A DNA stretch of 64,000 bases from a bacterium (GCA_040390065.1 JAZJZE010000009.1:160001-224000); one strand, 5' to 3'. Shown: positions 1 to 64,000, counted from the stretch's first letter. Notes: generated by a model not told the origin, from the letters alone. Numbers and translations are program-made.

Positions 1-62
1 CACCAGGGGTCGCGGTGGAACGGGAACGGGTCGGCGGGCGCCACATCGAGGTCGGGGTCCAA
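1..62 (-). CDS. Partial CDS running off the window start (unknown product)
   Basis: TTG at 62 preceded by GAGG; open GC3-rich frame LDPDLDVAPADPFPFHRDPW to the edge; divergent from the HxlR gene. Confidence 0.35.
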   Translation of the reverse strand, partial: MDPDLDVAPADPFPFHRDPW

Positions 63-135
63 GGGAGTCCTCAGTTTCGTTCTAAAAGCAGGTGCAAAGC
101 GTTGCATTGCTTTCAGGACGGAAGTTAGATGAGCG

Positions 136-720
136 TTGAAAGGTATAAGCAACCCGGTTATGGGCTCCACCCCAAGTATCCGGCGCGACACCAAGGCGGC
201 GCCGCCAACACCGCCAGTAAAGAAAGCGGGCGGCCCCCACGTCCAGCGCACCGACGCCGAGCAGTCGGCCATGAACGAGGTGATGATCACGCGCCTCGAC
301 AACTTCCTCGACGAACTCGCCGAAGGCCACCGCAAGGCGATGGACCAGGTCGTGACTTGGCTGACCGGCTACGGCAACCTCGAAGCCGAGATCCAGAAAT
401 CCGTCGAAGCCCTCAATCCGCTCCTGCAGAAATGGAGCATCGAGATCTGCTTCCTCCTGCGCATGAAAGAGCCGCGGCGCTTCAACGAACTCAAGGAGAA
501 CCTGCCCGGCATCGGCAGCCGGACGCTCAGCCAGCGCCTCAAGGAACTGGAGGGGCAAGGCATCGTCAGCCGCAAGGCCTTCGCCGAAGTCCCGGTCCGC
601 GTCGAGTATAGCCTCACGCCGAAGGGAAAACGCATGGGCGACCTCTTCCTGCCCATCATCGCACACTTGCGCATCACGGGTTGGCGCGAGGAGATTGCGC
701 GCCGCGGTGTCAAAGCATAG
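136..720 (+). CDS. HxlR-family winged-helix transcriptional regulator
   Basis: KWSIEI...RFNELKENLPGIGSRTLSQRLKELEGQGIVSRKAFAEVPVRVEYSLTPKG signature; N-terminal extension, start uncertain. Confidence 0.9.
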   Translation: MKGISNPVMGSTPSIRRDTKAAPPTPPVKKAGGPHVQRTDAEQSAMNEVMITRLDNFLDELAEGHRKAMDQVVTWLTGYGNLEAEIQKSVEALNPLLQKWSIEICFLLRMKEPRRFNELKENLPGIGSRTLSQRLKELEGQGIVSRKAFAEVPVRVEYSLTPKGKRMGDLFLPIIAHLRITGWREEIARRGVKA

Positions 721-742
721 TCAGGCATCGGTGCCGCTCCCT

Positions 743-818
743 TTGTCAACAGATGGAACCGATGACCACCGTATCTGTTGGATCTGTTTCATCTGTTGAC
801 AAGTCGGCGGCGGCGGAG
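743..818. repeat. Hairpin cassette (13-bp inverted repeat, 9-bp periodic arms); truncated relative of the modular repeat family
   Basis: TTGTCAACAGATG (743-755) pairs with CATCTGTTGACAA (790-802); reverse strand resembles 58086-58142. Confidence 0.7.
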
Positions 819-819
819 G

Positions 820-1296
820 CTACGACGAACCCCAACCCGGCTTGCTCGCCGCCTGCTTGATCCACGACGTGATCTTGGCCTCGTCGAATGCGTCGCCCTC
901 GCGGAGGTCCAACGCCCGGGTCTTGCCACTCTCGCCGACGGGGGGCACCGGCTTGAGGGAGGTGCCGTTGAAGAACAGGACCTTGAAGTGCTTGGAGAAG
1001 CCGCCCGTCGAGAGGAACCAGCCCTTGCCTTCGACGCCGTAGAAGGGCGTGTGCCACTTGATGGCGCGGCGGGCGTGGGGGACTTCCTCCGTGACGATGG
1101 CGTCGACTTGCAGGGCGATGGCGCGCTGCCACGCGGGCAAGACCGCGATGTAGGCGCGTACCGGACCCTCACCCTCGGCCTTCGCCGCCACCGGCCTGTC
1201 CGCCCGGGCCGACTTGCCCTTCGGGGCCGCGGTGCGCTTCGCCTGCTTGGCGGAGGCCTTCGGCTTGCGAGCCTTTGCCGTCTTCTTGGCTGCCAT
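820..1296 (-). CDS. DUF1801 (YdhG-like) protein with Lys/Ala-rich N-terminus
   Basis: VRAYIAVLPAWQR...AIKWHTPFYG...WIKQA pattern; ATG at 1296. Confidence 0.85.
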   Translation of the reverse strand: MAAKKTAKARKPKASAKQAKRTAAPKGKSARADRPVAAKAEGEGPVRAYIAVLPAWQRAIALQVDAIVTEEVPHARRAIKWHTPFYGVEGKGWFLSTGGFSKHFKVLFFNGTSLKPVPPVGESGKTRALDLREGDAFDEAKITSWIKQAASKPGWGSS

Positions 1297-1395
1297 GGTG
1301 GGGGCCAAGCGGGGCCCAGGTGTAAAGACGACGGCGCCCGCGGCGCTCCCACCCCAACCCCCAAGTAGCAGGCGGTCGTCGAAGCGCCTGGCCCC

Positions 1396-2421
1396 ATGGA
1401 ACTCTTCGGTTACGACCTGAACTTCGAGGAATTGCTGCCGCGCATCAAGGCGGAGCATCCGGGCCTCGCCACCATCGGCTTGCAGTTCCCCGACGGTCTT
1501 CGCGACTACGCCACCAAGATTGGGGAGATCGTGCAACGCGAAACGGGCGCGCTTGCCGTCCTCTCGGCCGACCCTTGCTACGGTGCCTGCGACTTGTGCG
1601 ACGACGAGATGGCGAAGATCGGCGTCAAGGTCATGATCCACTTCGGCCACAGCCCGATGCCGTCCGTCAAGACCGATTTCGGGGTCCAGGTCTACTACGT
1701 CCCCGCGCACAGCGTGCACCCCATCGAGGAGGTCGTGCGCGCCGCGTGCAAGCAGATGAAAGGCCCGCGCATTGGTGTGACGACGACGGCGCAGCACGTC
1801 CACAAGCTGGACGTGGCCGAGACGATTCTTCGCGAGCACGGCTTCGAGCCCGTGACGATGCTGGGCGACAAGCGCACGGCCCTGCGCGGGCAGCTCCTCG
1901 GCTGCAACGTCCTCGCCGCCGTCAAGTGCGACGTCGACGAGTTCATCTTCATCGGCAGCGGCGACTTCCACCCGCTCGCCCTCGCCCTCGAGACGGAGAA
2001 GCGCATCACCGCCGCGGACCCGTACACGAACACCGTACGCACCCTGACCGAGGCGAAGGGCCGCATCTTGAAGCAGCGCTGGGCCGCCATCGGGAAGGCC
2101 AAGGACGCCAAGACCTTCGGCATCGTCGTCTCCACCAAGGCCGGGCAGATGCGCTTCAACCTCGCCAAGAAGGTCCTCGCCCAGATCGAGGCGGCAGGCA
2201 AGCAGGGTTTCGTCATCCAGAACAAGCAGATCTCGCCGGAGACGCTGCTGTACTTCCGCCACCTCGACGCCTTCGTGGGTGTGGCATGCCCGCGGGTGCC
2301 GATCGACGACCAGGGCCGCTACAAGCAGCCGTTCCTGACACCGCAGGAATTGGAGATCGTCCTCGGCTTGCGCCCCATGGAGCACTACGTCTTCGACGAA
2401 TTCAGCGCCGACGCCAACTAG
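1396..2421 (+). CDS. dph2: Diphthamide biosynthesis enzyme Dph2
   Basis: LQFPDGL, CYGACD, HFGHS, GQLLGC and ACPRVPIDD motifs (Fe-S cysteines). Confidence 0.95.
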   Translation: MELFGYDLNFEELLPRIKAEHPGLATIGLQFPDGLRDYATKIGEIVQRETGALAVLSADPCYGACDLCDDEMAKIGVKVMIHFGHSPMPSVKTDFGVQVYYVPAHSVHPIEEVVRAACKQMKGPRIGVTTTAQHVHKLDVAETILREHGFEPVTMLGDKRTALRGQLLGCNVLAAVKCDVDEFIFIGSGDFHPLALALETEKRITAADPYTNTVRTLTEAKGRILKQRWAAIGKAKDAKTFGIVVSTKAGQMRFNLAKKVLAQIEAAGKQGFVIQNKQISPETLLYFRHLDAFVGVACPRVPIDDQGRYKQPFLTPQELEIVLGLRPMEHYVFDEFSADAN

Positions 2422-2453
2422 AACGAAAAGAAGGAAAGAGGGGAAAAGGAGGA
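2422..2453 (-). terminator. Pyrimidine-rich archaeal terminator for the 3546-2464 gene
   Basis: Minus strand reads TCCTCCTTTTCCCCTCTTTCCTTCTTTTCGTT just after the stop, between convergent genes. Confidence 0.55.
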
Positions 2454-2463
2454 CTTGTCCGAC

Positions 2464-3546
2464 CTAGACCGGGCACGATCCGCCCGTGGCGTACGCCGTC
2501 GTGGCCGTGCAAGTGGCTGTGACGGCGGTCGTGGCGATGCCGACCGTGGTGGTGGCGTAACCAGTCATCGTGCCAGCGTAGGCCGTCGCCTGGGCCAATT
2601 CGTACGCGGCGTAGGCTTCGGCGAACGCGACGGCGCCCGTCGCGGTGGTGCCCACGTTGGACGTGAACGTCTTCGTCGCGCTGGCCGCCGCGACGAGGCC
2701 GCCTTGCGCGAGGTCGCACGAGCCGCCCGCGTAGCGCTCCGCATCGCCCACGATGCCGCCATCGGTGCGGCTGATGGGAACGGGGCAGTGGCCCGGCGCG
2801 GGGCCCGCCGCAATGAAGTCGCATTGGCTGGGGCCGAGGAGGAAGTTGCACAGCAGACCGGCTTGGCCAACGCCTTGGCCTAGTGCAATCGTCTCCAGAC
2901 TGTTGACGTAGGCCTGGATCCACGGCGGCGTGATGAAGGAGCAGCCACCCGTGCAGGGGATCTGCGACGTCACGAACGTGACGGTCGTGGCGACGGCCTG
3001 GCCGGCGACGCCGGCCACGGCGCCTGCCGCCTGGCACATGATGGTGGCGACTTGTTCGGCGTACGCGATGGTCGCGCCGATCGTCCCGCCTACGGGTGAC
3101 GGCGGGTACGAGCACTGGGGCGGCAGCGGGCACGCGATGGTGGCGCCGTTTGCGCTCAGGCAGCCCGTCGCAGGGTCGACACCGATGCACTGGGTCGTCG
3201 GCGGGGCCGAGCCGACGCCGACCGTGACGCAGACGTCCGTCGGCTGGGACGGGTCGATGTTGAGCAGCGGGAAGCAGGGGCAGTAGTACGGCGGCAGGGG
3301 AATGCCAGTCTCCGAGACCTGGCAATACTGGTTGACGCTGGCCTGCACGTTGGCGTGGTTGCCCAAGCTGTGGACCTCGACGCCGACCTGCAGCGGGAGG
3401 CAGCGGATCGTCGGGCAAATCTCCTGGGAACAGATGATGAGGCAGTCGATGCCGCAAACGGACGGGTCGGCAGCGGCGGGCGCCGGAATGGCAGCCACGG
3501 CGCCGAGGCAAAGGACGGCGGCAATGAGGGATGTCTTGGTTTTCAT
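2464..3546 (-). CDS. Secreted cysteine-rich hypothetical protein
   Basis: Signal peptide MKTKTSLIAAVLCLGAVAA; about 22 Cys in the mature part; Ala/Thr-rich C-terminus. Confidence 0.8.
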   Translation of the reverse strand: MKTKTSLIAAVLCLGAVAAIPAPAAADPSVCGIDCLIICSQEICPTIRCLPLQVGVEVHSLGNHANVQASVNQYCQVSETGIPLPPYYCPCFPLLNIDPSQPTDVCVTVGVGSAPPTTQCIGVDPATGCLSANGATIACPLPPQCSYPPSPVGGTIGATIAYAEQVATIMCQAAGAVAGVAGQAVATTVTFVTSQIPCTGGCSFITPPWIQAYVNSLETIALGQGVGQAGLLCNFLLGPSQCDFIAAGPAPGHCPVPISRTDGGIVGDAERYAGGSCDLAQGGLVAAASATKTFTSNVGTTATGAVAFAEAYAAYELAQATAYAGTMTGYATTTVGIATTAVTATCTATTAYATGGSCPV

Positions 3547-3640
3547 GCGGTTGTCTCCGTCCGCCAAGATCGGGCGGACCAATCCGCGATGGTGCACTCC
3601 ACTAATACATTTGCCCGGAGTGGATACAATGGGCCGGAAT

Positions 3641-4225
3641 TCAGGCCGACCGGCGTCGGGCCAGAGCCGCGAGACCAACGATGCCCGCCGCCAACAGGGG
3701 GCCGACGGTGGGACTCGCCTTCTCGGTATCGGCCAGTGCGACGACCTCCTTGTCGGGCGCCTTCACGAGGAAATGCGTGCTTACGACGGCGTCGCCGGGT
3801 GACCGGTTGAGGTTGTCCTGGGCGTTCGCGCGCACCTGGAAGACCAGCACCTCGTCCGCTTGCGTGAAGTTCTCCCCGAGGTCGGAGCGCGCCGTGGCAT
3901 CCATCTTGCCCTCCACGGTCTGGCTGGGATTCTGCGTGCACACCATCTGGGGCAAGGCGACGGCCGTGGGGCCGGTGACGGTGAGCACGCCGCTCGTCGC
4001 CACGACGTGGATCTCGACGGTGCCGGCGGGGAGGACCTGGCCGGGCGACGTGCAGCCGCGAGTGGCCGTGATGGTCAGGCCGGAGTGCTCTCCGGGGGCT
4101 AGGGTGGTGGCCCCGTTCACCTTGACGTCGGCGGTGAACACGGAGGACGGCTGCGCCTGTGCGGCGACTTGGCCGACAAGGACGGTCGCGATGCAGGCCA
4201 GTGCAAAGGCGTGGTGGGCTCGCAT
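3641..4225 (-). CDS. Secreted surface protein with C-terminal sorting-like signal
   Basis: N-terminal signal peptide; C-terminus KASPTVG + hydrophobic helix + RRRSA. Confidence 0.75.
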   Translation of the reverse strand: MRAHHAFALACIATVLVGQVAAQAQPSSVFTADVKVNGATTLAPGEHSGLTITATRGCTSPGQVLPAGTVEIHVVATSGVLTVTGPTAVALPQMVCTQNPSQTVEGKMDATARSDLGENFTQADEVLVFQVRANAQDNLNRSPGDAVVSTHFLVKAPDKEVVALADTEKASPTVGPLLAAGIVGLAALARRRSA

Positions 4226-4303
4226 GGGGGCGACACCGCCTCCTACGCAATATGAAGCGTCTGGGGAAGGCGCTGGAATGTAGGCGCGACGATGAAACGT
4301 CCG

Positions 4304-4939
4304 CTACGAGAATGCGTCCGTGGCCATGTCGAGGTGCGCCGTGTCGTTCAGCCGCTCCACCCGCACATCGCCATTGACGGCCAGTTCCGTGATGCTCGCA
4401 TTGGCCTGCGGGAAGTCCTCGAGGCGCGTCAGGCCCGCCCCCGTCAGCGTCGCGATGAGAACGCGGTTGATGCGGCCATGGGCGACGACGGCGACCGTCG
4501 CGGCGCGCGCCTGGTCACGCAGCCGCTGCGCAAAGGGGCGGATGCGGTGTTGGGCGAGGATGGCCGACTCGCCGCCGGGAAAACTCTGGTCCGTGAAGCC
4601 CATCTTCCATGCGTCGAGGACCTGCTCCATCTCGCCCTCCACGTCGTCGTAGCGCCGGCCGGCGAAGTCGCCGTAGTCCATCTCGTACAATTCCGGCACG
4701 ACTTGCACTGGCAGTCCTGTGACCGTGTGGCCGCGCACGACCGCCGTTGCCGTCTGCCGCGCCCGCGCCATGGGGCTGGAGTAGACGACCCCGAGCGGCT
4801 CGTTGGCGAGGGCAGCGGCCAGCGACTCGGCCTGCCGCAGACCCAGTGCGGACAATTCGGCGTCGATGCGGGGGCCCTGGATGATGCGGTCGCGGTTGGC
4901 AACCGTCTCGCCGTGCCGCACAAGGAGGATGCGTCCCAT
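4304..4939 (-). CDS. Histidine phosphatase (phosphoglycerate mutase-like) family protein
   Basis: LVRHGET, SSPMARARQTA, PGGES and VAHG motifs. Confidence 0.92.
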   Translation of the reverse strand: MGRILLVRHGETVANRDRIIQGPRIDAELSALGLRQAESLAAALANEPLGVVYSSPMARARQTATAVVRGHTVTGLPVQVVPELYEMDYGDFAGRRYDDVEGEMEQVLDAWKMGFTDQSFPGGESAILAQHRIRPFAQRLRDQARAATVAVVAHGRINRVLIATLTGAGLTRLEDFPQANASITELAVNGDVRVERLNDTAHLDMATDAFS

Positions 4940-4996
4940 CGCCGGTCCCCGCTTGGCCCTGTGCAATCATAAGGCATCTGGTGCTGGCCGCAATCC

Positions 4997-5626
4997 GTGC
5001 AGCGCCGCGAACTGGAGGCAAAGCTCGCTGCCGTGCCTCGCCACGCGGCGCCACGCCCCGAACTCGAGCAGTACCGCACGCCGGACGCCGTGGCCGCGGA
5101 ACTGCTGTTGGCGGCCAGCGCGGACGGCGCCATCCGCGGCAGGAACGTCCTCGACCTCGGCTGCGGGACAGGCGTCCTTGCCATCGGCGCAGCACTCCTT
5201 GGCGCGACACTCGCGACGGGCGTCGACGTCGACCCGGACGCCATCGCCTTGGCCCAAGGGGCTGCCGCCGATGCCGGTGTCGTGCAGCGGACCTGGTTCA
5301 TCGTCGCCGACATCGCCGCATGGCATGCGGATCCCACGGGGTTCGACACGGTCGTCATGAATCCGCCCTTCGGCGCGCAGAAGGCCAACCGGCACGCCGA
5401 CCGGCTCTTCCTCGAACGCGCCTCGCAAGCCGTCAAGCCGCGTGACGGAACCGTGTGGTTCCTGGCGCAGGAGCGCACGGAACGGTTCCTGGGCAAGTAC
5501 GCAGCCGAACTCGGCGGCCGACTGGAACGCATCGCCGTCTGGGACTATCCACTCGAGGACACGATGGCGCACCACGCCGAAGCGGCGCGCCTCGTCCGGG
5601 TGGGCGGCTACCGGCTCGCTTTCTGA
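4997..5626 (+). CDS. METTL5-family SAM-dependent methyltransferase
   Basis: LEQYRTP, DLGCGTG and MNPPFG motifs. Confidence 0.9.
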   Translation: MQRRELEAKLAAVPRHAAPRPELEQYRTPDAVAAELLLAASADGAIRGRNVLDLGCGTGVLAIGAALLGATLATGVDVDPDAIALAQGAAADAGVVQRTWFIVADIAAWHADPTGFDTVVMNPPFGAQKANRHADRLFLERASQAVKPRDGTVWFLAQERTERFLGKYAAELGGRLERIAVWDYPLEDTMAHHAEAARLVRVGGYRLAF

Positions 5627-7920
5627 GCCGTCCACGAGGACACAAGCGACGCCAACGCGTCGCGTTCCGTGGCCGCCAAGCCCTTCTCGCGCCCGACGGC
5701 GTCGACCAAGGCGCGGCTTTCGGCCGGGTCGATGCTGCCGTCCAGCAAGGCGAGGTCGAGAGCATGGTTGAAGGTCTCGCTCGTCCGACCGAGGAAGGAG
5801 CCAAGGACGCGTTGCCGCAGCAGTTGCAGGACCTGGTTGGCCCGGCTCTCCACGACGGTGAACTGGGCGTTGTCCAGTTTGCCGCGGGCCAGGTCCGCTC
5901 GACAGTCCTCCCGGAAATCATGCAGGGCACGCGTCGCCTCGAAGGGCTTGGCGCGGCCTGATTCGTGGATGGCGTCGAGGCGGGCGAGGTACTTGGCGAG
6001 GCGCCGGCGGCCGCGGGTGGCGCCCATGGCGGCAAAGATGGCACCGAAGAGGGTCAGGAAGAGGCCGACCCCGAAGAACGTGTAGTTCTGGTTCTCTGGG
6101 AGGAACGCGCGCTGGAAGAAGTTCAGGTTCGGCTCGTCCCTTCCGGGATGGATGGTAAGGGCGGCAGTCGCGGTCGTGCCGTTGGCGTAGACGAATGTCG
6201 CGCGGATCGAGACGTCGCCGGCCGCGCGGTAAAGGTTCTGCGGCGTCTCGTTTGCAGCGAAGACCCCATAGTCCCCGTCGCCCCAACCAACGTAGAGCGT
6301 GCGCGGCGCTTCCGGCCATGGCGGCGGCGTCGCATACAGGGCGACCTGCTCGTCCAGACGAGGGTACGCATTGTCGACGGAAAGGACGGGTCGCTGCGGC
6401 GGCGGGCGGGGGCCGAGGAGGGCGACATTGCCGAGGTTGTCGCAGGTCAGAAGCCGACCGTCGCCAAGGTCGATGATGTTTGGCACGGTGGCCGGGAAGT
6501 CGGTGATGCCGCCGACGCCGGCGCCCCCATGGACGACGGCGCGGTCGAGGGGGATTGGCAGGCGCGACATCATGTCCGCGGATGGCAACGCGAACATGTC
6601 CAGGAGGTCCTGTGTGCCGTTGGCAGTCGGGACGCTGACTGTCGCGAGGCCGAAGCGGTCGCGGTCCACGATGACCTGGCCGATCAGGCCCTGCTGGTCG
6701 CCGGACCAGAAGGGTCGGGGGCCATGGATGATGGTGGTGACGACGTACGCAGTCGTCTGCGTCGGGACGACGAGGGTCTCGTGGCCCCAAGCGGGCCCGG
6801 CCGCGTCCCGGGCTGCGGCCCCGAGGGTGAAGCTCTGGTCGAAGGTCGGGTTCTGCACGCCGGGCGTCACGAAGACGAGCTGGTTCCCGACGAAGGCTGC
6901 TGCCTGGATGCCGTTGGACGCCGCGTAGGCTGACCCCCCATGCTGGCCGGTGTTCCCCTGTGCGCCCGTCGGGTCCGTCGCCAAGGAGTCGTCGGCGACG
7001 TAGCCCGTCTGCGTACCGCGGTCGAGGGAAAGCCAGGCCATCGCCGCGGAGGTGGAGGCCTCCGTGCTGATGGTGCTCGGAACATAGCCCTTGACCACGA
7101 CGGAGTCCCCGACGAGGGTTGGTGGGCCGAGGAGGGCAAAGCGTCCCTGCGCCGGCTGCGGTGCCGGAGCCACTCCGCCGGCATCGACGACGGGAGCCAT
7201 GACGGTCGCATTCCAGGCGGCCTTGCCGGTTGCTGGGTCGAGTCGCGCCACGACGTTGTTGCCTTGGTCGTTGGCGCACGCAGCGACCAAGCGTACCGCG
7301 TCGTCGGCCGCAACGAGGCAGCTGTAATCGTTCTCGTCCACGAATGCAGGACCGGAGGCCGCCACCGGTGGGTGCCATACCCATCTCGTGGTCCCAGTCA
7401 TGTCGATGGCGCGCACCGATACTTCCTGGTCGGCGCCAAGCACCATGGACGGGTCGATGCCAGGGCCGGCGGCGACTCCGGGCCGCCCATCCACGGCCAC
7501 GATTGCGAGGCCCGAAGGCAGGTAGGCCACGAGTCGACCCCCGCTGGGACATGGGATGTCGGCTCCGACCTGCATGGGTTTGAGGTCCGCGCCGAAGCGC
7601 ACGAGTTGGCAAGTGTCGGTGGCTTGGTTCAAGGGCGTCGTGGCGCCGGCGGCTGCGATGGACAGCACGAGAGTCTCGTCGCCGACCTGCAGCGGGCCGC
7701 AGCAGAAATTTGCCAGCATGCGGTCTTCCGCCAACACGTTGCCATGCACCAACACGTCCAACGGCTGGTCGCCCAATTCGACGTATCCGGAATGCGCCCC
7801 GCCTCCCCCGATTTGGCCCCAACCCTTCGGCCCGCCCGACGGACTCGAGGTGGCCGGCAGGATGACGAGAACCGCAAAGGCCAACGCGACAAGGGCACGA
7901 CGGCCGCGCGCAGGCGCCAT
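5608..7920 (-). CDS. Single-pass membrane protein: PQQ-like beta-propeller, PKD-like domain, TM helix, cytoplasmic helical domain
   Basis: Signal peptide; WGQIGG..HSG and LDPATGKAAW propeller motifs; WGDG PKD motif; TM FFGVGLFLTLFGAIF. Confidence 0.7.
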   Translation of the reverse strand: MAPARGRRALVALAFAVLVILPATSSPSGGPKGWGQIGGGGAHSGYVELGDQPLDVLVHGNVLAEDRMLANFCCGPLQVGDETLVLSIAAAGATTPLNQATDTCQLVRFGADLKPMQVGADIPCPSGGRLVAYLPSGLAIVAVDGRPGVAAGPGIDPSMVLGADQEVSVRAIDMTGTTRWVWHPPVAASGPAFVDENDYSCLVAADDAVRLVAACANDQGNNVVARLDPATGKAAWNATVMAPVVDAGGVAPAPQPAQGRFALLGPPTLVGDSVVVKGYVPSTISTEASTSAAMAWLSLDRGTQTGYVADDSLATDPTGAQGNTGQHGGSAYAASNGIQAAAFVGNQLVFVTPGVQNPTFDQSFTLGAAARDAAGPAWGHETLVVPTQTTAYVVTTIIHGPRPFWSGDQQGLIGQVIVDRDRFGLATVSVPTANGTQDLLDMFALPSADMMSRLPIPLDRAVVHGGAGVGGITDFPATVPNIIDLGDGRLLTCDNLGNVALLGPRPPPQRPVLSVDNAYPRLDEQVALYATPPPWPEAPRTLYVGWGDGDYGVFAANETPQNLYRAAGDVSIRATFVYANGTTATAALTIHPGRDEPNLNFFQRAFLPENQNYTFFGVGLFLTLFGAIFAAMGATRGRRRLAKYLARLDAIHESGRAKPFEATRALHDFREDCRADLARGKLDNAQFTVVESRANQVLQLLRQRVLGSFLGRTSETFNHALDLALLDGSIDPAESRALVDAVGREKGLAATERDALASLVSSWTAQKASR

Positions 7921-7922
7921 GA

Positions 7923-9617
7923 CTATCCCAGCGGGTGCGCCAAGATGACGCTCTCGGCGGTGGCGCGCTTGGCTGGGTCCCAGCCGACGGCGAACCAGGG
8001 TCGTTCGATGGCGGCCGTGTACACCTTGCACTCCTTGCCGTCACGGGTGTCCGGGAACACCGGGTGTGCCGCCGGCCACGAGGAGTCGATGTCCTGGTAG
8101 TCGCCGAAGAAGACCTTGCCGTCCTGGTGGTGGCACAGGTTGTGGTCCCAGCCTTCGTCGGCGGCGTCGCGCACGCGCAGGTTCGCTGACCAGGTCTTTC
8201 CACCGTCCAAGCTGTAGGAGTAGAAGCTGTCGACGCGGTCGTGGTCGCCGGCGGTGCCGTGCTCGCGCGTGTCGAACCACTGCACGTCGAGGACGCCGCC
8301 GGGGCTGACCGAGATGGCGGGCATGAAATGGTACGAGGCGTCGGCCGTGGCGCCGCCGGTCGGCACGTCGTCGTTGACGCGCACGGGCGGTTGCCAGGTC
8401 TTGCCGCCGTCGTGGCTCGCGACGACGTAGACGTTGAGGTTGCCCGTCTTGGCGCACGATACGTTCCAGATGGGGTCTTGGCAACCATCGTCGAAGACGA
8501 AATAGACGGAGTTGGCAAACGGCGAATCGGCGTTGCGGTCCGTCGCCATGGCGGGGAACCCGGCAGTTGCTTCGCGGTTGCTCAGGGCCTTCATGGCTTT
8601 GCCAGAGTGCGGGGCCAGCACGGTCGTCGTGGCGCCCCAGGTCTTGCCTTCGTCAAGGCTGGTTCGCAAGTGGATTCCCTGCCCGCCAGTCCATGCCGCG
8701 TAGACCTGGGAGCCGGGGCCGACGTCGACGAACGAGCCTTGGCCTGCGTCGTCGCCCGGCGCCACGGTGCTGGCCATGACGAATGGATCCGAGTACGTCT
8801 CGCCGTTGTCGGTGCTGCGGAAGTACAAGTTGCCCGGCACGGCAGATGCAAGCCACATGACGTGGATGGTGCCGTCGTTGGACGCCGCGAGCCAGCCCTT
8901 GTCATGGAAGGCCGCTGGATAACTCCCCTCGAAGACGCCAGTGAAGGTGTCGAAGGTGTCGCCGCCGTCGTGGGAGATGGCGACGATCTGGATGGCGCGG
9001 TTGAACGCCCAGTCGTTGACGGCGCCCTGCGGGCAGACGTTCTCGCAGGTCTTCGACGCCGTGACCGGGTCACCCTGGTAGGCCATCAGGAGATAGTAGA
9101 ACGACTTGCCATCCTGCGAATAATAGGCGACGGGGTCGGTCGTGCACCAGTACTGGCTGGCGTAGTTCGGCTTGAACGACGTCGGGTCCGTCGCAAGACG
9201 CCACGGGCTGCCGTCGAAACTGCGGTCCGTCACGGTGGCGCCGCCGTCATGCGAGACGTAGACGCCGTCCCACACGCATTGGCCCGCGTCGGTGGGGAAG
9301 TAGTCCTTGGCGCCGCCCACGAGGTTGCGCGGGTCCACGGGATTCACGGCGATCGTGACCTCGTTGCCTTGCCGCGTGGCCGTCGGCGTCAGGTTGGTAT
9401 TGCAGCCGAGTGCGGAGAGGTTGTTGGCTTGCTGCGCATGGCAGTGCAGGAACGGCACGGGCAGCCCGCCAGCGTCCAAAGCCGTGTAGTTGAAGCCGGA
9501 GCCGTAGGCGGAGTCGCGAACGAACGGCGCCGGCCCAGGTGGTGTCGGCGTCTGCGAACCGGAGCATCCGGCGAGGACGGCCGCGCAAACCAGCGTGGCC
9601 GCCAAGAGCGATTGCAT
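7923..9617 (-). CDS. BNR/Asp-box repeat (sialidase-like) lipoprotein
   Basis: Lipobox LAGC; repeated SxDGGxT(W/F) Asp-boxes; GDY near the C-terminus. Confidence 0.85.
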   Translation of the reverse strand: MQSLLAATLVCAAVLAGCSGSQTPTPPGPAPFVRDSAYGSGFNYTALDAGGLPVPFLHCHAQQANNLSALGCNTNLTPTATRQGNEVTIAVNPVDPRNLVGGAKDYFPTDAGQCVWDGVYVSHDGGATVTDRSFDGSPWRLATDPTSFKPNYASQYWCTTDPVAYYSQDGKSFYYLLMAYQGDPVTASKTCENVCPQGAVNDWAFNRAIQIVAISHDGGDTFDTFTGVFEGSYPAAFHDKGWLAASNDGTIHVMWLASAVPGNLYFRSTDNGETYSDPFVMASTVAPGDDAGQGSFVDVGPGSQVYAAWTGGQGIHLRTSLDEGKTWGATTTVLAPHSGKAMKALSNREATAGFPAMATDRNADSPFANSVYFVFDDGCQDPIWNVSCAKTGNLNVYVVASHDGGKTWQPPVRVNDDVPTGGATADASYHFMPAISVSPGGVLDVQWFDTREHGTAGDHDRVDSFYSYSLDGGKTWSANLRVRDAADEGWDHNLCHHQDGKVFFGDYQDIDSSWPAAHPVFPDTRDGKECKVYTAAIERPWFAVGWDPAKRATAESVILAHPLG

Positions 9618-9669
9618 GCGCACGCCGTTGCGACGGGAGAGCGCCAGTTAAAGGGTTGCGGCGGACGGT

Positions 9670-10332
9670 TCAGGCAAAACCGTCGAGCCGGACGTTCTTC
9701 GGCGCAAGCAGATCCCTTGCCGTCGCCCATGTGAGGCGCGTTCCCTCGGGCAACTCCCCAAACGCGGCGAGCCAGCCGCGCAGGAACGCTTGCGTCAAGG
9801 GGTCGCTGGAATAGCCGGAGCCCAGGGGGAGGTTCAGCTTGCGTTCGAGGCGGCGCGCCAGTTTCGCGACCTGGGCGTCGCGTTCGACCTTCGCGATGAT
9901 GCTCGCGGCGCCGACGATCGGATAGGTCACGTCTGCCTTGTGCTCGCTCACGACCGTCGTGCCCGGGGGCAGGGCCGCGGCCAGGTGTGCCCCGAAGCGC
10001 TGCGCGTCGACGTCGGCGGCATCGACCCATACGGTCGTGGCCCCGAGTGCGACGGCGATGTCCTGGAAGCGGCGCATCTCGATGACGTTGAGACTGCGGC
10101 CTTCCCGCCGTTCGGCGTCCAGCACGTCGGCATCCACGGTGCGCACCTCGATCTTGACGGCGGCTTCGCGTCGCAGCGCCCGGTCCAGTGCGCGGCGGCG
10201 GTCGGGGGAGAGGACCTTCGAGTCGGTGCAACCCAAGGCTGCAAAGAGGTCGATCTCGGTCGCGGCGACGCCCGCAACGACGAGGGGGCCGATCACGGGG
10301 CCGCGTCCCGCCTCGTCCATCCCCGCAAGCAT
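9670..10332 (-). CDS. rnhB: Ribonuclease HII
   Basis: DEAGRGPVIGP, DSKVL, AASIIAKVERD and GSGY motifs. Confidence 0.95.
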   Translation of the reverse strand: MLAGMDEAGRGPVIGPLVVAGVAATEIDLFAALGCTDSKVLSPDRRRALDRALRREAAVKIEVRTVDADVLDAERREGRSLNVIEMRRFQDIAVALGATTVWVDAADVDAQRFGAHLAAALPPGTTVVSEHKADVTYPIVGAASIIAKVERDAQVAKLARRLERKLNLPLGSGYSSDPLTQAFLRGWLAAFGELPEGTRLTWATARDLLAPKNVRLDGFA

Positions 10333-10418
10333 GCCTTGTCCAGTCCGGGGCCGCGGAAGAAGGCGACGGCAAGCGCCGGGCCTCATCCCTAAATACGTGC
10401 GCGGACCCATATTGGGCC

Positions 10419-10892
10419 GTGCCCGTCGACGCAAGCTGGTGGACCGCAGCCGGCTTTCTCATGTTCGGCCTGCTCCTGATCGTCATCGAGATCTGGATGC
10501 CCGGCTACTTCATCGCCGTCCCTGGCGGTGCCTTGTTCCTCGGCGGCGCCTTGGCGCTCGCCATTCCCGGCGTGATGTTCGAGTCGGCCTGGGCCTGGCT
10601 TCTCTGGCCGCTTTTCCTGGGACTGGCCACCGTTGCGAACCTGTACGCCTACAAGCGCTGGGCACCGCCGGCTCGCCACCCGGTGACCATGGGCACCGAT
10701 TCGCTTCCAGGCCAGGTCGGCACGGTCGTCCACGACGTGGCGCCTGGTCAAGGCGGCAAGGGAAAGGTGCGCATCCGCGGCGCCGTGTGGTCAGCGCGCA
10801 GCGCCGTCCCCATCGCGAAGGGCGAGCACGCGCGCGTCGTGCGCGTCGAGGGCGTGTACGTGATCGTGGAGCCCGCGGCGGCGCACGCCTAA
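10419..10892 (+). CDS. NfeD-family membrane protein
   Basis: TM N-terminus with IEIWMPG; OB-fold GKVRIRGAVWSARS...VVRVEG; GTG start inferred. Confidence 0.85.
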   Translation: MPVDASWWTAAGFLMFGLLLIVIEIWMPGYFIAVPGGALFLGGALALAIPGVMFESAWAWLLWPLFLGLATVANLYAYKRWAPPARHPVTMGTDSLPGQVGTVVHDVAPGQGGKGKVRIRGAVWSARSAVPIAKGEHARVVRVEGVYVIVEPAAAHA

Positions 10893-12067
10893 CTGAGTGC
10901 CGACAACACGCGCGCCGCCGGCCGCGTCACGCGCTCGCGCAGGGTCTTGGGCGCAAACACCCACGCGCGCCAGTGGTCGAGCCGCGCCTCCTGGAGGACG
11001 GCGACGAGACGGCTTGCCTGCGCGAGCGGTTCGAGGCTGCCATCACGGCGGCGCACTTGCACGGCGACTTCGCGAAAGCGCGGCGGATGGGGCACGTCGA
11101 GGAGCGCCTGGTGCGGCTCCACGCCGGCATCCGCGGCCACCTCGGCCTGGACCTTGGCCCGCGCCTTCGCGTCGTCCGCCAGGCGCAGGATGGCGTCCCG
11201 GTTGGCCGTCTGCGGCCCCGCCTCCCAGGCACGCTTGTACAACCGGCGTTCGTCGAGGCGAGCGACCAGTTCGGCCTCGGCGGCGCCGGCGCCGCGCAAG
11301 CGGTGCAGGAGGCCGTCGTCGGTTTCGCGCTCGAGGTCGGCCAGGCGGGCCGCGCCGGACGCGATGTGCGCGCGGATGGCGGCCTGCAGCATGGCCTCGC
11401 TTGCCCGCACAGTGTGGTGCAGGTAGACGGCAGGATACATGAGAAACCGCATGGCGAGGAGGCCCTCGGCGGCAATGATGCCTGACTCGTCGAGCACGAT
11501 GCCGTGCATATCGTCGCGGGCCAGGACCTCGATGAGGCGGTCGGCATCGACGGAGGACGGAACTCCGGTGTAGTGCGCGTCGCGCAGAAGGTAGTCCATG
11601 CGGTCGGCGTCGATTGGGCCGCTGACAAGCGTGGCGGTCGGCCCCCGTCCGATGATGGCGTCGCTCACGGCCACGGGGTCGAGTCCGCCTTGCCTGAGGA
11701 GGTCCGCAAGGGGCCCCCACCTGACGAGGTCGACGCTTACGTCCTCGTGCCGCCGGCCCGCTTCACGCAGGAGTTCGTCGAAGGCGTGGCTGAAGGGACC
11801 GTGGCCGACGTCGTGCAGGAGCGCCGCGGCGCGCACGGTGTCCGCCTCGGCAGGAGCGAGCCCGAGGCGTGAGGCGATGCGGCCGGCCAGGTGCTGGGCG
11901 CCCACACTGTGCTCGAAGCGGCGGTGGTGGGCACCGGGATAGACGAGATGCGCCGTGCCGAGTTGCTGGATGCGGCGCAGGCGCTGCATGACCGGCGCGT
12001 CCAGAAGGGGCATCGACCAGGACGGCATCTCGATGGAGCCGTGGATGGGGTCGCGCAGAACCGTCAC
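10889..12067 (-). CDS. HD-domain phosphohydrolase (dNTP triphosphohydrolase-like)
   Basis: RDPIHG, QRLRRIQQLG, RFEHSVG, LLHDVGHGPFSH and DADRMDYLLRD motifs. Confidence 0.92.
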   Translation of the reverse strand: MTVLRDPIHGSIEMPSWSMPLLDAPVMQRLRRIQQLGTAHLVYPGAHHRRFEHSVGAQHLAGRIASRLGLAPAEADTVRAAALLHDVGHGPFSHAFDELLREAGRRHEDVSVDLVRWGPLADLLRQGGLDPVAVSDAIIGRGPTATLVSGPIDADRMDYLLRDAHYTGVPSSVDADRLIEVLARDDMHGIVLDESGIIAAEGLLAMRFLMYPAVYLHHTVRASEAMLQAAIRAHIASGAARLADLERETDDGLLHRLRGAGAAEAELVARLDERRLYKRAWEAGPQTANRDAILRLADDAKARAKVQAEVAADAGVEPHQALLDVPHPPRFREVAVQVRRRDGSLEPLAQASRLVAVLQEARLDHWRAWVFAPKTLRERVTRPAARVLSALS

Positions 12068-12093
12068 GCACGGGGGACACCATCGCCGGCTTT

Positions 12094-13800
12094 TCAGGCG
12101 ATGGGGTGCACGTCGGCGTCCGGGGCAGCGCGGCGTCGTCCTGGCCGGAACCATTCTGGGCGAAGCAGGCGTGCCAGCATGAGGACGCCGGCCAGGAGCA
12201 CGACGCTGGCCAGCCCGTGGTAGAAGGACTGGACGCCGGCATCGCTGGCGGCGAGCATGGATCCGACTTGGATGGCCGAGCCGCCGAAGGCATCGTCACG
12301 GCCTGCGGCGAGCGGCAATTCCAGGAAGGCCACGGTGGCGGCGGCCATCGCGATGCCGATGGCAAGCGGCAACGCGGATGAGGGCCGGGTATCCGGTGCC
12401 GCACGCCGCGCGACGCGAGCGATGGCCAGGGCCGCCACGAGGGCGCCGCAGACCCGCCACAGGACGAGCTCACCGGGGCTGGTGTCGAAGGCGGCAAGGC
12501 CATTCTCGCTGGGGACGTACGTCGCATACACGGTGTTGCCGATGCCCCACAGGGCGCCGGCGCACAGCAGGAGGGCGGGCGCCGCCGCGACGGGCTCGGC
12601 GACGAATAGGCTTGCGATCGCAAGGGGGGCGGCAGCGGCAAGCCAAGCCCAAAGCGCGCGCGAGTCCGTCCACGTCACTGCACCGGCAAGGACGAAGCAG
12701 GCTGCCGCGGCGATGGGCACGCCCCACACGACGGTGGCCCGGATGGGCGTCGGGGCTGGGCGCTCCGCCTGGCGAGCGAGCACGCGCACGAAGCGCCGGT
12801 GCAGCAGGACGAGAGGGACCGCAGGGATGGCGAGCAGGAGGTTCGCGACGAGGGCCGTGTTGAGGTTGACGAGCCCGAAGGGCGCGTTGCCTTCGGCAAG
12901 TCCGGTGAGAGTGACCTTGGGAAGCACGAGGGCGGCGGCCGCGACGACGACGAGCACGGCGGCGAGGCCGGCCTCGATGCGGCCGATGCCTTGCCAGAAG
13001 TCGAGGGCGACTGGTGCCCGCAGCGGTTCGCGGATGGCCCTCGCCAGGTGCCACGTCTTCAGTGTCGACGTCACGAGGATTCCCAGGCATGCAAGTGCAG
13101 CAAGCGGCAGCGCCAGTTGGAAGGGGCCGCTGTTGGCGGAGGCCGGCAAGGCGACGGCGGCCCGCAAGGCGCCCCAACCGGCGATGGCCAGGAACGGTGC
13201 CGCCAGCCCGAGAGCGCCGACCTGCAGGGCCACCGCCTGGCGGGACGCATCGACCTTGAGTGGCGCGGCCCCTCGCACGAGCAGGCGCCCCGACCAGACC
13301 ATGGCAAGGACTCCCGCCACGACGACGGCGAGCACCGGGGCGAGGACCCAAGGCATGACGCCGGAGTTCGACGCCAGGAGGCCGATGCTCATGTGGTACG
13401 GCAGCGGTTGGCCGGGCACGCCGCTTGCGTCATGCACGTCACCGGCGAGGACGGAGGGCCAAGCGGTCTGCAGGAGGTTCACCGTCAGGTACGACGCGCC
13501 CAGAAACAGGATGGCGGCCCCGAACCTGGCCAGAGTCGCGGGGCGCGGGGTCCAGCGGCGCGGCGGGCGGCCGAGGAGGGCGTCGCGGGGCGGGCCGGCC
13601 ACGGCGAGGATGATGAGCAAGAGCCCGAACGCGGCGGGAATCGCGGTGAAGACGATGGCGTCGCCGAGGTTGATGCCGGCGTTCTGGCTTCCCGCAGGGC
13701 CGAGGTACCGTTCATGCTGGAATGCAGCGCCAAAGCCGAGCCCGGCGGCGGTGGCCGCGGTGCCGACGAGGATCAGTGCCAGTCGCCCGCGCGGGACCAC
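12094..13800 (-). CDS. Polytopic membrane protein, function unknown
   Basis: Long ORF with more than 10 hydrophobic segments; GTG start inferred. Confidence 0.65.
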   Translation of the reverse strand: MVPRGRLALILVGTAATAAGLGFGAAFQHERYLGPAGSQNAGINLGDAIVFTAIPAAFGLLLIILAVAGPPRDALLGRPPRRWTPRPATLARFGAAILFLGASYLTVNLLQTAWPSVLAGDVHDASGVPGQPLPYHMSIGLLASNSGVMPWVLAPVLAVVVAGVLAMVWSGRLLVRGAAPLKVDASRQAVALQVGALGLAAPFLAIAGWGALRAAVALPASANSGPFQLALPLAALACLGILVTSTLKTWHLARAIREPLRAPVALDFWQGIGRIEAGLAAVLVVVAAAALVLPKVTLTGLAEGNAPFGLVNLNTALVANLLLAIPAVPLVLLHRRFVRVLARQAERPAPTPIRATVVWGVPIAAAACFVLAGAVTWTDSRALWAWLAAAAPLAIASLFVAEPVAAAPALLLCAGALWGIGNTVYATYVPSENGLAAFDTSPGELVLWRVCGALVAALAIARVARRAAPDTRPSSALPLAIGIAMAAATVAFLELPLAAGRDDAFGGSAIQVGSMLAASDAGVQSFYHGLASVVLLAGVLMLARLLRPEWFRPGRRRAAPDADVHPIA

Positions 13801-13850
13801 GCCGTTTTCATGCCGTGGCGACCACTTAACACTTGAGGATTCGGCCTCCG

Positions 13851-14714
13851 TCAGAGCGGCGGCAGGTCGAGGCTGGGTGCCGGCGGAGCGGCTCCGGGCA
13901 TGCCGAGCATCTCCAGTTCGAAACTCGAACCCATCGTGACGCGCAGCCCATCGCGGGCAGCGACGGTCGGGACGCCGGTTGCATCCGTGATGCGTTGTGC
14001 CCACATGCCGGGGTCGCCGTCCTTGAGGGTCTTGTAGCCGAAATGGGTGAGGAGCAAGAGGCGCGGCTTGATCTGGTCGGCGAGGCGCTGCACGTCGTCG
14101 GTGCACATGTGCCACGGGATGCGTTCCGAGCCGCCGCGCGTCATCTGGCAGACGACGAGGCGCGCGCCCTGGTGGGCGTCCGCCAGGCCGTCGAAGTAGC
14201 GCGTGTCGGGGATGTAGCTCAGGACTCCATCGGTGAGTTTCATGCGGAAGCCGACGGTGTCCGGGTCGGAGTGGTCCTGCTTGGTCGCCGTGACCTCGTA
14301 CATGCCCTCGAGCGTCACGGTGTCGCCGGCCCGGACCTCCTTGCACGTGGCCATCATGCGCTGGTGGTACTGCGAGATGACGGGACCGAGCGCGTCGCCG
14401 TCGGTGGACGTGGTGCCGCGAAGGACTGAACGCGGGGCAAGCAGTGCGCCTTGCCGGTCGAGGCCACCTCGCGTGATGCCTTCCAGGAGGATGGGTGCGT
14501 CCGTCCAGTGGTCGGGATGAGCATGGCTCAGCAGCACGGCGCGTGTCTGCGTCGGGTCGAGGCCGTACCGGTGCATGTGCACGAGGGCCCCGGGGCCTGG
14601 GTCAATGTTGCAGCGCAACCCCTGGTCGCGAACGTACATTCCGCCCGTCTGGCGGAGCTGGCTGATGGTGGTGAACCGGCCACCGCCGGTCCCCAGGAAT
14701 GTCAGCTCGGTCAC
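13851..14714 (-). CDS. Metallo-beta-lactamase-fold hydrolase
   Basis: FLGTGGGR, IDPGPG, SHAHPDH and THFG motifs. Confidence 0.9.
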   Translation of the reverse strand: MTELTFLGTGGGRFTTISQLRQTGGMYVRDQGLRCNIDPGPGALVHMHRYGLDPTQTRAVLLSHAHPDHWTDAPILLEGITRGGLDRQGALLAPRSVLRGTTSTDGDALGPVISQYHQRMMATCKEVRAGDTVTLEGMYEVTATKQDHSDPDTVGFRMKLTDGVLSYIPDTRYFDGLADAHQGARLVVCQMTRGGSERIPWHMCTDDVQRLADQIKPRLLLLTHFGYKTLKDGDPGMWAQRITDATGVPTVAARDGLRVTMGSSFELEMLGMPGAAPPAPSLDLPPL

Positions 14715-14811
14715 TCGGCTTCACAAGACGAGGCAAGTGCCCCCCCGCGTATCAAGGTTGCCCGCGTCGCGGCGTATGCGCCCGGACTGCCAGGTCCCCA
14801 GCACAACGCTT

Positions 14812-15588
14812 ATGGGAGCCGCTCTGGCATCGAGGCGCGTGAAGCTTGTGGGACTGGCCATCGTGGCCACGATGCTCCTGCCCATCGCGTCCCTGCCTGC
14901 GCAGGGCCAGGTCGACCTCCGCGGCGCATCCTCCTGCGCGGCCCGCTCGCCGCCGTGCGGCTACATCAATCCGCTTCTCGACCTCAACTTCTCTGACAAG
15001 CCCAAGTGCACCGGCCAAGCCGGCGCCGTCGACTTGTCGACGTGCATCGCCATGCCCGAGGCGAATGCCACGGTGACGTTCCGCGGCACGGTGCGCTGGT
15101 ACTGGAAGGAATCCGAGGACACCATCTACCCGCCCGACGCGCAGAAGCCCGTCGCCATCACCTTCGCCACCGTTCCCAGCAACCCGTCGTGGATGTCCTT
15201 CAAGGTCTCGCCGGAGACGTATACGATTGGCGTTGCCGAGCTGTTCAACCCGACCAACAGCAAGGTCGACCAGACCGTGTCGCCCCCCATCGTGTACTAC
15301 TGGTTCGAGCGCCCCGTGAACGTGACCTTCACGCGCACCGGCACGCCGACGCCGGACGAAGTCGCCGACCTCGCGGCCCACGATTACGTCGTCGACGTGT
15401 ACGTGCGGGCCAAGAGCACGGAGTCGGGCTCGACGTACAATGCCGGCTTCGGCGGCGAGTACTTCCGCTTCGACGGCACCGGCTTCCAAGCGCAGCCAAC
15501 AACGGCTCAGAAAGCGTCGCCCGCCGGCTGGACGGCACCGGTCCTGGCTCTGGCGGCCGTTGCCGTCATGCGTCGTCGCCGGGCGTGA
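14812..15588 (+). CDS. Secreted surface protein with C-terminal sorting-like signal
   Basis: Signal peptide; C-terminus KASPAG + hydrophobic helix + RRRRA; alternative start GTG 14839. Confidence 0.75.
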   Translation: MGAALASRRVKLVGLAIVATMLLPIASLPAQGQVDLRGASSCAARSPPCGYINPLLDLNFSDKPKCTGQAGAVDLSTCIAMPEANATVTFRGTVRWYWKESEDTIYPPDAQKPVAITFATVPSNPSWMSFKVSPETYTIGVAELFNPTNSKVDQTVSPPIVYYWFERPVNVTFTRTGTPTPDEVADLAAHDYVVDVYVRAKSTESGSTYNAGFGGEYFRFDGTGFQAQPTTAQKASPAGWTAPVLALAAVAVMRRRRA

Positions 15589-16423
15589 CGGTCCGGCCGA
15601 GTAGGTCGCGCAACTTGATGGCAGCCACGGCTTGCCGGCCGACGTCCAGCCGCCCCGGCGCCGCGTAGAACAGGTTCTGGCCCTTGAGGCCAAGCCAAGT
15701 TCCGGCGTGCCGGCCGAACGGTTGCACGCGGCGCGGCGCTCCCGGCAGCGGCTGACTCACCAAGTGGTCCTCGACACGCACGACAGGGCCAGGCGCCGCG
15801 CCGCGTTCGGCCAGCCGTGCACGCATCGCCTCGGCGCGGGCGGCCACGAGGTCCCAATCGACGGGTCTTGCCATCTGGGGAAGGATTTCGCGTGGCGTGC
15901 GGAACTCGGGGACGCCGTACAGGAACGACAATGCGCGCTCGGCGGCCCGGGCGGCGGCACGGTCCGGCTGCCGACTGGCCACGAAGTAGGCGTCGGCGCC
16001 TTGTTCGCGCAGGCGGAGCGGGACGCGCCACTCCTGCGTCAGGCCGACTTTGGCAAGCGGGCCGTAGAAGGCGACGTACACGGCGTGTGGCACGGGCCCG
16101 AACGGGCAGTGACAGCTTGCTGGGTCGCTCGCGCAGCGCGGTTCGAAGACGCAATCTGGCGTCTCGAGCCCACTGCAGGGAAGGCAGCAGGCTTCGGCGC
16201 CGACCGCCGTCTGCCCGGGGCACGGTACATGATGGCCGGCGTCCCAGCGGCCGACGCAAGTGCGCGGGCCCGACACGCGCCACGCGAAGGCGCCCTCGAG
16301 GGCGACACGCGACGGTGGCCCGCCACCGGACGGCACGGCCAGTAGGAAGGGCACGCCATCGTCCTCGCCCGAGGCGATGACGTGGAAGCCGTCGCTCGGC
16401 GGTGCGCGGGCTGCCGCCAGCAC
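15566..16423 (-). CDS. DUF2797-like protein
   Basis: Cys cluster followed by PHAVYVAF..KVGLT...RLREQGAD. Confidence 0.75.
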   Translation of the reverse strand: MLAAARAPPSDGFHVIASGEDDGVPFLLAVPSGGGPPSRVALEGAFAWRVSGPRTCVGRWDAGHHVPCPGQTAVGAEACCLPCSGLETPDCVFEPRCASDPASCHCPFGPVPHAVYVAFYGPLAKVGLTQEWRVPLRLREQGADAYFVASRQPDRAAARAAERALSFLYGVPEFRTPREILPQMARPVDWDLVAARAEAMRARLAERGAAPGPVVRVEDHLVSQPLPGAPRRVQPFGRHAGTWLGLKGQNLFYAAPGRLDVGRQAVAAIKLRDLLGRTVTPGDDA

Positions 16424-16424
16424 G

Positions 16425-17795
16425 TCAGCGCTCCCAAGGGCGGCGGCGCAGCACCGTGTCGGCCACGGCGGGGGCCCACGGAGCGGGCGCGTCGGCAGGG
16501 TCCAGCATGACCCGCGCATCGGGCAACGCGTCCTGCACGTGCCGGCCTGTCATTCCCGTGCGCAGGTGCGCGGTGATCCATTGGCCGGCAGTGCGCTCGC
16601 GCACGCGCACGTCGACTTCGAGTTGTCCGGCCGCGCCGCGGCGCACCGGTCCGGCGGCATCGGGATGGCCGGCCCACTTGGCCCGGAAGCGCTCGGCGTT
16701 GGGCACGACGGCTTCGAGCGGCCCTGCATGCGTTCGCGTTGCGGGCAGTTCGCGGCCGTTGGCGATCCACTGCAGGAGCACTTCGTCGCCGGCCGCGTTT
16801 GCTGCGGCGCTTGTGCGGTACACGGCAAAGCCGGCGTCCTCCAATCCGGCGGCGACCGACCGTGCGGCGCGCTGGAATTGCGGGAACACGATGTCGAGGC
16901 GGTCGGTGCGCGGCCGCACCAGGACGCCGGCCCAGGTGGCGCCTTGCTCCGCCAGGCTCGTGTGAAGCGCGGTCGCCGCCTCGGCGCGCGGCGGGGCCGG
17001 GAAGAAATGGTCGATGCGCGGATGCCCGAGGTACGTGCGGGCCGCATCGCATGCTTGGGCCAGCGTCTCCGTTTGCACGGCCGCGGCGCAATTGCGTGCC
17101 GGATCGACCGGGTCCACGACGACGAGCGGCGACACGTCGTCCTTGACTTCGTCGGCCCCGATGTGGAGCCGGCGGGGCTGCGCATCCCCGGCCAGCCAAC
17201 GCAAGGCGCCATGGAAGGAGCCTTGGCTTGCGACGAGGACTTCGGCGAGATACCCGGAGAAGCCACCGGTGGCCGTCTGCGCACCATAGCAGCCCGCCCC
17301 CGTGAGGAAACGTTTCAGAAGACGAGCGGAAGCGAGGCCCGCGGCGTCGAGGTGGGTGCGCACCCACGCTGTGTGAAACGGTGTGCGGTCGACGGCGCTC
17401 ATCTTGGAGCCGGCGGCGCCCACGGCATACGCAGGCACGAGGTCGACGGTGCGGCCGCGATACGTGCCGATGAGATACGGGTGTTGGGCGTACCTCGTGT
17501 GGGCGTCGGCGAGGATGCGTTTGCCCACGTCGAGGGCAACGCGCTCCAGGCGGTCAGCCGGGACGGCTGGGTCGAGGAGGAGGAACAGGTCGATGTCGCC
17601 GGAGCCCGAGATCCATGTGCCCTTGGCGACGGAGCCTTGCACCGTGGCGTGGCCCTTCATGCCGAGGCGGGCGAGTTCGGCGTCGGCGGCGGCCGTGAGG
17701 TCACGGACGACGGTTTGGCAGGCCGCCTCCTCTTGGGGCGTCGGCGTGATGCGTGCCAGGACCTCATGTTCCAGCGCCGTTGGCGGGCTTGTCAC
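16425..17795 (-). CDS. cca: Class I CCA tRNA nucleotidyltransferase
   Basis: GSVAKGTW..GDIDLF, YAQHPY, SAVDRTPFH, GGFSGYLAE and DPVDPARN motifs. Confidence 0.93.
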   Translation of the reverse strand: MTSPPTALEHEVLARITPTPQEEAACQTVVRDLTAAADAELARLGMKGHATVQGSVAKGTWISGSGDIDLFLLLDPAVPADRLERVALDVGKRILADAHTRYAQHPYLIGTYRGRTVDLVPAYAVGAAGSKMSAVDRTPFHTAWVRTHLDAAGLASARLLKRFLTGAGCYGAQTATGGFSGYLAEVLVASQGSFHGALRWLAGDAQPRRLHIGADEVKDDVSPLVVVDPVDPARNCAAAVQTETLAQACDAARTYLGHPRIDHFFPAPPRAEAATALHTSLAEQGATWAGVLVRPRTDRLDIVFPQFQRAARSVAAGLEDAGFAVYRTSAAANAAGDEVLLQWIANGRELPATRTHAGPLEAVVPNAERFRAKWAGHPDAAGPVRRGAAGQLEVDVRVRERTAGQWITAHLRTGMTGRHVQDALPDARVMLDPADAPAPWAPAVADTVLRRRPWER

Positions 17796-18505
17796 GCCTT
17801 GCCTCCGACGTCGAGCTGCGCCTGCTGCGGGCCGACGGGTCGCTCCGCGACGAGGTGCTCGGTCCCCGTTGCGCGCAGGAGGGCCCGCCGCAGCAGGTCC
17901 GCGACGGCCTCGCTCGTGAGCATCGGATCGTTGTCGTCGAGGGCCAGGAGTGGATCCCGGGCGGGGACGACGATGTGGGGGCTCGCGCGGCGGGAGAACA
18001 AGTCGCGGTACGTGCGCCGTGTGGCGTCGCCGACGATGACCCGGCGCAGGTCGTCGGGGATGGAGGCGAAGCCGGCGTGCTGCAGCTCCGCCTGGAAGAT
18101 GGGGCGGCCGAGCGTCGACTGCAGGGCAGCCAGACACAGCCGGACGCGCTCGGCCTCGGCGCGCGGCGTCTCCTGCAGAAGGCGGTGCAGGCGCTGGTGC
18201 AAGGACCAATGCGCCTCCGGGTTCTGCAACTGGTACAGCTTGGACGGCGGGCGGTCCATCTCCCGGAGCACGCCGGCGTCGGACAGTGCCTGCAAGTACC
18301 CGGCGATGGTGAGCCGGTGCGCGGGCGCGCCGCCACCTCCGACGAGGACGCGGGTGATGCCGCTGATGGAATCGGTGCCCGTGCGCTTGAGGTGCTCGAC
18401 GATGCGGTCGCGGACCGTGGCGTGGCGGGACAGGGCGCGCCGCCCATCCGGGGGGCCTTCGGCCGGCGGCACCGGCTCGACTTCTCCGTCAGGCACCGCC
18501 TCCAT
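17792..18505 (-). CDS. Conserved archaeal hypothetical protein with N-terminal winged-HTH-like region
   Basis: SISGITRVL...HRLTIAGYLQAL..G.L....PPSKLY; 4-bp overlap with cca. Confidence 0.65.
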   Translation of the reverse strand: MEAVPDGEVEPVPPAEGPPDGRRALSRHATVRDRIVEHLKRTGTDSISGITRVLVGGGGAPAHRLTIAGYLQALSDAGVLREMDRPPSKLYQLQNPEAHWSLHQRLHRLLQETPRAEAERVRLCLAALQSTLGRPIFQAELQHAGFASIPDDLRRVIVGDATRRTYRDLFSRRASPHIVVPARDPLLALDDNDPMLTSEAVADLLRRALLRATGTEHLVAERPVGPQQAQLDVGGKA

Positions 18506-18644
18506 GGCCTGGTCACAAACCCGATGACAATAAAGGTGCCTGGGGGGCAGGCGAAGCCGCCCAGCGTTTCCCTTGTGGCGCTATTTCAACGGCAAGCCGC
18601 CTAGATAAGGGGCTTATGAGGGCCTTTTCCGCGCGACCTGGGCT

Positions 18645-18652
18645 TTAAATAG
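18645..18652 (+). promoter_or_regulatory. TATA box of tbp
   Basis: TTTAAATA about 50 nt upstream of ATG 18702 in otherwise GC-rich DNA. Confidence 0.6.
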
Positions 18653-18701
18653 CACGGCCAAGTTGGTCGATTCACCCCCTAAAAAGGGAAGGACACCCGA
18701 C

Positions 18702-19250
18702 ATGGCGGTCATCCACATCCAGAACGTCGTCGCAAGCACCTCCATCGGCGAGGAGCTTGACTTGAACGCCATCAGCGCCACGTTCTCCAACGCCGAGTAC
18801 GAACCCGAGCAATTCCCCGGCCTGGTCTTCCGCGTCCCCGAACCCAAGACGGCCGCCCTGATCTTCCGCAGCGGCAAGGTCGTCTGCACGGGCGCCAAGT
18901 CCATCGAGGAGGTCCACACCGCCGTGGGCATCGTCTGCGACCAGTTGCGCGCCAACGGCTTCGAGACCATCGACGACCCCGAGATCACGATCCAGAACAT
19001 CGTCGCCACCAGCGACCTCGGCGCCGAACTGAACCTCAACGCCATCGCCATCGGCCTCGGCCTGGAGAACGTCGAGTACGAGCCCGAGCAGTTCCCCGGT
19101 CTCGTCTACCGCCTCACCGACCCCAAGGTCGTCGTCCTCATCTTCGGCAGCGGCAAGCTGGTCTGCACCGGCGCCCGCAAGAAGGAAGACGCCGAGGAAG
19201 CCGTGGACAAAATCACGGCCGAGCTCAGCTCGCTGGGCCTGCTGTTCTAG
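18702..19250 (+). CDS. tbp: TATA-box-binding protein
   Basis: Two repeats of IQN(V/I)VA...[10 protein letters not shown]...LIFxSGKxVCTGA. Confidence 0.98.
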
Positions 19251-19327
19251 AGCCTTCCTTGCCCTCCGAGAACAACCTTGGTGCCGGCACCGTGCACGTT
19301 TTGCGGGCGTAGGCCCGACATTCCGGC

Positions 19328-20545
19328 ATGCCAATCCTGCCGTCAGCCACGGCCATCCTCTCCCTTCTTCTGGTTGCCGCCGCCGGAACCTTGGCAGCCA
19401 TCGCTGTCTGGGCGCTGTTTCGCGGCGCCGCGAAGCTCGCAAGCCGCACGAAGGGCGGCCTCGATGACGAACTTGCGCGCCGCCTGGCCGCGCCGGCCGC
19501 CGTCGCCGTTGGCGCCCTGACAGCACAACTTGCCGTCTCCTTCGTCGCGGTCGCATTGGATGCAAGCGTGTCCGCAGTTCTCCGGCAGGGCCTCGCGATC
19601 CTGTTCCTCGCCGCGGCCGCGTGGGGTGTCGTGCGCGCCATCCGCGGCGTATTCGACGCTGCCACGAAGCGCCGGCCTCGCCTCGCGCCCGCGACGCGGC
19701 TCGGGTCACGCCTCGTCGCGGTGAGCTTGTACGCGTTGGCCGGGTTGACGATCCTGTCGCAGCTGGGCATCTCCGTGACACCGATCCTCACGGGCCTTGG
19801 CATCGCCGGCATCGCCGTCGCCCTCGCACTGCAAGACACCTTGTCGAACTTCTTCGCGGGTGTTTGGATCCAGACGGGACGCCCGCTGCAGCCAGGCCAT
19901 TTCGTGCGCCTCGAGGCGCAGAAACTGGAGGGCTACGTCGAACAGGTCGGCTGGCGCACCACGCGGCTGCGCACGCTGGCGGGCACGACCATCGTCATCC
20001 CCAACGCGAGCCTTGCACAATCCATCGTGACCGACCACAACATCCCGGCCCCCGACCTGTCGGTGACGATGAAGTTCCGCGTCGGCTACGAGCAGGACCC
20101 GGCCAAGGTCGTGCAGGCGCTGACCGAGGAAGCCCAAGCCCTCATGCAGGACGACCCCACGCCGTTTGCAGCCGGCACGGCTCCCTTTGCCCAACTTGCC
20201 GACCTCGGCGACGACGCGCTCGTCTTCGCCGTCACGGTGCGCGTCACCGAATACGTCAAGCAGTTCCAGGTCCAGGACCGTCTCCGGCTGCGCGTCCTCA
20301 ACCGCTTCCGCCGCGACGCCATCCGCATCCCATACCCGACGCGCCACAACATCCAGGAGCCGGTCGACACGCCGGCGCACCGCTACGCCTCAGGACCTGG
20401 GGGATTTGCGGCCTATGACCGGCCGCCCCGACCACCGCCCATGCGCCAAGCCCCCGCCACCGTCGACCCGCGTGAAGCCGAGGCCGAGCAAGCCAAGCAG
20501 GACATCGCCGAAGCCCAAGCCGACGCCGCGGCGCCCAAGGAGTAG
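19328..20545 (+). CDS. mscS: Small-conductance mechanosensitive channel
   Basis: GIAGIAVALALQDTLSNFFAG, G.VEQVGWRTTRLRT and IPN motifs. Confidence 0.92.
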   Translation: MPILPSATAILSLLLVAAAGTLAAIAVWALFRGAAKLASRTKGGLDDELARRLAAPAAVAVGALTAQLAVSFVAVALDASVSAVLRQGLAILFLAAAAWGVVRAIRGVFDAATKRRPRLAPATRLGSRLVAVSLYALAGLTILSQLGISVTPILTGLGIAGIAVALALQDTLSNFFAGVWIQTGRPLQPGHFVRLEAQKLEGYVEQVGWRTTRLRTLAGTTIVIPNASLAQSIVTDHNIPAPDLSVTMKFRVGYEQDPAKVVQALTEEAQALMQDDPTPFAAGTAPFAQLADLGDDALVFAVTVRVTEYVKQFQVQDRLRLRVLNRFRRDAIRIPYPTRHNIQEPVDTPAHRYASGPGGFAAYDRPPRPPPMRQAPATVDPREAEAEQAKQDIAEAQADAAAPKE

Positions 20546-20614
20546 GCATCCGAGTCCGTCGCCCCGCACCACACGAAAGCCCTTTGACCGCGAGGCGGGC
20601 ATCGTCGCCTGGCC

Positions 20615-21937
20615 ATGCTGACCATCCAACACTGGCCCGGCTTGGTGGCGGGCGCCGCCCTCCTCATCCTCGCCGCCTGGGCGCTGATCCTGTCCCCGCG
20701 CAACCGCCTGCACCGCGGCTTCGCCCTCTTTGCCTTGACGCGGGCGCTCATGAGTGCGCTCGGCCGCTTCACTCAAGACAACACGCCGCTGCACCCCGAC
20801 CGGTTTGGGGAGATTGCCGCGGCGTTGTACCCGTACCTGCAGATTGCCGCCCCCTTTGCCTTGGCGAACTTTGCGGTCCTCTTTGTGGCCACCTATGGCC
20901 GCGTCCGTTCCGTCGCGTGGCGCCGGTCCTGGCGCACCGCCATCCTGGTCGCGTGCGTCCTCGTCGAGGCCTGGTACTTCGCCGACCACCGCGCCTACAT
21001 CCGCAGTGCGACGGAAGACGGGCCGCTCTACATCGCCCTGCCGTTGACCCTGGCCGTGTCGGCGTGGGTCGGCTGGCTGGTCGGACGCGGCGCCCTGCAC
21101 CCGACGAACGGCTGCGACCCCCACGCGTTCCTTCTCTTCTCTTTGGGGTTCGTTGCAGAGCCGCTCTATTACGCCATCGACTTCGACCCCGTGAACCTGG
21201 CCAGCGATGCCAGCAATTGGATGGAGTGGACTTGGGTCGCGCTTTTCTGGGCCACCATCGCGGCGGCCGCCATCCTGGTCGTGTCGGTGGTCGCGTTCCG
21301 CCGCCGGCACGGCCCGACGCCCGTGCCTCGCCACCTTTCCACGACGCTCCTCTTCCTCGGCCTGGTCTGCGTGACGGCGGCCGTGACCCTGATCTGGGGC
21401 AGGCAGGTGGTGGCGTCCGGCGAGAACTACACGTACTCGGCCGCCCGCACCACGCACCTGTTCCTCAATGCATTCTGGCTCCTCGTCCTCGTCGGCCTCG
21501 CCTCGTACGCCATCCTGCGCTACAAGATCCTCACCATCGACGTCCGCCTCAAGCAGATCCTGCGCGAGGGCACGACGGCGGCGGCGCTGACGGCGGTCTT
21601 CTTCATCGTTGAACAGGTCTTGCAACTCGCCGTGCAGTCGACGTTGCCGCCCTTCGGGTGGGCCGACCTCCTCGTCAACATCCTGGCTGGTGCCGCCGTC
21701 GCCCTCGGCCTCATGCCTGCTCACCGCCTCGCGGCGCGCCTTGCCAACCGGCTGCTTCCCACCGTCGACGACTCCCCCGACTACCGCCGGCAACGTGCGG
21801 CGAAGATCTACCGCGCAGCCTTCCAGCAGGCCCACCGGGACGGGTCGGTGACGCACCGCGAGCGCACGGCCCTGCAACGCCTAGCCGCGACCCTGAACAT
21901 CAGCGCCGCGCAGGCCGCCGGCTTGGAGAAGCCCTAG
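20615..21937 (+). CDS. Multi-TM sensor-like protein (7TM-HK-type N-terminus) with TerB-like C-terminal domain
   Basis: RLHRGFALF; YAILRYKILTID; C-terminus YRAAFQQAHRDGSVTHRERTALQRLAATLNIS. Confidence 0.75.
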   Translation: MLTIQHWPGLVAGAALLILAAWALILSPRNRLHRGFALFALTRALMSALGRFTQDNTPLHPDRFGEIAAALYPYLQIAAPFALANFAVLFVATYGRVRSVAWRRSWRTAILVACVLVEAWYFADHRAYIRSATEDGPLYIALPLTLAVSAWVGWLVGRGALHPTNGCDPHAFLLFSLGFVAEPLYYAIDFDPVNLASDASNWMEWTWVALFWATIAAAAILVVSVVAFRRRHGPTPVPRHLSTTLLFLGLVCVTAAVTLIWGRQVVASGENYTYSAARTTHLFLNAFWLLVLVGLASYAILRYKILTIDVRLKQILREGTTAAALTAVFFIVEQVLQLAVQSTLPPFGWADLLVNILAGAAVALGLMPAHRLAARLANRLLPTVDDSPDYRRQRAAKIYRAAFQQAHRDGSVTHRERTALQRLAATLNISAAQAAGLEKP

Positions 21938-21953
21938 TGGGTTCAGCGCCGAT

Positions 21954-22421
21954 TCAGAGGACCGAGCCGAGGACGACCTTGACGCCCGCGGTGGTCGCGG
22001 GGTGGTGCTGGCCCTTTGCCGTCCGGTGCACAGTGAGGACACCCACGAGTTCGAAGCGCTCGGGCGTCTCGCGCACGCGGAACTCCAAGGCGTGCTTGGG
22101 CCCGAACTTGGCCTGCGCCTCCTTGTTGGCGGCATCCCAGACGTCCTGCATCTTGCCGACCCACTTGTTGGCAAAGTCGTCCGACTCCTTCATGGCGGCG
22201 AGGACCTTGGCCCTGGCCGCCGGGGGCAGCTTGGCGCGCGCCGCCTTGTATGCCTTCGCGGCGGGCTCGGGGAGCGTCGACAAGAGCAGGTCCTGGACGC
22301 CCGCGGTCAGGGCGACGGAATCGATGCAGGGGTCGCCGGAACTGTAAGGGCAGACGCCCCCAAGGACTCCGGGCAGCTTCAATCCGGTGCGCGTGCGCTT
22401 TGGCGTCGTATCATCGGCCAT
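21954..22421 (-). CDS. Hypothetical soluble protein (155 aa) with CPYSSGDPC motif
   Basis: ATG 22421; GC3-rich codons. Confidence 0.65.
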   Translation of the reverse strand: MADDTTPKRTRTGLKLPGVLGGVCPYSSGDPCIDSVALTAGVQDLLLSTLPEPAAKAYKAARAKLPPAARAKVLAAMKESDDFANKWVGKMQDVWDAANKEAQAKFGPKHALEFRVRETPERFELVGVLTVHRTAKGQHHPATTAGVKVVLGSVL

Positions 22422-22521
22422 GCGGCGCACTCCGCGAAGGGCGCTATAACCGTAGGCTATGGCCTCCGCGCGCACACGAAAGCGCCTTATGCCGGGAAGC
22501 CAAGATGCCGGCCGGATTCCC

Positions 22522-23844
22522 ATGGACGTCGACGCAGCGTACATCCCCGACCTCGCCGCCGCCCTCGCGTTGACAGGCCTCGGGGCCTGGGTGGTTGCAA
22601 TCGACGTCAAGCGCCGCCTGCATCGCGCCTTCGGCTTGCTGATGTTCGTCTTGGCCTTTACCGTGCTGAATTTTGTCTTCGCGTTGCGCGGCAACCTGGC
22701 CCAGTCCCTGTTCGTCTACGGTTGCCTTGCGACGCCGTTTGCCCTGGCCAACTTCGCCCTCGTCTTCTGGCGTTCCTACGGCGAGCGCCGCCCCGGACCG
22801 CCGGCCCCTTGGTGGCGATTGGCGCGTTGGATGCTACTGGCGGGTGCACTCGCGGTGGGCGGCCTGTACGCGCAGGACGCCACCTTGTGGGATGGCTGGC
22901 TCGGCGTGTTCATCGTGATTGGCCCGGCCACCGGCGCCGCCGTGGCTTTCGGCGTCGGCTGGCATTACCTGCGCATGCCGTCGGGCCAGAAACGCGACGC
23001 CCTCTTCCTCTTCGCCCTCGGATTCATCCTCGACCCGGCCTTCTACGTGGGGAGCCGGATTGCCGGCTGGTCGTGGACTGCGGACGCAGCCCAGACCACA
23101 GCCATCAGCATCGCCGCCCTCGCGGTGCTGCTCGTCCTGGTGCTTGCCGTCCTGTTTGCATACGGGGCGCGCAAGTCGGACCGCCACGCCCGCCGACAGG
23201 CATGGGCCCTCGGCGTCCTTTCGCTCACAGCCATCCTCACCGGGGTCGCCGTCGCCCTCATCCCGGCACACAGCCACGGGGCCTTCACCACGAGGCTGCA
23301 TGCGGTCCTCCTGCACACGATCGGCAGCGCTTGGCGCCTGACGTTTGCCGCGCTCGCTGCCTACTCCATCATCCGGTACTGCCTGTTCACCCTCAACCCG
23401 CGCTTCCGCCGCCTCGTGCGCGAGACCGGAATGGCCGCAGCGCTTGGCGCGACCCTGTTCATCTCGGAGCAGTTGCTGCAGCAGTTCGTGCAGGACAAGA
23501 TCCCGACGGCCACCATCGGCGGCGGACCTGCGTGGATCCTGGCGTGGCTCGGGGCGGCCGGAGCCGTCGCCATGGTCTTCTTCCCGGTCCACAAGGCCTG
23601 CAGCCGGCTGGCGTTGCGTGCCGCCCCGGCGGGACGAAGCCGCGAAGACCACGAGCGCCACTGTGTCGAGATTTACCGCGCAGCCCTCAACGCCGCGCGT
23701 CAGGACGGCTTCATCTCACCGCAGGAGCGTTCGGCGCTGCATCGCCTCGCAGATAACCTAGGGCTCGCGCCGAAGCAGGTGCAGGTCATCGAATCCGCAT
23801 CCGGCCCAGACGAGGAGCCCATGCGCCTGCCCACGATGGCGTAG
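22522..23844 (+). CDS. Paralogue of 20615-21937 (multi-TM plus TerB-like tail)
   Basis: RLHRAFGLL; YSIIRYCLFTLN; YRAALNAARQDGFISPQERSALHRLADNLGL. Confidence 0.75.
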   Translation: MDVDAAYIPDLAAALALTGLGAWVVAIDVKRRLHRAFGLLMFVLAFTVLNFVFALRGNLAQSLFVYGCLATPFALANFALVFWRSYGERRPGPPAPWWRLARWMLLAGALAVGGLYAQDATLWDGWLGVFIVIGPATGAAVAFGVGWHYLRMPSGQKRDALFLFALGFILDPAFYVGSRIAGWSWTADAAQTTAISIAALAVLLVLVLAVLFAYGARKSDRHARRQAWALGVLSLTAILTGVAVALIPAHSHGAFTTRLHAVLLHTIGSAWRLTFAALAAYSIIRYCLFTLNPRFRRLVRETGMAAALGATLFISEQLLQQFVQDKIPTATIGGGPAWILAWLGAAGAVAMVFFPVHKACSRLALRAAPAGRSREDHERHCVEIYRAALNAARQDGFISPQERSALHRLADNLGLAPKQVQVIESASGPDEEPMRLPTMA

Positions 23845-23850
23845 GTCGCA

Positions 23851-24219
23851 CTACAGTTGGATGTCGACGCCGAGGACGGGTGTCGGCGCCGGGGCGCTGG
23901 CGGGGCGCATGCCGTTGTGGCAGACGTAGAGCACGAGCTTGCGCCGGTCGGCGGCCGTTCCAACGTCGGCGACGCCGGCCGCGGTGATGCCGATGTGGTA
24001 GGGTCCGCCCGCGTAGTTGGCCAACTTGAGGGCGAGGCTGGCGTTGCCTGGGTCCAAGGCGGCCTGGAGCGCCACTGTCGTGTCGTGCAGGATCTTGATG
24101 ACCGCGGCCTGCATCGCGGCGTCGGCGGGGTTCGACGCCTTGGGCGTCTTTTGCAGGTGGGGCAGACCCTTCACCGTGCGTGCGGTGTCCGGTTTGGCCC
24201 AGGCGCTGAGCTTGGCCAC
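23851..24219 (-). CDS. Hypothetical protein (122 aa)
   Basis: GTG start one base after the TAA of the upstream ORF; GC3-rich codons. Confidence 0.6.
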   Translation of the reverse strand: MAKLSAWAKPDTARTVKGLPHLQKTPKASNPADAAMQAAVIKILHDTTVALQAALDPGNASLALKLANYAGGPYHIGITAAGVADVGTAADRRKLVLYVCHNGMRPASAPAPTPVLGVDIQL

Positions 24220-24220
24220 G

Positions 24221-24436
24221 TTACGGCCCCCAGGAGTCGGAGAAGCCGTCGAAGCAGGGCTTGTCACCGGCTTGGCAGTCGGACCGGCCGGGGATGATGG
24301 AGTCCGCGTCGGGCAGCATCCACACCATCTGGTTCATCTGGTTGCAAAGCGGCTGCAGGTGGGCGTAGATCTGGTCGGCCACCGGCGTCGGAAATCGTTT
24401 GTAGAATGGGTCGTTTCGGTCGCAAATGTTGACCAC
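24221..24436 (-). CDS. Small Cys-containing protein (about 71 aa)
   Basis: MVNICDRND...DCQAGDKPCFDGFSDSWGP; translationally coupled to the next ORF. Confidence 0.55.
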   Translation of the reverse strand: MVNICDRNDPFYKRFPTPVADQIYAHLQPLCNQMNQMVWMLPDADSIIPGRSDCQAGDKPCFDGFSDSWGP

Positions 24437-24548
24437 GCAAGCACCGCGCGGCAATTCTAGCCCCCGGGTTTAATGATTTGCCAGGCGGGACCGGGCCAGG
24501 GCCGGATGAGACCGGGCCGCTTTTCTTCCGGGTCTCGGTGGAGCGCCC

Positions 24549-25337
24549 ATGCACCCCCTTCGAGCCTTGGCCCCTCTCCTGGCCATCCTCCTCGCCCCAG
24601 CGGCCTCCGCCGCATTCGTCTCCGAGGTCGCCGGCGGCGACACCGACAACGGCATCGCACTCGTCCTCCAGCACGCCGCCTTCACCTTCATCGACGGCAA
24701 CGCCAATGGCCACTTGGACTCGGCCGCGCCCCGCGAACCCATCTACTTGGACCTGGACGCGTCGGGGACCGTCACGTACGGCGACGAACGGCTGACGCCC
24801 TTTGGCCACTACGCAGGCCACACGCAGGTGGACCTGACGGACGCGGACGCAGGCCGTGCGCTTGCGGCGGCGCCGGGCTGGTTCGCGCGCAGCAATGCCG
24901 GCTGGGTCGCGGACCTCGACAATTCCGGGACCCTCACGGCGGGCGACCTGCGCCTCGGCGCCGATGGCGCCACACCAATTGCCACAGCGCAGGCCACGGG
25001 CGAAATTCTGCGCGTGCAGGGCACGCCGGGAACGCTCTTCCACATGGGGCAAGGCGCGTCGCTCTACCTGGACACCGACTCTTGGACCGCGGGCGGCGGC
25101 CAGGTCAGCCCCGGGGACGTGCGCATCATTGCGGGCCCGTTTGCGACTGAACCCGTGGCGCCGCAGCCACCGGCCTCGCCCGTCCCGGCGCAGGATAGCA
25201 CGCCCGCAGCAACGGCGCATCAAGCGGCCGATTCGTGGCGCTCCCTCGACTGGGTCCTCGTCGGCCTCGCCGTCGCGAACCTGGCGGGGCTTGCCATGCT
25301 AGCCAAGGCGCAACGGCCCAAGAACCCGTTCAAGTGA
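24549..25337 (+). CDS. Secreted membrane-anchored protein with DxDxxG..GDxRL (Ca-binding-like) repeats
   Basis: Signal peptide; DLDASGTVTYGDERL, DLDNSGTLTAGDLRL and SPGDVRI; C-terminal TM helix. Confidence 0.75.
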   Translation: MHPLRALAPLLAILLAPAASAAFVSEVAGGDTDNGIALVLQHAAFTFIDGNANGHLDSAAPREPIYLDLDASGTVTYGDERLTPFGHYAGHTQVDLTDADAGRALAAAPGWFARSNAGWVADLDNSGTLTAGDLRLGADGATPIATAQATGEILRVQGTPGTLFHMGQGASLYLDTDSWTAGGGQVSPGDVRIIAGPFATEPVAPQPPASPVPAQDSTPAATAHQAADSWRSLDWVLVGLAVANLAGLAMLAKAQRPKNPFK

Positions 25338-25339
25338 AA

Positions 25340-25389
25340 TGGGGAAGATGGGAGTTGAACCCACGACCTGGGCATGATGAGTGCCCCGC
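25340..25389 (-). repeat. Duplicated 3' 50 nt of tRNA-CAT
   Basis: Matches 25543-25592 except for one base in the anticodon loop. Confidence 0.9.
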
Positions 25390-25393
25390 GAAT

Positions 25394-25500
25394 CTGCAAA
25401 CAGGTCGATCATTTCCGTCGTGCGGCGCTCGCTTCGCTCGACCGCGACCTGCAAACAGGTCGATCATTTCCGTCGTGCGGCGCTCGCTCCGCTCGGCCGC
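25394..25500. repeat. Tandem repeat, two units with 55-bp period
   Basis: ctgcaaacaggtcgatcatttccgtcgtgcggcgctcgctYcgctcgRccgc at 25394 and 25449. Confidence 0.9.
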
Positions 25501-25542
25501 ACATAGGCGCTCGACACTTCCGTCGTCGACCAGGGAATGCAG

Positions 25543-25616
25543 TGGGGAAGATGGGAGTTGAACCCACGACCTGGGCATTATGAGTGCCCCGCCCTAACCA
25601 GCTAGGCCACTTCCCC
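25543..25616 (-). tRNA. tRNA with CAT anticodon (elongator Met or Ile2)
   Basis: Cloverleaf; anticodon arm GGGCA-CTCATAA-TGCCC; GGTTCAAC T-loop; CCA not encoded. Confidence 0.9.
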
Positions 25617-25688
25617 GGAGACGGACGCGCAGCGTCCGGCGGACGCCCGATGCGCCAGGGGCGCGAGGGTTCGCGTGAACTGCGCGAG

Positions 25689-25761
25689 TGGAGCGGAGGG
25701 GATTCGAACCCCTGGCCTCGTCCATGCCAAGGACGCGATCTTCCAACTGATCTACCGCCCC
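25689..25761 (-). tRNA. tRNA-Ala(GGC)
   Basis: Anticodon arm CGTCC-TTGGCAT-GGACG; G3:U70 pair; GGTTCGAATCC. Confidence 0.95.
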
Positions 25762-25857
25762 GTATTGCGACGGGTTTTTTTGGGTCGGCGCGCCTCTTAC
25801 GGCATGCCGGGCGAGCGGCCCAAAGTGGGTTGGTATAAGAGGCCGCCGACAGCCGCA

Positions 25858-26325
25858 CTAGCGTTTTCTCCCCAGGCGCCGGCGTTTGGCGGGCTCCGGA
25901 ACAACGACCGCGGGTTCGACATCGCCGGGCACGACTTGCCACTTCGTGCCGTAGTAGATGACGCCAGAGTCACCGTCGGCACCGAGGCGGCGGAAGACCG
26001 ACTTGACGGCGGCACCGGCCCGTACGGCGTCGGCGGGGGAGTCGACGACTTGCCCGGTCACGAGGGGGCCCTCCTCCGTCTGCACGAGGGCCAAGGCGTA
26101 GGGGACCTGGAACTCGTAGCCGGGCGCCGGGCGGTGCACGCGCGTCCATTCGAGGATGCGGCCGCGGCCGGACAGTTTCACCGCCGTCATCTTCCCAATG
26201 GACGCCCGGCGGCATTTGGGGCATACCGTGCGCGCGGGGAAGTGGATGGTCGCGCAGTTGCCGCACTTGCTGGCCTCGAGATTGTAGCGCTCCGGAATCT
26301 CGCGCCAGAACCGGGGCACGCTCAT
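25858..26325 (-). CDS. DUF35-family Zn-ribbon/OB-fold scaffold of the thiolase-HMGCS complex
   Basis: CGNC...CPKC, OB-fold, ending FRRL...GVIYYG.K; in operon with thiolase. Confidence 0.9.
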   Translation of the reverse strand: MSVPRFWREIPERYNLEASKCGNCATIHFPARTVCPKCRRASIGKMTAVKLSGRGRILEWTRVHRPAPGYEFQVPYALALVQTEEGPLVTGQVVDSPADAVRAGAAVKSVFRRLGADGDSGVIYYGTKWQVVPGDVEPAVVVPEPAKRRRLGRKR

Positions 26326-27533
26326 CGCGGCGCCTCCAAGACGTGGACGACCGCGGTTGCGCCGGTGCCGCCGACGTTGTGCGTGAGCGCAATGCGCGCG
26401 TCCTTCACTTGGCGGGCCTCCGCCTTGCCGCGCAATTGCCATGTCGCTTCGCAGACCTGGGCGATTCCGGTAGCACCGGCGGGGTGGCCGCGGGCCTTGA
26501 GGCCGCCCGACGGGTTGACGACGGGCAGGTCGCCGCCGAAGGTCGTGCGGCCGTCCTGGACCGCAGCGCCACCGTCGCCCTTGCGCACGAAGCCCAAGTC
26601 CTCGATGGCCAAGATCTCGGCGATGGTGTAGCCGTCGGAGACTTCGGCGAGTTGGATGTCGCCAGCGGAGACGCCGGCTTCGGTGTACGCGCGACGAGCG
26701 GCCTGTTCGGTGGCCCGCATGGCGGTGATGGTGGGACGGGAATGCAGGGCAAGGGAATCACTGGCTTGCCCCGAGCCCGCGACGAGGATTGGGTCCTTGC
26801 GGTACGAACTTGCGACGGCGCCGCTTGCGAGGACGACGCAGGCCGCCCCGTCGGAGATGGGGGCGCAGTCGAACATCGTGAGGGGCTCGGCGACGAACGG
26901 CGCCTTCAGCACAGTGGCGAGGTCGATGGGCTTGCGGAATTGCGCCAGCGGATTCTTCGAGCCGTGCAGGTGGTTCTTGACGGCGACTTGGGCGATCTGC
27001 TCGCGCGTCGTGCCGAATTCGTGCATGTGGCGTTTGGCCATGAGGGCATGCAGGGCCGCGTCGGTCGCGCCGAAGAAGTGCTCCCATTCCTGGTCGATGC
27101 CTGCGGATGCGATGGCCTGCGCGTCCGCGTCGGACACGTCGGTCATCTTCTCGATGCCGCCCACGACGACGATGTCGGCCGAGCCGCTGCGGATGAGCTG
27201 GACGGCCTGGCGGAAGGCGACCGCGCCCGAGGCTCCCGCAGCTTCCACGCGAGTGGCGGGGATATGCTGGTCGGCAAGACCGGCCCCGTCCAACAGCAAT
27301 GGAGCCACGTGTTCCTGGCCGACGAGTTTGCCAGTGCTCATGGTGCCGACGAAAACGGCGTCGATGGCGTCGCCTTGGACGCCCGCGTCCTGGATGGCGG
27401 CGAGGCCGGCTTCCGTCATGAGGTCACGGTAGGATTTTTCCCACTGTTCGCCGAACCGCGTCTGGCCGGCACCGATGACGAAGGCGTCCGGGCGTTCTTG
27501 CTTGCGTTTGGCGGGCGGCGTGCGGGGGCTCAT
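26322..27533 (-). CDS. Acetoacetyl-CoA thiolase (archaeal type)
   Basis: GIEKMTD, KNHLHG..NP.AQF, NPSGGLKARGHP.GATG and HNVGGTG motifs. Confidence 0.92.
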   Translation of the reverse strand: MSPRTPPAKRKQERPDAFVIGAGQTRFGEQWEKSYRDLMTEAGLAAIQDAGVQGDAIDAVFVGTMSTGKLVGQEHVAPLLLDGAGLADQHIPATRVEAAGASGAVAFRQAVQLIRSGSADIVVVGGIEKMTDVSDADAQAIASAGIDQEWEHFFGATDAALHALMAKRHMHEFGTTREQIAQVAVKNHLHGSKNPLAQFRKPIDLATVLKAPFVAEPLTMFDCAPISDGAACVVLASGAVASSYRKDPILVAGSGQASDSLALHSRPTITAMRATEQAARRAYTEAGVSAGDIQLAEVSDGYTIAEILAIEDLGFVRKGDGGAAVQDGRTTFGGDLPVVNPSGGLKARGHPAGATGIAQVCEATWQLRGKAEARQVKDARIALTHNVGGTGATAVVHVLEAPR

Positions 27534-28588
27534 TCCGTCGACCCCATGACGAGCTTGCCGCGGAACTTGGCGTAGGTGGCGTAGTCGATGCGCGTCGTCG
27601 ATGCGAGCCTGGCCTCGAGGCTGTCCTCTTCGGTGCGCGAGTAGGCGTCGATGTTGCGGGTGACGGTCATGCTGAAGGCGTCAGAGCCGGCGCCCGAGCC
27701 GTAGCCGCAGACGAAGATCGTGTCGCCGGCGGCGGCTTGGTCGAGGATATTGCACAGCCCCAGCAGGACCGCGGCGGAGTACGTGTTGCCGATGCGTGGC
27801 GCGAGCAGGCCCGCTTCCGTTTGCTCCGGCGTGAAGCCCAACTTCTGGGCGGCCGCGGTCGGGAACTTCCCGTTGGGCTGGTGGAAGACGGCGTGCGTGT
27901 AGTCCTTCGCGAGCGTGTCCGTATCTGCAAACAGGCGTTCGGCGCACATGCGGACGTGCCGGAAGTACGCGGGCTCGCCGGTGAACCGTTCGCCGTGGCT
28001 GGGATACTTCTGTCCCTCGCGGCGCCAGAAATCCGGCGTGTCGGACGTGAAGGAGACGGTGTGCTCGATGTCGGCAAGGATGTGTTTCTTGTCGCCGCCC
28101 AGGAGCATCGCGGCGGCCCCCGCAGAGGCAGAATACTCGAGTGCGTTGCGTGGAGCCCCTTGACTCGTGTCGGCCCCGATTGCGAGCACGGTCTTGCACA
28201 TCCCGGAGGCGACGAGGCCCATGCCGGACTGGATTGCGGCCGTGCCGGCCTTGCAGGCGAACTCGTAGTCGGCCATCGTCATGTACGGGTTCGCGTCGAG
28301 CGCGGCCTGCACGATGGTCCCGGTGGGCTTGACGGCGTACGGATGCGATTCGCTTCCCACGTAGAGGGCACCGATGTCGGCCGGCGTCGTCGGGGCGCGG
28401 CGCATGGCTTGCCGGGCGGCTTCGACGCTCATCGTGGCGACGTCCTCGTCGATCGCTGGCACCGACTTCTCGAGGACGTTCAGGGACTTGCCGACGTTGG
28501 CGTCGTCGCCCCAGACGCGGGCGATCTCCTCCGCCTGGATGCGGTAGCGCGGCACGTACGCGCCGTAACTGGTGATGCCCACGGGCAT
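27530..28588 (-). CDS. mvaS: Hydroxymethylglutaryl-CoA synthase
   Basis: GSESHPYAVKP, EFACKAGT, FHQPNGKFP, IGNTYS and YGSGAGSD motifs. Confidence 0.95.
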   Translation of the reverse strand: MPVGITSYGAYVPRYRIQAEEIARVWGDDANVGKSLNVLEKSVPAIDEDVATMSVEAARQAMRRAPTTPADIGALYVGSESHPYAVKPTGTIVQAALDANPYMTMADYEFACKAGTAAIQSGMGLVASGMCKTVLAIGADTSQGAPRNALEYSASAGAAAMLLGGDKKHILADIEHTVSFTSDTPDFWRREGQKYPSHGERFTGEPAYFRHVRMCAERLFADTDTLAKDYTHAVFHQPNGKFPTAAAQKLGFTPEQTEAGLLAPRIGNTYSAAVLLGLCNILDQAAAGDTIFVCGYGSGAGSDAFSMTVTRNIDAYSRTEEDSLEARLASTTRIDYATYAKFRGKLVMGSTE

Positions 28589-28678
28589 GGCGAACGTTCG
28601 ACCAGGAGGGCCGTCATAAGCGTGCCGAGGGAACTGTCGGCATTTGACGAGGGCGCGAGAAAGCCTGCTTCCCCCAGG

Positions 28679-29165
28679 CCAACGGGCGATTCCTCCTTTG
28701 CTCCGACGGCGGCGGAACACAGATTGCGACGAATCCGTCATGACACGCGCGTAGGCCCCCGGCCGGGGCGAGCTGGTATTGCAAGCGCCTCGGCGCGAGC
28801 ATGCCAGGGGTCGCGGGGGCCGGCAGGCCCCCCGGCGGGGGGAAACGGGCGGGGGGCGGCAGCCCTCCGCCGCGATGTCGCGAGGCGAAGCCGAGGCAGG
28901 ACATCGCAAATGATCGACCTGTTTTCAGGTCGCGCGAGGGCCACCGCGGGCCTGAAAGACCCGGAGGCCGCGGAAAAAACCGGAAAGCGACCTTTCCAGT
29001 CCTCGGCGACTTCGCTGTCTTTCAGGCATCGGCGGCCTGGGAGAACCGGAGACGACGGGAGAACAGGAACTCATTCCCGTTCTCTCCACTGGATTCCTGT
29101 TCTCCCAGGCCTCCCACACCCAGCCACGCGGCCACCCAACCTGCGCCGCCGCCATCGCAGGTTGA
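28679..29165 (+). repeat. Modular structured intergenic element, copy A
   Basis: Five anchor motifs shared in order with 31660-32095 and (inverted) 57700-58155; nested hairpins. Confidence 0.8.
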
Positions 29166-29204
29166 CGTGGCCGGCCATCGGACTTGTGTCGCGTGGCCGA
29201 TGCG

Positions 29205-29927
29205 TCAGGCCATGACGGTCGCTGGCCCTTGATCCACGAGCCGGGGCCCGCCCGCCGTGACGATGCGCAGCCGGCCTTGCTCGTCGACTCCATCCGCCAC
29301 GCCCTGCACATCATGGCCACCGGACGGGACGGACACGCGTTTCCCCTTCAGCCAGTCACGTGCGCGGAACGCGGCAAGCACCGACGTCGGGTCGCGGGCC
29401 CGCAACGCCTCGAGCCAGACTCCGACCCGGTCGAGCATCAGCGACTCCAGATCGGGGATGCAGGATTCGCAGTGCAGCGCCTCCTCCAGCGTCGTGGCCG
29501 TCGTCCCCAGGCCGTTTGGGAAACGCGAGGCTGCGCCGTTGACGTTCACGCCGATGCCGACGACGAGAAAATCCAGTTTTGGCCCCGTCCACTCGCCTTC
29601 GACGAGGATGCCGGCAATCTTGCGGTCGCCTACGAACACGTCGTTCACCCACTTGAGTCGCGGCTCGACGCCCGCCACCTCGAGGGCATCACCGACGGCG
29701 TTGCCCATGGCCAAGGTCAGCAGGCGGGCATCGGACAGGTCGCGCACGACGAAGGAAAGATACAATCCGCCCTTGGGCGCGTGCCAGGTGTGGCCGCGTT
29801 GGCCCCGCCCCGCCGTCATTTCTTCCGCCACGATGACGGAACCTTCGGGTGCGCCGGCGCGGGCCCGCTTGCGGGTCTCGTCCATGGTCGATGCGCAGGA
29901 CGCGACGCGGTCGACCACCCACTTCAT
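29205..29927 (-). CDS. birA: Biotin--protein ligase
   Basis: STMD, TAGRGQRG..W, KWVNDV and KIAGILVE motifs. Confidence 0.92.
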   Translation of the reverse strand: MKWVVDRVASCASTMDETRKRARAGAPEGSVIVAEEMTAGRGQRGHTWHAPKGGLYLSFVVRDLSDARLLTLAMGNAVGDALEVAGVEPRLKWVNDVFVGDRKIAGILVEGEWTGPKLDFLVVGIGVNVNGAASRFPNGLGTTATTLEEALHCESCIPDLESLMLDRVGVWLEALRARDPTSVLAAFRARDWLKGKRVSVPSGGHDVQGVADGVDEQGRLRIVTAGGPRLVDQGPATVMA

Positions 29928-30373
29928 CGCGCCTTGCCCCCGGCCGCGCCGTGACCACCGGCGCCGACCTGGCAGAGCTCGATGAGCACGCCGCCCGTCT
30001 CGGACGGGTGGATGAAGGCGATGCGCTTCCCCTCGGCGCCGCGCCGCGGCGTCTTGTCGATGAGCTTCACGCCGCGGGCCGCAAGACGCGCGAGCTCAGC
30101 ATCCAGGTCGTCGACGCGGAACGCGATGTGGTGGACGCCGACGCCACGCTTGGCCAGGAACTTCCCGACAGGCGTGTCCGGCCCGGTGGGCAAGAGCGCC
30201 TCGACCACGGTGTCGGATGCGCCGACGGGGAAGAAGCGCGTCGTGACGCCCTGGTCGGCGACCGTCTCGTCGGTGCCGCGCCGCTTCAGGCCGAGGATGT
30301 CCTCGTAGATGCGACTTGCATCGGCAAGCGATTCGACGGCGACGGACACTTGGTCCACGCACAGGATGGCCAC
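29924..30373 (-). CDS. mce: Methylmalonyl-CoA epimerase (VOC fold)
   Basis: KFLAKRGVGVHHIAFRVDD; IAFIHPSETGGVLIELCQ. Confidence 0.88.
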   Translation of the reverse strand: MAILCVDQVSVAVESLADASRIYEDILGLKRRGTDETVADQGVTTRFFPVGASDTVVEALLPTGPDTPVGKFLAKRGVGVHHIAFRVDDLDAELARLAARGVKLIDKTPRRGAEGKRIAFIHPSETGGVLIELCQVGAGGHGAAGGKAR

Positions 30374-30396
30374 GCTGCGGTGCAGTGACGCGCCGT

Positions 30397-30651
30397 TTAC
30401 GGCCTTTGCGCCGCGGGGCGCCGCATCATGGGCACCACGAACGCCGCGCCGAAGCCCGCGACGAGGACGCCAAGCGGCGCAAGCGGCGGCAACGGCGCGC
30501 CCAGGGCCGAGAGGCCGAGGACCCCCAGGCTTGCCGCCCCGGCGAGGCGCAGCGTCCTCGAATCGAGGAGGCGCAACGGCAGGAGCGCCGCGGCCACGAT
30601 GCTGATCGCTCCCGCTGCGCCAGCAATGGCGGCGCCGACTACGGCGTCCAC
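30397..30651 (-). CDS. Small membrane protein (possibly C-terminal half of a DUF5794-like protein)
   Basis: Three hydrophobic segments; overlaps the upstream ORF; GTG start inferred. Confidence 0.55.
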   Translation of the reverse strand: MDAVVGAAIAGAAGAISIVAAALLPLRLLDSRTLRLAGAASLGVLGLSALGAPLPPLAPLGVLVAGFGAAFVVPMMRRPAAQRP

Positions 30652-31196
30652 CGCAATGCCACCTCCAGGACCCCGGCGCCGCCGGTCACCCAGATGGGCA
30701 TGGGCACGCGTGCCGGGCGAGGCAACCGCCAGCCGGCGACTTCGGCCGCGACGAGGAACAACACGATGCCGGCCGCTTTGGGCAGCACGTGGAGTGTGGC
30801 GGCCTGGCCGAGGCGCGAACCCACGGCGACGGACGCCACCGTCGACGCGACCGTGACCGCCGCAAGGACGGCGAGGGCGCGCAAGTCGCCGCGCTGCCGG
30901 GGGCGGGAGGCAAACGCCTGCTGCGCCGCAATCCATGCACCGGCTCCCGCAACGACCGTGAGGCCGACAGCAATGGCGCCGCCGAGACTGGACAGTTGGC
31001 CGGATGCTGCCATGAGCACGAGCGTTCCATCCACCGCCGACAGGAGCGACAACAGGTAGAGATTGGACAATCCGCGCGCCGGCGCCGCTGCGGCGGGCAG
31101 CCGCGTGCGGACCACGACGACTGGAGGCGAGTCTGGCACGACTGGGAGCCGACGCGAAGGGACGGCCGGCTCCTTGCCGTCAGCGCCGCCGCTCAC
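30639..31196 (-). CDS. Membrane protein (possibly N-terminal half of a DUF5794-like protein)
   Basis: LLSAVDGTLVL...GGAIAVGLTVVAG resembles haloarchaeal DUF5794 as I recall it. Confidence 0.6.
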   Translation of the reverse strand: MSGGADGKEPAVPSRRLPVVPDSPPVVVVRTRLPAAAAPARGLSNLYLLSLLSAVDGTLVLMAASGQLSSLGGAIAVGLTVVAGAGAWIAAQQAFASRPRQRGDLRALAVLAAVTVASTVASVAVGSRLGQAATLHVLPKAAGIVLFLVAAEVAGWRLPRPARVPMPIWVTGGAGVLEVALRWTP

Positions 31197-31341
31197 GACT
31201 CTCCACTCCGGTGAGTCCCACGACGAGGACGGATCCGTCGGTGCGACCGAGCACGGACTCGAAGTCGAATCCAGTGCCGTCGGTGCAGGCGTTCTTCAGT
31301 GCAGGCGTGTGGTCTTGGTATGGCTTAGGCTGGTTCATCAT
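31180..31341 (-). CDS. Small hypothetical protein (53 aa)
   Basis: ATG preceded by strong SD GTGAGGTG; overlaps the next gene. Confidence 0.5.
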   Translation of the reverse strand: MMNQPKPYQDHTPALKNACTDGTGFDFESVLGRTDGSVLVVGLTGVESRERRR

Positions 31342-31514
31342 GGGGACGCACCTCACAACGCCAGCAAGCGTCGAAAGATGCGTCAATCGTGCTTGCAGGC
31401 AAACGTGGGAGCGACCTTGCTGCCGCCCCACATGCGCATAGGCGTGGGGTGGTGGCACTGGCCGCTCACGATTGAAACGATGACGAGCACCCCTTCATAG
31501 GTGTTGCTGGACGG

Positions 31515-32095
31515 TTGTGGCGAATTCCGCAGAAGTGGGCGCTGCGGATTCGGAAAACGAAGCCGACGACGATGGACGAACCGCCGATTTCGCCGATACC
31601 TCCGATGCGACCAACGCCGCTACCAATCGCCCTCGTTGGTGCTGCAAACCTGCTTGGCAACCGCCAACGACGGATTCCCCAAACCTCCGACGGCGGCGAC
31701 TGCAACCAGGGAATCCAACATGGCGAAGTGGAACGCCCCCGGCCGGGGCGAGCACGCCGTCGGCGATAGCCGCGGCGAAGCGAGGGCTTGGCAAGCCCGC
31801 AGCGAAGCGGGCGGGCCAGGGCCGCCGGGGGCCCTCGCGAGTTACGGGAGGCCTGGAAAAACAGTGAACCATCTGAAAATGGGGGAAGCCCGCGTTTTGG
31901 ACTCTCATGCATTTCATGGGGTTCACTGTGCATCCAGGCCGCCCACACTCCACCGACGGGCGGACCAGTGAACACACTGAACCCACTGAACGCCGTGCGT
32001 CGGTTTCAGTGAGATCAGTGAATTCAGTTGTTCCTTCCCTGGCACAGCCAGCCACGCGGCCATCTCGCGGGCGGCGCCGCCGTCCGAGCCTGGCG
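31515..32095 (+). repeat. Modular structured intergenic element, copy B
   Basis: Anchors at 31685, 31735, 31817, 31847/31934 and 32051; periodic CACTGAAC hairpin. Confidence 0.8.
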
Positions 32096-32137
32096 TGGCC
32101 GCTCGTTGGCTTGCTTCGCCCGACGCATCCGCCGGAA

Positions 32138-32404
32138 TCAAACGAAGTGCGGATGCTTGCTGAGCGCTTCCTGGATGAAGGGCAGCATCTGGTTCCAGTC
32201 CGCATCCGGCGTCTTGCTGATCGTGACGAAGTCGTTGAGGAAGAACAGGCTCGTGACACCGGGGACGGCCAGCAGCGCCTTGGCGAGCGGGCTTTGGGTC
32301 TGAGCCGGGTTGGAGACGATTTTCGAGCCGTTGCAGAATGGGCTCGGCGCCGTCACCTTGAGCGCATTCGGGTTTGGCGTCGCCTCGATGCGCAGCCGTG
32401 CCAT
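32138..32404 (-). CDS. NifU N-terminal (Nfu_N) domain protein
   Basis: EATPNPNALK...SPLAKALLAVPGV..LFF.NDFVTISK...DW. Confidence 0.88.
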   Translation of the reverse strand: MARLRIEATPNPNALKVTAPSPFCNGSKIVSNPAQTQSPLAKALLAVPGVTSLFFLNDFVTISKTPDADWNQMLPFIQEALSKHPHFV

Positions 32405-32506
32405 CCGATGTCTGCATGGGCCGGCACCTTATGTCGCTGTCGGACCCGCCGCCGGGCTCGTCGCGAATCGCAACACGCTTCAAGCGGGAGGCGGACTGCA
32501 GGCTCC

Positions 32507-32830
32507 GTGTCCACGCCTCTGCAGGAGTTCACCGAGGGGCTGCGGCAGATCCAGCACCACCGTTTCCTGCAGTCGATGGTGTACCTCGTCCTGTTCATCT
32601 ACGGCAACTCGCTGTTCTTCGCGCACGAGGGCCGCATCGCACACGCCATCGCTTGGGGATTCGTCGCCCTGTCCAGCCTGTTCCTGACCATCGAGGTCCT
32701 GCGGGCCTACCTGCAGACGCGCTGGCAGCCGCACCTTCGCAACGCCCAGGACGCCTTCGTCACACTCGGCGCCAGCATGCTGTACGGTGGCGGCACGATT
32801 TACTGGGTCCTCATGGCCTTGATGGGGTGA
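32507..32830 (+). CDS. Small membrane protein
   Basis: Three TM segments; GTG start inferred. Confidence 0.6.
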   Translation: MSTPLQEFTEGLRQIQHHRFLQSMVYLVLFIYGNSLFFAHEGRIAHAIAWGFVALSSLFLTIEVLRAYLQTRWQPHLRNAQDAFVTLGASMLYGGGTIYWVLMALMG

Positions 32831-32834
32831 ACGC

Positions 32835-33245
32835 ATGGCAGATGACGATCTGAAGGCGTTCGAGTGGCTCGACCTGGGAAATGAACTCCGAGCGAGACGC
32901 CTCATGTCAGTGGCGCGATTCCTGGCGTTCCTGATTGTGGGCGGCGTGGTCCTTGACCTGGCCCTGGCCCGGGCTGCGGACAACGATTCCCGCTCAAGTC
33001 CGGAGCAAACCGGGTTCGCCGCATGCGCTATCCTGCTAGGCGGATGCATCCTGGAAGTGGCCTGCCTCGTTCGCGGTGGCGCGGTCGCCGTACAGCATGC
33101 GCGCTTGGCGGAAACGCTAGGGAAGCACCGGCGCGCTACGGCCCACCGGATTTGGCGATTCTTCGCCTGGAATCCCGTCGGGTCATGGCTGCTTCTCGCA
33201 TATGCCGTCGGCGCGTTCTTTTCCCTGAACCTGGTCAAGTCGTAG
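32835..33245 (+). CDS. Membrane hypothetical protein
   Basis: Three hydrophobic segments; 4 nt downstream of the previous stop. Confidence 0.55.
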   Translation: MADDDLKAFEWLDLGNELRARRLMSVARFLAFLIVGGVVLDLALARAADNDSRSSPEQTGFAACAILLGGCILEVACLVRGGAVAVQHARLAETLGKHRRATAHRIWRFFAWNPVGSWLLLAYAVGAFFSLNLVKS

Positions 33246-33252
33246 CCACGTG

Positions 33253-34905
<1,653 letters not shown>

Positions 34906-34950
34906 GGGTTCCCCATGTGGCCGCGGCTTAGAAACGTGTGCGCCCAAACC

Positions 34951-35145
34951 CTAGCGACTGACGGGCATCTCATCGGCGACGTTCCTGCCGGTTCCGCGGA
35001 CCTTCCGCGCGGAGTGCACGACCGCGTCCTTGGCCCGCTCCTTCGCCTGGTCGCTCAAGACGTAGCGCCAAATCACGTAGCCCGCGCCGATGGCCGCCAG
35101 CGTACCAATCGCGACGTACAGTCCAGTATGGGATTTCTCGCCCAT
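34951..35145 (-). CDS. Small single-TM protein
   Basis: MGEKSHTG, then a TM helix and charged tail. Confidence 0.6.
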   Translation of the reverse strand: MGEKSHTGLYVAIGTLAAIGAGYVIWRYVLSDQAKERAKDAVVHSARKVRGTGRNVADEMPVSR

Positions 35146-35209
35146 GGCCCGACAAGCCGGCCGTGCCGAATCAACGTAGGGTTGGCGGCAGCGTACCCAG
35201 CCCCGGCAA

Positions 35210-35368
35210 TCACTTTTCCCGCTTCGCTTGGGTCTTGGGGAGCCGGCGGCGCGGTCGGATGAATCGCAGGTAGACGTACAGTGCAGAGGCAACGGCCAAC
35301 GCCACGCCGCCCCACAGCAGCCAGTCGTGCAGCGTGTGGTCGACGCCGCCAGAGTCGTGGTTCGTCAA
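35210..35368 (-). CDS. Small single-TM protein
   Basis: TTG start inferred; WLLWGGVALAVASALYVYL plus basic tail. Confidence 0.45.
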   Translation of the reverse strand: MTNHDSGGVDHTLHDWLLWGGVALAVASALYVYLRFIRPRRRLPKTQAKREK

Positions 35369-35387
35369 GCCAATCGACGCGGGCAAA

Positions 35388-35495
35388 TGGGGTGAGCCGG
35401 GATCGAGGCCACTGGCCTCCGGCCAGCGGCCATACGCGGCCCCGAAGGCCTCGCGCAATCCCGGCTCAGCCACAGCCTCGCTGCGCATCGGCAAG
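35388..35495. mobile_element. Mini-element at the tRNA-Phe 3' end (19-bp duplicated end, 89-bp insert with internal antisense block)
   Basis: tggggtgagccgggatcga at 35388 and 35496; inverted atcccggctca at 35458-35468. Confidence 0.65.
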
Positions 35496-35568
35496 TGGGG
35501 TGAGCCGGGATCGAACCGGCGGCATCCAGATCTTCAGTCTGGCACTCTCCCAACTGAGTTACCACCCC
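35496..35568 (-). tRNA. tRNA-Phe(GAA)
   Basis: Anticodon arm CCAGA-CTGAAGA-TCTGG; GGTTCGATCCC; TTCAAATA about 30 nt upstream. Confidence 0.95.
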
Positions 35569-35677
35569 GGGAGACAGGTCGCGCGACAAGTCCGCTCTAT
35601 TTGAAACGCAGGGTCTCGCGCGAGGCGCAGCCGAGCGCGAACGCGGGGTGCAGGGGCGCGCAAGGCGACGGGGGGCC

Positions 35678-37390
35678 TCAGGAGGTGACCGTGAAGGGCA
35701 CGACGACGTCCTCCTTGACCACGGGCGGGTCGGAGATGGACACGGTGGCGTTGCCGGTTCCGGAGCCGGTCCACAGGATGCCGGTGACGGACCAGATGCC
35801 GTCGGCCACCGTTGCGTCGCGGGCCGGCTCGGGGGCTGCAGCGCCGGGCATCTGCAACGTCACGGACACGCAGGAGGCGCGCCCGCAGGTGTTGTTCTCC
35901 AGGGGCGATTCCGCGCCGTCGTCGGCGATGCGTTTGATGGACAAGGTCAGCGTCGCCGTGGCGCCTTGCCTCGGCGCGGAGTCGGCCATGAGCGTGACGG
36001 CGAAGTGTTCGCTGGAGGCCACGGTCTTGTAGCCGGCCGGCGCCGCCGTCGCAGCCAGAGGGGGCGAGACGGAGGTCAGGATGCCCGCGAGCAGGAGCAC
36101 GGCGATGCCAAGGCTCGCCTCGATGGCGACGGTGCGGCGAAGGTGGGTGCCGTCGGCCAGCCCCGCGCGAACCCGGCCGCGGGTGCTCCGCTGAACGACT
36201 TTTTGCACGGTTCCGGCCAGGCCGTCGTCGCGCGGCGCCTCGAGTAGCACGTACCGGTTGATGCCGGCCAGAGCGACCATGACGATGGCGATGGCCACCT
36301 TCCCGATGAGGGCGGCCCCGTAGGCGCTCTGCACGAGGCGCAGGGGATGCAGGAGGCTGTCCAGGCCCAGGATTGTCACGGAGAGCGTGACGCCGGCGAC
36401 GGCGAGCAGGAAGACCGACGTGAGCGCGAGTGTCCCGAAGCGCACGCCCGTGCGTTGCAGCGCATCGGGCGGCTCGCTCGAGCGCCGCAGCATCATGGCG
36501 AAGAGCAGCAGCCCCCCGACCCAGACTGCCGCCGAGACGAGGTGGACGAAGTCGATGACCATGAACGAGATGCCGGCGCCGGAGACGTGCCCCAGACGTG
36601 CGGAACCAGCGGCGGCGCCGAGCAGGAGCGCCGTCACGGCCCAAGGGCCGGTGCGCGTCGGGCGAGCCATGGCCAACGCGGCAAGGAGGAGAGCGCCGCT
36701 GCCGAGGATGGCGCGGGCCATGTAGACGCGACCTGCGCCTTCGGGCGAGCCGATGTACACGCCGAAGCTTGAATGCGTGGCGTGCCAGGCCTGCCAGAAG
36801 ACGAGCAGGGTTCCGACGAAGTGCAGCCCAGACCCCAACAGCATCGCGCGCGCCGCACTACGCGGGGGATACGCCGGAAGCCAGGCGAGGAAGGCGGCGG
36901 CCGCGAGTCCCAGGCTGAAGCCTGCATAGAGAAGTGCACGGCCCAGGGCGGATGCCCAGTCGACGTCGTTGACGCTCTGCCTGGATGACGCCGGCGCGTC
37001 GTAGGCGCCGATTGCGAAGCCGTACGTTTCGACGTTGGGGTGGCCATCGACACTCGAGACCGCCGTGAACGACAGGACGTACTGGCCGGGCGGTAGCGGC
37101 GGAAGGTACACCGTCATGCGCGGCGGGTCATGCTCGATCAACGGCGAGCCACTGTCGACGCGGGCATGGCTCGTGTTGTTCTGGACGTCGATCCTGGAGG
37201 TGGAGACGTCGATCTTCTGGCTGAAGGTCAGGACGAACTGCGTCGGCAGCGCGTCCAGGTGGGGCCGCTCGTTGATAGGCGGGTCGATGGACAAGAGGTC
37301 GGCGTGTGCCGCGGCTGCCGGGACGACGGCCAGCAGGATTGCGCAGGCAAGCAGGCCGCACAGAGCCCGCCAAGGGGCGCCGCGCCTCAT
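35678..37390 (-). CDS. CopC/CopD fused copper uptake/resistance protein
   Basis: Mature N-terminus HADLLSIDP, SSVDGH (CopC); GHVS, HLVSAAVWVGGL and YGAALIGK (CopD). Confidence 0.9.
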   Translation of the reverse strand: MRRGAPWRALCGLLACAILLAVVPAAAAHADLLSIDPPINERPHLDALPTQFVLTFSQKIDVSTSRIDVQNNTSHARVDSGSPLIEHDPPRMTVYLPPLPPGQYVLSFTAVSSVDGHPNVETYGFAIGAYDAPASSRQSVNDVDWASALGRALLYAGFSLGLAAAAFLAWLPAYPPRSAARAMLLGSGLHFVGTLLVFWQAWHATHSSFGVYIGSPEGAGRVYMARAILGSGALLLAALAMARPTRTGPWAVTALLLGAAAGSARLGHVSGAGISFMVIDFVHLVSAAVWVGGLLLFAMMLRRSSEPPDALQRTGVRFGTLALTSVFLLAVAGVTLSVTILGLDSLLHPLRLVQSAYGAALIGKVAIAIVMVALAGINRYVLLEAPRDDGLAGTVQKVVQRSTRGRVRAGLADGTHLRRTVAIEASLGIAVLLLAGILTSVSPPLAATAAPAGYKTVASSEHFAVTLMADSAPRQGATATLTLSIKRIADDGAESPLENNTCGRASCVSVTLQMPGAAAPEPARDATVADGIWSVTGILWTGSGTGNATVSISDPPVVKEDVVVPFTVTS

Positions 37391-38430
37391 CGCATCCGCC
37401 GGCGGGCAAGCACGACGGCTGTAAGCAGGATGGCTGGGGCCTCAAGGCCCGGCGACGACTTGCCGCCCGTCGTTGCGACGTGGCTTGTCTCGTGCGAGGT
37501 CGATGCCGCCGTGACCTTGAAGGGCACCTGGAGAGTGCGGTGGCCGCCGAGATCCGTCGTAATCGTGACGGTCACGGACCCCTGGGCGCCGGCCGTCGCC
37601 CCGACGAGCGACAGGTGGGCATTGTACGCCTGGCGGCTCGAGAGGCCGATGGACAGCGACTCGGAGTAGGCGCCACTTGCAGGGTCGTGCAAGCGCGCCG
37701 TGACGCCGCCGGCTTGCGTGACAGTGAGTGTTCCCTGCTGCGATGCGTCGAGGAGGTTCTTGATGCTGAGCTGCGCGACTTGTTCGCTGCCCACGCCGAC
37801 GTCAGGGACGCTGCCGGTCTCCAGGCTGGTGTAGTACGACGATCCGCGCAGCTTGTACGGGCTCGTCGGGTCGTAGAAGCAGTCGGCCCTGGCGCCCACG
37901 GCCGGGGGGCAATCGAGGGCCGTGTTGTGGCACGTCCCGGGCATGAAGTCGCCAGAGTCGGCCTCGACCTTGATCCCCGAAAGGCCATCGCCAACCGCAC
38001 CGAGCTTGGACAGCATGATGGTCCCCTCGACGACAAAGCGGGTGCCGTCGCCGACAGAGGCGCCCCCGGTCACGGAGTCGAAGCCGCCGCCATTTGTAAA
38101 GTGGGAGTCGTCGCTCGTCTTCAGGACAAACGCTTGGGCACCCTTGGGCGTCGTGACCGTGATGGTGTCCGTGTGGGCGCCGGCGGAGCCCTTGTCCATG
38201 AGGAGGCGGAACACGGCGACGTCCTTGGCGCCGTCCCACTTCTCCTGGATGTCGAGGGCGAGCAGTTCGTCGGAGCCTTTGCAGTCGTTCGTGCCGCCGT
38301 CGCTTGTGCACTCGTCGACGTAGTCCTCCAACAGCCGCGTGTCCTGGGCGCGCGGCAGGGAGGCGCAGTGGGCCATGGCAGCCGGGGCAAGGACGACCAG
38401 GACGAGCAGCGCAAGGGGCAGGAGACGCAT
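37387..38430 (-). CDS. Secreted surface protein, paralogue of 38486-39604, with sorting-like signal
   Basis: Signal peptide then His; ELLALDIQE; GDFMPG; KSSPG + TM + RRR. Confidence 0.75.
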   Translation of the reverse strand: MRLLPLALLVLVVLAPAAMAHCASLPRAQDTRLLEDYVDECTSDGGTNDCKGSDELLALDIQEKWDGAKDVAVFRLLMDKGSAGAHTDTITVTTPKGAQAFVLKTSDDSHFTNGGGFDSVTGGASVGDGTRFVVEGTIMLSKLGAVGDGLSGIKVEADSGDFMPGTCHNTALDCPPAVGARADCFYDPTSPYKLRGSSYYTSLETGSVPDVGVGSEQVAQLSIKNLLDASQQGTLTVTQAGGVTARLHDPASGAYSESLSIGLSSRQAYNAHLSLVGATAGAQGSVTVTITTDLGGHRTLQVPFKVTAASTSHETSHVATTGGKSSPGLEAPAILLTAVVLARRRMR

Positions 38431-38485
38431 CAAGACACCGGGAGGACGGATTGGGCAGGCCAGGGGGGAGGTAAAGGGGTTGTTG

Positions 38486-39604
38486 TCATGTCCTGGAGCG
38501 GCGTCGGGCAAGAAGGGCGGTGGCCACGGCAAGCCCAGCAAGGGGAGTGCCCAGGTCGGGGCTCTTCTTGCCTTCCGTCGTCTGGCTCATGCCAGCCGGC
38601 GGCTGGCTCTGGTTGGTCATGGCAGGAACCGTGACCGGGATGACGATGGCCGCGAGACCGCCAAGGTCCGTGGCCGCCGAGATTGTGACGGAACCGTCCC
38701 TCGTCGCGTTGGTGACCACCAGGGCAATCGTCTTGGCGGTCCCGTCGGGAAGGTTGACGGATGCTGCGTCCAAGGCGACGGTGATGCCCGGCGAAGGCGT
38801 GAGGGTCAGGTTCGCAAGCTGGGGCATGGTCCTGAGGGTGTTTTGGATTGTCAAGAGGATGTGGGCGGGGCCGTGGCCTAGCGTCGCGGATGGGGCATCG
38901 GCGGTGAAGTTGAGGAGCGCGGCGGGGCCCTGCGTCGTGAACGCGCCTGGCGCCTCCATCCCCTGCGGTATGGCCGGGACCTCCGGGTTCGTGGGATCGT
39001 CCGGCGGTGAGGCTGCCGGGACCATTTGGCCGTTGGAGTACCAGCCGCCCGGCATGTAGTCGCCCTTGGTCGTGCCGACGGAACTGAGGACGGTGACGGA
39101 CGAAACCGCCATTCCCGCCGTGAGGTTGAGGGCCGTGGCGCTGACGAAACACTCGATGGCCTTCGGAGTGCCGTCGCCTACGTCGACGGCCGTCATGGCG
39201 GCGTCCATGCAGGACGGGCCCGCGAAGGCTTTGCCATCGCCGGTGAGGCCCACCGTGAAGTCCTGGCCGTTGACCTTGAAGGCGACGTCCACCTTCCGGT
39301 CCGCGTGCGTGGCCTCTCGCACCTGGAACACGATGCGTAGCGCCAGGGCCGGGCTGCCGTTGTGGTAGGCCTCGCGGACGTCGAGGGCGAGCAGGTCCAT
39401 GGCGCCAGCGTCCGTGGGGCAGGGCTGACCTTCGAGCGTGTCGGGGCAGCCGCCATAGTCCTGCCCGCCGTCGCCGTCGTCCATGAGGACACGTTGGTCG
39501 ATCTCGCGTGGGTCGGGGGCGCCGTGGGCAGCCACGAGCGGCATCCCGGCAAGAAAAGCACAAGCGATGATCCCAGCCAAGACGCCGCGGACACCCTTTG
39601 TCAT
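38486..39604 (-). CDS. Secreted surface protein, paralogue of 37387-38430, with sorting-like signal
   Basis: Signal peptide then His; DLLALDVRE; GDYMPG; KKSPD + TM + RRR. Confidence 0.75.
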   Translation of the reverse strand: MTKGVRGVLAGIIACAFLAGMPLVAAHGAPDPREIDQRVLMDDGDGGQDYGGCPDTLEGQPCPTDAGAMDLLALDVREAYHNGSPALALRIVFQVREATHADRKVDVAFKVNGQDFTVGLTGDGKAFAGPSCMDAAMTAVDVGDGTPKAIECFVSATALNLTAGMAVSSVTVLSSVGTTKGDYMPGGWYSNGQMVPAASPPDDPTNPEVPAIPQGMEAPGAFTTQGPAALLNFTADAPSATLGHGPAHILLTIQNTLRTMPQLANLTLTPSPGITVALDAASVNLPDGTAKTIALVVTNATRDGSVTISAATDLGGLAAIVIPVTVPAMTNQSQPPAGMSQTTEGKKSPDLGTPLAGLAVATALLARRRSRT

Positions 39605-39657
39605 TGTTCGAACATGACGCAACGCGACCCATAAGCCTTGTTGTCGCGCACCATGCA

Positions 39658-40191
39658 CTAGGGCGCGACGCCGCGCCGCCCGCGGGGACGGTACAGCCCG
39701 GACCAGGAAGCCGCAAAGCTGTCGACGAGGGCGCTCGGGGGGCGCCAGCGCTGCCCCAGCACGGCCACGTGCGCGGCATCGCGCAAGCGCAGGGTCCGTC
39801 CGTCGCCGTCCTGGACGATGATGCCGGCCTCCGTGAGTTTCGCGACATGGTATGACAAGGTCGACTTCGCGATGCCGAGGCGTTCGGCCATGGTGCCGTG
39901 CGTCGCCGAGCGCACCTCCAGGAGGTGCAGGATGATGGCAAGGGGCAGACGCTGGCGCATCATGGCAAGGACGCGCCTGTCCTCGTCGCGCAGGCCCTTG
40001 CCTGCAGTCGCAAAGAGCCGCAGGTGGTTGCCATCCATGTGGGCTTCGACGACCCCGGCATCGAGCATGCGGCGCACGTGGTATCCGGCCAACGCCTCGC
40101 TCAGTCCGCCTTGGCGGGCAAGCTCGCGCAGGTGCAACCCGGGATAGGCCCCGATCAGGGCAATGAGCGTGCCGTGGCGGCTCTCGGTCAT
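39658..40191 (-). CDS. Tandem winged-HTH transcriptional regulator (ArsR-like)
   Basis: YPGLHLRELAR...YHVRRMLDAG and THGTMAERLGIAKSTLSYHVAKL. Confidence 0.88.
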   Translation of the reverse strand: MTESRHGTLIALIGAYPGLHLRELARQGGLSEALAGYHVRRMLDAGVVEAHMDGNHLRLFATAGKGLRDEDRRVLAMMRQRLPLAIILHLLEVRSATHGTMAERLGIAKSTLSYHVAKLTEAGIIVQDGDGRTLRLRDAAHVAVLGQRWRPPSALVDSFAASWSGLYRPRGRRGVAP

Positions 40192-40871
40192 CGTCGCACC
40201 GACCAGAAGAGGGGCAACACCAGCAATAACACTGTGGCCAGGTCGCCGGCGGCGTCGACGGACTCCAGTGTCTGGTGCGGAATGACCCCGGTCTGCAAGC
40301 TGTAGGCGACCAAGGCGTCCTTCATGGTGAACAGGGTGAATGCGCTCGCCACGAAGGCCATGTTGGCGTCGCGATTGCGGTGGTAGGCTCGCGCCGCGAA
40401 GCCGACCAGCAGGAGGCTGAGGGCACCGCTTGCGTACAGGAAGGCCACGACCTGCGGACTCGCCCCGGGCGGCTCCGCGTGGGCCGCCCCGCTCGGCGCC
40501 TCGACCACGACAGCATGGGTCCCGTTGGCGCGGTTGGTCCACGTGACAACGCCGCCGGGCGCGACCCGGACCAGGGGCGGCGAAAAACCGACCACCAGGA
40601 GGTCGAGGTCTGCCCGGGTGGGCGCCCCCTCCTCCACTTCGACCCAACCGACCACGTCGGGGCGCTCCTTGCAATGGAAAGCCTGCATGCCAACGTCGGG
40701 GAAGGCGGCGCTCCAGGCCTGGCCAGGCGCAAGGTCGGGGCTGGCAAGGTCACCGACGTGCGCCGCGGCGGGCCCGGCCACCATGAAGGCGGAAACAAGG
40801 GCGAGCAGCCCGATTCGGTGGACCTGCGACCTCGGAACGGCGTCCGCACGAGGTCGCTGTTGCCACGGCAC
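40188..40871 (-). CDS. Circularly permuted cupredoxin-like domain fused to a 3-TM domain
   Basis: SPDLAPGQAWS..F...G...FHC precedes FSPPLVRVAPGGVVTWTN....H; then three TM helices; start uncertain. Confidence 0.65.
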   Translation of the reverse strand: MPWQQRPRADAVPRSQVHRIGLLALVSAFMVAGPAAAHVGDLASPDLAPGQAWSAAFPDVGMQAFHCKERPDVVGWVEVEEGAPTRADLDLLVVGFSPPLVRVAPGGVVTWTNRANGTHAVVVEAPSGAAHAEPPGASPQVVAFLYASGALSLLLVGFAARAYHRNRDANMAFVASAFTLFTMKDALVAYSLQTGVIPHQTLESVDAAGDLATVLLLVLPLFWSVRR

Positions 40872-40962
40872 GCCTGCGCCACACCTGCAGGCCTCATGGG
40901 CGTTGCGGCACGATGCACACGGGGGCCGTCGGGGCACCGGGGGCTTGCGGTCCCCTCGCGGC

Positions 40963-41439
40963 CTAGCACATGGCGCAGGTCTCGTAGAACAGGTCGTCCA
41001 CGGCGACGGTGCGGCCGCCCATCACGATCTCCGCCGTCCCCACGTAGTCGCCAGGGCCGTGGTACGGTGTCGAGACATGGAACAGGCGGCCGTCGCCGGG
41101 GGTAAGGGGGGGGAGGTCGAGGGAGCGCTCGACGGGGGGGTCGCTGGCATGGCCGTTGACGGTGAACGACACGTGCACGTGCAGCGCCGCCGGCGTCGAC
41201 GTCGCATTGGCGGTGTTCTGGATCAGAAACGACCATTGCAGCAGGTCGTCATCCTGCTGGGCGCCGCTTTTCAGGGCAAAGACCAGAGATCCACGCAGCA
41301 AGGTGCCGCTCGTTTGCGCTGGGTCGGAGGCCGAGCAGCCTGCCAACACGACGGCCGCGACGACGGCGATGGACAGCGGCCGCAGGGGATTCAACGCGCG
41401 GCGACGCCGGGCGGCCGACATAACGCTTGTCGGCATCAT
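40963..41439 (-). CDS. Hypothetical lipoprotein
   Basis: Lipobox VLAGC; ATGA overlap with the NUDIX stop. Confidence 0.65.
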   Translation of the reverse strand: MMPTSVMSAARRRRALNPLRPLSIAVVAAVVLAGCSASDPAQTSGTLLRGSLVFALKSGAQQDDDLLQWSFLIQNTANATSTPAALHVHVSFTVNGHASDPPVERSLDLPPLTPGDGRLFHVSTPYHGPGDYVGTAEIVMGGRTVAVDDLFYETCAMC

Positions 41440-41849
41440 CCGAAGTCGATTCCGAGGTGCTGTCCCATCTCGACGTACGGGTCGTCGGGGAACGCGAGGC
41501 CCGCGCCGCGCGGCAGCCGGCGGAACCACTGCGTCTCGGCGATCGAGGCGTCAGGTTCATGGCCGTCGACGGCGGCGCCCCATGCCCCGGTGAAAACGAA
41601 GCATGTCCCGTTGGCCTTGCGGAGCTTGGTCACGAAGTGTGGCGCCGCGAGCAGGTGGCCGGTCTCCTCGCGGAATTCGCGCAGCGCGCAATGGACAGGA
41701 CCCTCGCCGGGTTGGAACTTGCCGCCCGGAAGTTCCCATCCACGTTCGCGGTGGCGCACCATGAGGAATTCCTTGCCGTCTGCGGTGTTGCGCACGGCGA
41801 CGATGACCGTGTACTCGGCCGGCGGTGCCGAACTGGCCTTCACGGTCAC
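41436..41849 (-). CDS. NUDIX hydrolase
   Basis: WELPGG...GE....CALREFREETG Nudix box. Confidence 0.92.
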   Translation of the reverse strand: MTVKASSAPPAEYTVIVAVRNTADGKEFLMVRHRERGWELPGGKFQPGEGPVHCALREFREETGHLLAAPHFVTKLRKANGTCFVFTGAWGAAVDGHEPDASIAETQWFRRLPRGAGLAFPDDPYVEMGQHLGIDFG

Positions 41850-42367
41850 TCGCCCTCCCCTTGGTCGCGCAAGTAGGTCCCGAGGTCGTGCACGGGGCGA
41901 ACAGCCTCGCGCGGCCCCTTGAAGCTGCCGACGACGACGCCGATGCCGACGGCCTCACCCCGCGGGTTCGTGACGATGCATGCGGCTCCGGCCTCGAGGC
42001 TCGCGTCGTGCCATTCGACGGATTCGCCGAGGATGTTGCGGCCGTACAGGAACAGGCGCGACGCGTGCTCGGTGACGCGGACGGTCTGCGACTTCGTGTG
42101 GCGCGCCATGAGGACGGCCCCCTGCAAATCGAGGTGGAAGTCGGTGCCCTCCAACGTGCCGATGGGGAGGCCCGCGGCGCCGGCCGTGTCGCGCAGAGCT
42201 GCCGGCAGTTCGAGGACGTCGGGGCTTACGAGGCAGGCGTACGCGCCGCCGTCCCGGTCGCAGACTGCAAGGCGCTGCACTCCCATGACTTTGGCGGCGA
42301 GGCCTTCGTCCACCGATTCGAGGAAGGCGATGGCCGCGTCGGTCTCGGCTTGCGTGGCGGGTCTCAC
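41846..42367 (-). CDS. NIP7-like PUA-domain protein
   Basis: LFLYGRNIL...G.G...VHDLGTYLR; coupled to the m5C methyltransferase gene. Confidence 0.75.
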   Translation of the reverse strand: MRPATQAETDAAIAFLESVDEGLAAKVMGVQRLAVCDRDGGAYACLVSPDVLELPAALRDTAGAAGLPIGTLEGTDFHLDLQGAVLMARHTKSQTVRVTEHASRLFLYGRNILGESVEWHDASLEAGAACIVTNPRGEAVGIGVVVGSFKGPREAVRPVHDLGTYLRDQGEGE

Positions 42368-43383
42368 GATGCACCTGGTTTGCGAAGCCGCGCCACGTAG
42401 AAACCCAAGGTGGGATGGATCCCCGGCAGGAAGCGCCGCGTCTTGGCGAGGCTCGCATCGAGCGTGAAACCCGGCCACTCCGTGACGCCCGGCGCAAGAG
42501 GCACGCCGCCGCAGCGGTCGAAGGGAAGCGCTTCGACGCGGTAGCCGCGCTCGATGAGGCGCTGCACCTGGACCTCGTTCTCCTCGGGCGCAAACGTGCA
42601 CGTCGCGTAGACGAGTGTGCCGCCCGGTTTGAGGATGCGGTCGGCGGCGTCGGCGATGGCCGACTGCACGGCGCACAGTTGCGGAATCTCCTCGAGGCGA
42701 GCCTTGCGGCGGTGGGTGTCCTTCGGGATGGTGCCTTCGCCCGTGCAGGGGGCGTCCAGCAGCACCTTGTCGGCCCACGCCTTTCCGGGCAGGTCCTCGG
42801 CGCGTTCCTGGCGCAGCACGCCCGTCGTTGCGCCGCAGCGTTCCAGGTTGAAGCGCAGTGCCCGCATGCGGTCGGCTGCCGGCTCCACGGCCACGATGGC
42901 GCCGCGTTGCCGGATATGGTGGGCCGCCCGTTCTCCGAGATCGCCCGCCATGTGGATGGTCTTGACGCCTGGCGCGGCGGCGAGGTCGGCCACGATGTCG
43001 CCAGGGCGCACGCCAAGGGCGATGGGCGCGCTCGACGACGCCAGGTCCTGCATCGTCGTCATGCCCAGGAGATGCTCCACCGTCGCGCCGGGGCTGATGG
43101 GCGACTGGCGCAGCCGGAAGACGTGCTCGTCCAAGTCGGTGCGTGACAGTTCGAAGCCACGCGCCTCGAGGCGGCGCTTCACTTCGTCGGCCTCGCCACG
43201 AAGCGGATTCGTGCGCAGATATTTCGGCGGGGGACGCACGAGGCCATCCAGAAGAGTGCCGGCATCGTCCGTGAGCCGCACGACGCGGGCGATCATCCAG
43301 TCCGGCAGGCCGTGCTTGCTCGCCCAGTCGCGGATGCGCGGGCCCGCCGCGAAGCGGGCGGGGACAATGGGCGCCTCAGCCAT
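42364..43383 (-). CDS. RsmB/NOP2-family RNA m5C methyltransferase
   Basis: DLAAAPGVKT, LLDAPCTGEG and YATCTFAPEENE motifs. Confidence 0.93.
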   Translation of the reverse strand: MAEAPIVPARFAAGPRIRDWASKHGLPDWMIARVVRLTDDAGTLLDGLVRPPPKYLRTNPLRGEADEVKRRLEARGFELSRTDLDEHVFRLRQSPISPGATVEHLLGMTTMQDLASSSAPIALGVRPGDIVADLAAAPGVKTIHMAGDLGERAAHHIRQRGAIVAVEPAADRMRALRFNLERCGATTGVLRQERAEDLPGKAWADKVLLDAPCTGEGTIPKDTHRRKARLEEIPQLCAVQSAIADAADRILKPGGTLVYATCTFAPEENEVQVQRLIERGYRVEALPFDRCGGVPLAPGVTEWPGFTLDASLAKTRRFLPGIHPTLGFYVARLRKPGAS

Positions 43384-44041
43384 GGGTCACCAGGTGATCG
43401 ATCATTCCCTTGTCGTCCGTGGCCTTGCCGATGGATCCCGCGCGGTCGCCGACCATGCGGTTCCACGTCGTGAGGTCACTCTGCGGCGACGAGCAGGGCC
43501 CGATCAGGGCACACTGCACGCCGGAACCGATCTGCGCCTCGCCAACAGCGGCGACGGCGGTGCCGCTGAGGCCGTCGTAGCCGACCTCGGCGATGAGCCG
43601 CACGGTCGCGTCCTGCTTGAAGATCGGATTGGCGGTGCTGCTCACGACCGTGCCTTCGCGCACGAACCAGTGGGTGTGCAAGCCGTTGCGCAGGAAGCGT
43701 TCGCCCTCCAACGACTTGTCGCGTGCCAGGGTCAGCCCCTTCGCCGCCGCGTCGAGGAAGTCTTGCGCTGCGGCGTCCAATTCTTCGGAGGTGAAGCCGC
43801 CGGCCTGTCGAAGACTCACGACAAGCAGGTGGCCCGGGTAGGGCGGCCCGCCGCTGGTCTCGAACTTGTACTCCACGTCGACCTTGTTGGGGCCGAAGGC
43901 GCCGTGCGTCTCCTCGGGGCCTTCCTTGACCGTCCAACCCGGTCGCAGCGCAGAGGGCTCGACCTGGGCACGAAACGGCTCTAGGCAGCCGGAGAGCGAC
44001 AGGGCCGCCACGGCCGCAACGCAGAGGACCGCCCGCTTCAC
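43376..44041 (-). CDS. Hypothetical lipoprotein
   Basis: Lipobox LSGCL after a hydrophobic helix. Confidence 0.65.
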   Translation of the reverse strand: MKRAVLCVAAVAALSLSGCLEPFRAQVEPSALRPGWTVKEGPEETHGAFGPNKVDVEYKFETSGGPPYPGHLLVVSLRQAGGFTSEELDAAAQDFLDAAAKGLTLARDKSLEGERFLRNGLHTHWFVREGTVVSSTANPIFKQDATVRLIAEVGYDGLSGTAVAAVGEAQIGSGVQCALIGPCSSPQSDLTTWNRMVGDRAGSIGKATDDKGMIDHLVTHG

Positions 44042-44092
44042 GGATGCGCCGAGGTGCGAAGCCATGATGATGTTGCCTGTCATCGCGGATGC

Positions 44093-44644
44093 GTGCCCGT
44101 CGAGGTGGAAGCCAAGCTGCGCGTGCCCGACGTGGCGGCCTTGCGGGCGCGGCTCGCGGCGGCGGGTGTCGCGCTCGGCCCGGCGGTCCAGCAGGAAGAC
44201 ACGTTCTTCCGCCGCCCTGGAAACGACCCGCTTGCGGCAGATGAGGCGCTGCGGCTGCGCCGGTCGGCCGGTGGCTTCGAGCTCACCTACAAGGGGCCGC
44301 GGCAGGCGGGCTCGTCGGTCAAGGCGCGAAGCGAGGAAAGCGTCGCCTTGCAGGACGATCCGACGCGCCTGCTGGCAGCGATGGGATATGACCCGACGGC
44401 GCAGGTGCGCAAGCGCCGCGAATCCGCGCACGTCGACGGCGTGACCTTGGCGTTGGACGACGTCGCTGGGCTCGGGTGGTTCGTGGAGCTCGAGGTCGTC
44501 TGCGAGCCCGACGCCGTCGCAGCGGCGCGGACGGCGATTGCGGACGCGGCTCGGCGGTTGGGGTTGGCCGACGCCCAGACGCTGTCCGAGTCCTACGTCG
44601 AGATGCTCACGCGCGCCGGAAGGACACGGCCACCGGCACCTTGA
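44093..44644 (+). CDS. cyaB: CYTH-domain protein (class IV adenylate cyclase-like)
   Basis: EVEAK, QEDTFF, LRLR, LTYKGP and GLGWFVELE motifs. Confidence 0.88.
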   Translation: MPVEVEAKLRVPDVAALRARLAAAGVALGPAVQQEDTFFRRPGNDPLAADEALRLRRSAGGFELTYKGPRQAGSSVKARSEESVALQDDPTRLLAAMGYDPTAQVRKRRESAHVDGVTLALDDVAGLGWFVELEVVCEPDAVAAARTAIADAARRLGLADAQTLSESYVEMLTRAGRTRPPAP

Positions 44645-45005
44645 GCGCCCGGCTGATCGTGCACGTCTTCTCCGTGAGGCGCAGGATGATGTCGACGGCA
44701 GCATCGGCCGCGTCGGTCGTGACCGTGAAGACGACGTCGATGGTGGCGATGTCGCCGGCGGAATCGAAGTCCATGGCGCCATCCAGGCGGCCGATCGTCC
44801 AGGCGACCCGGCGCTTCGCCGCGACCTTGACGGACGTCGAATGTTGGCAGGCCAGCAACGCCGCCAGCAGGAACTCGCTCGCCATGGGGCCCTCGTCCTT
44901 GCCGCCCGATGCGGGCACCTTGTCCTGGACGACTTTGTGGCCACGGATGGTCAGGCCCACCGACACGGGGCTGCGGGGGACGGCGATGGCGGTTTCCTTT
45001 GTCAT
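44607..45005 (-). CDS. OsmC-family protein
   Basis: GG.DEGP...EFLLAALLAC...CTISRAL. Confidence 0.88.
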   Translation of the reverse strand: MTKETAIAVPRSPVSVGLTIRGHKVVQDKVPASGGKDEGPMASEFLLAALLACQHSTSVKVAAKRRVAWTIGRLDGAMDFDSAGDIATIDVVFTVTTDAADAAVDIILRLTEKTCTISRALKVPVAVSFRRA

Positions 45006-45130
45006 GGACGCGCCCACTTGCGGCGTCCTCAAAAGGGCGACGCCGCGGGCGGCAAGACACGCCCCTCGTGTGGTTTCACCGACCCCTTGGTGTGGGCCAA
45101 GAGTCTTTTCGGCGGTCAACGGACAGCACG

Positions 45131-46342
45131 ATGTCCCGCATCGTCTTCCACGTCGACATGGACGCCTTCTACGCCTCCGTCGAGGTGCGCGACGACCCCA
45201 GCCTGCGCGGAGTCCCCCTCGTCGTGGGGGCCGACCCGCGTGGCGGCAAGGGCCGCGGAGTCGTTTGCACGGCCAGCTACGAGGCGCGCAAGTACGGCAT
45301 CAAGTCAGCCATGCCGATCGCGCAAGCGTACCGCCTCGCCCCGCACGCCCGGTTCATCCCGCCTGACTTCTCCAAATACGGGCCGGCAAGCGACGCCGTG
45401 ATGCAGGTCCTCGAACGCTACGCCGGCACCATGGAGTGCGTGGGCCTCGACGAAGCATACCTGGACGTGACGGAGCGCTGCGGCGGCGATTGGGACGCGG
45501 CCCGCTCCCTCGCCCACAGCCTGCAGGCGGCAGTCCGCCGCGAAACGCGCCTGTCGTGCAGCATCGGCGTCGCCCCAAGCAAATCCGTGGCCAAGATCGC
45601 AAGCGACCGCCGCAAGCCGCACGGCGTGACCGTCGTACCACCGCAAGCCGTCACCGCATTCCTCGAACCATTGCCCGTGCGCGCGGCCAACGGGTGCGGA
45701 CCGAAGACCGCCGCCGCCCTCGCCGAACTCGGCATCCACACCATCGGCCAACTTGCACAGCGGCCGCGCCCCGACCTCGAACGGGCATTCGGCACTCACG
45801 GCGCCTGGCTCTGGCAGATTGCCAATGGGCTGGACGACCGCCCCGTCGTCGCGGAGCATGGTGAACGCAAGTCGCGCGGCAACGAGACGACATTCCTGCA
45901 AGACGAGCGCGACACAAAGCGCGTGGTGGGCACGGCCATCGACCTCCTCGACGAGAGCCTGGAACGCAGCGGGCGGCGTGATGCACGAGCCTTCAGCACC
46001 GTCACCGTGAAAGTGCGCTACACGGGCTTCGTCACCCTGACGCGGGCGAGCACGGCGGCCGTCCCCTACGAGCCAGGCGACCCCGACGCCAGCAAACGCG
46101 CCAAGGCGACCGTCGCGGCCCTCCTGGAACCCCTTCTCGACGGCCGCGGCGTGCGCCTCGTCGGCGTCCGCCTCTCGGGATTCGTCGAGCCGACGGGGCA
46201 GCGGCCCTTGACCGCCTTCGGCCTGCTGCGGCGCGGCGTCGACCGGCCGACGCGGCACGTTGCCGGACTGCTGCGACACGGCATTCCGGTCGGGGCCTTC
46301 GACCCAGGCGGCCTGCGTTGGCGCCGCCTGGAGGCGTTCTGA
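45131..46342 (+). CDS. dinB: DNA polymerase IV (Y family)
   Basis: HVDMDAFYASVE, SYEARKYGI.SAMP, LDEAYLD and AKIASD..KP.G motifs. Confidence 0.95.
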   Translation: MSRIVFHVDMDAFYASVEVRDDPSLRGVPLVVGADPRGGKGRGVVCTASYEARKYGIKSAMPIAQAYRLAPHARFIPPDFSKYGPASDAVMQVLERYAGTMECVGLDEAYLDVTERCGGDWDAARSLAHSLQAAVRRETRLSCSIGVAPSKSVAKIASDRRKPHGVTVVPPQAVTAFLEPLPVRAANGCGPKTAAALAELGIHTIGQLAQRPRPDLERAFGTHGAWLWQIANGLDDRPVVAEHGERKSRGNETTFLQDERDTKRVVGTAIDLLDESLERSGRRDARAFSTVTVKVRYTGFVTLTRASTAAVPYEPGDPDASKRAKATVAALLEPLLDGRGVRLVGVRLSGFVEPTGQRPLTAFGLLRRGVDRPTRHVAGLLRHGIPVGAFDPGGLRWRRLEAF

Positions 46343-46384
46343 TGCGGCACGAACGTTCTTGAACGCGCGCCCCCCGTCGCCGCT

Positions 46385-47461
46385 GTGGCGGATGCGTCGA
46401 CACAGCCGGCCGGGCAAGGCCCGTCGACGCCGCAGGGCAACGCGCGCAGGTGGCAGCGCCTTCTCCTGCGCACCATCCTGGCCGAAATCGCCGTCATCCT
46501 CGTGCTCTTCGCCCTGCGCAACGTGGCCTGGCGCGACGTTCCAGGATACCTCGGCCGACTGGGCCCGGCCACACTCGGGCTCGCGGCCCTCGCCTACACC
46601 GCGGCGTGGACCATGCGCATCGCGCGCCTGCACGTTCTTGCCAAGGCGACGGGCATCCCGCTCGGCGCCCGGGACGCGGCGCAGACGGCCCTCGGAGCCA
46701 ACGCCCTCAACATCGTGGCGCCGGCCCGTCTCGGCGACGTGGCGGCCTACGTGCACCTGCGCAGCGAGGGAGCCGCCGGACCGGAGGCCGCCGCAGTCAT
46801 GGTGACGTGGCGTCTTGGCGACCTGGGCGCGCTCCTCGTCTTCGCCCTGCTTGCGGGACCGGTCGTCCTCCTCCTGGTACCCGTGCACAGCGCAACCACC
46901 GGCCTTGTTGCCGTGATGGCTGGCGGCGCGGGTTTCCTTGCAATCGGCGCCGCGGGCATCTACCTTGCCCGCCATCACAAGGTGCGTGCCGTCCTCGACC
47001 GCATCGCGACCCGCCTGCTTGGCTCCCGCGCGCCGACCGGAGCGGCCTTCGGGAGAGCGACGGCGCATCTCTGGACCCCCCGCCTCTTTGCGGCCAGCCT
47101 CGCCTTGGCCATTGCCGCCTGGATCGCGGACGCCCTTCTGGCCGGCGTCATCCTCGATGCACTGTGGGATGGGCCCAACGCCTACGCCGTCGTCATCATC
47201 CCCGTCATCCTCGCCAACGCCGCCAAGACCCTGCCCACGACGCCCGGCTCCATCGGCGTCTTCGAGGTCGTCTTCGGCGTCGCGCTCAACCAGTACGTCG
47301 GTGACCCAGCGTCGGCCGCGGTGTTCGGGTTTGCCGCCGTCGCGGTGCATCTCTTCGTCAACGTCCTGACCCTCGGCCTCGGCCTGCCCGGCGCCGTGGC
47401 CATCGGCCGGTCCGTGTCGCGCTCTGCGGCGCGTCAAGCCGATGCGGGCCTGACCAAGTAG
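46385..47461 (+). CDS. Lysylphosphatidylglycerol-synthase TM / flippase-like protein
   Basis: NIVAPARLGD and LPTTPGSIGVFE motifs. Confidence 0.85.
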   Translation: MADASTQPAGQGPSTPQGNARRWQRLLLRTILAEIAVILVLFALRNVAWRDVPGYLGRLGPATLGLAALAYTAAWTMRIARLHVLAKATGIPLGARDAAQTALGANALNIVAPARLGDVAAYVHLRSEGAAGPEAAAVMVTWRLGDLGALLVFALLAGPVVLLLVPVHSATTGLVAVMAGGAGFLAIGAAGIYLARHHKVRAVLDRIATRLLGSRAPTGAAFGRATAHLWTPRLFAASLALAIAAWIADALLAGVILDALWDGPNAYAVVIIPVILANAAKTLPTTPGSIGVFEVVFGVALNQYVGDPASAAVFGFAAVAVHLFVNVLTLGLGLPGAVAIGRSVSRSAARQADAGLTK

Positions 47462-48987
47462 AGCGTGTAGCTCTCTTCCTTGTTGCCGACGAGATGGTCA
47501 CCGAACGACGCAACCGGCATGAGGCGGGCCGTGGCGTTGGCGGACGAGGCCGGCACCTGCTCGTTCTGCAGGAGGAACACGCGCTCGTAGCCCGGTGCGG
47601 CACGGTCCGAGGAGGCAAGCACGTCGTCCAGCGTCATGGACCGGCCGGCGTCCCAAGTGGCGGACCAATGCGGAAAGGTCTCCAGCGAACCGGTGTCGGG
47701 GAACCAGAACCGCACGTTCGGGTCATGCAATTGCGCCAGCACCGGCATGCCGGATTGGGTCTGGAAGACGACGACGAGGGTGCGCCCGTCGAGGATGCGG
47801 TGCGCCTCCAGGTACGCGGCGACGTCGCCGGCCGCCGAGAACTCCCCGGTCGCGTCGCGCTCGATGGCGATGGCGGCCCCGACGACCTGCACGACGAGCA
47901 CGACGGGGAGGAACCAGGACAGGCCCGAGAGCACCGCCTTGGGGGCCCGCGGCATCGTCGGCCACCTCGCCCGGAGGCGTTGGGAAAGCGGCACGGTATC
48001 GGCCGGGCGTGTGCGCGCAAGCCACGTGCACGCCAGGAACACGAGGAACACGAGGCCGGCATGGTGCGCGGCCCCGCCGTACCGCACGGCAAAGAACATA
48101 GTCAACGCCCCCGCGGCCGCGACGTAGATCGAAAGGACGCGCACGTTGTGACGCATGGGCCAGCACGACGCCGCAAGCAGCAGGCCCGCGAAGACGACCT
48201 TGACCGCCGTCGGCAGCGGGTCGAAGATGGAATGGTCCCAGAAGACCTGGCCGAGCGACGGAATCGGAAGGAAGGTTGCGAGCGTCGACCGGGCCGGTGT
48301 GTAGATGGACGGATGCCACGCCGACAGCCATGGCGACAGGTCGTGCGCGGGGATCAACTGCATGACCGCGAGCAGGAACCCTCCGGCGGCGACGGCGGCG
48401 CCCATCGTCGCCCGACGGGTCCACACGCGCCCCTGCAGGAGCTCCAACCCAAAGGCCGCGGCAAAGACGCCGGCGACCATGAGGCCGTGCACGTTCGTCT
48501 GGGCCAGCAGCGCCAGGACGATGGCATAGCGCAGCGGCCGCTCGCGTCGCGTGTAGTCGACGGCCAGCAGGACGAAAAGCAGGAAGGCGAACAGGGCGTA
48601 GCTGCGTGCAATGGCGTCGTATTCGTACGCCGTGTAGTACCCGAAGGCGATGAGCCACTTCTCGAGTCGGCCAAACGGAGAGAAGAACCACAGGACGCAG
48701 ACGCTGGCCACGGCGATGCCGGCGTGGAGCACGCGCTCCGCCAGGAACGGCAGGCCGGCCTTGGCAAGGGGGACGAGCATGAGGTGCCACAACGCCGGCG
48801 TGCCCTCGTAGCTCATCGCATGGAAGAAGCCACCAACGCCCAGCGAGTCCCGTGCAATGAGCCAGGTCTCCGCCTCGTCGCGCCACGGCTCATGCCAGAC
48901 GAGAAGAGCGATCGACAGGGCGGCAAACGGCAGGATGGGCGAGCGCAGGACGTCGCGCACAAAGCCCCGCCACGACGTGGACTCCAT
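47434..48987 (-). CDS. Polytopic GT-C-like glycosyltransferase candidate
   Basis: HEPWRDEAETW, YEGTPALW and YEY..IARSY; adjacent to GT2 and flippase genes. Confidence 0.65.
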   Translation of the reverse strand: MESTSWRGFVRDVLRSPILPFAALSIALLVWHEPWRDEAETWLIARDSLGVGGFFHAMSYEGTPALWHLMLVPLAKAGLPFLAERVLHAGIAVASVCVLWFFSPFGRLEKWLIAFGYYTAYEYDAIARSYALFAFLLFVLLAVDYTRRERPLRYAIVLALLAQTNVHGLMVAGVFAAAFGLELLQGRVWTRRATMGAAVAAGGFLLAVMQLIPAHDLSPWLSAWHPSIYTPARSTLATFLPIPSLGQVFWDHSIFDPLPTAVKVVFAGLLLAASCWPMRHNVRVLSIYVAAAGALTMFFAVRYGGAAHHAGLVFLVFLACTWLARTRPADTVPLSQRLRARWPTMPRAPKAVLSGLSWFLPVVLVVQVVGAAIAIERDATGEFSAAGDVAAYLEAHRILDGRTLVVVFQTQSGMPVLAQLHDPNVRFWFPDTGSLETFPHWSATWDAGRSMTLDDVLASSDRAAPGYERVFLLQNEQVPASSANATARLMPVASFGDHLVGNKEESYTLYLVRPASA

Positions 48988-49087
48988 CGGCGCCCGTCGC
49001 ACACGGCAGCCCCACATGAATCCCGTGGCTGGCCGGCGGCGCGGCCCACAACCCTTTTTCCCGGCACCCGAGTCGACCCGCCCGTCC

Positions 49088-49852
49088 ATGATGAACGGCA
49101 AGCGGGTCTGCGTGGTGATGCCCGGCTACAAGGCCGCGGGCACGCTGGAGAAAACGGTCCGCGAGATTCCCATGGACGTGGTCGACGACATCATCCTCGT
49201 CGACGATGCCTCCCCCGACGATACGGTCGCGGTGGCCAAGCGCCTGGGGCTCCACACCGTCGTGCATCCGCAGAACCGCGGCTACGGCGGCAACCAGAAG
49301 ACCTGCTACAAGGAGGCGCTGGCCCGCGGCGCCGACGTCGTCGTCATGCTGCACCCCGATTACCAGTACACGCCGAAGCTCATCCCGTCGCTTGTCTGGT
49401 GCGTTGCAAGCGGGCTGTACGACATCAGCCTGGGCTCGCGCATCCTCGGCGGCGGAGCAAGGCGCGGCGGCATGCCTCTCTACAAGTACGTCTTCAACCG
49501 CATCCTCACCTTGTCCGAGAACATCCTCATCGGCCAAAAACTGAGCGAATACCACACCGGCTACCGCTGCTTCTCCCGCAAGGTCCTGGAGACCCTTCCG
49601 CTGGAGGAGAACTCGGACAACTTCGTCTTCGACAACCAGATGCTGGTGCAAGCCGTCGACCGCGGCTTCCTCATCGCGGAAGTGACGTGCCCGACGCGCT
49701 ACGAGCCGGAATCGTCCTCCATCCGGCTGCGCGCGAGTCTGCGGTATGGGGCAGGCGTGATGGGAACGGCAATGAAGTACCGCCTCAAGCGCATGCACCT
49801 AGCGAAACCGAAGTTCCTGCGGGAAGATGGGAAACGGATTCAGCTTCCGTAG
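49088..49852 (+). CDS. GT2 glycosyltransferase (polyprenol-phosphate glycosyltransferase-like)
   Basis: VVMPGY, LVDDASPD, NRGYGGNQK and HPDYQY motifs. Confidence 0.9.
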   Translation: MMNGKRVCVVMPGYKAAGTLEKTVREIPMDVVDDIILVDDASPDDTVAVAKRLGLHTVVHPQNRGYGGNQKTCYKEALARGADVVVMLHPDYQYTPKLIPSLVWCVASGLYDISLGSRILGGGARRGGMPLYKYVFNRILTLSENILIGQKLSEYHTGYRCFSRKVLETLPLEENSDNFVFDNQMLVQAVDRGFLIAEVTCPTRYEPESSSIRLRASLRYGAGVMGTAMKYRLKRMHLAKPKFLREDGKRIQLP

Positions 49853-49861
49853 GGCCGCGCA

Positions 49862-50743
49862 TCACGGATACGGATCGATGGGCTCCTTGCACCACTCGTC
49901 ATTGAAGCGGATGAGCCGACCGTCGTAGTCGATGTGCGATTCATATTGGCCAAGGCCTGGGAAGAACTCGCCGTACTTCGCGGGTAGCATCGGGGACCGC
50001 ATGTGGCCGGGAATGATGCCCGGCGGTGGCTGCGCCACCTCCTCGGTCGTCGTGAAATGCCACATGACGAGCTTTCCGGCGTTGACCCACACGATTCGGT
50101 ACGTGAAACCATCGCTGGCATTGTGATCATTGACCTGAGTGAGGGTCGTGTCCGAGGTCTGGCCGCCGTCCGGCGTCCACGACCAACTGACCTTGCTTAT
50201 CTTCCCGGGCGAGACGTCGTGATGGATGTCGGCATGATGTGCGGGCATTCCAATTTCCCGGCGCATCCAAGCGGCGACCTCGTCGTCATCAACGTAGATG
50301 GCGTTCAGGACGCTAAAGTAGTTCCAATTCCCCGTACGACAGGCGCTAGGCGTCGTCATGTTGTCATGGTGCTCGATGATCATGCGCAGCGGTCGCTCGA
50401 AGGGACCGATGTGGACCCGCTGGCAGGCGACGAGCCATAAGTAGAAGTCCGTGCCAGCGCCCCCCGAGGAAACCGCGCCGGTCCAATTCCCGGGGGGATG
50501 GGCAGGGCTCGTATTTCCGGGATATGGCATCCCCGTCTCGACCTGATCGCAGCCGTTGAAGACAATCCCCGAGTCCTGGAGCGGGGCGGTCCAGATGGAC
50601 GTGTTTGTCAACGACGGTTCCGGGATGGGCGCCGACGTCAGGTTCGACGTGCCAGACGCGCTGCCCACGGTTCCGGGGCGGTTGACCGCACAACCCGCCA
50701 CTAGCAGGCAGGCGGCAATGCACGACCAGCTTCGAGCGTTCAT
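49862..50743 (-). CDS. Hypothetical lipoprotein
   Basis: Lipobox VAGC; codons less GC3-biased than neighbours. Confidence 0.65.
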   Translation of the reverse strand: MNARSWSCIAACLLVAGCAVNRPGTVGSASGTSNLTSAPIPEPSLTNTSIWTAPLQDSGIVFNGCDQVETGMPYPGNTSPAHPPGNWTGAVSSGGAGTDFYLWLVACQRVHIGPFERPLRMIIEHHDNMTTPSACRTGNWNYFSVLNAIYVDDDEVAAWMRREIGMPAHHADIHHDVSPGKISKVSWSWTPDGGQTSDTTLTQVNDHNASDGFTYRIVWVNAGKLVMWHFTTTEEVAQPPPGIIPGHMRSPMLPAKYGEFFPGLGQYESHIDYDGRLIRFNDEWCKEPIDPYP

Positions 50744-50745
50744 CG

Positions 50746-51252
50746 CTAGCAGTCCTGACCCATCGGGCCCACGCGCGTACTGAAGATGTAGGCCCCCGCG
50801 CCGGCCGGACCATGCAACGATGTTTCGCCGGTCGGGACATGGGCGACGAAACCATAGCCTTGGTAGTGACCGGCCGTTCGAACGTACGGCGGATATTCTT
50901 TCAGGTCAAAGCCGCGGTCGTCGGCTAGGAGGAAGCGGATGCAGATGGAGGCGGGCTCTTGCACGCACCCGCCCAGGTCCCCAATCGGGTCCATGGGCAA
51001 TGTCTCGGTCCAGTTTCCAAGCATCCGCTTGAGGCACCCTACTGTCCCCGAAGTGGCGGCGCACGGCGAATCGATTCCGAGGACGGAGCCGGAGACGACG
51101 GGGACGCAAGTGTTCGGCAGGGCGTCGAGGACCGTGTGGAGCGCGTCGCGCAAGACCTCGCCGAGGGCGGGCGTCGGGGGCGCTTCTGCGGTTCCCGTTG
51201 CCGGGAGCAGGAGCAGGGTGAGTGTGGCGACGCAGACAGGTTTGGCGTTCAT
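50746..51252 (-). CDS. Secreted hypothetical protein
   Basis: Signal-like N-terminus; several Cys; 2 nt from the next gene. Confidence 0.6.
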   Translation of the reverse strand: MNAKPVCVATLTLLLLPATGTAEAPPTPALGEVLRDALHTVLDALPNTCVPVVSGSVLGIDSPCAATSGTVGCLKRMLGNWTETLPMDPIGDLGGCVQEPASICIRFLLADDRGFDLKEYPPYVRTAGHYQGYGFVAHVPTGETSLHGPAGAGAYIFSTRVGPMGQDC

Positions 51253-51413
51253 GACCACGTCTTGGGAAACGGCCGCCCCCCATAAAGGCCGTCGCACAAT
51301 GGTTGGCCTTCACGTATGGATTTCCAGAAAGAACGCCATACCCTTACATCCCCGAATTGGCCGCGCTCCCCCCGCGGGTTCCCCTTTTCAAGTCCGTTGC
51401 CGTCGGACCCCTA

Positions 51414-52736
51414 ATGAAGCCGCGCGAAGCCGCCGACGCCGTCCGCGACGCTGCCCGCCGCAGCACGCGCCTCTTCGGCGAAGGGTTGCCGATGATTGCG
51501 TCGGAGAACATCGTGTCGCCGCGCGTGGCGGAGATGCTCGTCACGGACCTGCACGGCCGCTACGCGGAGGGCTTGCCTGGCAAGCGCTACTACCAAGGCT
51601 GCGGGCCGTTCGACGAGATCGAAGCCCTCGGCATGAGCCTCGCGCAGCAGGTCTTCCGCTGCCGCTTCGCCAACATCCAGAGCACGTCCGGCACGAACTC
51701 GAACCTCGCCGCCTTGAAGGCACTCACGAAGCCCGGCGACGTGATTACGGCGGTCTCGACGGCGGACGGCGGCCACATCAGCCACGCCCCCATGGGCGCC
51801 GTCGGGATGCGGGGACTCGAATTGCACACGTACCCGTGGGACGCGGCCCGCATGGAGCCGGACGTCGATGCCAGCATCAAGCTCATCCGCCAAGTGAAGC
51901 CCAAGATGTGCCTCTTCGGCCAGAGCGTCTTCCTGTTCCCGACGCCCCTCAAGGAGCTCGCCGCGGCGGCGCACGAAGTCGGCGCGACAGTGCTGTACGA
52001 CGGCGCCCACGTCCTGGGCCTCATCGGGGGCGGCCAATTCCAGGACCCGCTACACGAAGGTGCCGACGTCCTGACGGGCAGCAGCCACAAGACGTTCCCC
52101 GGCCCGCAGGGCGGCTTCGTCCTCTCCGACACCGCCGACGAGAAGCTGCAGAAGAAACTCCATGCCGGCGTCTTCCCCGGCGTCGTCTCCAGTTACCACT
52201 TGCACCACGTCGCAGGCAAGGTCATCGCGCTTGCTGAATTCCAGGAATACGGCGCCGCCTATGCACGCGACACGGTGGACAACGCCCGGGCCTTCGGCGA
52301 GGCGATGGCGGCGGAGGGCTTCGACGTCATCGCCGCGGAACGCGGTTTCACGCGCAGCCATCAAGTCGTCACGCGCCACGGAGCCACGGATTCCGGCGCC
52401 GGCGCTGTCGCCGCGCAGAAACTCGAGGACGCCGGCATCATCACGAACATGAACATGCTCCCCGGCGATTCGAAGCCACTGCAGCCATCGGGTCTGAGAC
52501 TCGGCGTGCAGGAACTGACGCGCGTCGGCATGACGAAGCGCGACATGGCCGAGGTCGCTCGCCTGTTTGCCCGCGTGCTGCTGAAGGGCGATGCCCCGGC
52601 CGCGGTACGCAAGGACGTCGTGACCCTCAAGTCGCGCCACCAAGCCGTGAAGTACTGCTTCAATCCCGACAACCTCGGTGGCTACGAGTTCCACGAGATG
52701 CTGTTGCCGGGCAGGCGCGTGGCACGCGAGGCGTAG
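51414..52736 (+). CDS. glyA: Serine hydroxymethyltransferase
   Basis: IASEN, YAEG.PGKRYYQG, GGHISH and SSHKTFPGPQGG motifs. Confidence 0.96.
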   Translation: MKPREAADAVRDAARRSTRLFGEGLPMIASENIVSPRVAEMLVTDLHGRYAEGLPGKRYYQGCGPFDEIEALGMSLAQQVFRCRFANIQSTSGTNSNLAALKALTKPGDVITAVSTADGGHISHAPMGAVGMRGLELHTYPWDAARMEPDVDASIKLIRQVKPKMCLFGQSVFLFPTPLKELAAAAHEVGATVLYDGAHVLGLIGGGQFQDPLHEGADVLTGSSHKTFPGPQGGFVLSDTADEKLQKKLHAGVFPGVVSSYHLHHVAGKVIALAEFQEYGAAYARDTVDNARAFGEAMAAEGFDVIAAERGFTRSHQVVTRHGATDSGAGAVAAQKLEDAGIITNMNMLPGDSKPLQPSGLRLGVQELTRVGMTKRDMAEVARLFARVLLKGDAPAAVRKDVVTLKSRHQAVKYCFNPDNLGGYEFHEMLLPGRRVAREA

Positions 52737-52740
52737 AGCC

Positions 52741-53172
52741 ATGCGGACGAGGGCGCTCGCCATCGCCGCCGCCATTGCCCTGGCTGGCTGCAGCCAAACG
52801 CCATCCGCCCATCCCTTCAGCACGATGCCATGCCAGGGGCTGACGGGCCCGCCCTCATCAGTCGTGCTGGCGCACGTCAGCGTCAGCCGTTCGCCGAGCG
52901 ACCCACCCGCTCCCAGCCTGGCCAACGTGACGGCCTGGATCAAGGACCGCGCCGGCCACCTGCGGTCTAGCCCCCACGACCTCGACGACGACGGCTGCAT
53001 CGCCTTTGGCATCGAGGGCACGGGCGAATTCGCCATCGACGCATCCACCTGCACGCCAAACGAGAACGGCGTCGTGGCTTGCTGCGGCTGGAACGCCAAC
53101 ACGGGTTGGTTCGTGCCGGACGCCGGCGTGGGAAGGTCGTTCGGCCTTCACCTGACGTTCAGCTGCGCCTAG
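52741..53172 (+). CDS. Hypothetical lipoprotein
   Basis: Lipobox LAGC; stop TAG overlaps the MITE end. Confidence 0.65.
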   Translation: MRTRALAIAAAIALAGCSQTPSAHPFSTMPCQGLTGPPSSVVLAHVSVSRSPSDPPAPSLANVTAWIKDRAGHLRSSPHDLDDDGCIAFGIEGTGEFAIDASTCTPNENGVVACCGWNANTGWFVPDAGVGRSFGLHLTFSCA

Positions 53173-53439
53173 AGGTCATTGCATAACTTCCAGGAGGCCT
53201 GCGCGCGCCGGTTTGCAAGGAGGGCTAGGAGGAGTTGCCGACCACGTGGCACCGCCACGCCGAGGCAATTCCGACGACGCCATCCGCCGTAAAGCGGCGC
53301 GCCCTCCGGGTCATTTTCCGGCCACACACTCCCGTCGCGGGCGGCCTTGGCGGGCTGCCGGCCCGCCGGCGGCCGCCCGCAACGGGATTGCGAAGGCCGG
53401 AAAATGACGCAGGCACCCTGGCCGTTATGAAACGGCCTC
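53172..53439. mobile_element. MITE copy 1 (268 bp, TA-flanked)
   Basis: TIR GAGGTCATTGCATAACTTCCAGG with imperfect right end; TA on both sides; body homologous to 56947-57134 in inverted orientation. Confidence 0.8.
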
Positions 53440-53485
53440 TAAGGGCGGTCTCCTCATATCCGACCTGCCCGTGTCGCGCACAAGC

Positions 53486-54025
53486 ATGGTCCGCGTCGCG
53501 CTCACTGGCACCCCCGGCGTCGGCAAGACGACCCTCGCCGCCGTCGCGGCCGCGCACGGTTGGCGCGTCGTGGATGTCAAGGTCTGGGCACGGGCCGTCG
53601 GCGCCGTGGTCGGCCACGACGCAGCCGACGAGGCGGACGTCATCGACGTGGACAGGCTCGCGACCTTCGTCCAGCCGCAACCATACGACGTCGTGTACGA
53701 AGGGCACCTGAGCCATCTTCTGCCGCTTGACGCGGCGTGGGTCGTGCGATGCGATCCGCGGGTCCTTGCCCAACGCTTGGCCAATCGCGGCTACAGCCCC
53801 GCGAAGCTGCGGGAGAACCTCGAAGCCGAGGCACTCGACATCGTGCTGCAGGAGGCCCTCGACCAGTTGCCCGTGGTCATCCAGCGCGACGGCACGCGCC
53901 GAAGCCCAGCCGCGCTCTTCAAGGCATTTGCCGATGCGACGCGCGCAGGCGCTAAAGGGCACGACCTGGAGCCCGTCGACTGGAGCGACCAGCTCCCAAT
54001 CGGAGCCACACATGGTCCTTGACAA
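53486..54025 (+). CDS. AK6/Fap7-family adenylate kinase
   Basis: TGTPGVGKT, EGHLSH and RL..RGY...K.REN.EAE motifs. Confidence 0.9.
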
Positions 54026-54671
54026 CTACCGGCGCAGCCTCGACTGGTGGCTCGTGCCGCTTGCCAAGGCATGCCGCAACGTTCCGCCCGACACGATCAC
54101 GTGGCTGAGCCTCCTCGCCGCCGGAGCAGGAGGAATCCTGTTCTGGCTGTCCGGCCCGACGCACGCGGGCATCCTGATCCTGATGGGCGCCTGGGTCGGC
54201 GTCGGCCTCAACTCCATCCTGGACGTTCTCGACGGGAAGGTCGCGCAGCTGACAGGCCAGGCAACGCGGCGCGGCGACTACCTCGACCACTGCGTCGACC
54301 GCTTCAGCGACGCCTTCCTCATCATCGGCCTGGCCTTCTCGCCGTGGGCAGGGACCGGCATCGGCATCGCCGCCCTGGCAGGGACTCTCCTGACGAGTTA
54401 CATGGGCACCCAAGCCCAAGCCGTCGGCCAGCACCGCAACTACGCCGGCTTCCTCGGACGCGCCGACCGCATGGTGCTCCTGCTCTTCGCGCCGCTCGGA
54501 CAGGCGGTCTGGACGTCGTCGGGCCGCGGCCCCATCCACATCGGGGACTTGGAGACGAACTGGCTGGAACTGGTCCTGGCCTACTTCGCCGTCGTGGGCG
54601 CGCTCACGACGGTGCAGCGCTTCGTCGGCGGCTTGCGCGGCTTCGGCCCAGACGGCGAGATCCGCCGATGA
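54012..54671 (+). CDS. CDP-alcohol phosphatidyltransferase
   Basis: DVLDGKVA...G..LDH..DR.SD motif. Confidence 0.92.
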   Translation: MVLDNYRRSLDWWLVPLAKACRNVPPDTITWLSLLAAGAGGILFWLSGPTHAGILILMGAWVGVGLNSILDVLDGKVAQLTGQATRRGDYLDHCVDRFSDAFLIIGLAFSPWAGTGIGIAALAGTLLTSYMGTQAQAVGQHRNYAGFLGRADRMVLLLFAPLGQAVWTSSGRGPIHIGDLETNWLELVLAYFAVVGALTTVQRFVGGLRGFGPDGEIRR

Positions 54672-54718
54672 CTCCAATACAAAACCTAAATACGGGGCCA
54701 GCTCGCGTTCGCCCGCCG

Positions 54719-55132
54719 ATGACGCCCACACTGCTCCTGGTCGACGACGACCCCTCCTTCGTGCAGGACCTCAGCGACTTGCTGGTGACGTTCATGCCCG
54801 ACGCCAAAGTCCTCACGGCCACCTCGGGCGCCGCCGCCTTGGACATGCTCAAGGTGCAGCCCATCGACCTCATCATCTCCGACCGCCACATGCCCGGCAT
54901 GGACGGCCTCGAGCTCCTGCGCGCCGCCCGCGCCCACGACCCGACGATGCCGCGCATCCTCATGACGGGCGACCTGACGTTCGACACGGTCATGGCCGCC
55001 GTCGCCGAGGCGCGCATCTGCGAAGTGATTGCAAAGCCGCCGCAGGCGTCGACGACGATGGCCAGCATCCGCCGCCTGCTCGGGCTGCGAGCCTCGGGCC
55101 AAGAATGCTCGCCGATCGGCGCAGCGGCCTAA
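54719..55132 (+). CDS. Stand-alone response regulator receiver domain
   Basis: LLVDDD, ISDRHMPGMDG, MTG and KP; TATA-like CCTAAATA at about 54685. Confidence 0.88.
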   Translation: MTPTLLLVDDDPSFVQDLSDLLVTFMPDAKVLTATSGAAALDMLKVQPIDLIISDRHMPGMDGLELLRAARAHDPTMPRILMTGDLTFDTVMAAVAEARICEVIAKPPQASTTMASIRRLLGLRASGQECSPIGAAA

Positions 55133-55157
55133 ATTGGGCGTCCGGCTCCACCGGCAT

Positions 55158-55787
55158 CTAGCGCAGGCGCAACGACACGGCCACTCCATCCCGCAGCGGC
55201 AGCACGGTGGTGGCAAACGTCGCATCCTCGAGGGCAAGCCGCGTGTACTCCCGCACACCGCGCGTCGCCTCGTCGCGGATGGCTGCATCCGCCACCTTGC
55301 CCTGCCAGAGCGTGTTGTCCGTCAGGATGAGTCCGCCCTTTCGCACCCGCTTGCGGGCGATCTCCCAGGCATCCGGGTACTGCTCCTTGTCGATGTCGAT
55401 GAAGATGACGTCGAAGGGCCCCTTCTCCGAGCGCAGGGCGTCGCGGGCGTCGCCGACGCGGAACTCCACGCGGGACTTGAGCCGGGCCTTGCCGAGCCAC
55501 TGCTGCGCCTCGCGCGACAACGCGGCACTGCCGTCCGTGTGCACGACGCGGCCCTTCGGCCCGACGGCGCCAGCGAACCACACGGTCGAGTAGCCGAAGC
55601 CGGAACCCATCTCGAAGACACTGCGGGCACCGACGGCCGTCGCCAGTTGTGCGCAGAGCCGGCCGACGAGAGGGCCGATGATGGGAAAGCCGCGCTTCAT
55701 CCCCGAGGACTCCATCTCCAGCAGGACCTGGGAGGGCGCCGGCTGGATGCGGTGCAGGTACGCCTCGATGCCGGAATCGACGATCAT
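55158..55787 (-). CDS. O-methyltransferase (CCoAOMT-like)
   Basis: EMGSGFGYS, FDVIFIDIDK.QY and DNTLWQG motifs. Confidence 0.9.
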   Translation of the reverse strand: MIVDSGIEAYLHRIQPAPSQVLLEMESSGMKRGFPIIGPLVGRLCAQLATAVGARSVFEMGSGFGYSTVWFAGAVGPKGRVVHTDGSAALSREAQQWLGKARLKSRVEFRVGDARDALRSEKGPFDVIFIDIDKEQYPDAWEIARKRVRKGGLILTDNTLWQGKVADAAIRDEATRGVREYTRLALEDATFATTVLPLRDGVAVSLRLR

Positions 55788-56242
55788 CGCAGCCGCCTCC
55801 CCTTGGTCGGGCGACGCGCCGGCGCGGCCCCCGCCCTCTTGCCAGATTGCGACGCCCCGGCCTTGGGCCTTGCCTTCGCTTTGCTCGATGCCGGCGCGGG
55901 AAGCTGCGCGATGCGGGCATGCACGATGGCCTTCACGAGGGCGGCAGGCAACGGCCTCGCCGGCGTGAAGTGCACGGTGCTGCTGACGACCTCCACCCCG
56001 GGGTACTCCCGGGCCATGTCCGCGGCAAGGTAGCCCCCGAACAGGCTGCAGTGGCGTTGGAATGATCCCATCGAGACCAACGTGCGGCCGCCGAAGAAGA
56101 AGGCGGGCACCTTGTAGCTCAGGCGCTCCGTGGCGGTCGGGGCGGCCACCAGGATGGTCTTGCGCAGGCGAAGCAATGCCGTGCGGTGGGCCGCAGGGGC
56201 CGCGGCCAAGTAGGCGGCGACGTCGGCAGGGGGATGGCGCAT
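55784..56242 (-). CDS. DUF1801 (YdhG-like) protein
   Basis: VAAYLA...LRKTI..AAP.ATE.LSYKVPAF. Confidence 0.85.
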   Translation of the reverse strand: MRHPPADVAAYLAAAPAAHRTALLRLRKTILVAAPTATERLSYKVPAFFFGGRTLVSMGSFQRHCSLFGGYLAADMAREYPGVEVVSSTVHFTPARPLPAALVKAIVHARIAQLPAPASSKAKARPKAGASQSGKRAGAAPARRPTKGRRLR

Positions 56243-56281
56243 GACCCGCGATGGCCTTCGGGTTCATCAACGCCGCCGGCC

Positions 56282-56947
56282 ATGGCGAATCGCGTGAACA
56301 TCGTCCGTTGCGGCGGCCGTGGGTGGGATTCCAATCAGTTCCTCGTGAAGGACGAGAAGTCGAACCGCTTCGACATGGTGGACGCCGGACACGGCCTCGA
56401 TTTCGCCAACGTCCTGCGCGACGTCGCCGCCGTCATCGAGCCGAGTCGCGTGCGCAACGTCGTCGTGACCCACGAACACCTCGACCACGTCAACGGCTTG
56501 CCGCAGTGGAAAGCCTTGGGCGCGACGCTTCTGGCCTCGCGGGGCGCCGCGCACAAGCTACGCGAAGGGCGGGACCCGACGTCGGAGCGCTTCGGCGCCC
56601 GCATCCCGCAACTGGAAGTGGGCATCCTCGACGATGGCGAACGCGTCCAACTCGGCGCCGCGCAATTCGACGTCCTCGCGACACCGGGCCACTCCCCGGG
56701 CTCTGCCTGCTACTGGCATGAATCCTCAGGCACGTTGTTCTCCGGCGACACGCTGTTTGCCGACGGCGGCATCGGACGCTTCGATTTCCCCGACGGCGAC
56801 GTCGCCACGGAAGCGCAAGCCATCATGCGCCTGTCCAAGTTGCAGGTCCGGATGCTGCACTGCGGCCACGGGCCGAGCGTGGAGGGGGAGGACGCCGTCC
56901 GCAGCGTCGCAGCGAGCCTCCGGCACGTCCAGTCCTGCCTGCCCTAG
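56282..56947 (+). CDS. Metallo-beta-lactamase-fold hydrolase (glyoxalase II-like)
   Basis: THEHLDH, TPGHSPG, SGDTLF and GHG motifs. Confidence 0.9.
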   Translation: MANRVNIVRCGGRGWDSNQFLVKDEKSNRFDMVDAGHGLDFANVLRDVAAVIEPSRVRNVVVTHEHLDHVNGLPQWKALGATLLASRGAAHKLREGRDPTSERFGARIPQLEVGILDDGERVQLGAAQFDVLATPGHSPGSACYWHESSGTLFSGDTLFADGGIGRFDFPDGDVATEAQAIMRLSKLQVRMLHCGHGPSVEGEDAVRSVAASLRHVQSCLP

Positions 56948-57134
56948 AGGTCATTGCATAACTTCCAGGGTGGCCTGCGAAGGCCGAACAACGACCCGCA
57001 AGGGCGCGCCGCCTTGCGGCGGATGGCGTCGTCGGATCCGGCTCGGCGTGGCGCTGCCACGCTGTCACCGAATCCTCCTAGCCCTCCTTGCAACCCGGCG
57101 CGCGCAGGCCTCCTGGAGGCCATGCAACGACCTC
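56947..57134. mobile_element. MITE copy 2 (188 bp, TA/CTAG-flanked) between convergent stop codons
   Basis: ctaGAGGTCATTGCATAACTTCCAGG...CCTGGAGGCCATGCAACGACCTCtag. Confidence 0.82.
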
Positions 57135-57604
57135 TAGTAGGGTGGGACGTCGGCTTCACCGCGCGCCGTCGGGAAGCCGTCGAAGACGATGCGGGTGAGG
57201 TGCGGCGCCCCCCCCGGCGTCGTGAAGCGCACGGTCAAGTCCGACCCAGAGTTGGCCCCCACGGAGGATGGACCCGCCAGGTCGCCAAACGGGACGCCGC
57301 CGCCCTGCGCGTCTGCCGCGCTCCAGGCCAGCGTGGTCTCGACGGTGACGTTGTTGGGGTTGTCCATGTGCAGGCGCACGACGTGGCATTCCTCGTGGAA
57401 GTCCGTGACCCCGTCCGGGCAGCGGCCGGCTTCGATGTGGGCGTCGCGCACTGAGAGCGTCACAGGGTGCGGGGGGAGATGGACGTCGGGCAAGGCCGGC
57501 AGGCCGTTCAGGCGCGATGGGTTCGCGGGACTGGAGCACCCGGCAAGGAGAGTGAAGGCAACGGCGGCCACGGCGACGACGACTCGCACGAGTCGACGAC
57601 GCAC
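57134..57604 (-). CDS. Hypothetical lipoprotein
   Basis: Lipobox LAGC; start uncertain. Confidence 0.65.
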   Translation of the reverse strand: MRRRLVRVVVAVAAVAFTLLAGCSSPANPSRLNGLPALPDVHLPPHPVTLSVRDAHIEAGRCPDGVTDFHEECHVVRLHMDNPNNVTVETTLAWSAADAQGGGVPFGDLAGPSSVGANSGSDLTVRFTTPGGAPHLTRIVFDGFPTARGEADVPPY

Positions 57605-57699
57605 GTGCACCGACTTGAGGGTTTGGACGAAGTTCGGCGGCCTCGACCGATTCCTGCACCGGGCCGGCCTCGTCTTGCTCCGCCGACGCCCTCCGTGAT

Positions 57700-58155
57700 A
57701 GGGCCGCGTGGCCGGCTTCCGCGCCGGCTTAACCACTGAGTTCACTGAGCGCACTGAACGCGCCGCGTCCGTAGTTCAGTGAATTCAGTGCGTTCAGTGG
57801 TTCGCCCCTCGGCCGAGTGTGGGGGGCCGGGGAGAACAGGAGCCTTGCGCAGAGAAGGGGAATGAGTTCGTGTTCTCCGTTTGGCTCCCGTTCTCCCAGG
57901 CCGCCCATGCCTGAAAGACAGCGAAGTCGCCGAAGCCTGGAAAGGTCGCGTTCCGGTTTTTTCCGTGGCTTCCTCGTCTTTCAGGCCCCCCGGCGGCCCT
58001 CGCCATCGCTGCGCTCGGCTCGCCAAGCCCTCGCTTCACCGCGGCTTCGCCGTCGGCGTGCTCGCCCCGGCCGGGGGCTGGCAGGCCATCGGTTGCATCT
58101 GTTGCATCGGTTGACCCGGCGTGGACGTCGCCGCCGTCGGAGGAGATTGGGGACG
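57700..58155 (-). repeat. Modular structured intergenic element, copy C (inverted)
   Basis: Anchors at 58129-58142, 58060-58078, about 57985-58002, 57815-57905 and 57702-57712. Confidence 0.8.
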
Positions 58156-58185
58156 GGTCGGCGCCTAGGAGACGCAGGGGGAATC

Positions 58186-58304
58186 CTACGCGCCCTTCAG
58201 CAGGTTGTTCGCGATGACCCCGCGGCCCGGCAAGCCGAGCCGCAGGGATTCCGCGGCCGAGCCGGCGGCATCGCGACCAATTCTCTGCGGGCGACTCGCT
58301 TCGC
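58186..58304. mobile_element. Mini-element at the acyl-CoA dehydrogenase 3' end (34-bp recoded duplicate, 85-bp insert with antisense block)
   Basis: 58186-58219 and 58305-58338 both encode [10 protein letters not shown]-stop with different synonymous codons; inverted block at 58269-58281. Confidence 0.7.
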
Positions 58305-59450
58305 TCATGCGCCCTTGAGAAGATTGTTCGCGATGACCATCCTCTGGATCTCGCTCGTCCCCTCGTAGATCTCCGTGATCTTGGCGTCACGGAAGGCCCG
58401 CTCGACGGGGTAATCCTTCGTGTAGCCGTTGCCGCCGTGCACCTGGACGGCCTCCGTCGCAGTCCACATCGCCGTCTCCGAGGCGTACACCTTGGCCATG
58501 GAGGCCTCCTTGGAGTACGGCTTCTTCTCGTCCTTGAGGCGGGCTGCGCGATGGATGAGAAGGCGGGCGGCGTCGATGCGCGTCGCCATGTCGGCGATCT
58601 TCCATTGGATGGCCTGGTTGGAGCCGATGGGTTTGCCGAATTGGCGCCGCTGCTGCGCGTACGACAGGCTGGCCTCGTAGGCCCCGACGGCGATGCCGAG
58701 GGCTTGGCTTGCGATGCCGAGACGGCCGCCGTCGAGCGTCTTCATGGCGACCTTGAAGCCCTCGCCGACGGGCCCGAGGACGTTCTCGTCCGGCACCTGC
58801 ACGTTTTCGAAGAACAGCGGACAGCAGGGCGCGGCGCGGATGCCGAGTTTGTCCTCGGGTTTGCCGATGCGGAAACCGGGCGTGCCCTTCTCCACGAGGA
58901 ACGCGGTCTGGCCCTTGTGCCCGGCCGCCTTGTCCGTCTGGGCGAAGACGACGTACGTCTCGGCGAGTCCCGCATTCGTGATGAAGAGTTTCTGGCCGTT
59001 GAGGACGTAGCCGCGGCCGCTCTTGGTGGCCGTCGTCTGCATCGACACCACGTCGCTGCCGGCGTTGGGTTCCGTGAGTCCGTACGCGCCGAGCTTGCGG
59101 CCGGCGAGCATGGGCTTGAGGAAGCGTTCATGCTGGTCCGCGTTGCCGTACGTGTAGAGGGGCCAGCCGGACAAGGAATTGTTGACGGAGACGATGACGC
59201 CGGTCGAGGCGCAGACGCGCGACAGCTCCTCGATGGCGATGCAGTACGACACCATGTCCGTGCCCGCGCCGCCGGCCTCTTCGGGGAAATTCATTCCCAT
59301 GATGCCGAGGGCGCCAAGCTCGTGCGCCAACTCGGGTGGCCACCGGTGGGTCTCGTCCATCTCCTTGGCGATGGGGCGCAAGCGGCGCTCGGCGAACTCC
59401 CGCACGGTCTGGCGGATGAGGGCGTGCTCCGAGGTGGGCTCCAGGTCCAC
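58305..59450 (-). CDS. Acyl-CoA dehydrogenase
   Basis: [32 protein letters not shown] and [10 protein letters not shown] motifs. Confidence 0.95.
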
Positions 59451-59475
59451 GACGCGGCCAGGCGGGGCGCCGTCT

Positions 59476-60219
59476 TCAAGGCGACGGGGCGGTCCTGCTG
59501 ATCGGACGGGGGACGGAGTCCTTCATGGTGGCGATGGCGTCGTCCGAATAGGTGCCGAAGGCGAGGAGCATCGCCTCGCCGTCCTTCAGTTGGTACGCAA
59601 GGTGCGACGCCAGGTCCGGCTCGGCCCACGTCCACGTGCCATTGGCGAGCTTGGTCTCGAGGAAAAACCGCAGGGGGCGGTCGCCGGCTTGCCACGGGCC
59701 TTGCGGGTTCGAGGACTGCAAGGGCGCGCTCTTTGCGATGGAAAGGGACGCTGCAGTCACTTGCAGGTCGACGGCGGCAAACGCGGTCTGGATGCCCACG
59801 CAGTGGCCCTTGCCCTCGAAGTGGAACTGCGCAGGGCCGAGGTCCATGGCACCTTGCTCGGGCCGGCTCTGGTGCATGTGGACGTTGATGCTCATGAACG
59901 GGTCGACGCCGTAGTTGTAGTACGGCGCGCCCGACGACGTCGCCGGGGTGGACCAATCGATGCGGCGCGGCGAGTCCTGCTGCGGATCCGCCCCCCGGTC
60001 GGAGGGGACATAGACTGCGAACGTCGCATGCCAGTGGACGGGACACTCGGTCCCCGCCGCCGGCTGGGCTCCCGGCAACAAACCGGTACTGCCATCGTCG
60101 CCCGGGCTACAAGCGGCCTGCAGGAAGCCGCCGCAGTTTGACGACGGGTCGGCCGGCGTCGAGCATCCGGCAGCGAGCACGCCCGACACGAGCAGCGCGA
60201 CGACCAACACCCGGCCCAT
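59476..60219 (-). CDS. His-motif lipoprotein, function unknown
   Basis: Lipobox AAGC; HWHATF, VHMH and FHFEG. Confidence 0.7.
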
Positions 60220-60300
60220 GGTCAAGCCACTTCGCCCGGGGTCATGAAGGTGACCGTCGGGGACCGGCCACTTCAAGGCGCACGGCAGGGTCCGCCCGGC

Positions 60301-61500
60301 ATGGCCCGCGCGGATACCCACACCCCGTTGGCCGACGGGTCGCCCCTGGCCGAAGCGGCGGTCGATGCGTTCCTTGCCGGCCTCGCCGCAGGGCAACCGG
60401 ACGTCATCGTGAAGCGGGCCGTACGGCAAGGGCTCCTCGACGATTGGCTGCAGTCGCGCGAGAAGCCACGCATGATCTCCGTGCTGGCCATCGGCAAGGG
60501 GGCGCCCCGCATGCTCTGGGGCCTCGTCGAAGGTGGCGTGCCCTTTCGCGGCCTGGGTGTGGCGCCGCGCGGTGTGCCGGCGCCTGGCGTCGACACGTTC
60601 CGCTGGCTGGTCGGCGACCACCCCGTCGTGGGACCGGGCTCCCTGGCCGCGGGCCGCGACGTGCTGGCCTGGTGCGACGCCCTCCCCGCCGACGAGCCGC
60701 TCTTGGTCCTGCTGTCCGGGGGCTCGTCCGCCTGCCTCGAGGTGCCTGCCGAAGGCTTGTCCGACGCGGCCATGGTGGCGGCCAGCCGCGACCTCTTGGC
60801 GGCTGGCTTGCCCATCGAGGAACTCAACCGTCGGCGGGCCGCCATCTCCGCCGTGAAGGGCGGCAAGCTCGGCGCTCACCTGCTGCGGCGCACCGGGCGC
60901 ATCCGTGTCTGGGTTCTGGCCGACACGGACCCGGCAACGGCAGCTGCGACCATCGGCTCTGCACTCTTCTGGCAGGATCAGGCACCCGAGGCCATCCCGC
61001 ACCACGTGCTGGCGTCCGTCACGGAGCCCATCGTCGCCGCAGGCTTGCGCCTCGGCGCGACGGGCTGGTCGGTCTACCGGCACGCGGCACGCATCAGTGG
61101 ACCCATCGACGCGGCCGTAGCACAGTTCGCGGCGGCGCTTGCCGGGCTGCCGGCGGACCAGGACGTCGCCCTCGTCGGCGGCGGCGAGGCGGTCCTGCCC
61201 ATCCCGCCGGGGGCGCCGGCCGGTGGTCGCGCCCAACACGCCGCGCTCGCCTTTGCGGGCCACCTCCATCGCGCCCGGTCCGACGCCCTGGTCCTCTGCG
61301 CGGCGACCGACGGCGTGGACGGCACGAGCGATGCGGCCGGGGCGTGGGTGACTTCCGCCGCGTGGTCGCCGGAGGCCGACGCAGCGCTGCGGGGCTTCGA
61401 CTCGCACGCATACCTCACGCAACGCCGCCTCGTCCTGCACACGGGTCCGACCGGCACGAACCTCAACGACCTCTGGATTGCGTTGCGGCGGGCACGCTAG
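60301..61500 (+). CDS. Glycerate kinase-like (DUF4147/MOFRL) protein
   Basis: AIGKGA, DHPV, LSGGSSA, SAVKGGKL, TDGVDG and TGPTGTNLND motifs. Confidence 0.88.
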   Translation: MARADTHTPLADGSPLAEAAVDAFLAGLAAGQPDVIVKRAVRQGLLDDWLQSREKPRMISVLAIGKGAPRMLWGLVEGGVPFRGLGVAPRGVPAPGVDTFRWLVGDHPVVGPGSLAAGRDVLAWCDALPADEPLLVLLSGGSSACLEVPAEGLSDAAMVAASRDLLAAGLPIEELNRRRAAISAVKGGKLGAHLLRRTGRIRVWVLADTDPATAAATIGSALFWQDQAPEAIPHHVLASVTEPIVAAGLRLGATGWSVYRHAARISGPIDAAVAQFAAALAGLPADQDVALVGGGEAVLPIPPGAPAGGRAQHAALAFAGHLHRARSDALVLCAATDGVDGTSDAAGAWVTSAAWSPEADAALRGFDSHAYLTQRRLVLHTGPTGTNLNDLWIALRRAR

Positions 61501-62681
61501 GCCCGCGCCGCGACCGTGCACACCTGGACGAATTCCGCTTCGGCCTTGCCACACGCGGCGGCCCGTCCGGCGGCGTCGGCCACGAGGCTGTGCACCATGA
61601 TGCCAACGGCCCGATAACACAACAGCTTGCTATCCGTCGGCACCGTGGGGCAGAACGCGAAGCCCGGGGCGGCGTCGCCCTTGTTGTTGACCATCTCTTG
61701 CACGGCGCCGTAGATGCAATGGGGCAGGCGCGTCACGTTGCCCAGCCCGCACTGGCGAAGGACCTTGGGGCCATCTCGTAGCTGGGCCCCCGAGATGTCG
61801 CGGCCCATCGATTCGTAGCACACCTCGTCGAAGGGGGCAGGCGCCAGGTCGCAGGCGGCGAAGACCTCGCTCGTGGTCTTACCCTCCTTCAGGAGGACGG
61901 AGGATTGCATCCAGTAGCAGGCGTGCCACCAACGCTCGGCCACTTGATTGCACGGATACAGCGGGTCGGCTGGCCGCAGCGGCTCCCATGTCATGTTCAT
62001 GCCACCCATGCCCGACATGCCTGGCATGTCCTCGTGCTGCATCGTGACGTCGCCCTGGACGTTCTCCATGAAGACGCCGCCCGCGCACGACTCCCGCGCC
62101 CAGGAGTCGTCGAACAGGTCGCACCATTGCAAGGCGGTCGGCAACTGGTGCATCGCGACCATGTCGAGGCCGTGGCCGAGGCCGTGCAGGCACTGGAAAA
62201 AGCGGAACGAGCCCTCAGCGTCCGTGCACAGCGCCGTCACGTCGGCCTTCCGCGTGGGCGGTCCAACGTCGTTGAAGTGGCGCTCGAGGACGCCGTGGAA
62301 GCAGCCGGACGCCATGGTCGTGGGGCAGTGCCGCAGCGCCTCCGTCGACGAGGGGTAGTAGCCAAGGGAGGCCCGACCGAGATGGTGTGCGATGTTGTGC
62401 TGCTCGTGCATGACGGCGGCGTCGGAAGCGCTCAGCTGGTCCAGCAAGGCAAAGGCCGGCTCGAGTCCGTGTGCGAGCATGACGGCTTCGAGTTGGTCCT
62501 GGACGCAGGGCGTGCCGCCGACGTTGCAGGCCGCCGCGACCTGCGCCGCCGTCGGGACGGGAGGGCCCGCGGGCGTGTCGCCGCTGGCATGGTCCAACAA
62601 CGGCCAGGCGACGCCCGCCGCGAGGGCCGCGACGGCCACGGCCGCGACGGCGAACTGCAGCGCGGACCCAGCCACACCCAC
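61497..62681 (-). CDS. Membrane-anchored Cys/His-repeat helical protein
   Basis: HNIAHHLG, GCFHG, CLHGLGHG and CAGGVFMEN; Met-rich loop; start uncertain. Confidence 0.7.
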   Translation of the reverse strand: MGVAGSALQFAVAAVAVAALAAGVAWPLLDHASGDTPAGPPVPTAAQVAAACNVGGTPCVQDQLEAVMLAHGLEPAFALLDQLSASDAAVMHEQHNIAHHLGRASLGYYPSSTEALRHCPTTMASGCFHGVLERHFNDVGPPTRKADVTALCTDAEGSFRFFQCLHGLGHGLDMVAMHQLPTALQWCDLFDDSWARESCAGGVFMENVQGDVTMQHEDMPGMSGMGGMNMTWEPLRPADPLYPCNQVAERWWHACYWMQSSVLLKEGKTTSEVFAACDLAPAPFDEVCYESMGRDISGAQLRDGPKVLRQCGLGNVTRLPHCIYGAVQEMVNNKGDAAPGFAFCPTVPTDSKLLCYRAVGIMVHSLVADAAGRAAACGKAEAEFVQVCTVAARA

Positions 62682-62757
62682 GCAGGCTGCCCGCCTCTTA
62701 TGAACGGCACGACCGGGGACGTTGGCCCCGCCGCACGCCGTTAAATAGGACCTGCTC

Positions 62758-63804
62758 GTGGGAAAATCCGTGTTCGAGAGCGTCCCCACCATCCTGTCGT
62801 CCAAGGAGATCCTGGACAAGGCCTTCCTCAAGGCCAACAAGATGGAAGTGCCCGACCCGGACAAGTACCACCGCATCCGCAAGACGGAGGAGGCGCAGAT
62901 GAAGCACGTCCAGGAGGCGTGCACCGAGGCCCTGGAGCGCTACGTCAAGTCCTTCCCCAACCTCGACGAGGTGCCGGGCTACGAACGCGAAGTCCTCGAC
63001 ATCCTGGTGGGCGTCGACGAACTCAAGGCGGCCCTGGGCCATGTCGACTGGGCGCGCGAGAAGATCAAGGAGGTCTACGGCGACGTGGCCGGCGCCATGC
63101 GGCGCGAGCGCACGACGCTTGGCATCCAGGCGCAGAAGCGGCGCTTCTCCGGGCGCTGTGCAAGCCTCATGGGCAAGGTCGACAAGGACCTCGCCTTCCT
63201 CAGCAAGGCGCGCGACAAGATGCGCATGCTGCCGACCGTGCACCCGGAATACCCCACGGTCGTCATTGCGGGGTTCCCCAACGTGGGCAAGTCAAGCCTC
63301 CTTGCGGCCTGGACGAAGGCCAACCCCGAGATCGCGCCGTACGCCTTCACGACGAAGGCCGCAAACGTCGGCCACATCGAGGTGCGCAGCCGCGAGGACT
63401 CCGTCTCGTTCATCCAGGTCGTAGACACGCCCGGCCTGCTGGACCGGCCCGATGCCGAGCGCAACGCCGTCGAACGCCAAGCCGTGGCCGCTCTGCGCTA
63501 CGCTGCCGACGCCTGCCTGTTCCTGATCGACATGAGCGAGATGTCGGGCTACACCATCCCCGAGCAGGAGGCGCTCCTGGAACAAGTGCGCCGCGAGATG
63601 TCCGGCATCCCGCTCCTCGTGGCCGAGTCCAAGTGCGACCTGCGCCGCAGCACGACGGACCGGCTCAAGTTCAGCACCACGACGGGGGAAGGCCTGGAGG
63701 CGCTCAAGGCCGCCGTCATCGCAGCCATGACTCCCGACGAACCGGAACTGGAGATGGACCCCCTGGACATGTGGAAGGCCCAGCGCGACCCCATGTTCGG
63801 GTAG
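62758..63804 (+). CDS. NOG1-family GTPase
   Basis: GFPNVGKSSL, YAFTTK and DTPGLLDRP motifs. Confidence 0.92.
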   Translation: MGKSVFESVPTILSSKEILDKAFLKANKMEVPDPDKYHRIRKTEEAQMKHVQEACTEALERYVKSFPNLDEVPGYEREVLDILVGVDELKAALGHVDWAREKIKEVYGDVAGAMRRERTTLGIQAQKRRFSGRCASLMGKVDKDLAFLSKARDKMRMLPTVHPEYPTVVIAGFPNVGKSSLLAAWTKANPEIAPYAFTTKAANVGHIEVRSREDSVSFIQVVDTPGLLDRPDAERNAVERQAVAALRYAADACLFLIDMSEMSGYTIPEQEALLEQVRREMSGIPLLVAESKCDLRRSTTDRLKFSTTTGEGLEALKAAVIAAMTPDEPELEMDPLDMWKAQRDPMFG

Positions 63805-63866
63805 TTCCGTCTTGCCGAACCTGTGCAACAATCTTCTAAAGCCCCCAGGGGTCGGCAGCCCTGTCC

Positions 63867-64000
63867 ATGGCTGACGAACCGACCGGCGACGACGGGCTGA
63901 CACAGCGCGAACGCCGCGCACAGAGGCACCGCTCCACGCGCGCCACACGCGCCCCCACGGACTGGGCCCGCAAGGCTCGTGCGGCCAAGACGCCCATCAT
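63867..64000 (+). CDS. Partial CDS running off the window end
   Basis: ATG 63867; open frame MADEPTGDDGLTQRERRAQRH to the edge. Confidence 0.45.
   Translation, partial: MADEPTGDDGLTQRERRAQRHRSTRATRAPTDWARKARAAKTPI

Follow-up and report, generated by a model that had tools for sequence, protein, structure and literature searches.

Cis-mobilizable elements (CIMEs) are derived from ICEs or IMEs and carry attL and attR without an integrase; they are decayed, of kilobase scale, and their parent is recognisable. Integron attC sites and CTX-phi attP(+) are folded single-stranded recombination sites that involve a fixed dif or attI-type site, and the insertion sequences of the IS110/IS1111 group combine a DEDD transposase with a bridge (seek) RNA that has separate target and donor loops. 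In the present work, a stretch of 64,000 nucleotides (JAZJZE010000009.1:160001-224000 of assembly GCA_040390065.1; hereafter the window) was analysed from the genome of a Thermoplasmata soil archaeon (2.68 Mb, 67% G+C, 50 contigs, 89% complete), and a structured unit of 108 bp lying behind its tRNA-Phe gene was found to belong to a family of small units at gene ends. Positions are counted from the first letter of the window, and the genes and units of the window described below lie on the minus strand.

The units resemble, and differ from, each of these systems and two further ones. With the tRNA-targeting elements that are integrated by tyrosine recombinases between attL and attR, they share an element-borne tail that replaces the native one and displaces it, an identity that runs from the T loop to the gene end, tandem units and empty sister sites. 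They differ from them in having only 76-142 bp between the copies, without integrase or any other gene, in using one scaffold for about 20 targets and in holding an internal inverted copy of the attachment sequence. Like CIMEs, they are gene-less DNA between two attachment-site copies, with possible mobilisation in trans and tandem accretion; unlike CIMEs, they represent a uniform structured module of about 100 bp, for which no parent was found. An imperfect inverted repeat of 50-70 nt, which could fold in a duplex-like manner, recalls attC and CTX-phi attP, but its stem is copied from a host gene end that varies from element to element, and not from a fixed site; moreover, no integron integrase or Xer protein reaches the family cut-off, and the units are known from assembled contigs only. 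As in IS110/IS1111, a structured non-coding segment includes a stretch that is complementary to the target and differs by target. In contrast to that group, no DEDD gene was found, the units are about ten times smaller, a target of 18-34 nt is present twice and there is a single complementary block. Being small, non-coding, hairpin-rich, multi-copy and non-autonomous, the units are also similar to MITEs and REP/REPINs; nevertheless, terminal inverted repeats are lacking, as is a target-site duplication of constant length, a search for genes of the Y1/RAYT type found none, and the units enter gene ends with a replacement copy, not intergenic DNA.

In the full-text literature, mostly outside subscription journals, no description was found of integrative units of ~100 bp that enclose an inverted copy of their attachment sequence. 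The searchable text of a review of archaeal tyrosine recombinases (PMC8371274) makes no mention of hairpin, single-stranded, miniature or non-autonomous elements, and the accessible parts of PMC9897764 and of the tycheposon preprint (10.1101/2020.12.28.424599) concern fragments left by large elements.

The Unit at tRNA-Phe

The tRNA-Phe(GAA) gene (35495-35568) was recognised by ARAGORN and by Rfam (RF00005, 65.6 bits) and is intact and in use. Its tail, from the T loop to the discriminator, forms together with six trailer nucleotides one copy of a 25-nt direct repeat (the in-use T, 35490-35514), the other copy of which (the displaced T, 35382-35406) lies at a spacing of 108 and has one mismatch. 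The displaced T was identified as the native tail of tRNA-Phe from the repeat and from the empty sites of three sister genomes (L009, L011 and L013), in which the flank that follows the displaced copy here stands directly after tRNA-Phe. On the integrative reading, the in-use T is accordingly the copy that the insert brought with it. The gap between the two copies, 83-89 bp, is too small for an integrase gene and contains none.

Read in the sense of the tRNA, the in-use T is followed by 23 nt with GCGCAGCGAG, by an inverted copy termed T' (35471-35458), by two GC hairpins and by the second T. The 23 nt correspond to segment 'a' (35472-35494), which was delimited from the sequence, the alignment (A1) and the fold; it is the apex of an imperfect T-a-T' palindrome, and its GCGCAGCGAG (35477-35486) represents the family motif GCG(A/C)AGCGAG at this locus. 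T' itself (35458-35471) is a slightly degenerate copy of T, 14 nt long with 93% complementarity, and is complementary to the 3' strands of the T stem and of the acceptor of tRNA-Phe. Segment 'b' comprises hairpin 1 (35434-35454), with a GC stem and a TTCG-type loop in the minimum-free-energy folds for both RNA and DNA, and hairpin 2 (35407-35431), for which a stem of 11 bp was predicted and which is the conserved hairpin of the family, directly before the displaced copy. The only frame of at least 80 aa listed across the insert (35210-35494) continues through the displaced copy into the flank, which encodes a conserved small protein in the sister genomes. When 34800-36100 was searched for repeats, only internal T'/T inverted pairs were obtained (I7 and I8), with no terminal inverted repeat pair at the insert ends.

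Several of these features had been reported in a preliminary description made from the sequence alone, and most of what it stated was reproduced. The 19-mer of the tRNA 3' end occurs exactly twice in the window (35388-35406 and 35496-35514), whereas 0.10 occurrences are expected from shuffles, and two or more were seen in 0 of 100 of them. Both GC hairpins (about 35434-35454 and 35407-35431) are predicted with RNA as well as DNA parameters, and the perfect 11-nt antisense (35458-35468) is present within the 14-nt block, separated, as had been stated, by 51 nt from the displaced copy and by 27 nt from the in-use one. The stretch CTCGCTGCGC (35477-35486) was likewise present as described; taken alone, however, it is not significant (2 matches against 1.04 expected, with at least 2 in 29 of 100 shuffles), and it matters only as the local form of GCG(A/C)AGCGAG. 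Its second match, at 46759, is unrelated and lies inside coding sequence; a 14-nt repeat at 23324/23437, inside coding regions, is also unrelated.

Further Units in the Window and at Protein Genes

The same architecture had been proposed for the end of an acyl-CoA dehydrogenase gene (58305-59450), and this gene end was indeed found to have the tRNA-Phe layout, with the antisense block at 49 and 23 nt from the two copies, as previously given. The whole member spans 58186-58338, with a match to the covariance model R1 described below at 58200-58307. It is composed of the in-use T with its stop codon (58305-58338), segment 'a' with GCGAAGCGAG (58287-58304), T' as the inverted block (58269-58286), segment 'b' (58220-58268) and the displaced T with a stop codon of its own (58186-58219). 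The last 30 coding nucleotides are thus doubled (58190-58219 and 58309-58338), with 90% identity. Orthologues of the dehydrogenase in five other genomes are without the duplication, and their native ends resemble the copy that is displaced here.

Doubled ends were examined in six protein genes, two of which have identical copies and four of which have copies that differ, with 6 nucleotide differences in the dehydrogenase, 2 at C1:41273, 2 at C9:577507 and 1 at C5:78736. All 11 of these differences between in-use and displaced tails are silent, TGA versus TAG included. Since duplication in place, followed by drift of the dead copy, would be expected to yield mostly non-silent differences, which were not seen, the incoming tail is to be regarded as a working allelic gene end from another lineage and not as a target-site duplication. 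Foreign allelic gene ends of this kind, apparently brought by the inserts to the protein genes, are in keeping with integrative elements that supply a replacement tail.

A third case in the window, absent from the preliminary description, was observed at tRNA-Met (25335-25616), where the insert is of a different type (family B, below) and a copy of 55 nt occurs at a spacing of 203. The locus comprises the tRNA-Met gene (25542-25616), an insert (25390-25537) that holds a tandem unit of 55 bp and a hairpin of the form GATCGACCTG-N4-CAGGTCG, and the displaced 3' half of tRNA-Met, 55 nt long (25335-25389). An antisense block was looked for in the tRNA-Met insert and was not found.

A Family of Units across the Genome

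The 52 tRNA genes called by ARAGORN were evaluated for copies of their own last 20 nt, with up to 3 mismatches allowed. A downstream copy was found for 18 of them, 76-183 nt away, and two downstream copies were found at 5 of these 18 loci; upstream, no tail copy was found at any of the 52 calls, with the exception of the Tyr duplication, where it comes from the other member. By inspection and BLAST, 14 of the 18 loci were classed as family A, which has a common ordered module, and the remaining four (Met, Asp, Tyr and Leu-GAG) as family B. The order in family A is T, a, T', GGATTYGCCGAG, hairpin 1, a GAGGAAT-like spacer, hairpin 2 and T, in which segment 'a' measures 17-51 nt and usually contains GCG(A/C)AGCGAG. 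The module of family B consists of two hairpins, GTGGGGCC...GGCCCCAC and GATCGACCTG-N-CAGGTCG, and is without the inverted copy.

Family A inserts have lengths of 76-142 nt. Their identity with the tRNA extends over 18-28 nt (median 20) and is of 18-20 nt in 11 of the 18 units of this family, so that it starts inside the T loop, and the T copies at protein genes reach 30-34 nt or more; the length of the target copy is therefore variable and not fixed. The units always have the orientation of their gene. The position of the antisense block is not erratic, as T' always lies just 5' of the conserved motif.

The scaffold is homologous across targets. The inserts of Leu-TAG and Glu-TTC are 80% identical over 75 nt and differ mostly in the 9-nt core of T' and T, with scattered point differences in addition, and those of Leu-CAG, Arg-CCG and Gln-CTG show 77-78% identity in their 3' halves. 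In BLAST searches of the inserts against their own genome, the matches were other units and hairpin repeats only. Conserved motifs are visible in a MAFFT alignment of 20 units (A1), from which RNAalifold recovered hairpin 2, with compensatory changes at all 8 pairs. The T':T helix was not recovered from A1 because T' is out of register between sequences, owing to bulges of 1 nt, and covariation was for this reason tested by permutation instead.

A covariance model of the inserts, a check that the preliminary description had called for, was built from tRNA-linked units only (R1) and models hairpin 2 together with sequence. Among the best 150 of about 6,200 candidates in the own genome, at least 18 matches were obtained at E ≤0.01, the E-values being rough. 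Three of the matches lie outside the set from which R1 was built, namely the dehydrogenase insert (39.9 bits, E 0.002), a second Gln-CTG unit and C4:117718-117855. The recovery of the dehydrogenase insert by a model of tRNA-linked units shows that the inserts are one family, as had been supposed. A strict scan for the motif plus its complement returned 1 site only, its criterion being too stringent.

Covariation of T' with the Target

The claim that the antisense block changes with the target was evaluated by permutation on 25 family A units (14 from the own genome, 6 from a genome of the same genus, G005, 4 from the tRNA-Phe loci of relatives and 1 from a genome of another genus, G017). Each unit was scored against the antisense of the last 14 nt of each tRNA, the conserved T loop being left out. 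The cognate sum was found to be 200, against a permuted mean of 156.6 (sd 6.0, maximum 185), and was reached in 0 of 20,000 permutations, in agreement with the claim; a control with the sense copy gave almost no signal (6.24 versus 5.70). The cognate tRNA was strictly the best match in 8 of the 25 units and not in the other 17, and in several units the inverted copy spans the T arm, not the acceptor strand. For the tRNA-Phe unit, the score of T' was 12 with the cognate and 9 with the best non-cognate. T' also follows the species variants of tRNA-Phe, with GAGC where the tRNA has GCTC and GGAC where it has GTCC.

Nine positions that T' spans differ between the direct copies and are thus informative; T' matches the in-use tail at 7 of them, the displaced native one at a single position and neither of the two at another, and it is more degenerate than the displaced copy. 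Small as these counts are, they point to a joint evolution of T' and the T of the same element, as would be expected of an intramolecular stem. Because every unit carries its own T, T' is complementary to both the target and this T, and a T:T' hairpin predicts the same covariation, which is thus most simply explained by a hairpin within the element and not by a guide acting in trans. Of the reprogrammable targeting system suggested in the preliminary description, the modular, target-matched covariation in a mobile family is therefore retained, whereas a guide for an enzyme does not follow from it, the element's own T accounting for the covariation equally well.

In support of an intramolecular stem, a long hairpin with imperfect pairing is predicted for T-a-T' with DNA as well as RNA parameters, and the GCG(A/C)AGC motif lies at its apex. 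In an alternative predicted pairing, T' is joined to the displaced T and encloses the two hairpins, and both pairings are about equally frequent among the minimum-free-energy folds. The units fold far better than shuffles, with z values of -1.6 to -7.9. In an Rfam search of 16 sources at E ≤1, only two sub-threshold matches were obtained over inserts, tmRNA_permuted (E 0.98, about 50 nt into the unit on L200) and mgtE (E 0.3, inside the Leu-CAG units on L194), all other matches overlying tRNA genes.

Occurrence in Related Genomes

The surroundings of tRNA-Phe were compared at 12 loci, from the own genome, from ten congeneric ones and from one that belongs to another genus. The site is empty in 3 of the 11 relatives (L009, L011 and L013), is occupied by different inserts of like build in 5 (L010, L012, L016, L017 and L018) and is followed by other sequence in 3. 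Some of the relatives' inserts are in tandem, and some are two different units in a row; both insertion polymorphism and tandem accretion are thus observed at this one gene. Units were found at 6 of 31 tRNA loci in G005 and at 1 of 35 in G017, and in a genome from another family of the order (G026) at most 1 doubtful unit was seen among 31 tRNAs.

When R1 was applied to further genomes, the best 25-150 candidates per genome included units in at least 13 of 32 genomes of the family, belonging to at least 5 of 11 genera; elsewhere in the class, 119 genomes from other families yielded none among the candidates scored. These are minimum figures, since R1 overlooked inserts that are visible on inspection in G002 and G011. 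Thirteen R1 matches in other genomes were inspected, and each of them is either preceded by a tRNA tail or part of an array of units, with a recognisable upstream T copy (at least 12 of 20) in 11. The pattern GATTYGCCGAG-N(4-30)-GCGAGGWAT was found in 14 stretches of viral contigs, none of which was confirmed by R1, and in at least 120 stretches of genome contigs, mostly from unrelated GC-rich bacteria. Three of the latter were tested with R1; L287 (three units) and L290, which are Thermoplasmata or Thermoplasmatota MAGs, were confirmed, and L255 was not. We read the family as confined here to one family of the Thermoplasmata. No joint, empty-site form or circular junction was found in the assembled contigs of the probable source DNA run and of two runs of the same study.

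Recombinases and Larger Elements at the Same Sites

Six tyrosine recombinase genes (PF00589) were found in the 89%-complete genome. The best score with the XerA model was 157.8 bits, against a cut-off of 220, and belongs to a 309-aa protein adjoining tRNA-Lys; the integron integrase model gave values of 41.9 or less, against a cut-off of 265, for all six. No gene for a Y1 transposase, a reverse transcriptase, an IS110-type DEDD transposase (PF01548) or TnpB was found in the 89%-complete genome. Directly after tRNA-Lys-CTT, a stretch of 12.5 kb opens with the XerA-like recombinase gene and closes with a partial Lys tail of 17 nt, and the mini-unit C4:117718-117855 lies behind it, an arrangement from which it follows that classical integration and the mini-unit use one site. 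Inspected by eye, the ends of this 12.5-kb insertion showed no a-T' or b module. For tRNA-Val-GAC, the far copy of the tail is located 92 kb away, indicating a large insertion.

Discussion

On the evidence presented above, we hold it to be somewhat probable that the units are integrative elements of miniature size, devoid of genes and non-autonomous, which amount to hardly more than an attachment site and form an undescribed family. Such an element, with a size of about 95-170 bp including its own target copy, would consist of T (the last 18-34 nt of a gene), an apex with GCG(A/C)AGCGAG, T', GGATTYGCCGAG and one or two GC hairpins. It would enter a gene at the left edge of T, in tRNAs inside the T loop, where it would meet the TTCGAA core that is palindromic and common to all tRNAs; its own T would then complete the gene, and the native tail would be pushed downstream as a dead copy. 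Entry may be understood as a site-specific recombination event at this left edge of T, for which the enzyme, most likely a tyrosine recombinase, would be supplied in trans. By analogy with integron attC and CTX-phi attP, T' may pair with the element's own T and give a folded, duplex-like site, or else it may act as an inverted accessory binding site; an exchange at a folded site would leave behind the order found after integration, from hybrid site through loop, inverted copy and rest to hybrid site. It counts against this proposal that one recombinase for about 20 tails would work only by reading the shared T loop, and that the protein-gene targets are without a clear T loop. A double-stranded circle of about 100 bp is, in addition, mechanically unlikely, so that a single-stranded or other intermediate must be assumed. 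Also unfavourable are the scores of all six recombinases, which stay below the XerA and integron-integrase cut-offs, the assembled contigs of the probable source run, in which no free, circular or empty-site form was seen, the greater degeneracy of T' as compared with the displaced copy, and the 17 of 25 units whose cognate is not strictly the best match.

The target-matched T' within a conserved scaffold would also be expected from guided integration, in which the insert, as a transcript or as a single strand, would pair through T' with the gene end and direct a recombinase there in trans, in a manner like that of the IS110 bridge RNA. The many targets, unrelated in sequence and including protein genes, would be hard to serve for one sequence-specific integrase, and the units are strongly structured and co-oriented downstream of transcribed genes, both of which agree with a guide. 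We nevertheless think a guide unlikely, given that intramolecular T:T' pairing yields the same covariation, that T' follows the insert-borne copy and not the native target at 7 of 9 informative positions, and that it is often degenerate, with the cognate strictly best in 8 of 25 units only. The 18-34 nt target duplication is unlike IS110-type insertion, no Rfam family other than tRNA was matched, and the 89%-complete genome yielded no gene for an IS110 DEDD transposase, for TnpB, for a Y1 transposase or for an RT. A programmable system, in which the folded T' pairs with its own T and with the identical chromosomal gene end and so aligns both for a low-specificity recombinase acting in trans, is in our estimation similarly doubtful; if it were true, a joint change of T and T' would retarget insertion to any gene end. 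Alternatively, the units could be CIME-like deletion scars, the remains of large tyrosine-integrase elements of which only attL/attR and the attP arms are left. The restoration and displacement of gene tails match those of classical attL/attR exactly, large insertions with an integrase are present at the same tRNA sites here (tRNA-Lys-CTT and tRNA-Val-GAC), and the silent differences fit incoming gene ends borne on attP. Yet such scars would require an independent reduction to 76-142 bp at more than 20 loci, each time with one and the same ordered scaffold preserved, the 12.5-kb tRNA-Lys insertion ends without an a-T' or b module, no parent element was found (with 0 of 14 pattern stretches of viral contigs confirmed by R1), and arrays of different units at one tRNA point to the repeated entry of small units, which leaves scars an improbable origin.

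Two further explanations do without integration as the primary event. A functional RNA module, in which T'-b-T forms a minihelix- or terminator-like structure for the processing or stability of tRNA and mRNA 3' ends and spread is secondary, would be in line with the compensatory changes in hairpin 2 and with an orientation that is always that of the gene; T' moreover equals the 5' strands of the acceptor and of the T stem, so that T':T would mimic the stacked acceptor/T helix. Sister species are nonetheless without a unit at the same tRNA, occupancy varies widely among close relatives (6 of 31 in G005, 1 of 35 in G017), units stand in tandem, the same module occurs behind protein genes and no Rfam match was obtained, and such a function is considered very unlikely. 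Still slighter is the chance that local replication errors, by template switching or fold-back synthesis, made the copies in place without a mobile element. The GCGAAGC mini-hairpin is very stable, and this motif stands at the apex of the T-a-T' palindrome; the order direct-inverted-direct is, besides, a product of fold-back and template-switch events. Against such an origin, segments 'a' and 'b' do not stem from local sequence and are homologous between unlinked loci and between genomes, the 11 of 11 silent differences at protein genes are not predicted by duplication and drift, and T' has diverged further than the direct copy, whereas copies made in this way would be equally old.

Should the favoured reading hold and the units of ~100 bp be self-contained integrative elements, they would be the smallest of the site-specific kind known to us. 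A bare attachment site that brings its own inverted partner could then persist and spread as a parasite of gene ends. The modular exchange of T and T' in a conserved scaffold would represent a compact natural system for studying how the specificity of integration is set, and, if a guide or folded-site mechanism were confirmed, a candidate for programmable insertion. For the archaeon itself, the units stand at a third of the tRNA genes and thereby shape tRNA precursors, gene 3' ends and annotation, in which the spare tRNA fragments can be mistaken for genes, and they mark the hot spots where larger elements also enter.

Family B Insert at tRNA-Met and as a Solitary Repeat

The family B module, an insert type that lacks an inverted copy of the gene tail, was found at tRNA-Met(CAT) (window 25335-25616), where the 3' 55 nt of the gene, from the anticodon stem onward, are present again 203 nt downstream. 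Between the two copies lies an insert in which a 55-bp tandem unit occurs together with the hairpin GATCGACCTG-TTTG-CAGGTCG, and no antisense block is present in this module. In the organism's own genome (G000) this hairpin motif is present in 26 copies, and its stem covaries (CCTG/CAGG vs CCTT/AAGG). A similar repeat, composed of a GC hairpin and GATCGACCTG-TTTT-CAGGTCG, was located at window 28860-28935 with no direct repeat flanking it; therefore, the family B module also exists as a plain intergenic repeat.

Another short repeat lies just 3' of the displaced tail of the acyl-CoA dehydrogenase gene, where a 9-nt unit is present three times (CATCGGTTG, CATCTGTTG and CATCGGTTG; window 58087-58113). 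Repeats of the CAACCGATGCAACAGAT type, which resemble this unit, were also observed at G000:C2:86442-86615 and G000:C19:2625-2723.

Candidate Islands, a Probable Old Unit and Occupancy of tRNA Genes

Two larger arrangements were found outside the window. Downstream of tRNA-Lys(CTT) (G000:C4:105117-117855) lie a gene for a 309-aa XerA-like tyrosine recombinase and roughly 12.5 kb of DNA, followed by a 17-nt partial Lys tail, a family A unit (a mini-insert carrying an inverted copy of the gene tail, T') and a second Lys tail. The locus resembles a classical island that is stacked on a mini-unit. The 3' part of tRNA-Val(GAC) has an exact 22-nt copy 92 kb downstream, 1.6 kb past the gene for a 466-aa tyrosine recombinase, and this region (G000:C11:33996-126105) is a candidate large genomic island. 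A further duplication beyond the window involves a 5' end and not a 3' end: at tRNA-Leu(CAA), the initial 36 nt recur 138 nt upstream of the gene (G000:C6:18053-18226).

Behind tRNA-Ala(CGC) (G000:C1:415566-415700) stands a clear module of apex segment, T' and hairpin segment; on visual inspection, T' matches at about 20 of 22 positions. Its displaced tail has decayed past the search threshold, so the unit is probably old. Among the 52 tRNA calls made by ARAGORN, four were 87–97 nt in length with atypical 3' ends (G000:C5:286289-286380, C5:309585-309680, C11:39983-40069 and C13:35430-35526). These are probably false predictions, which would bring the actual proportion of tRNA genes that are occupied closer to 18/48.
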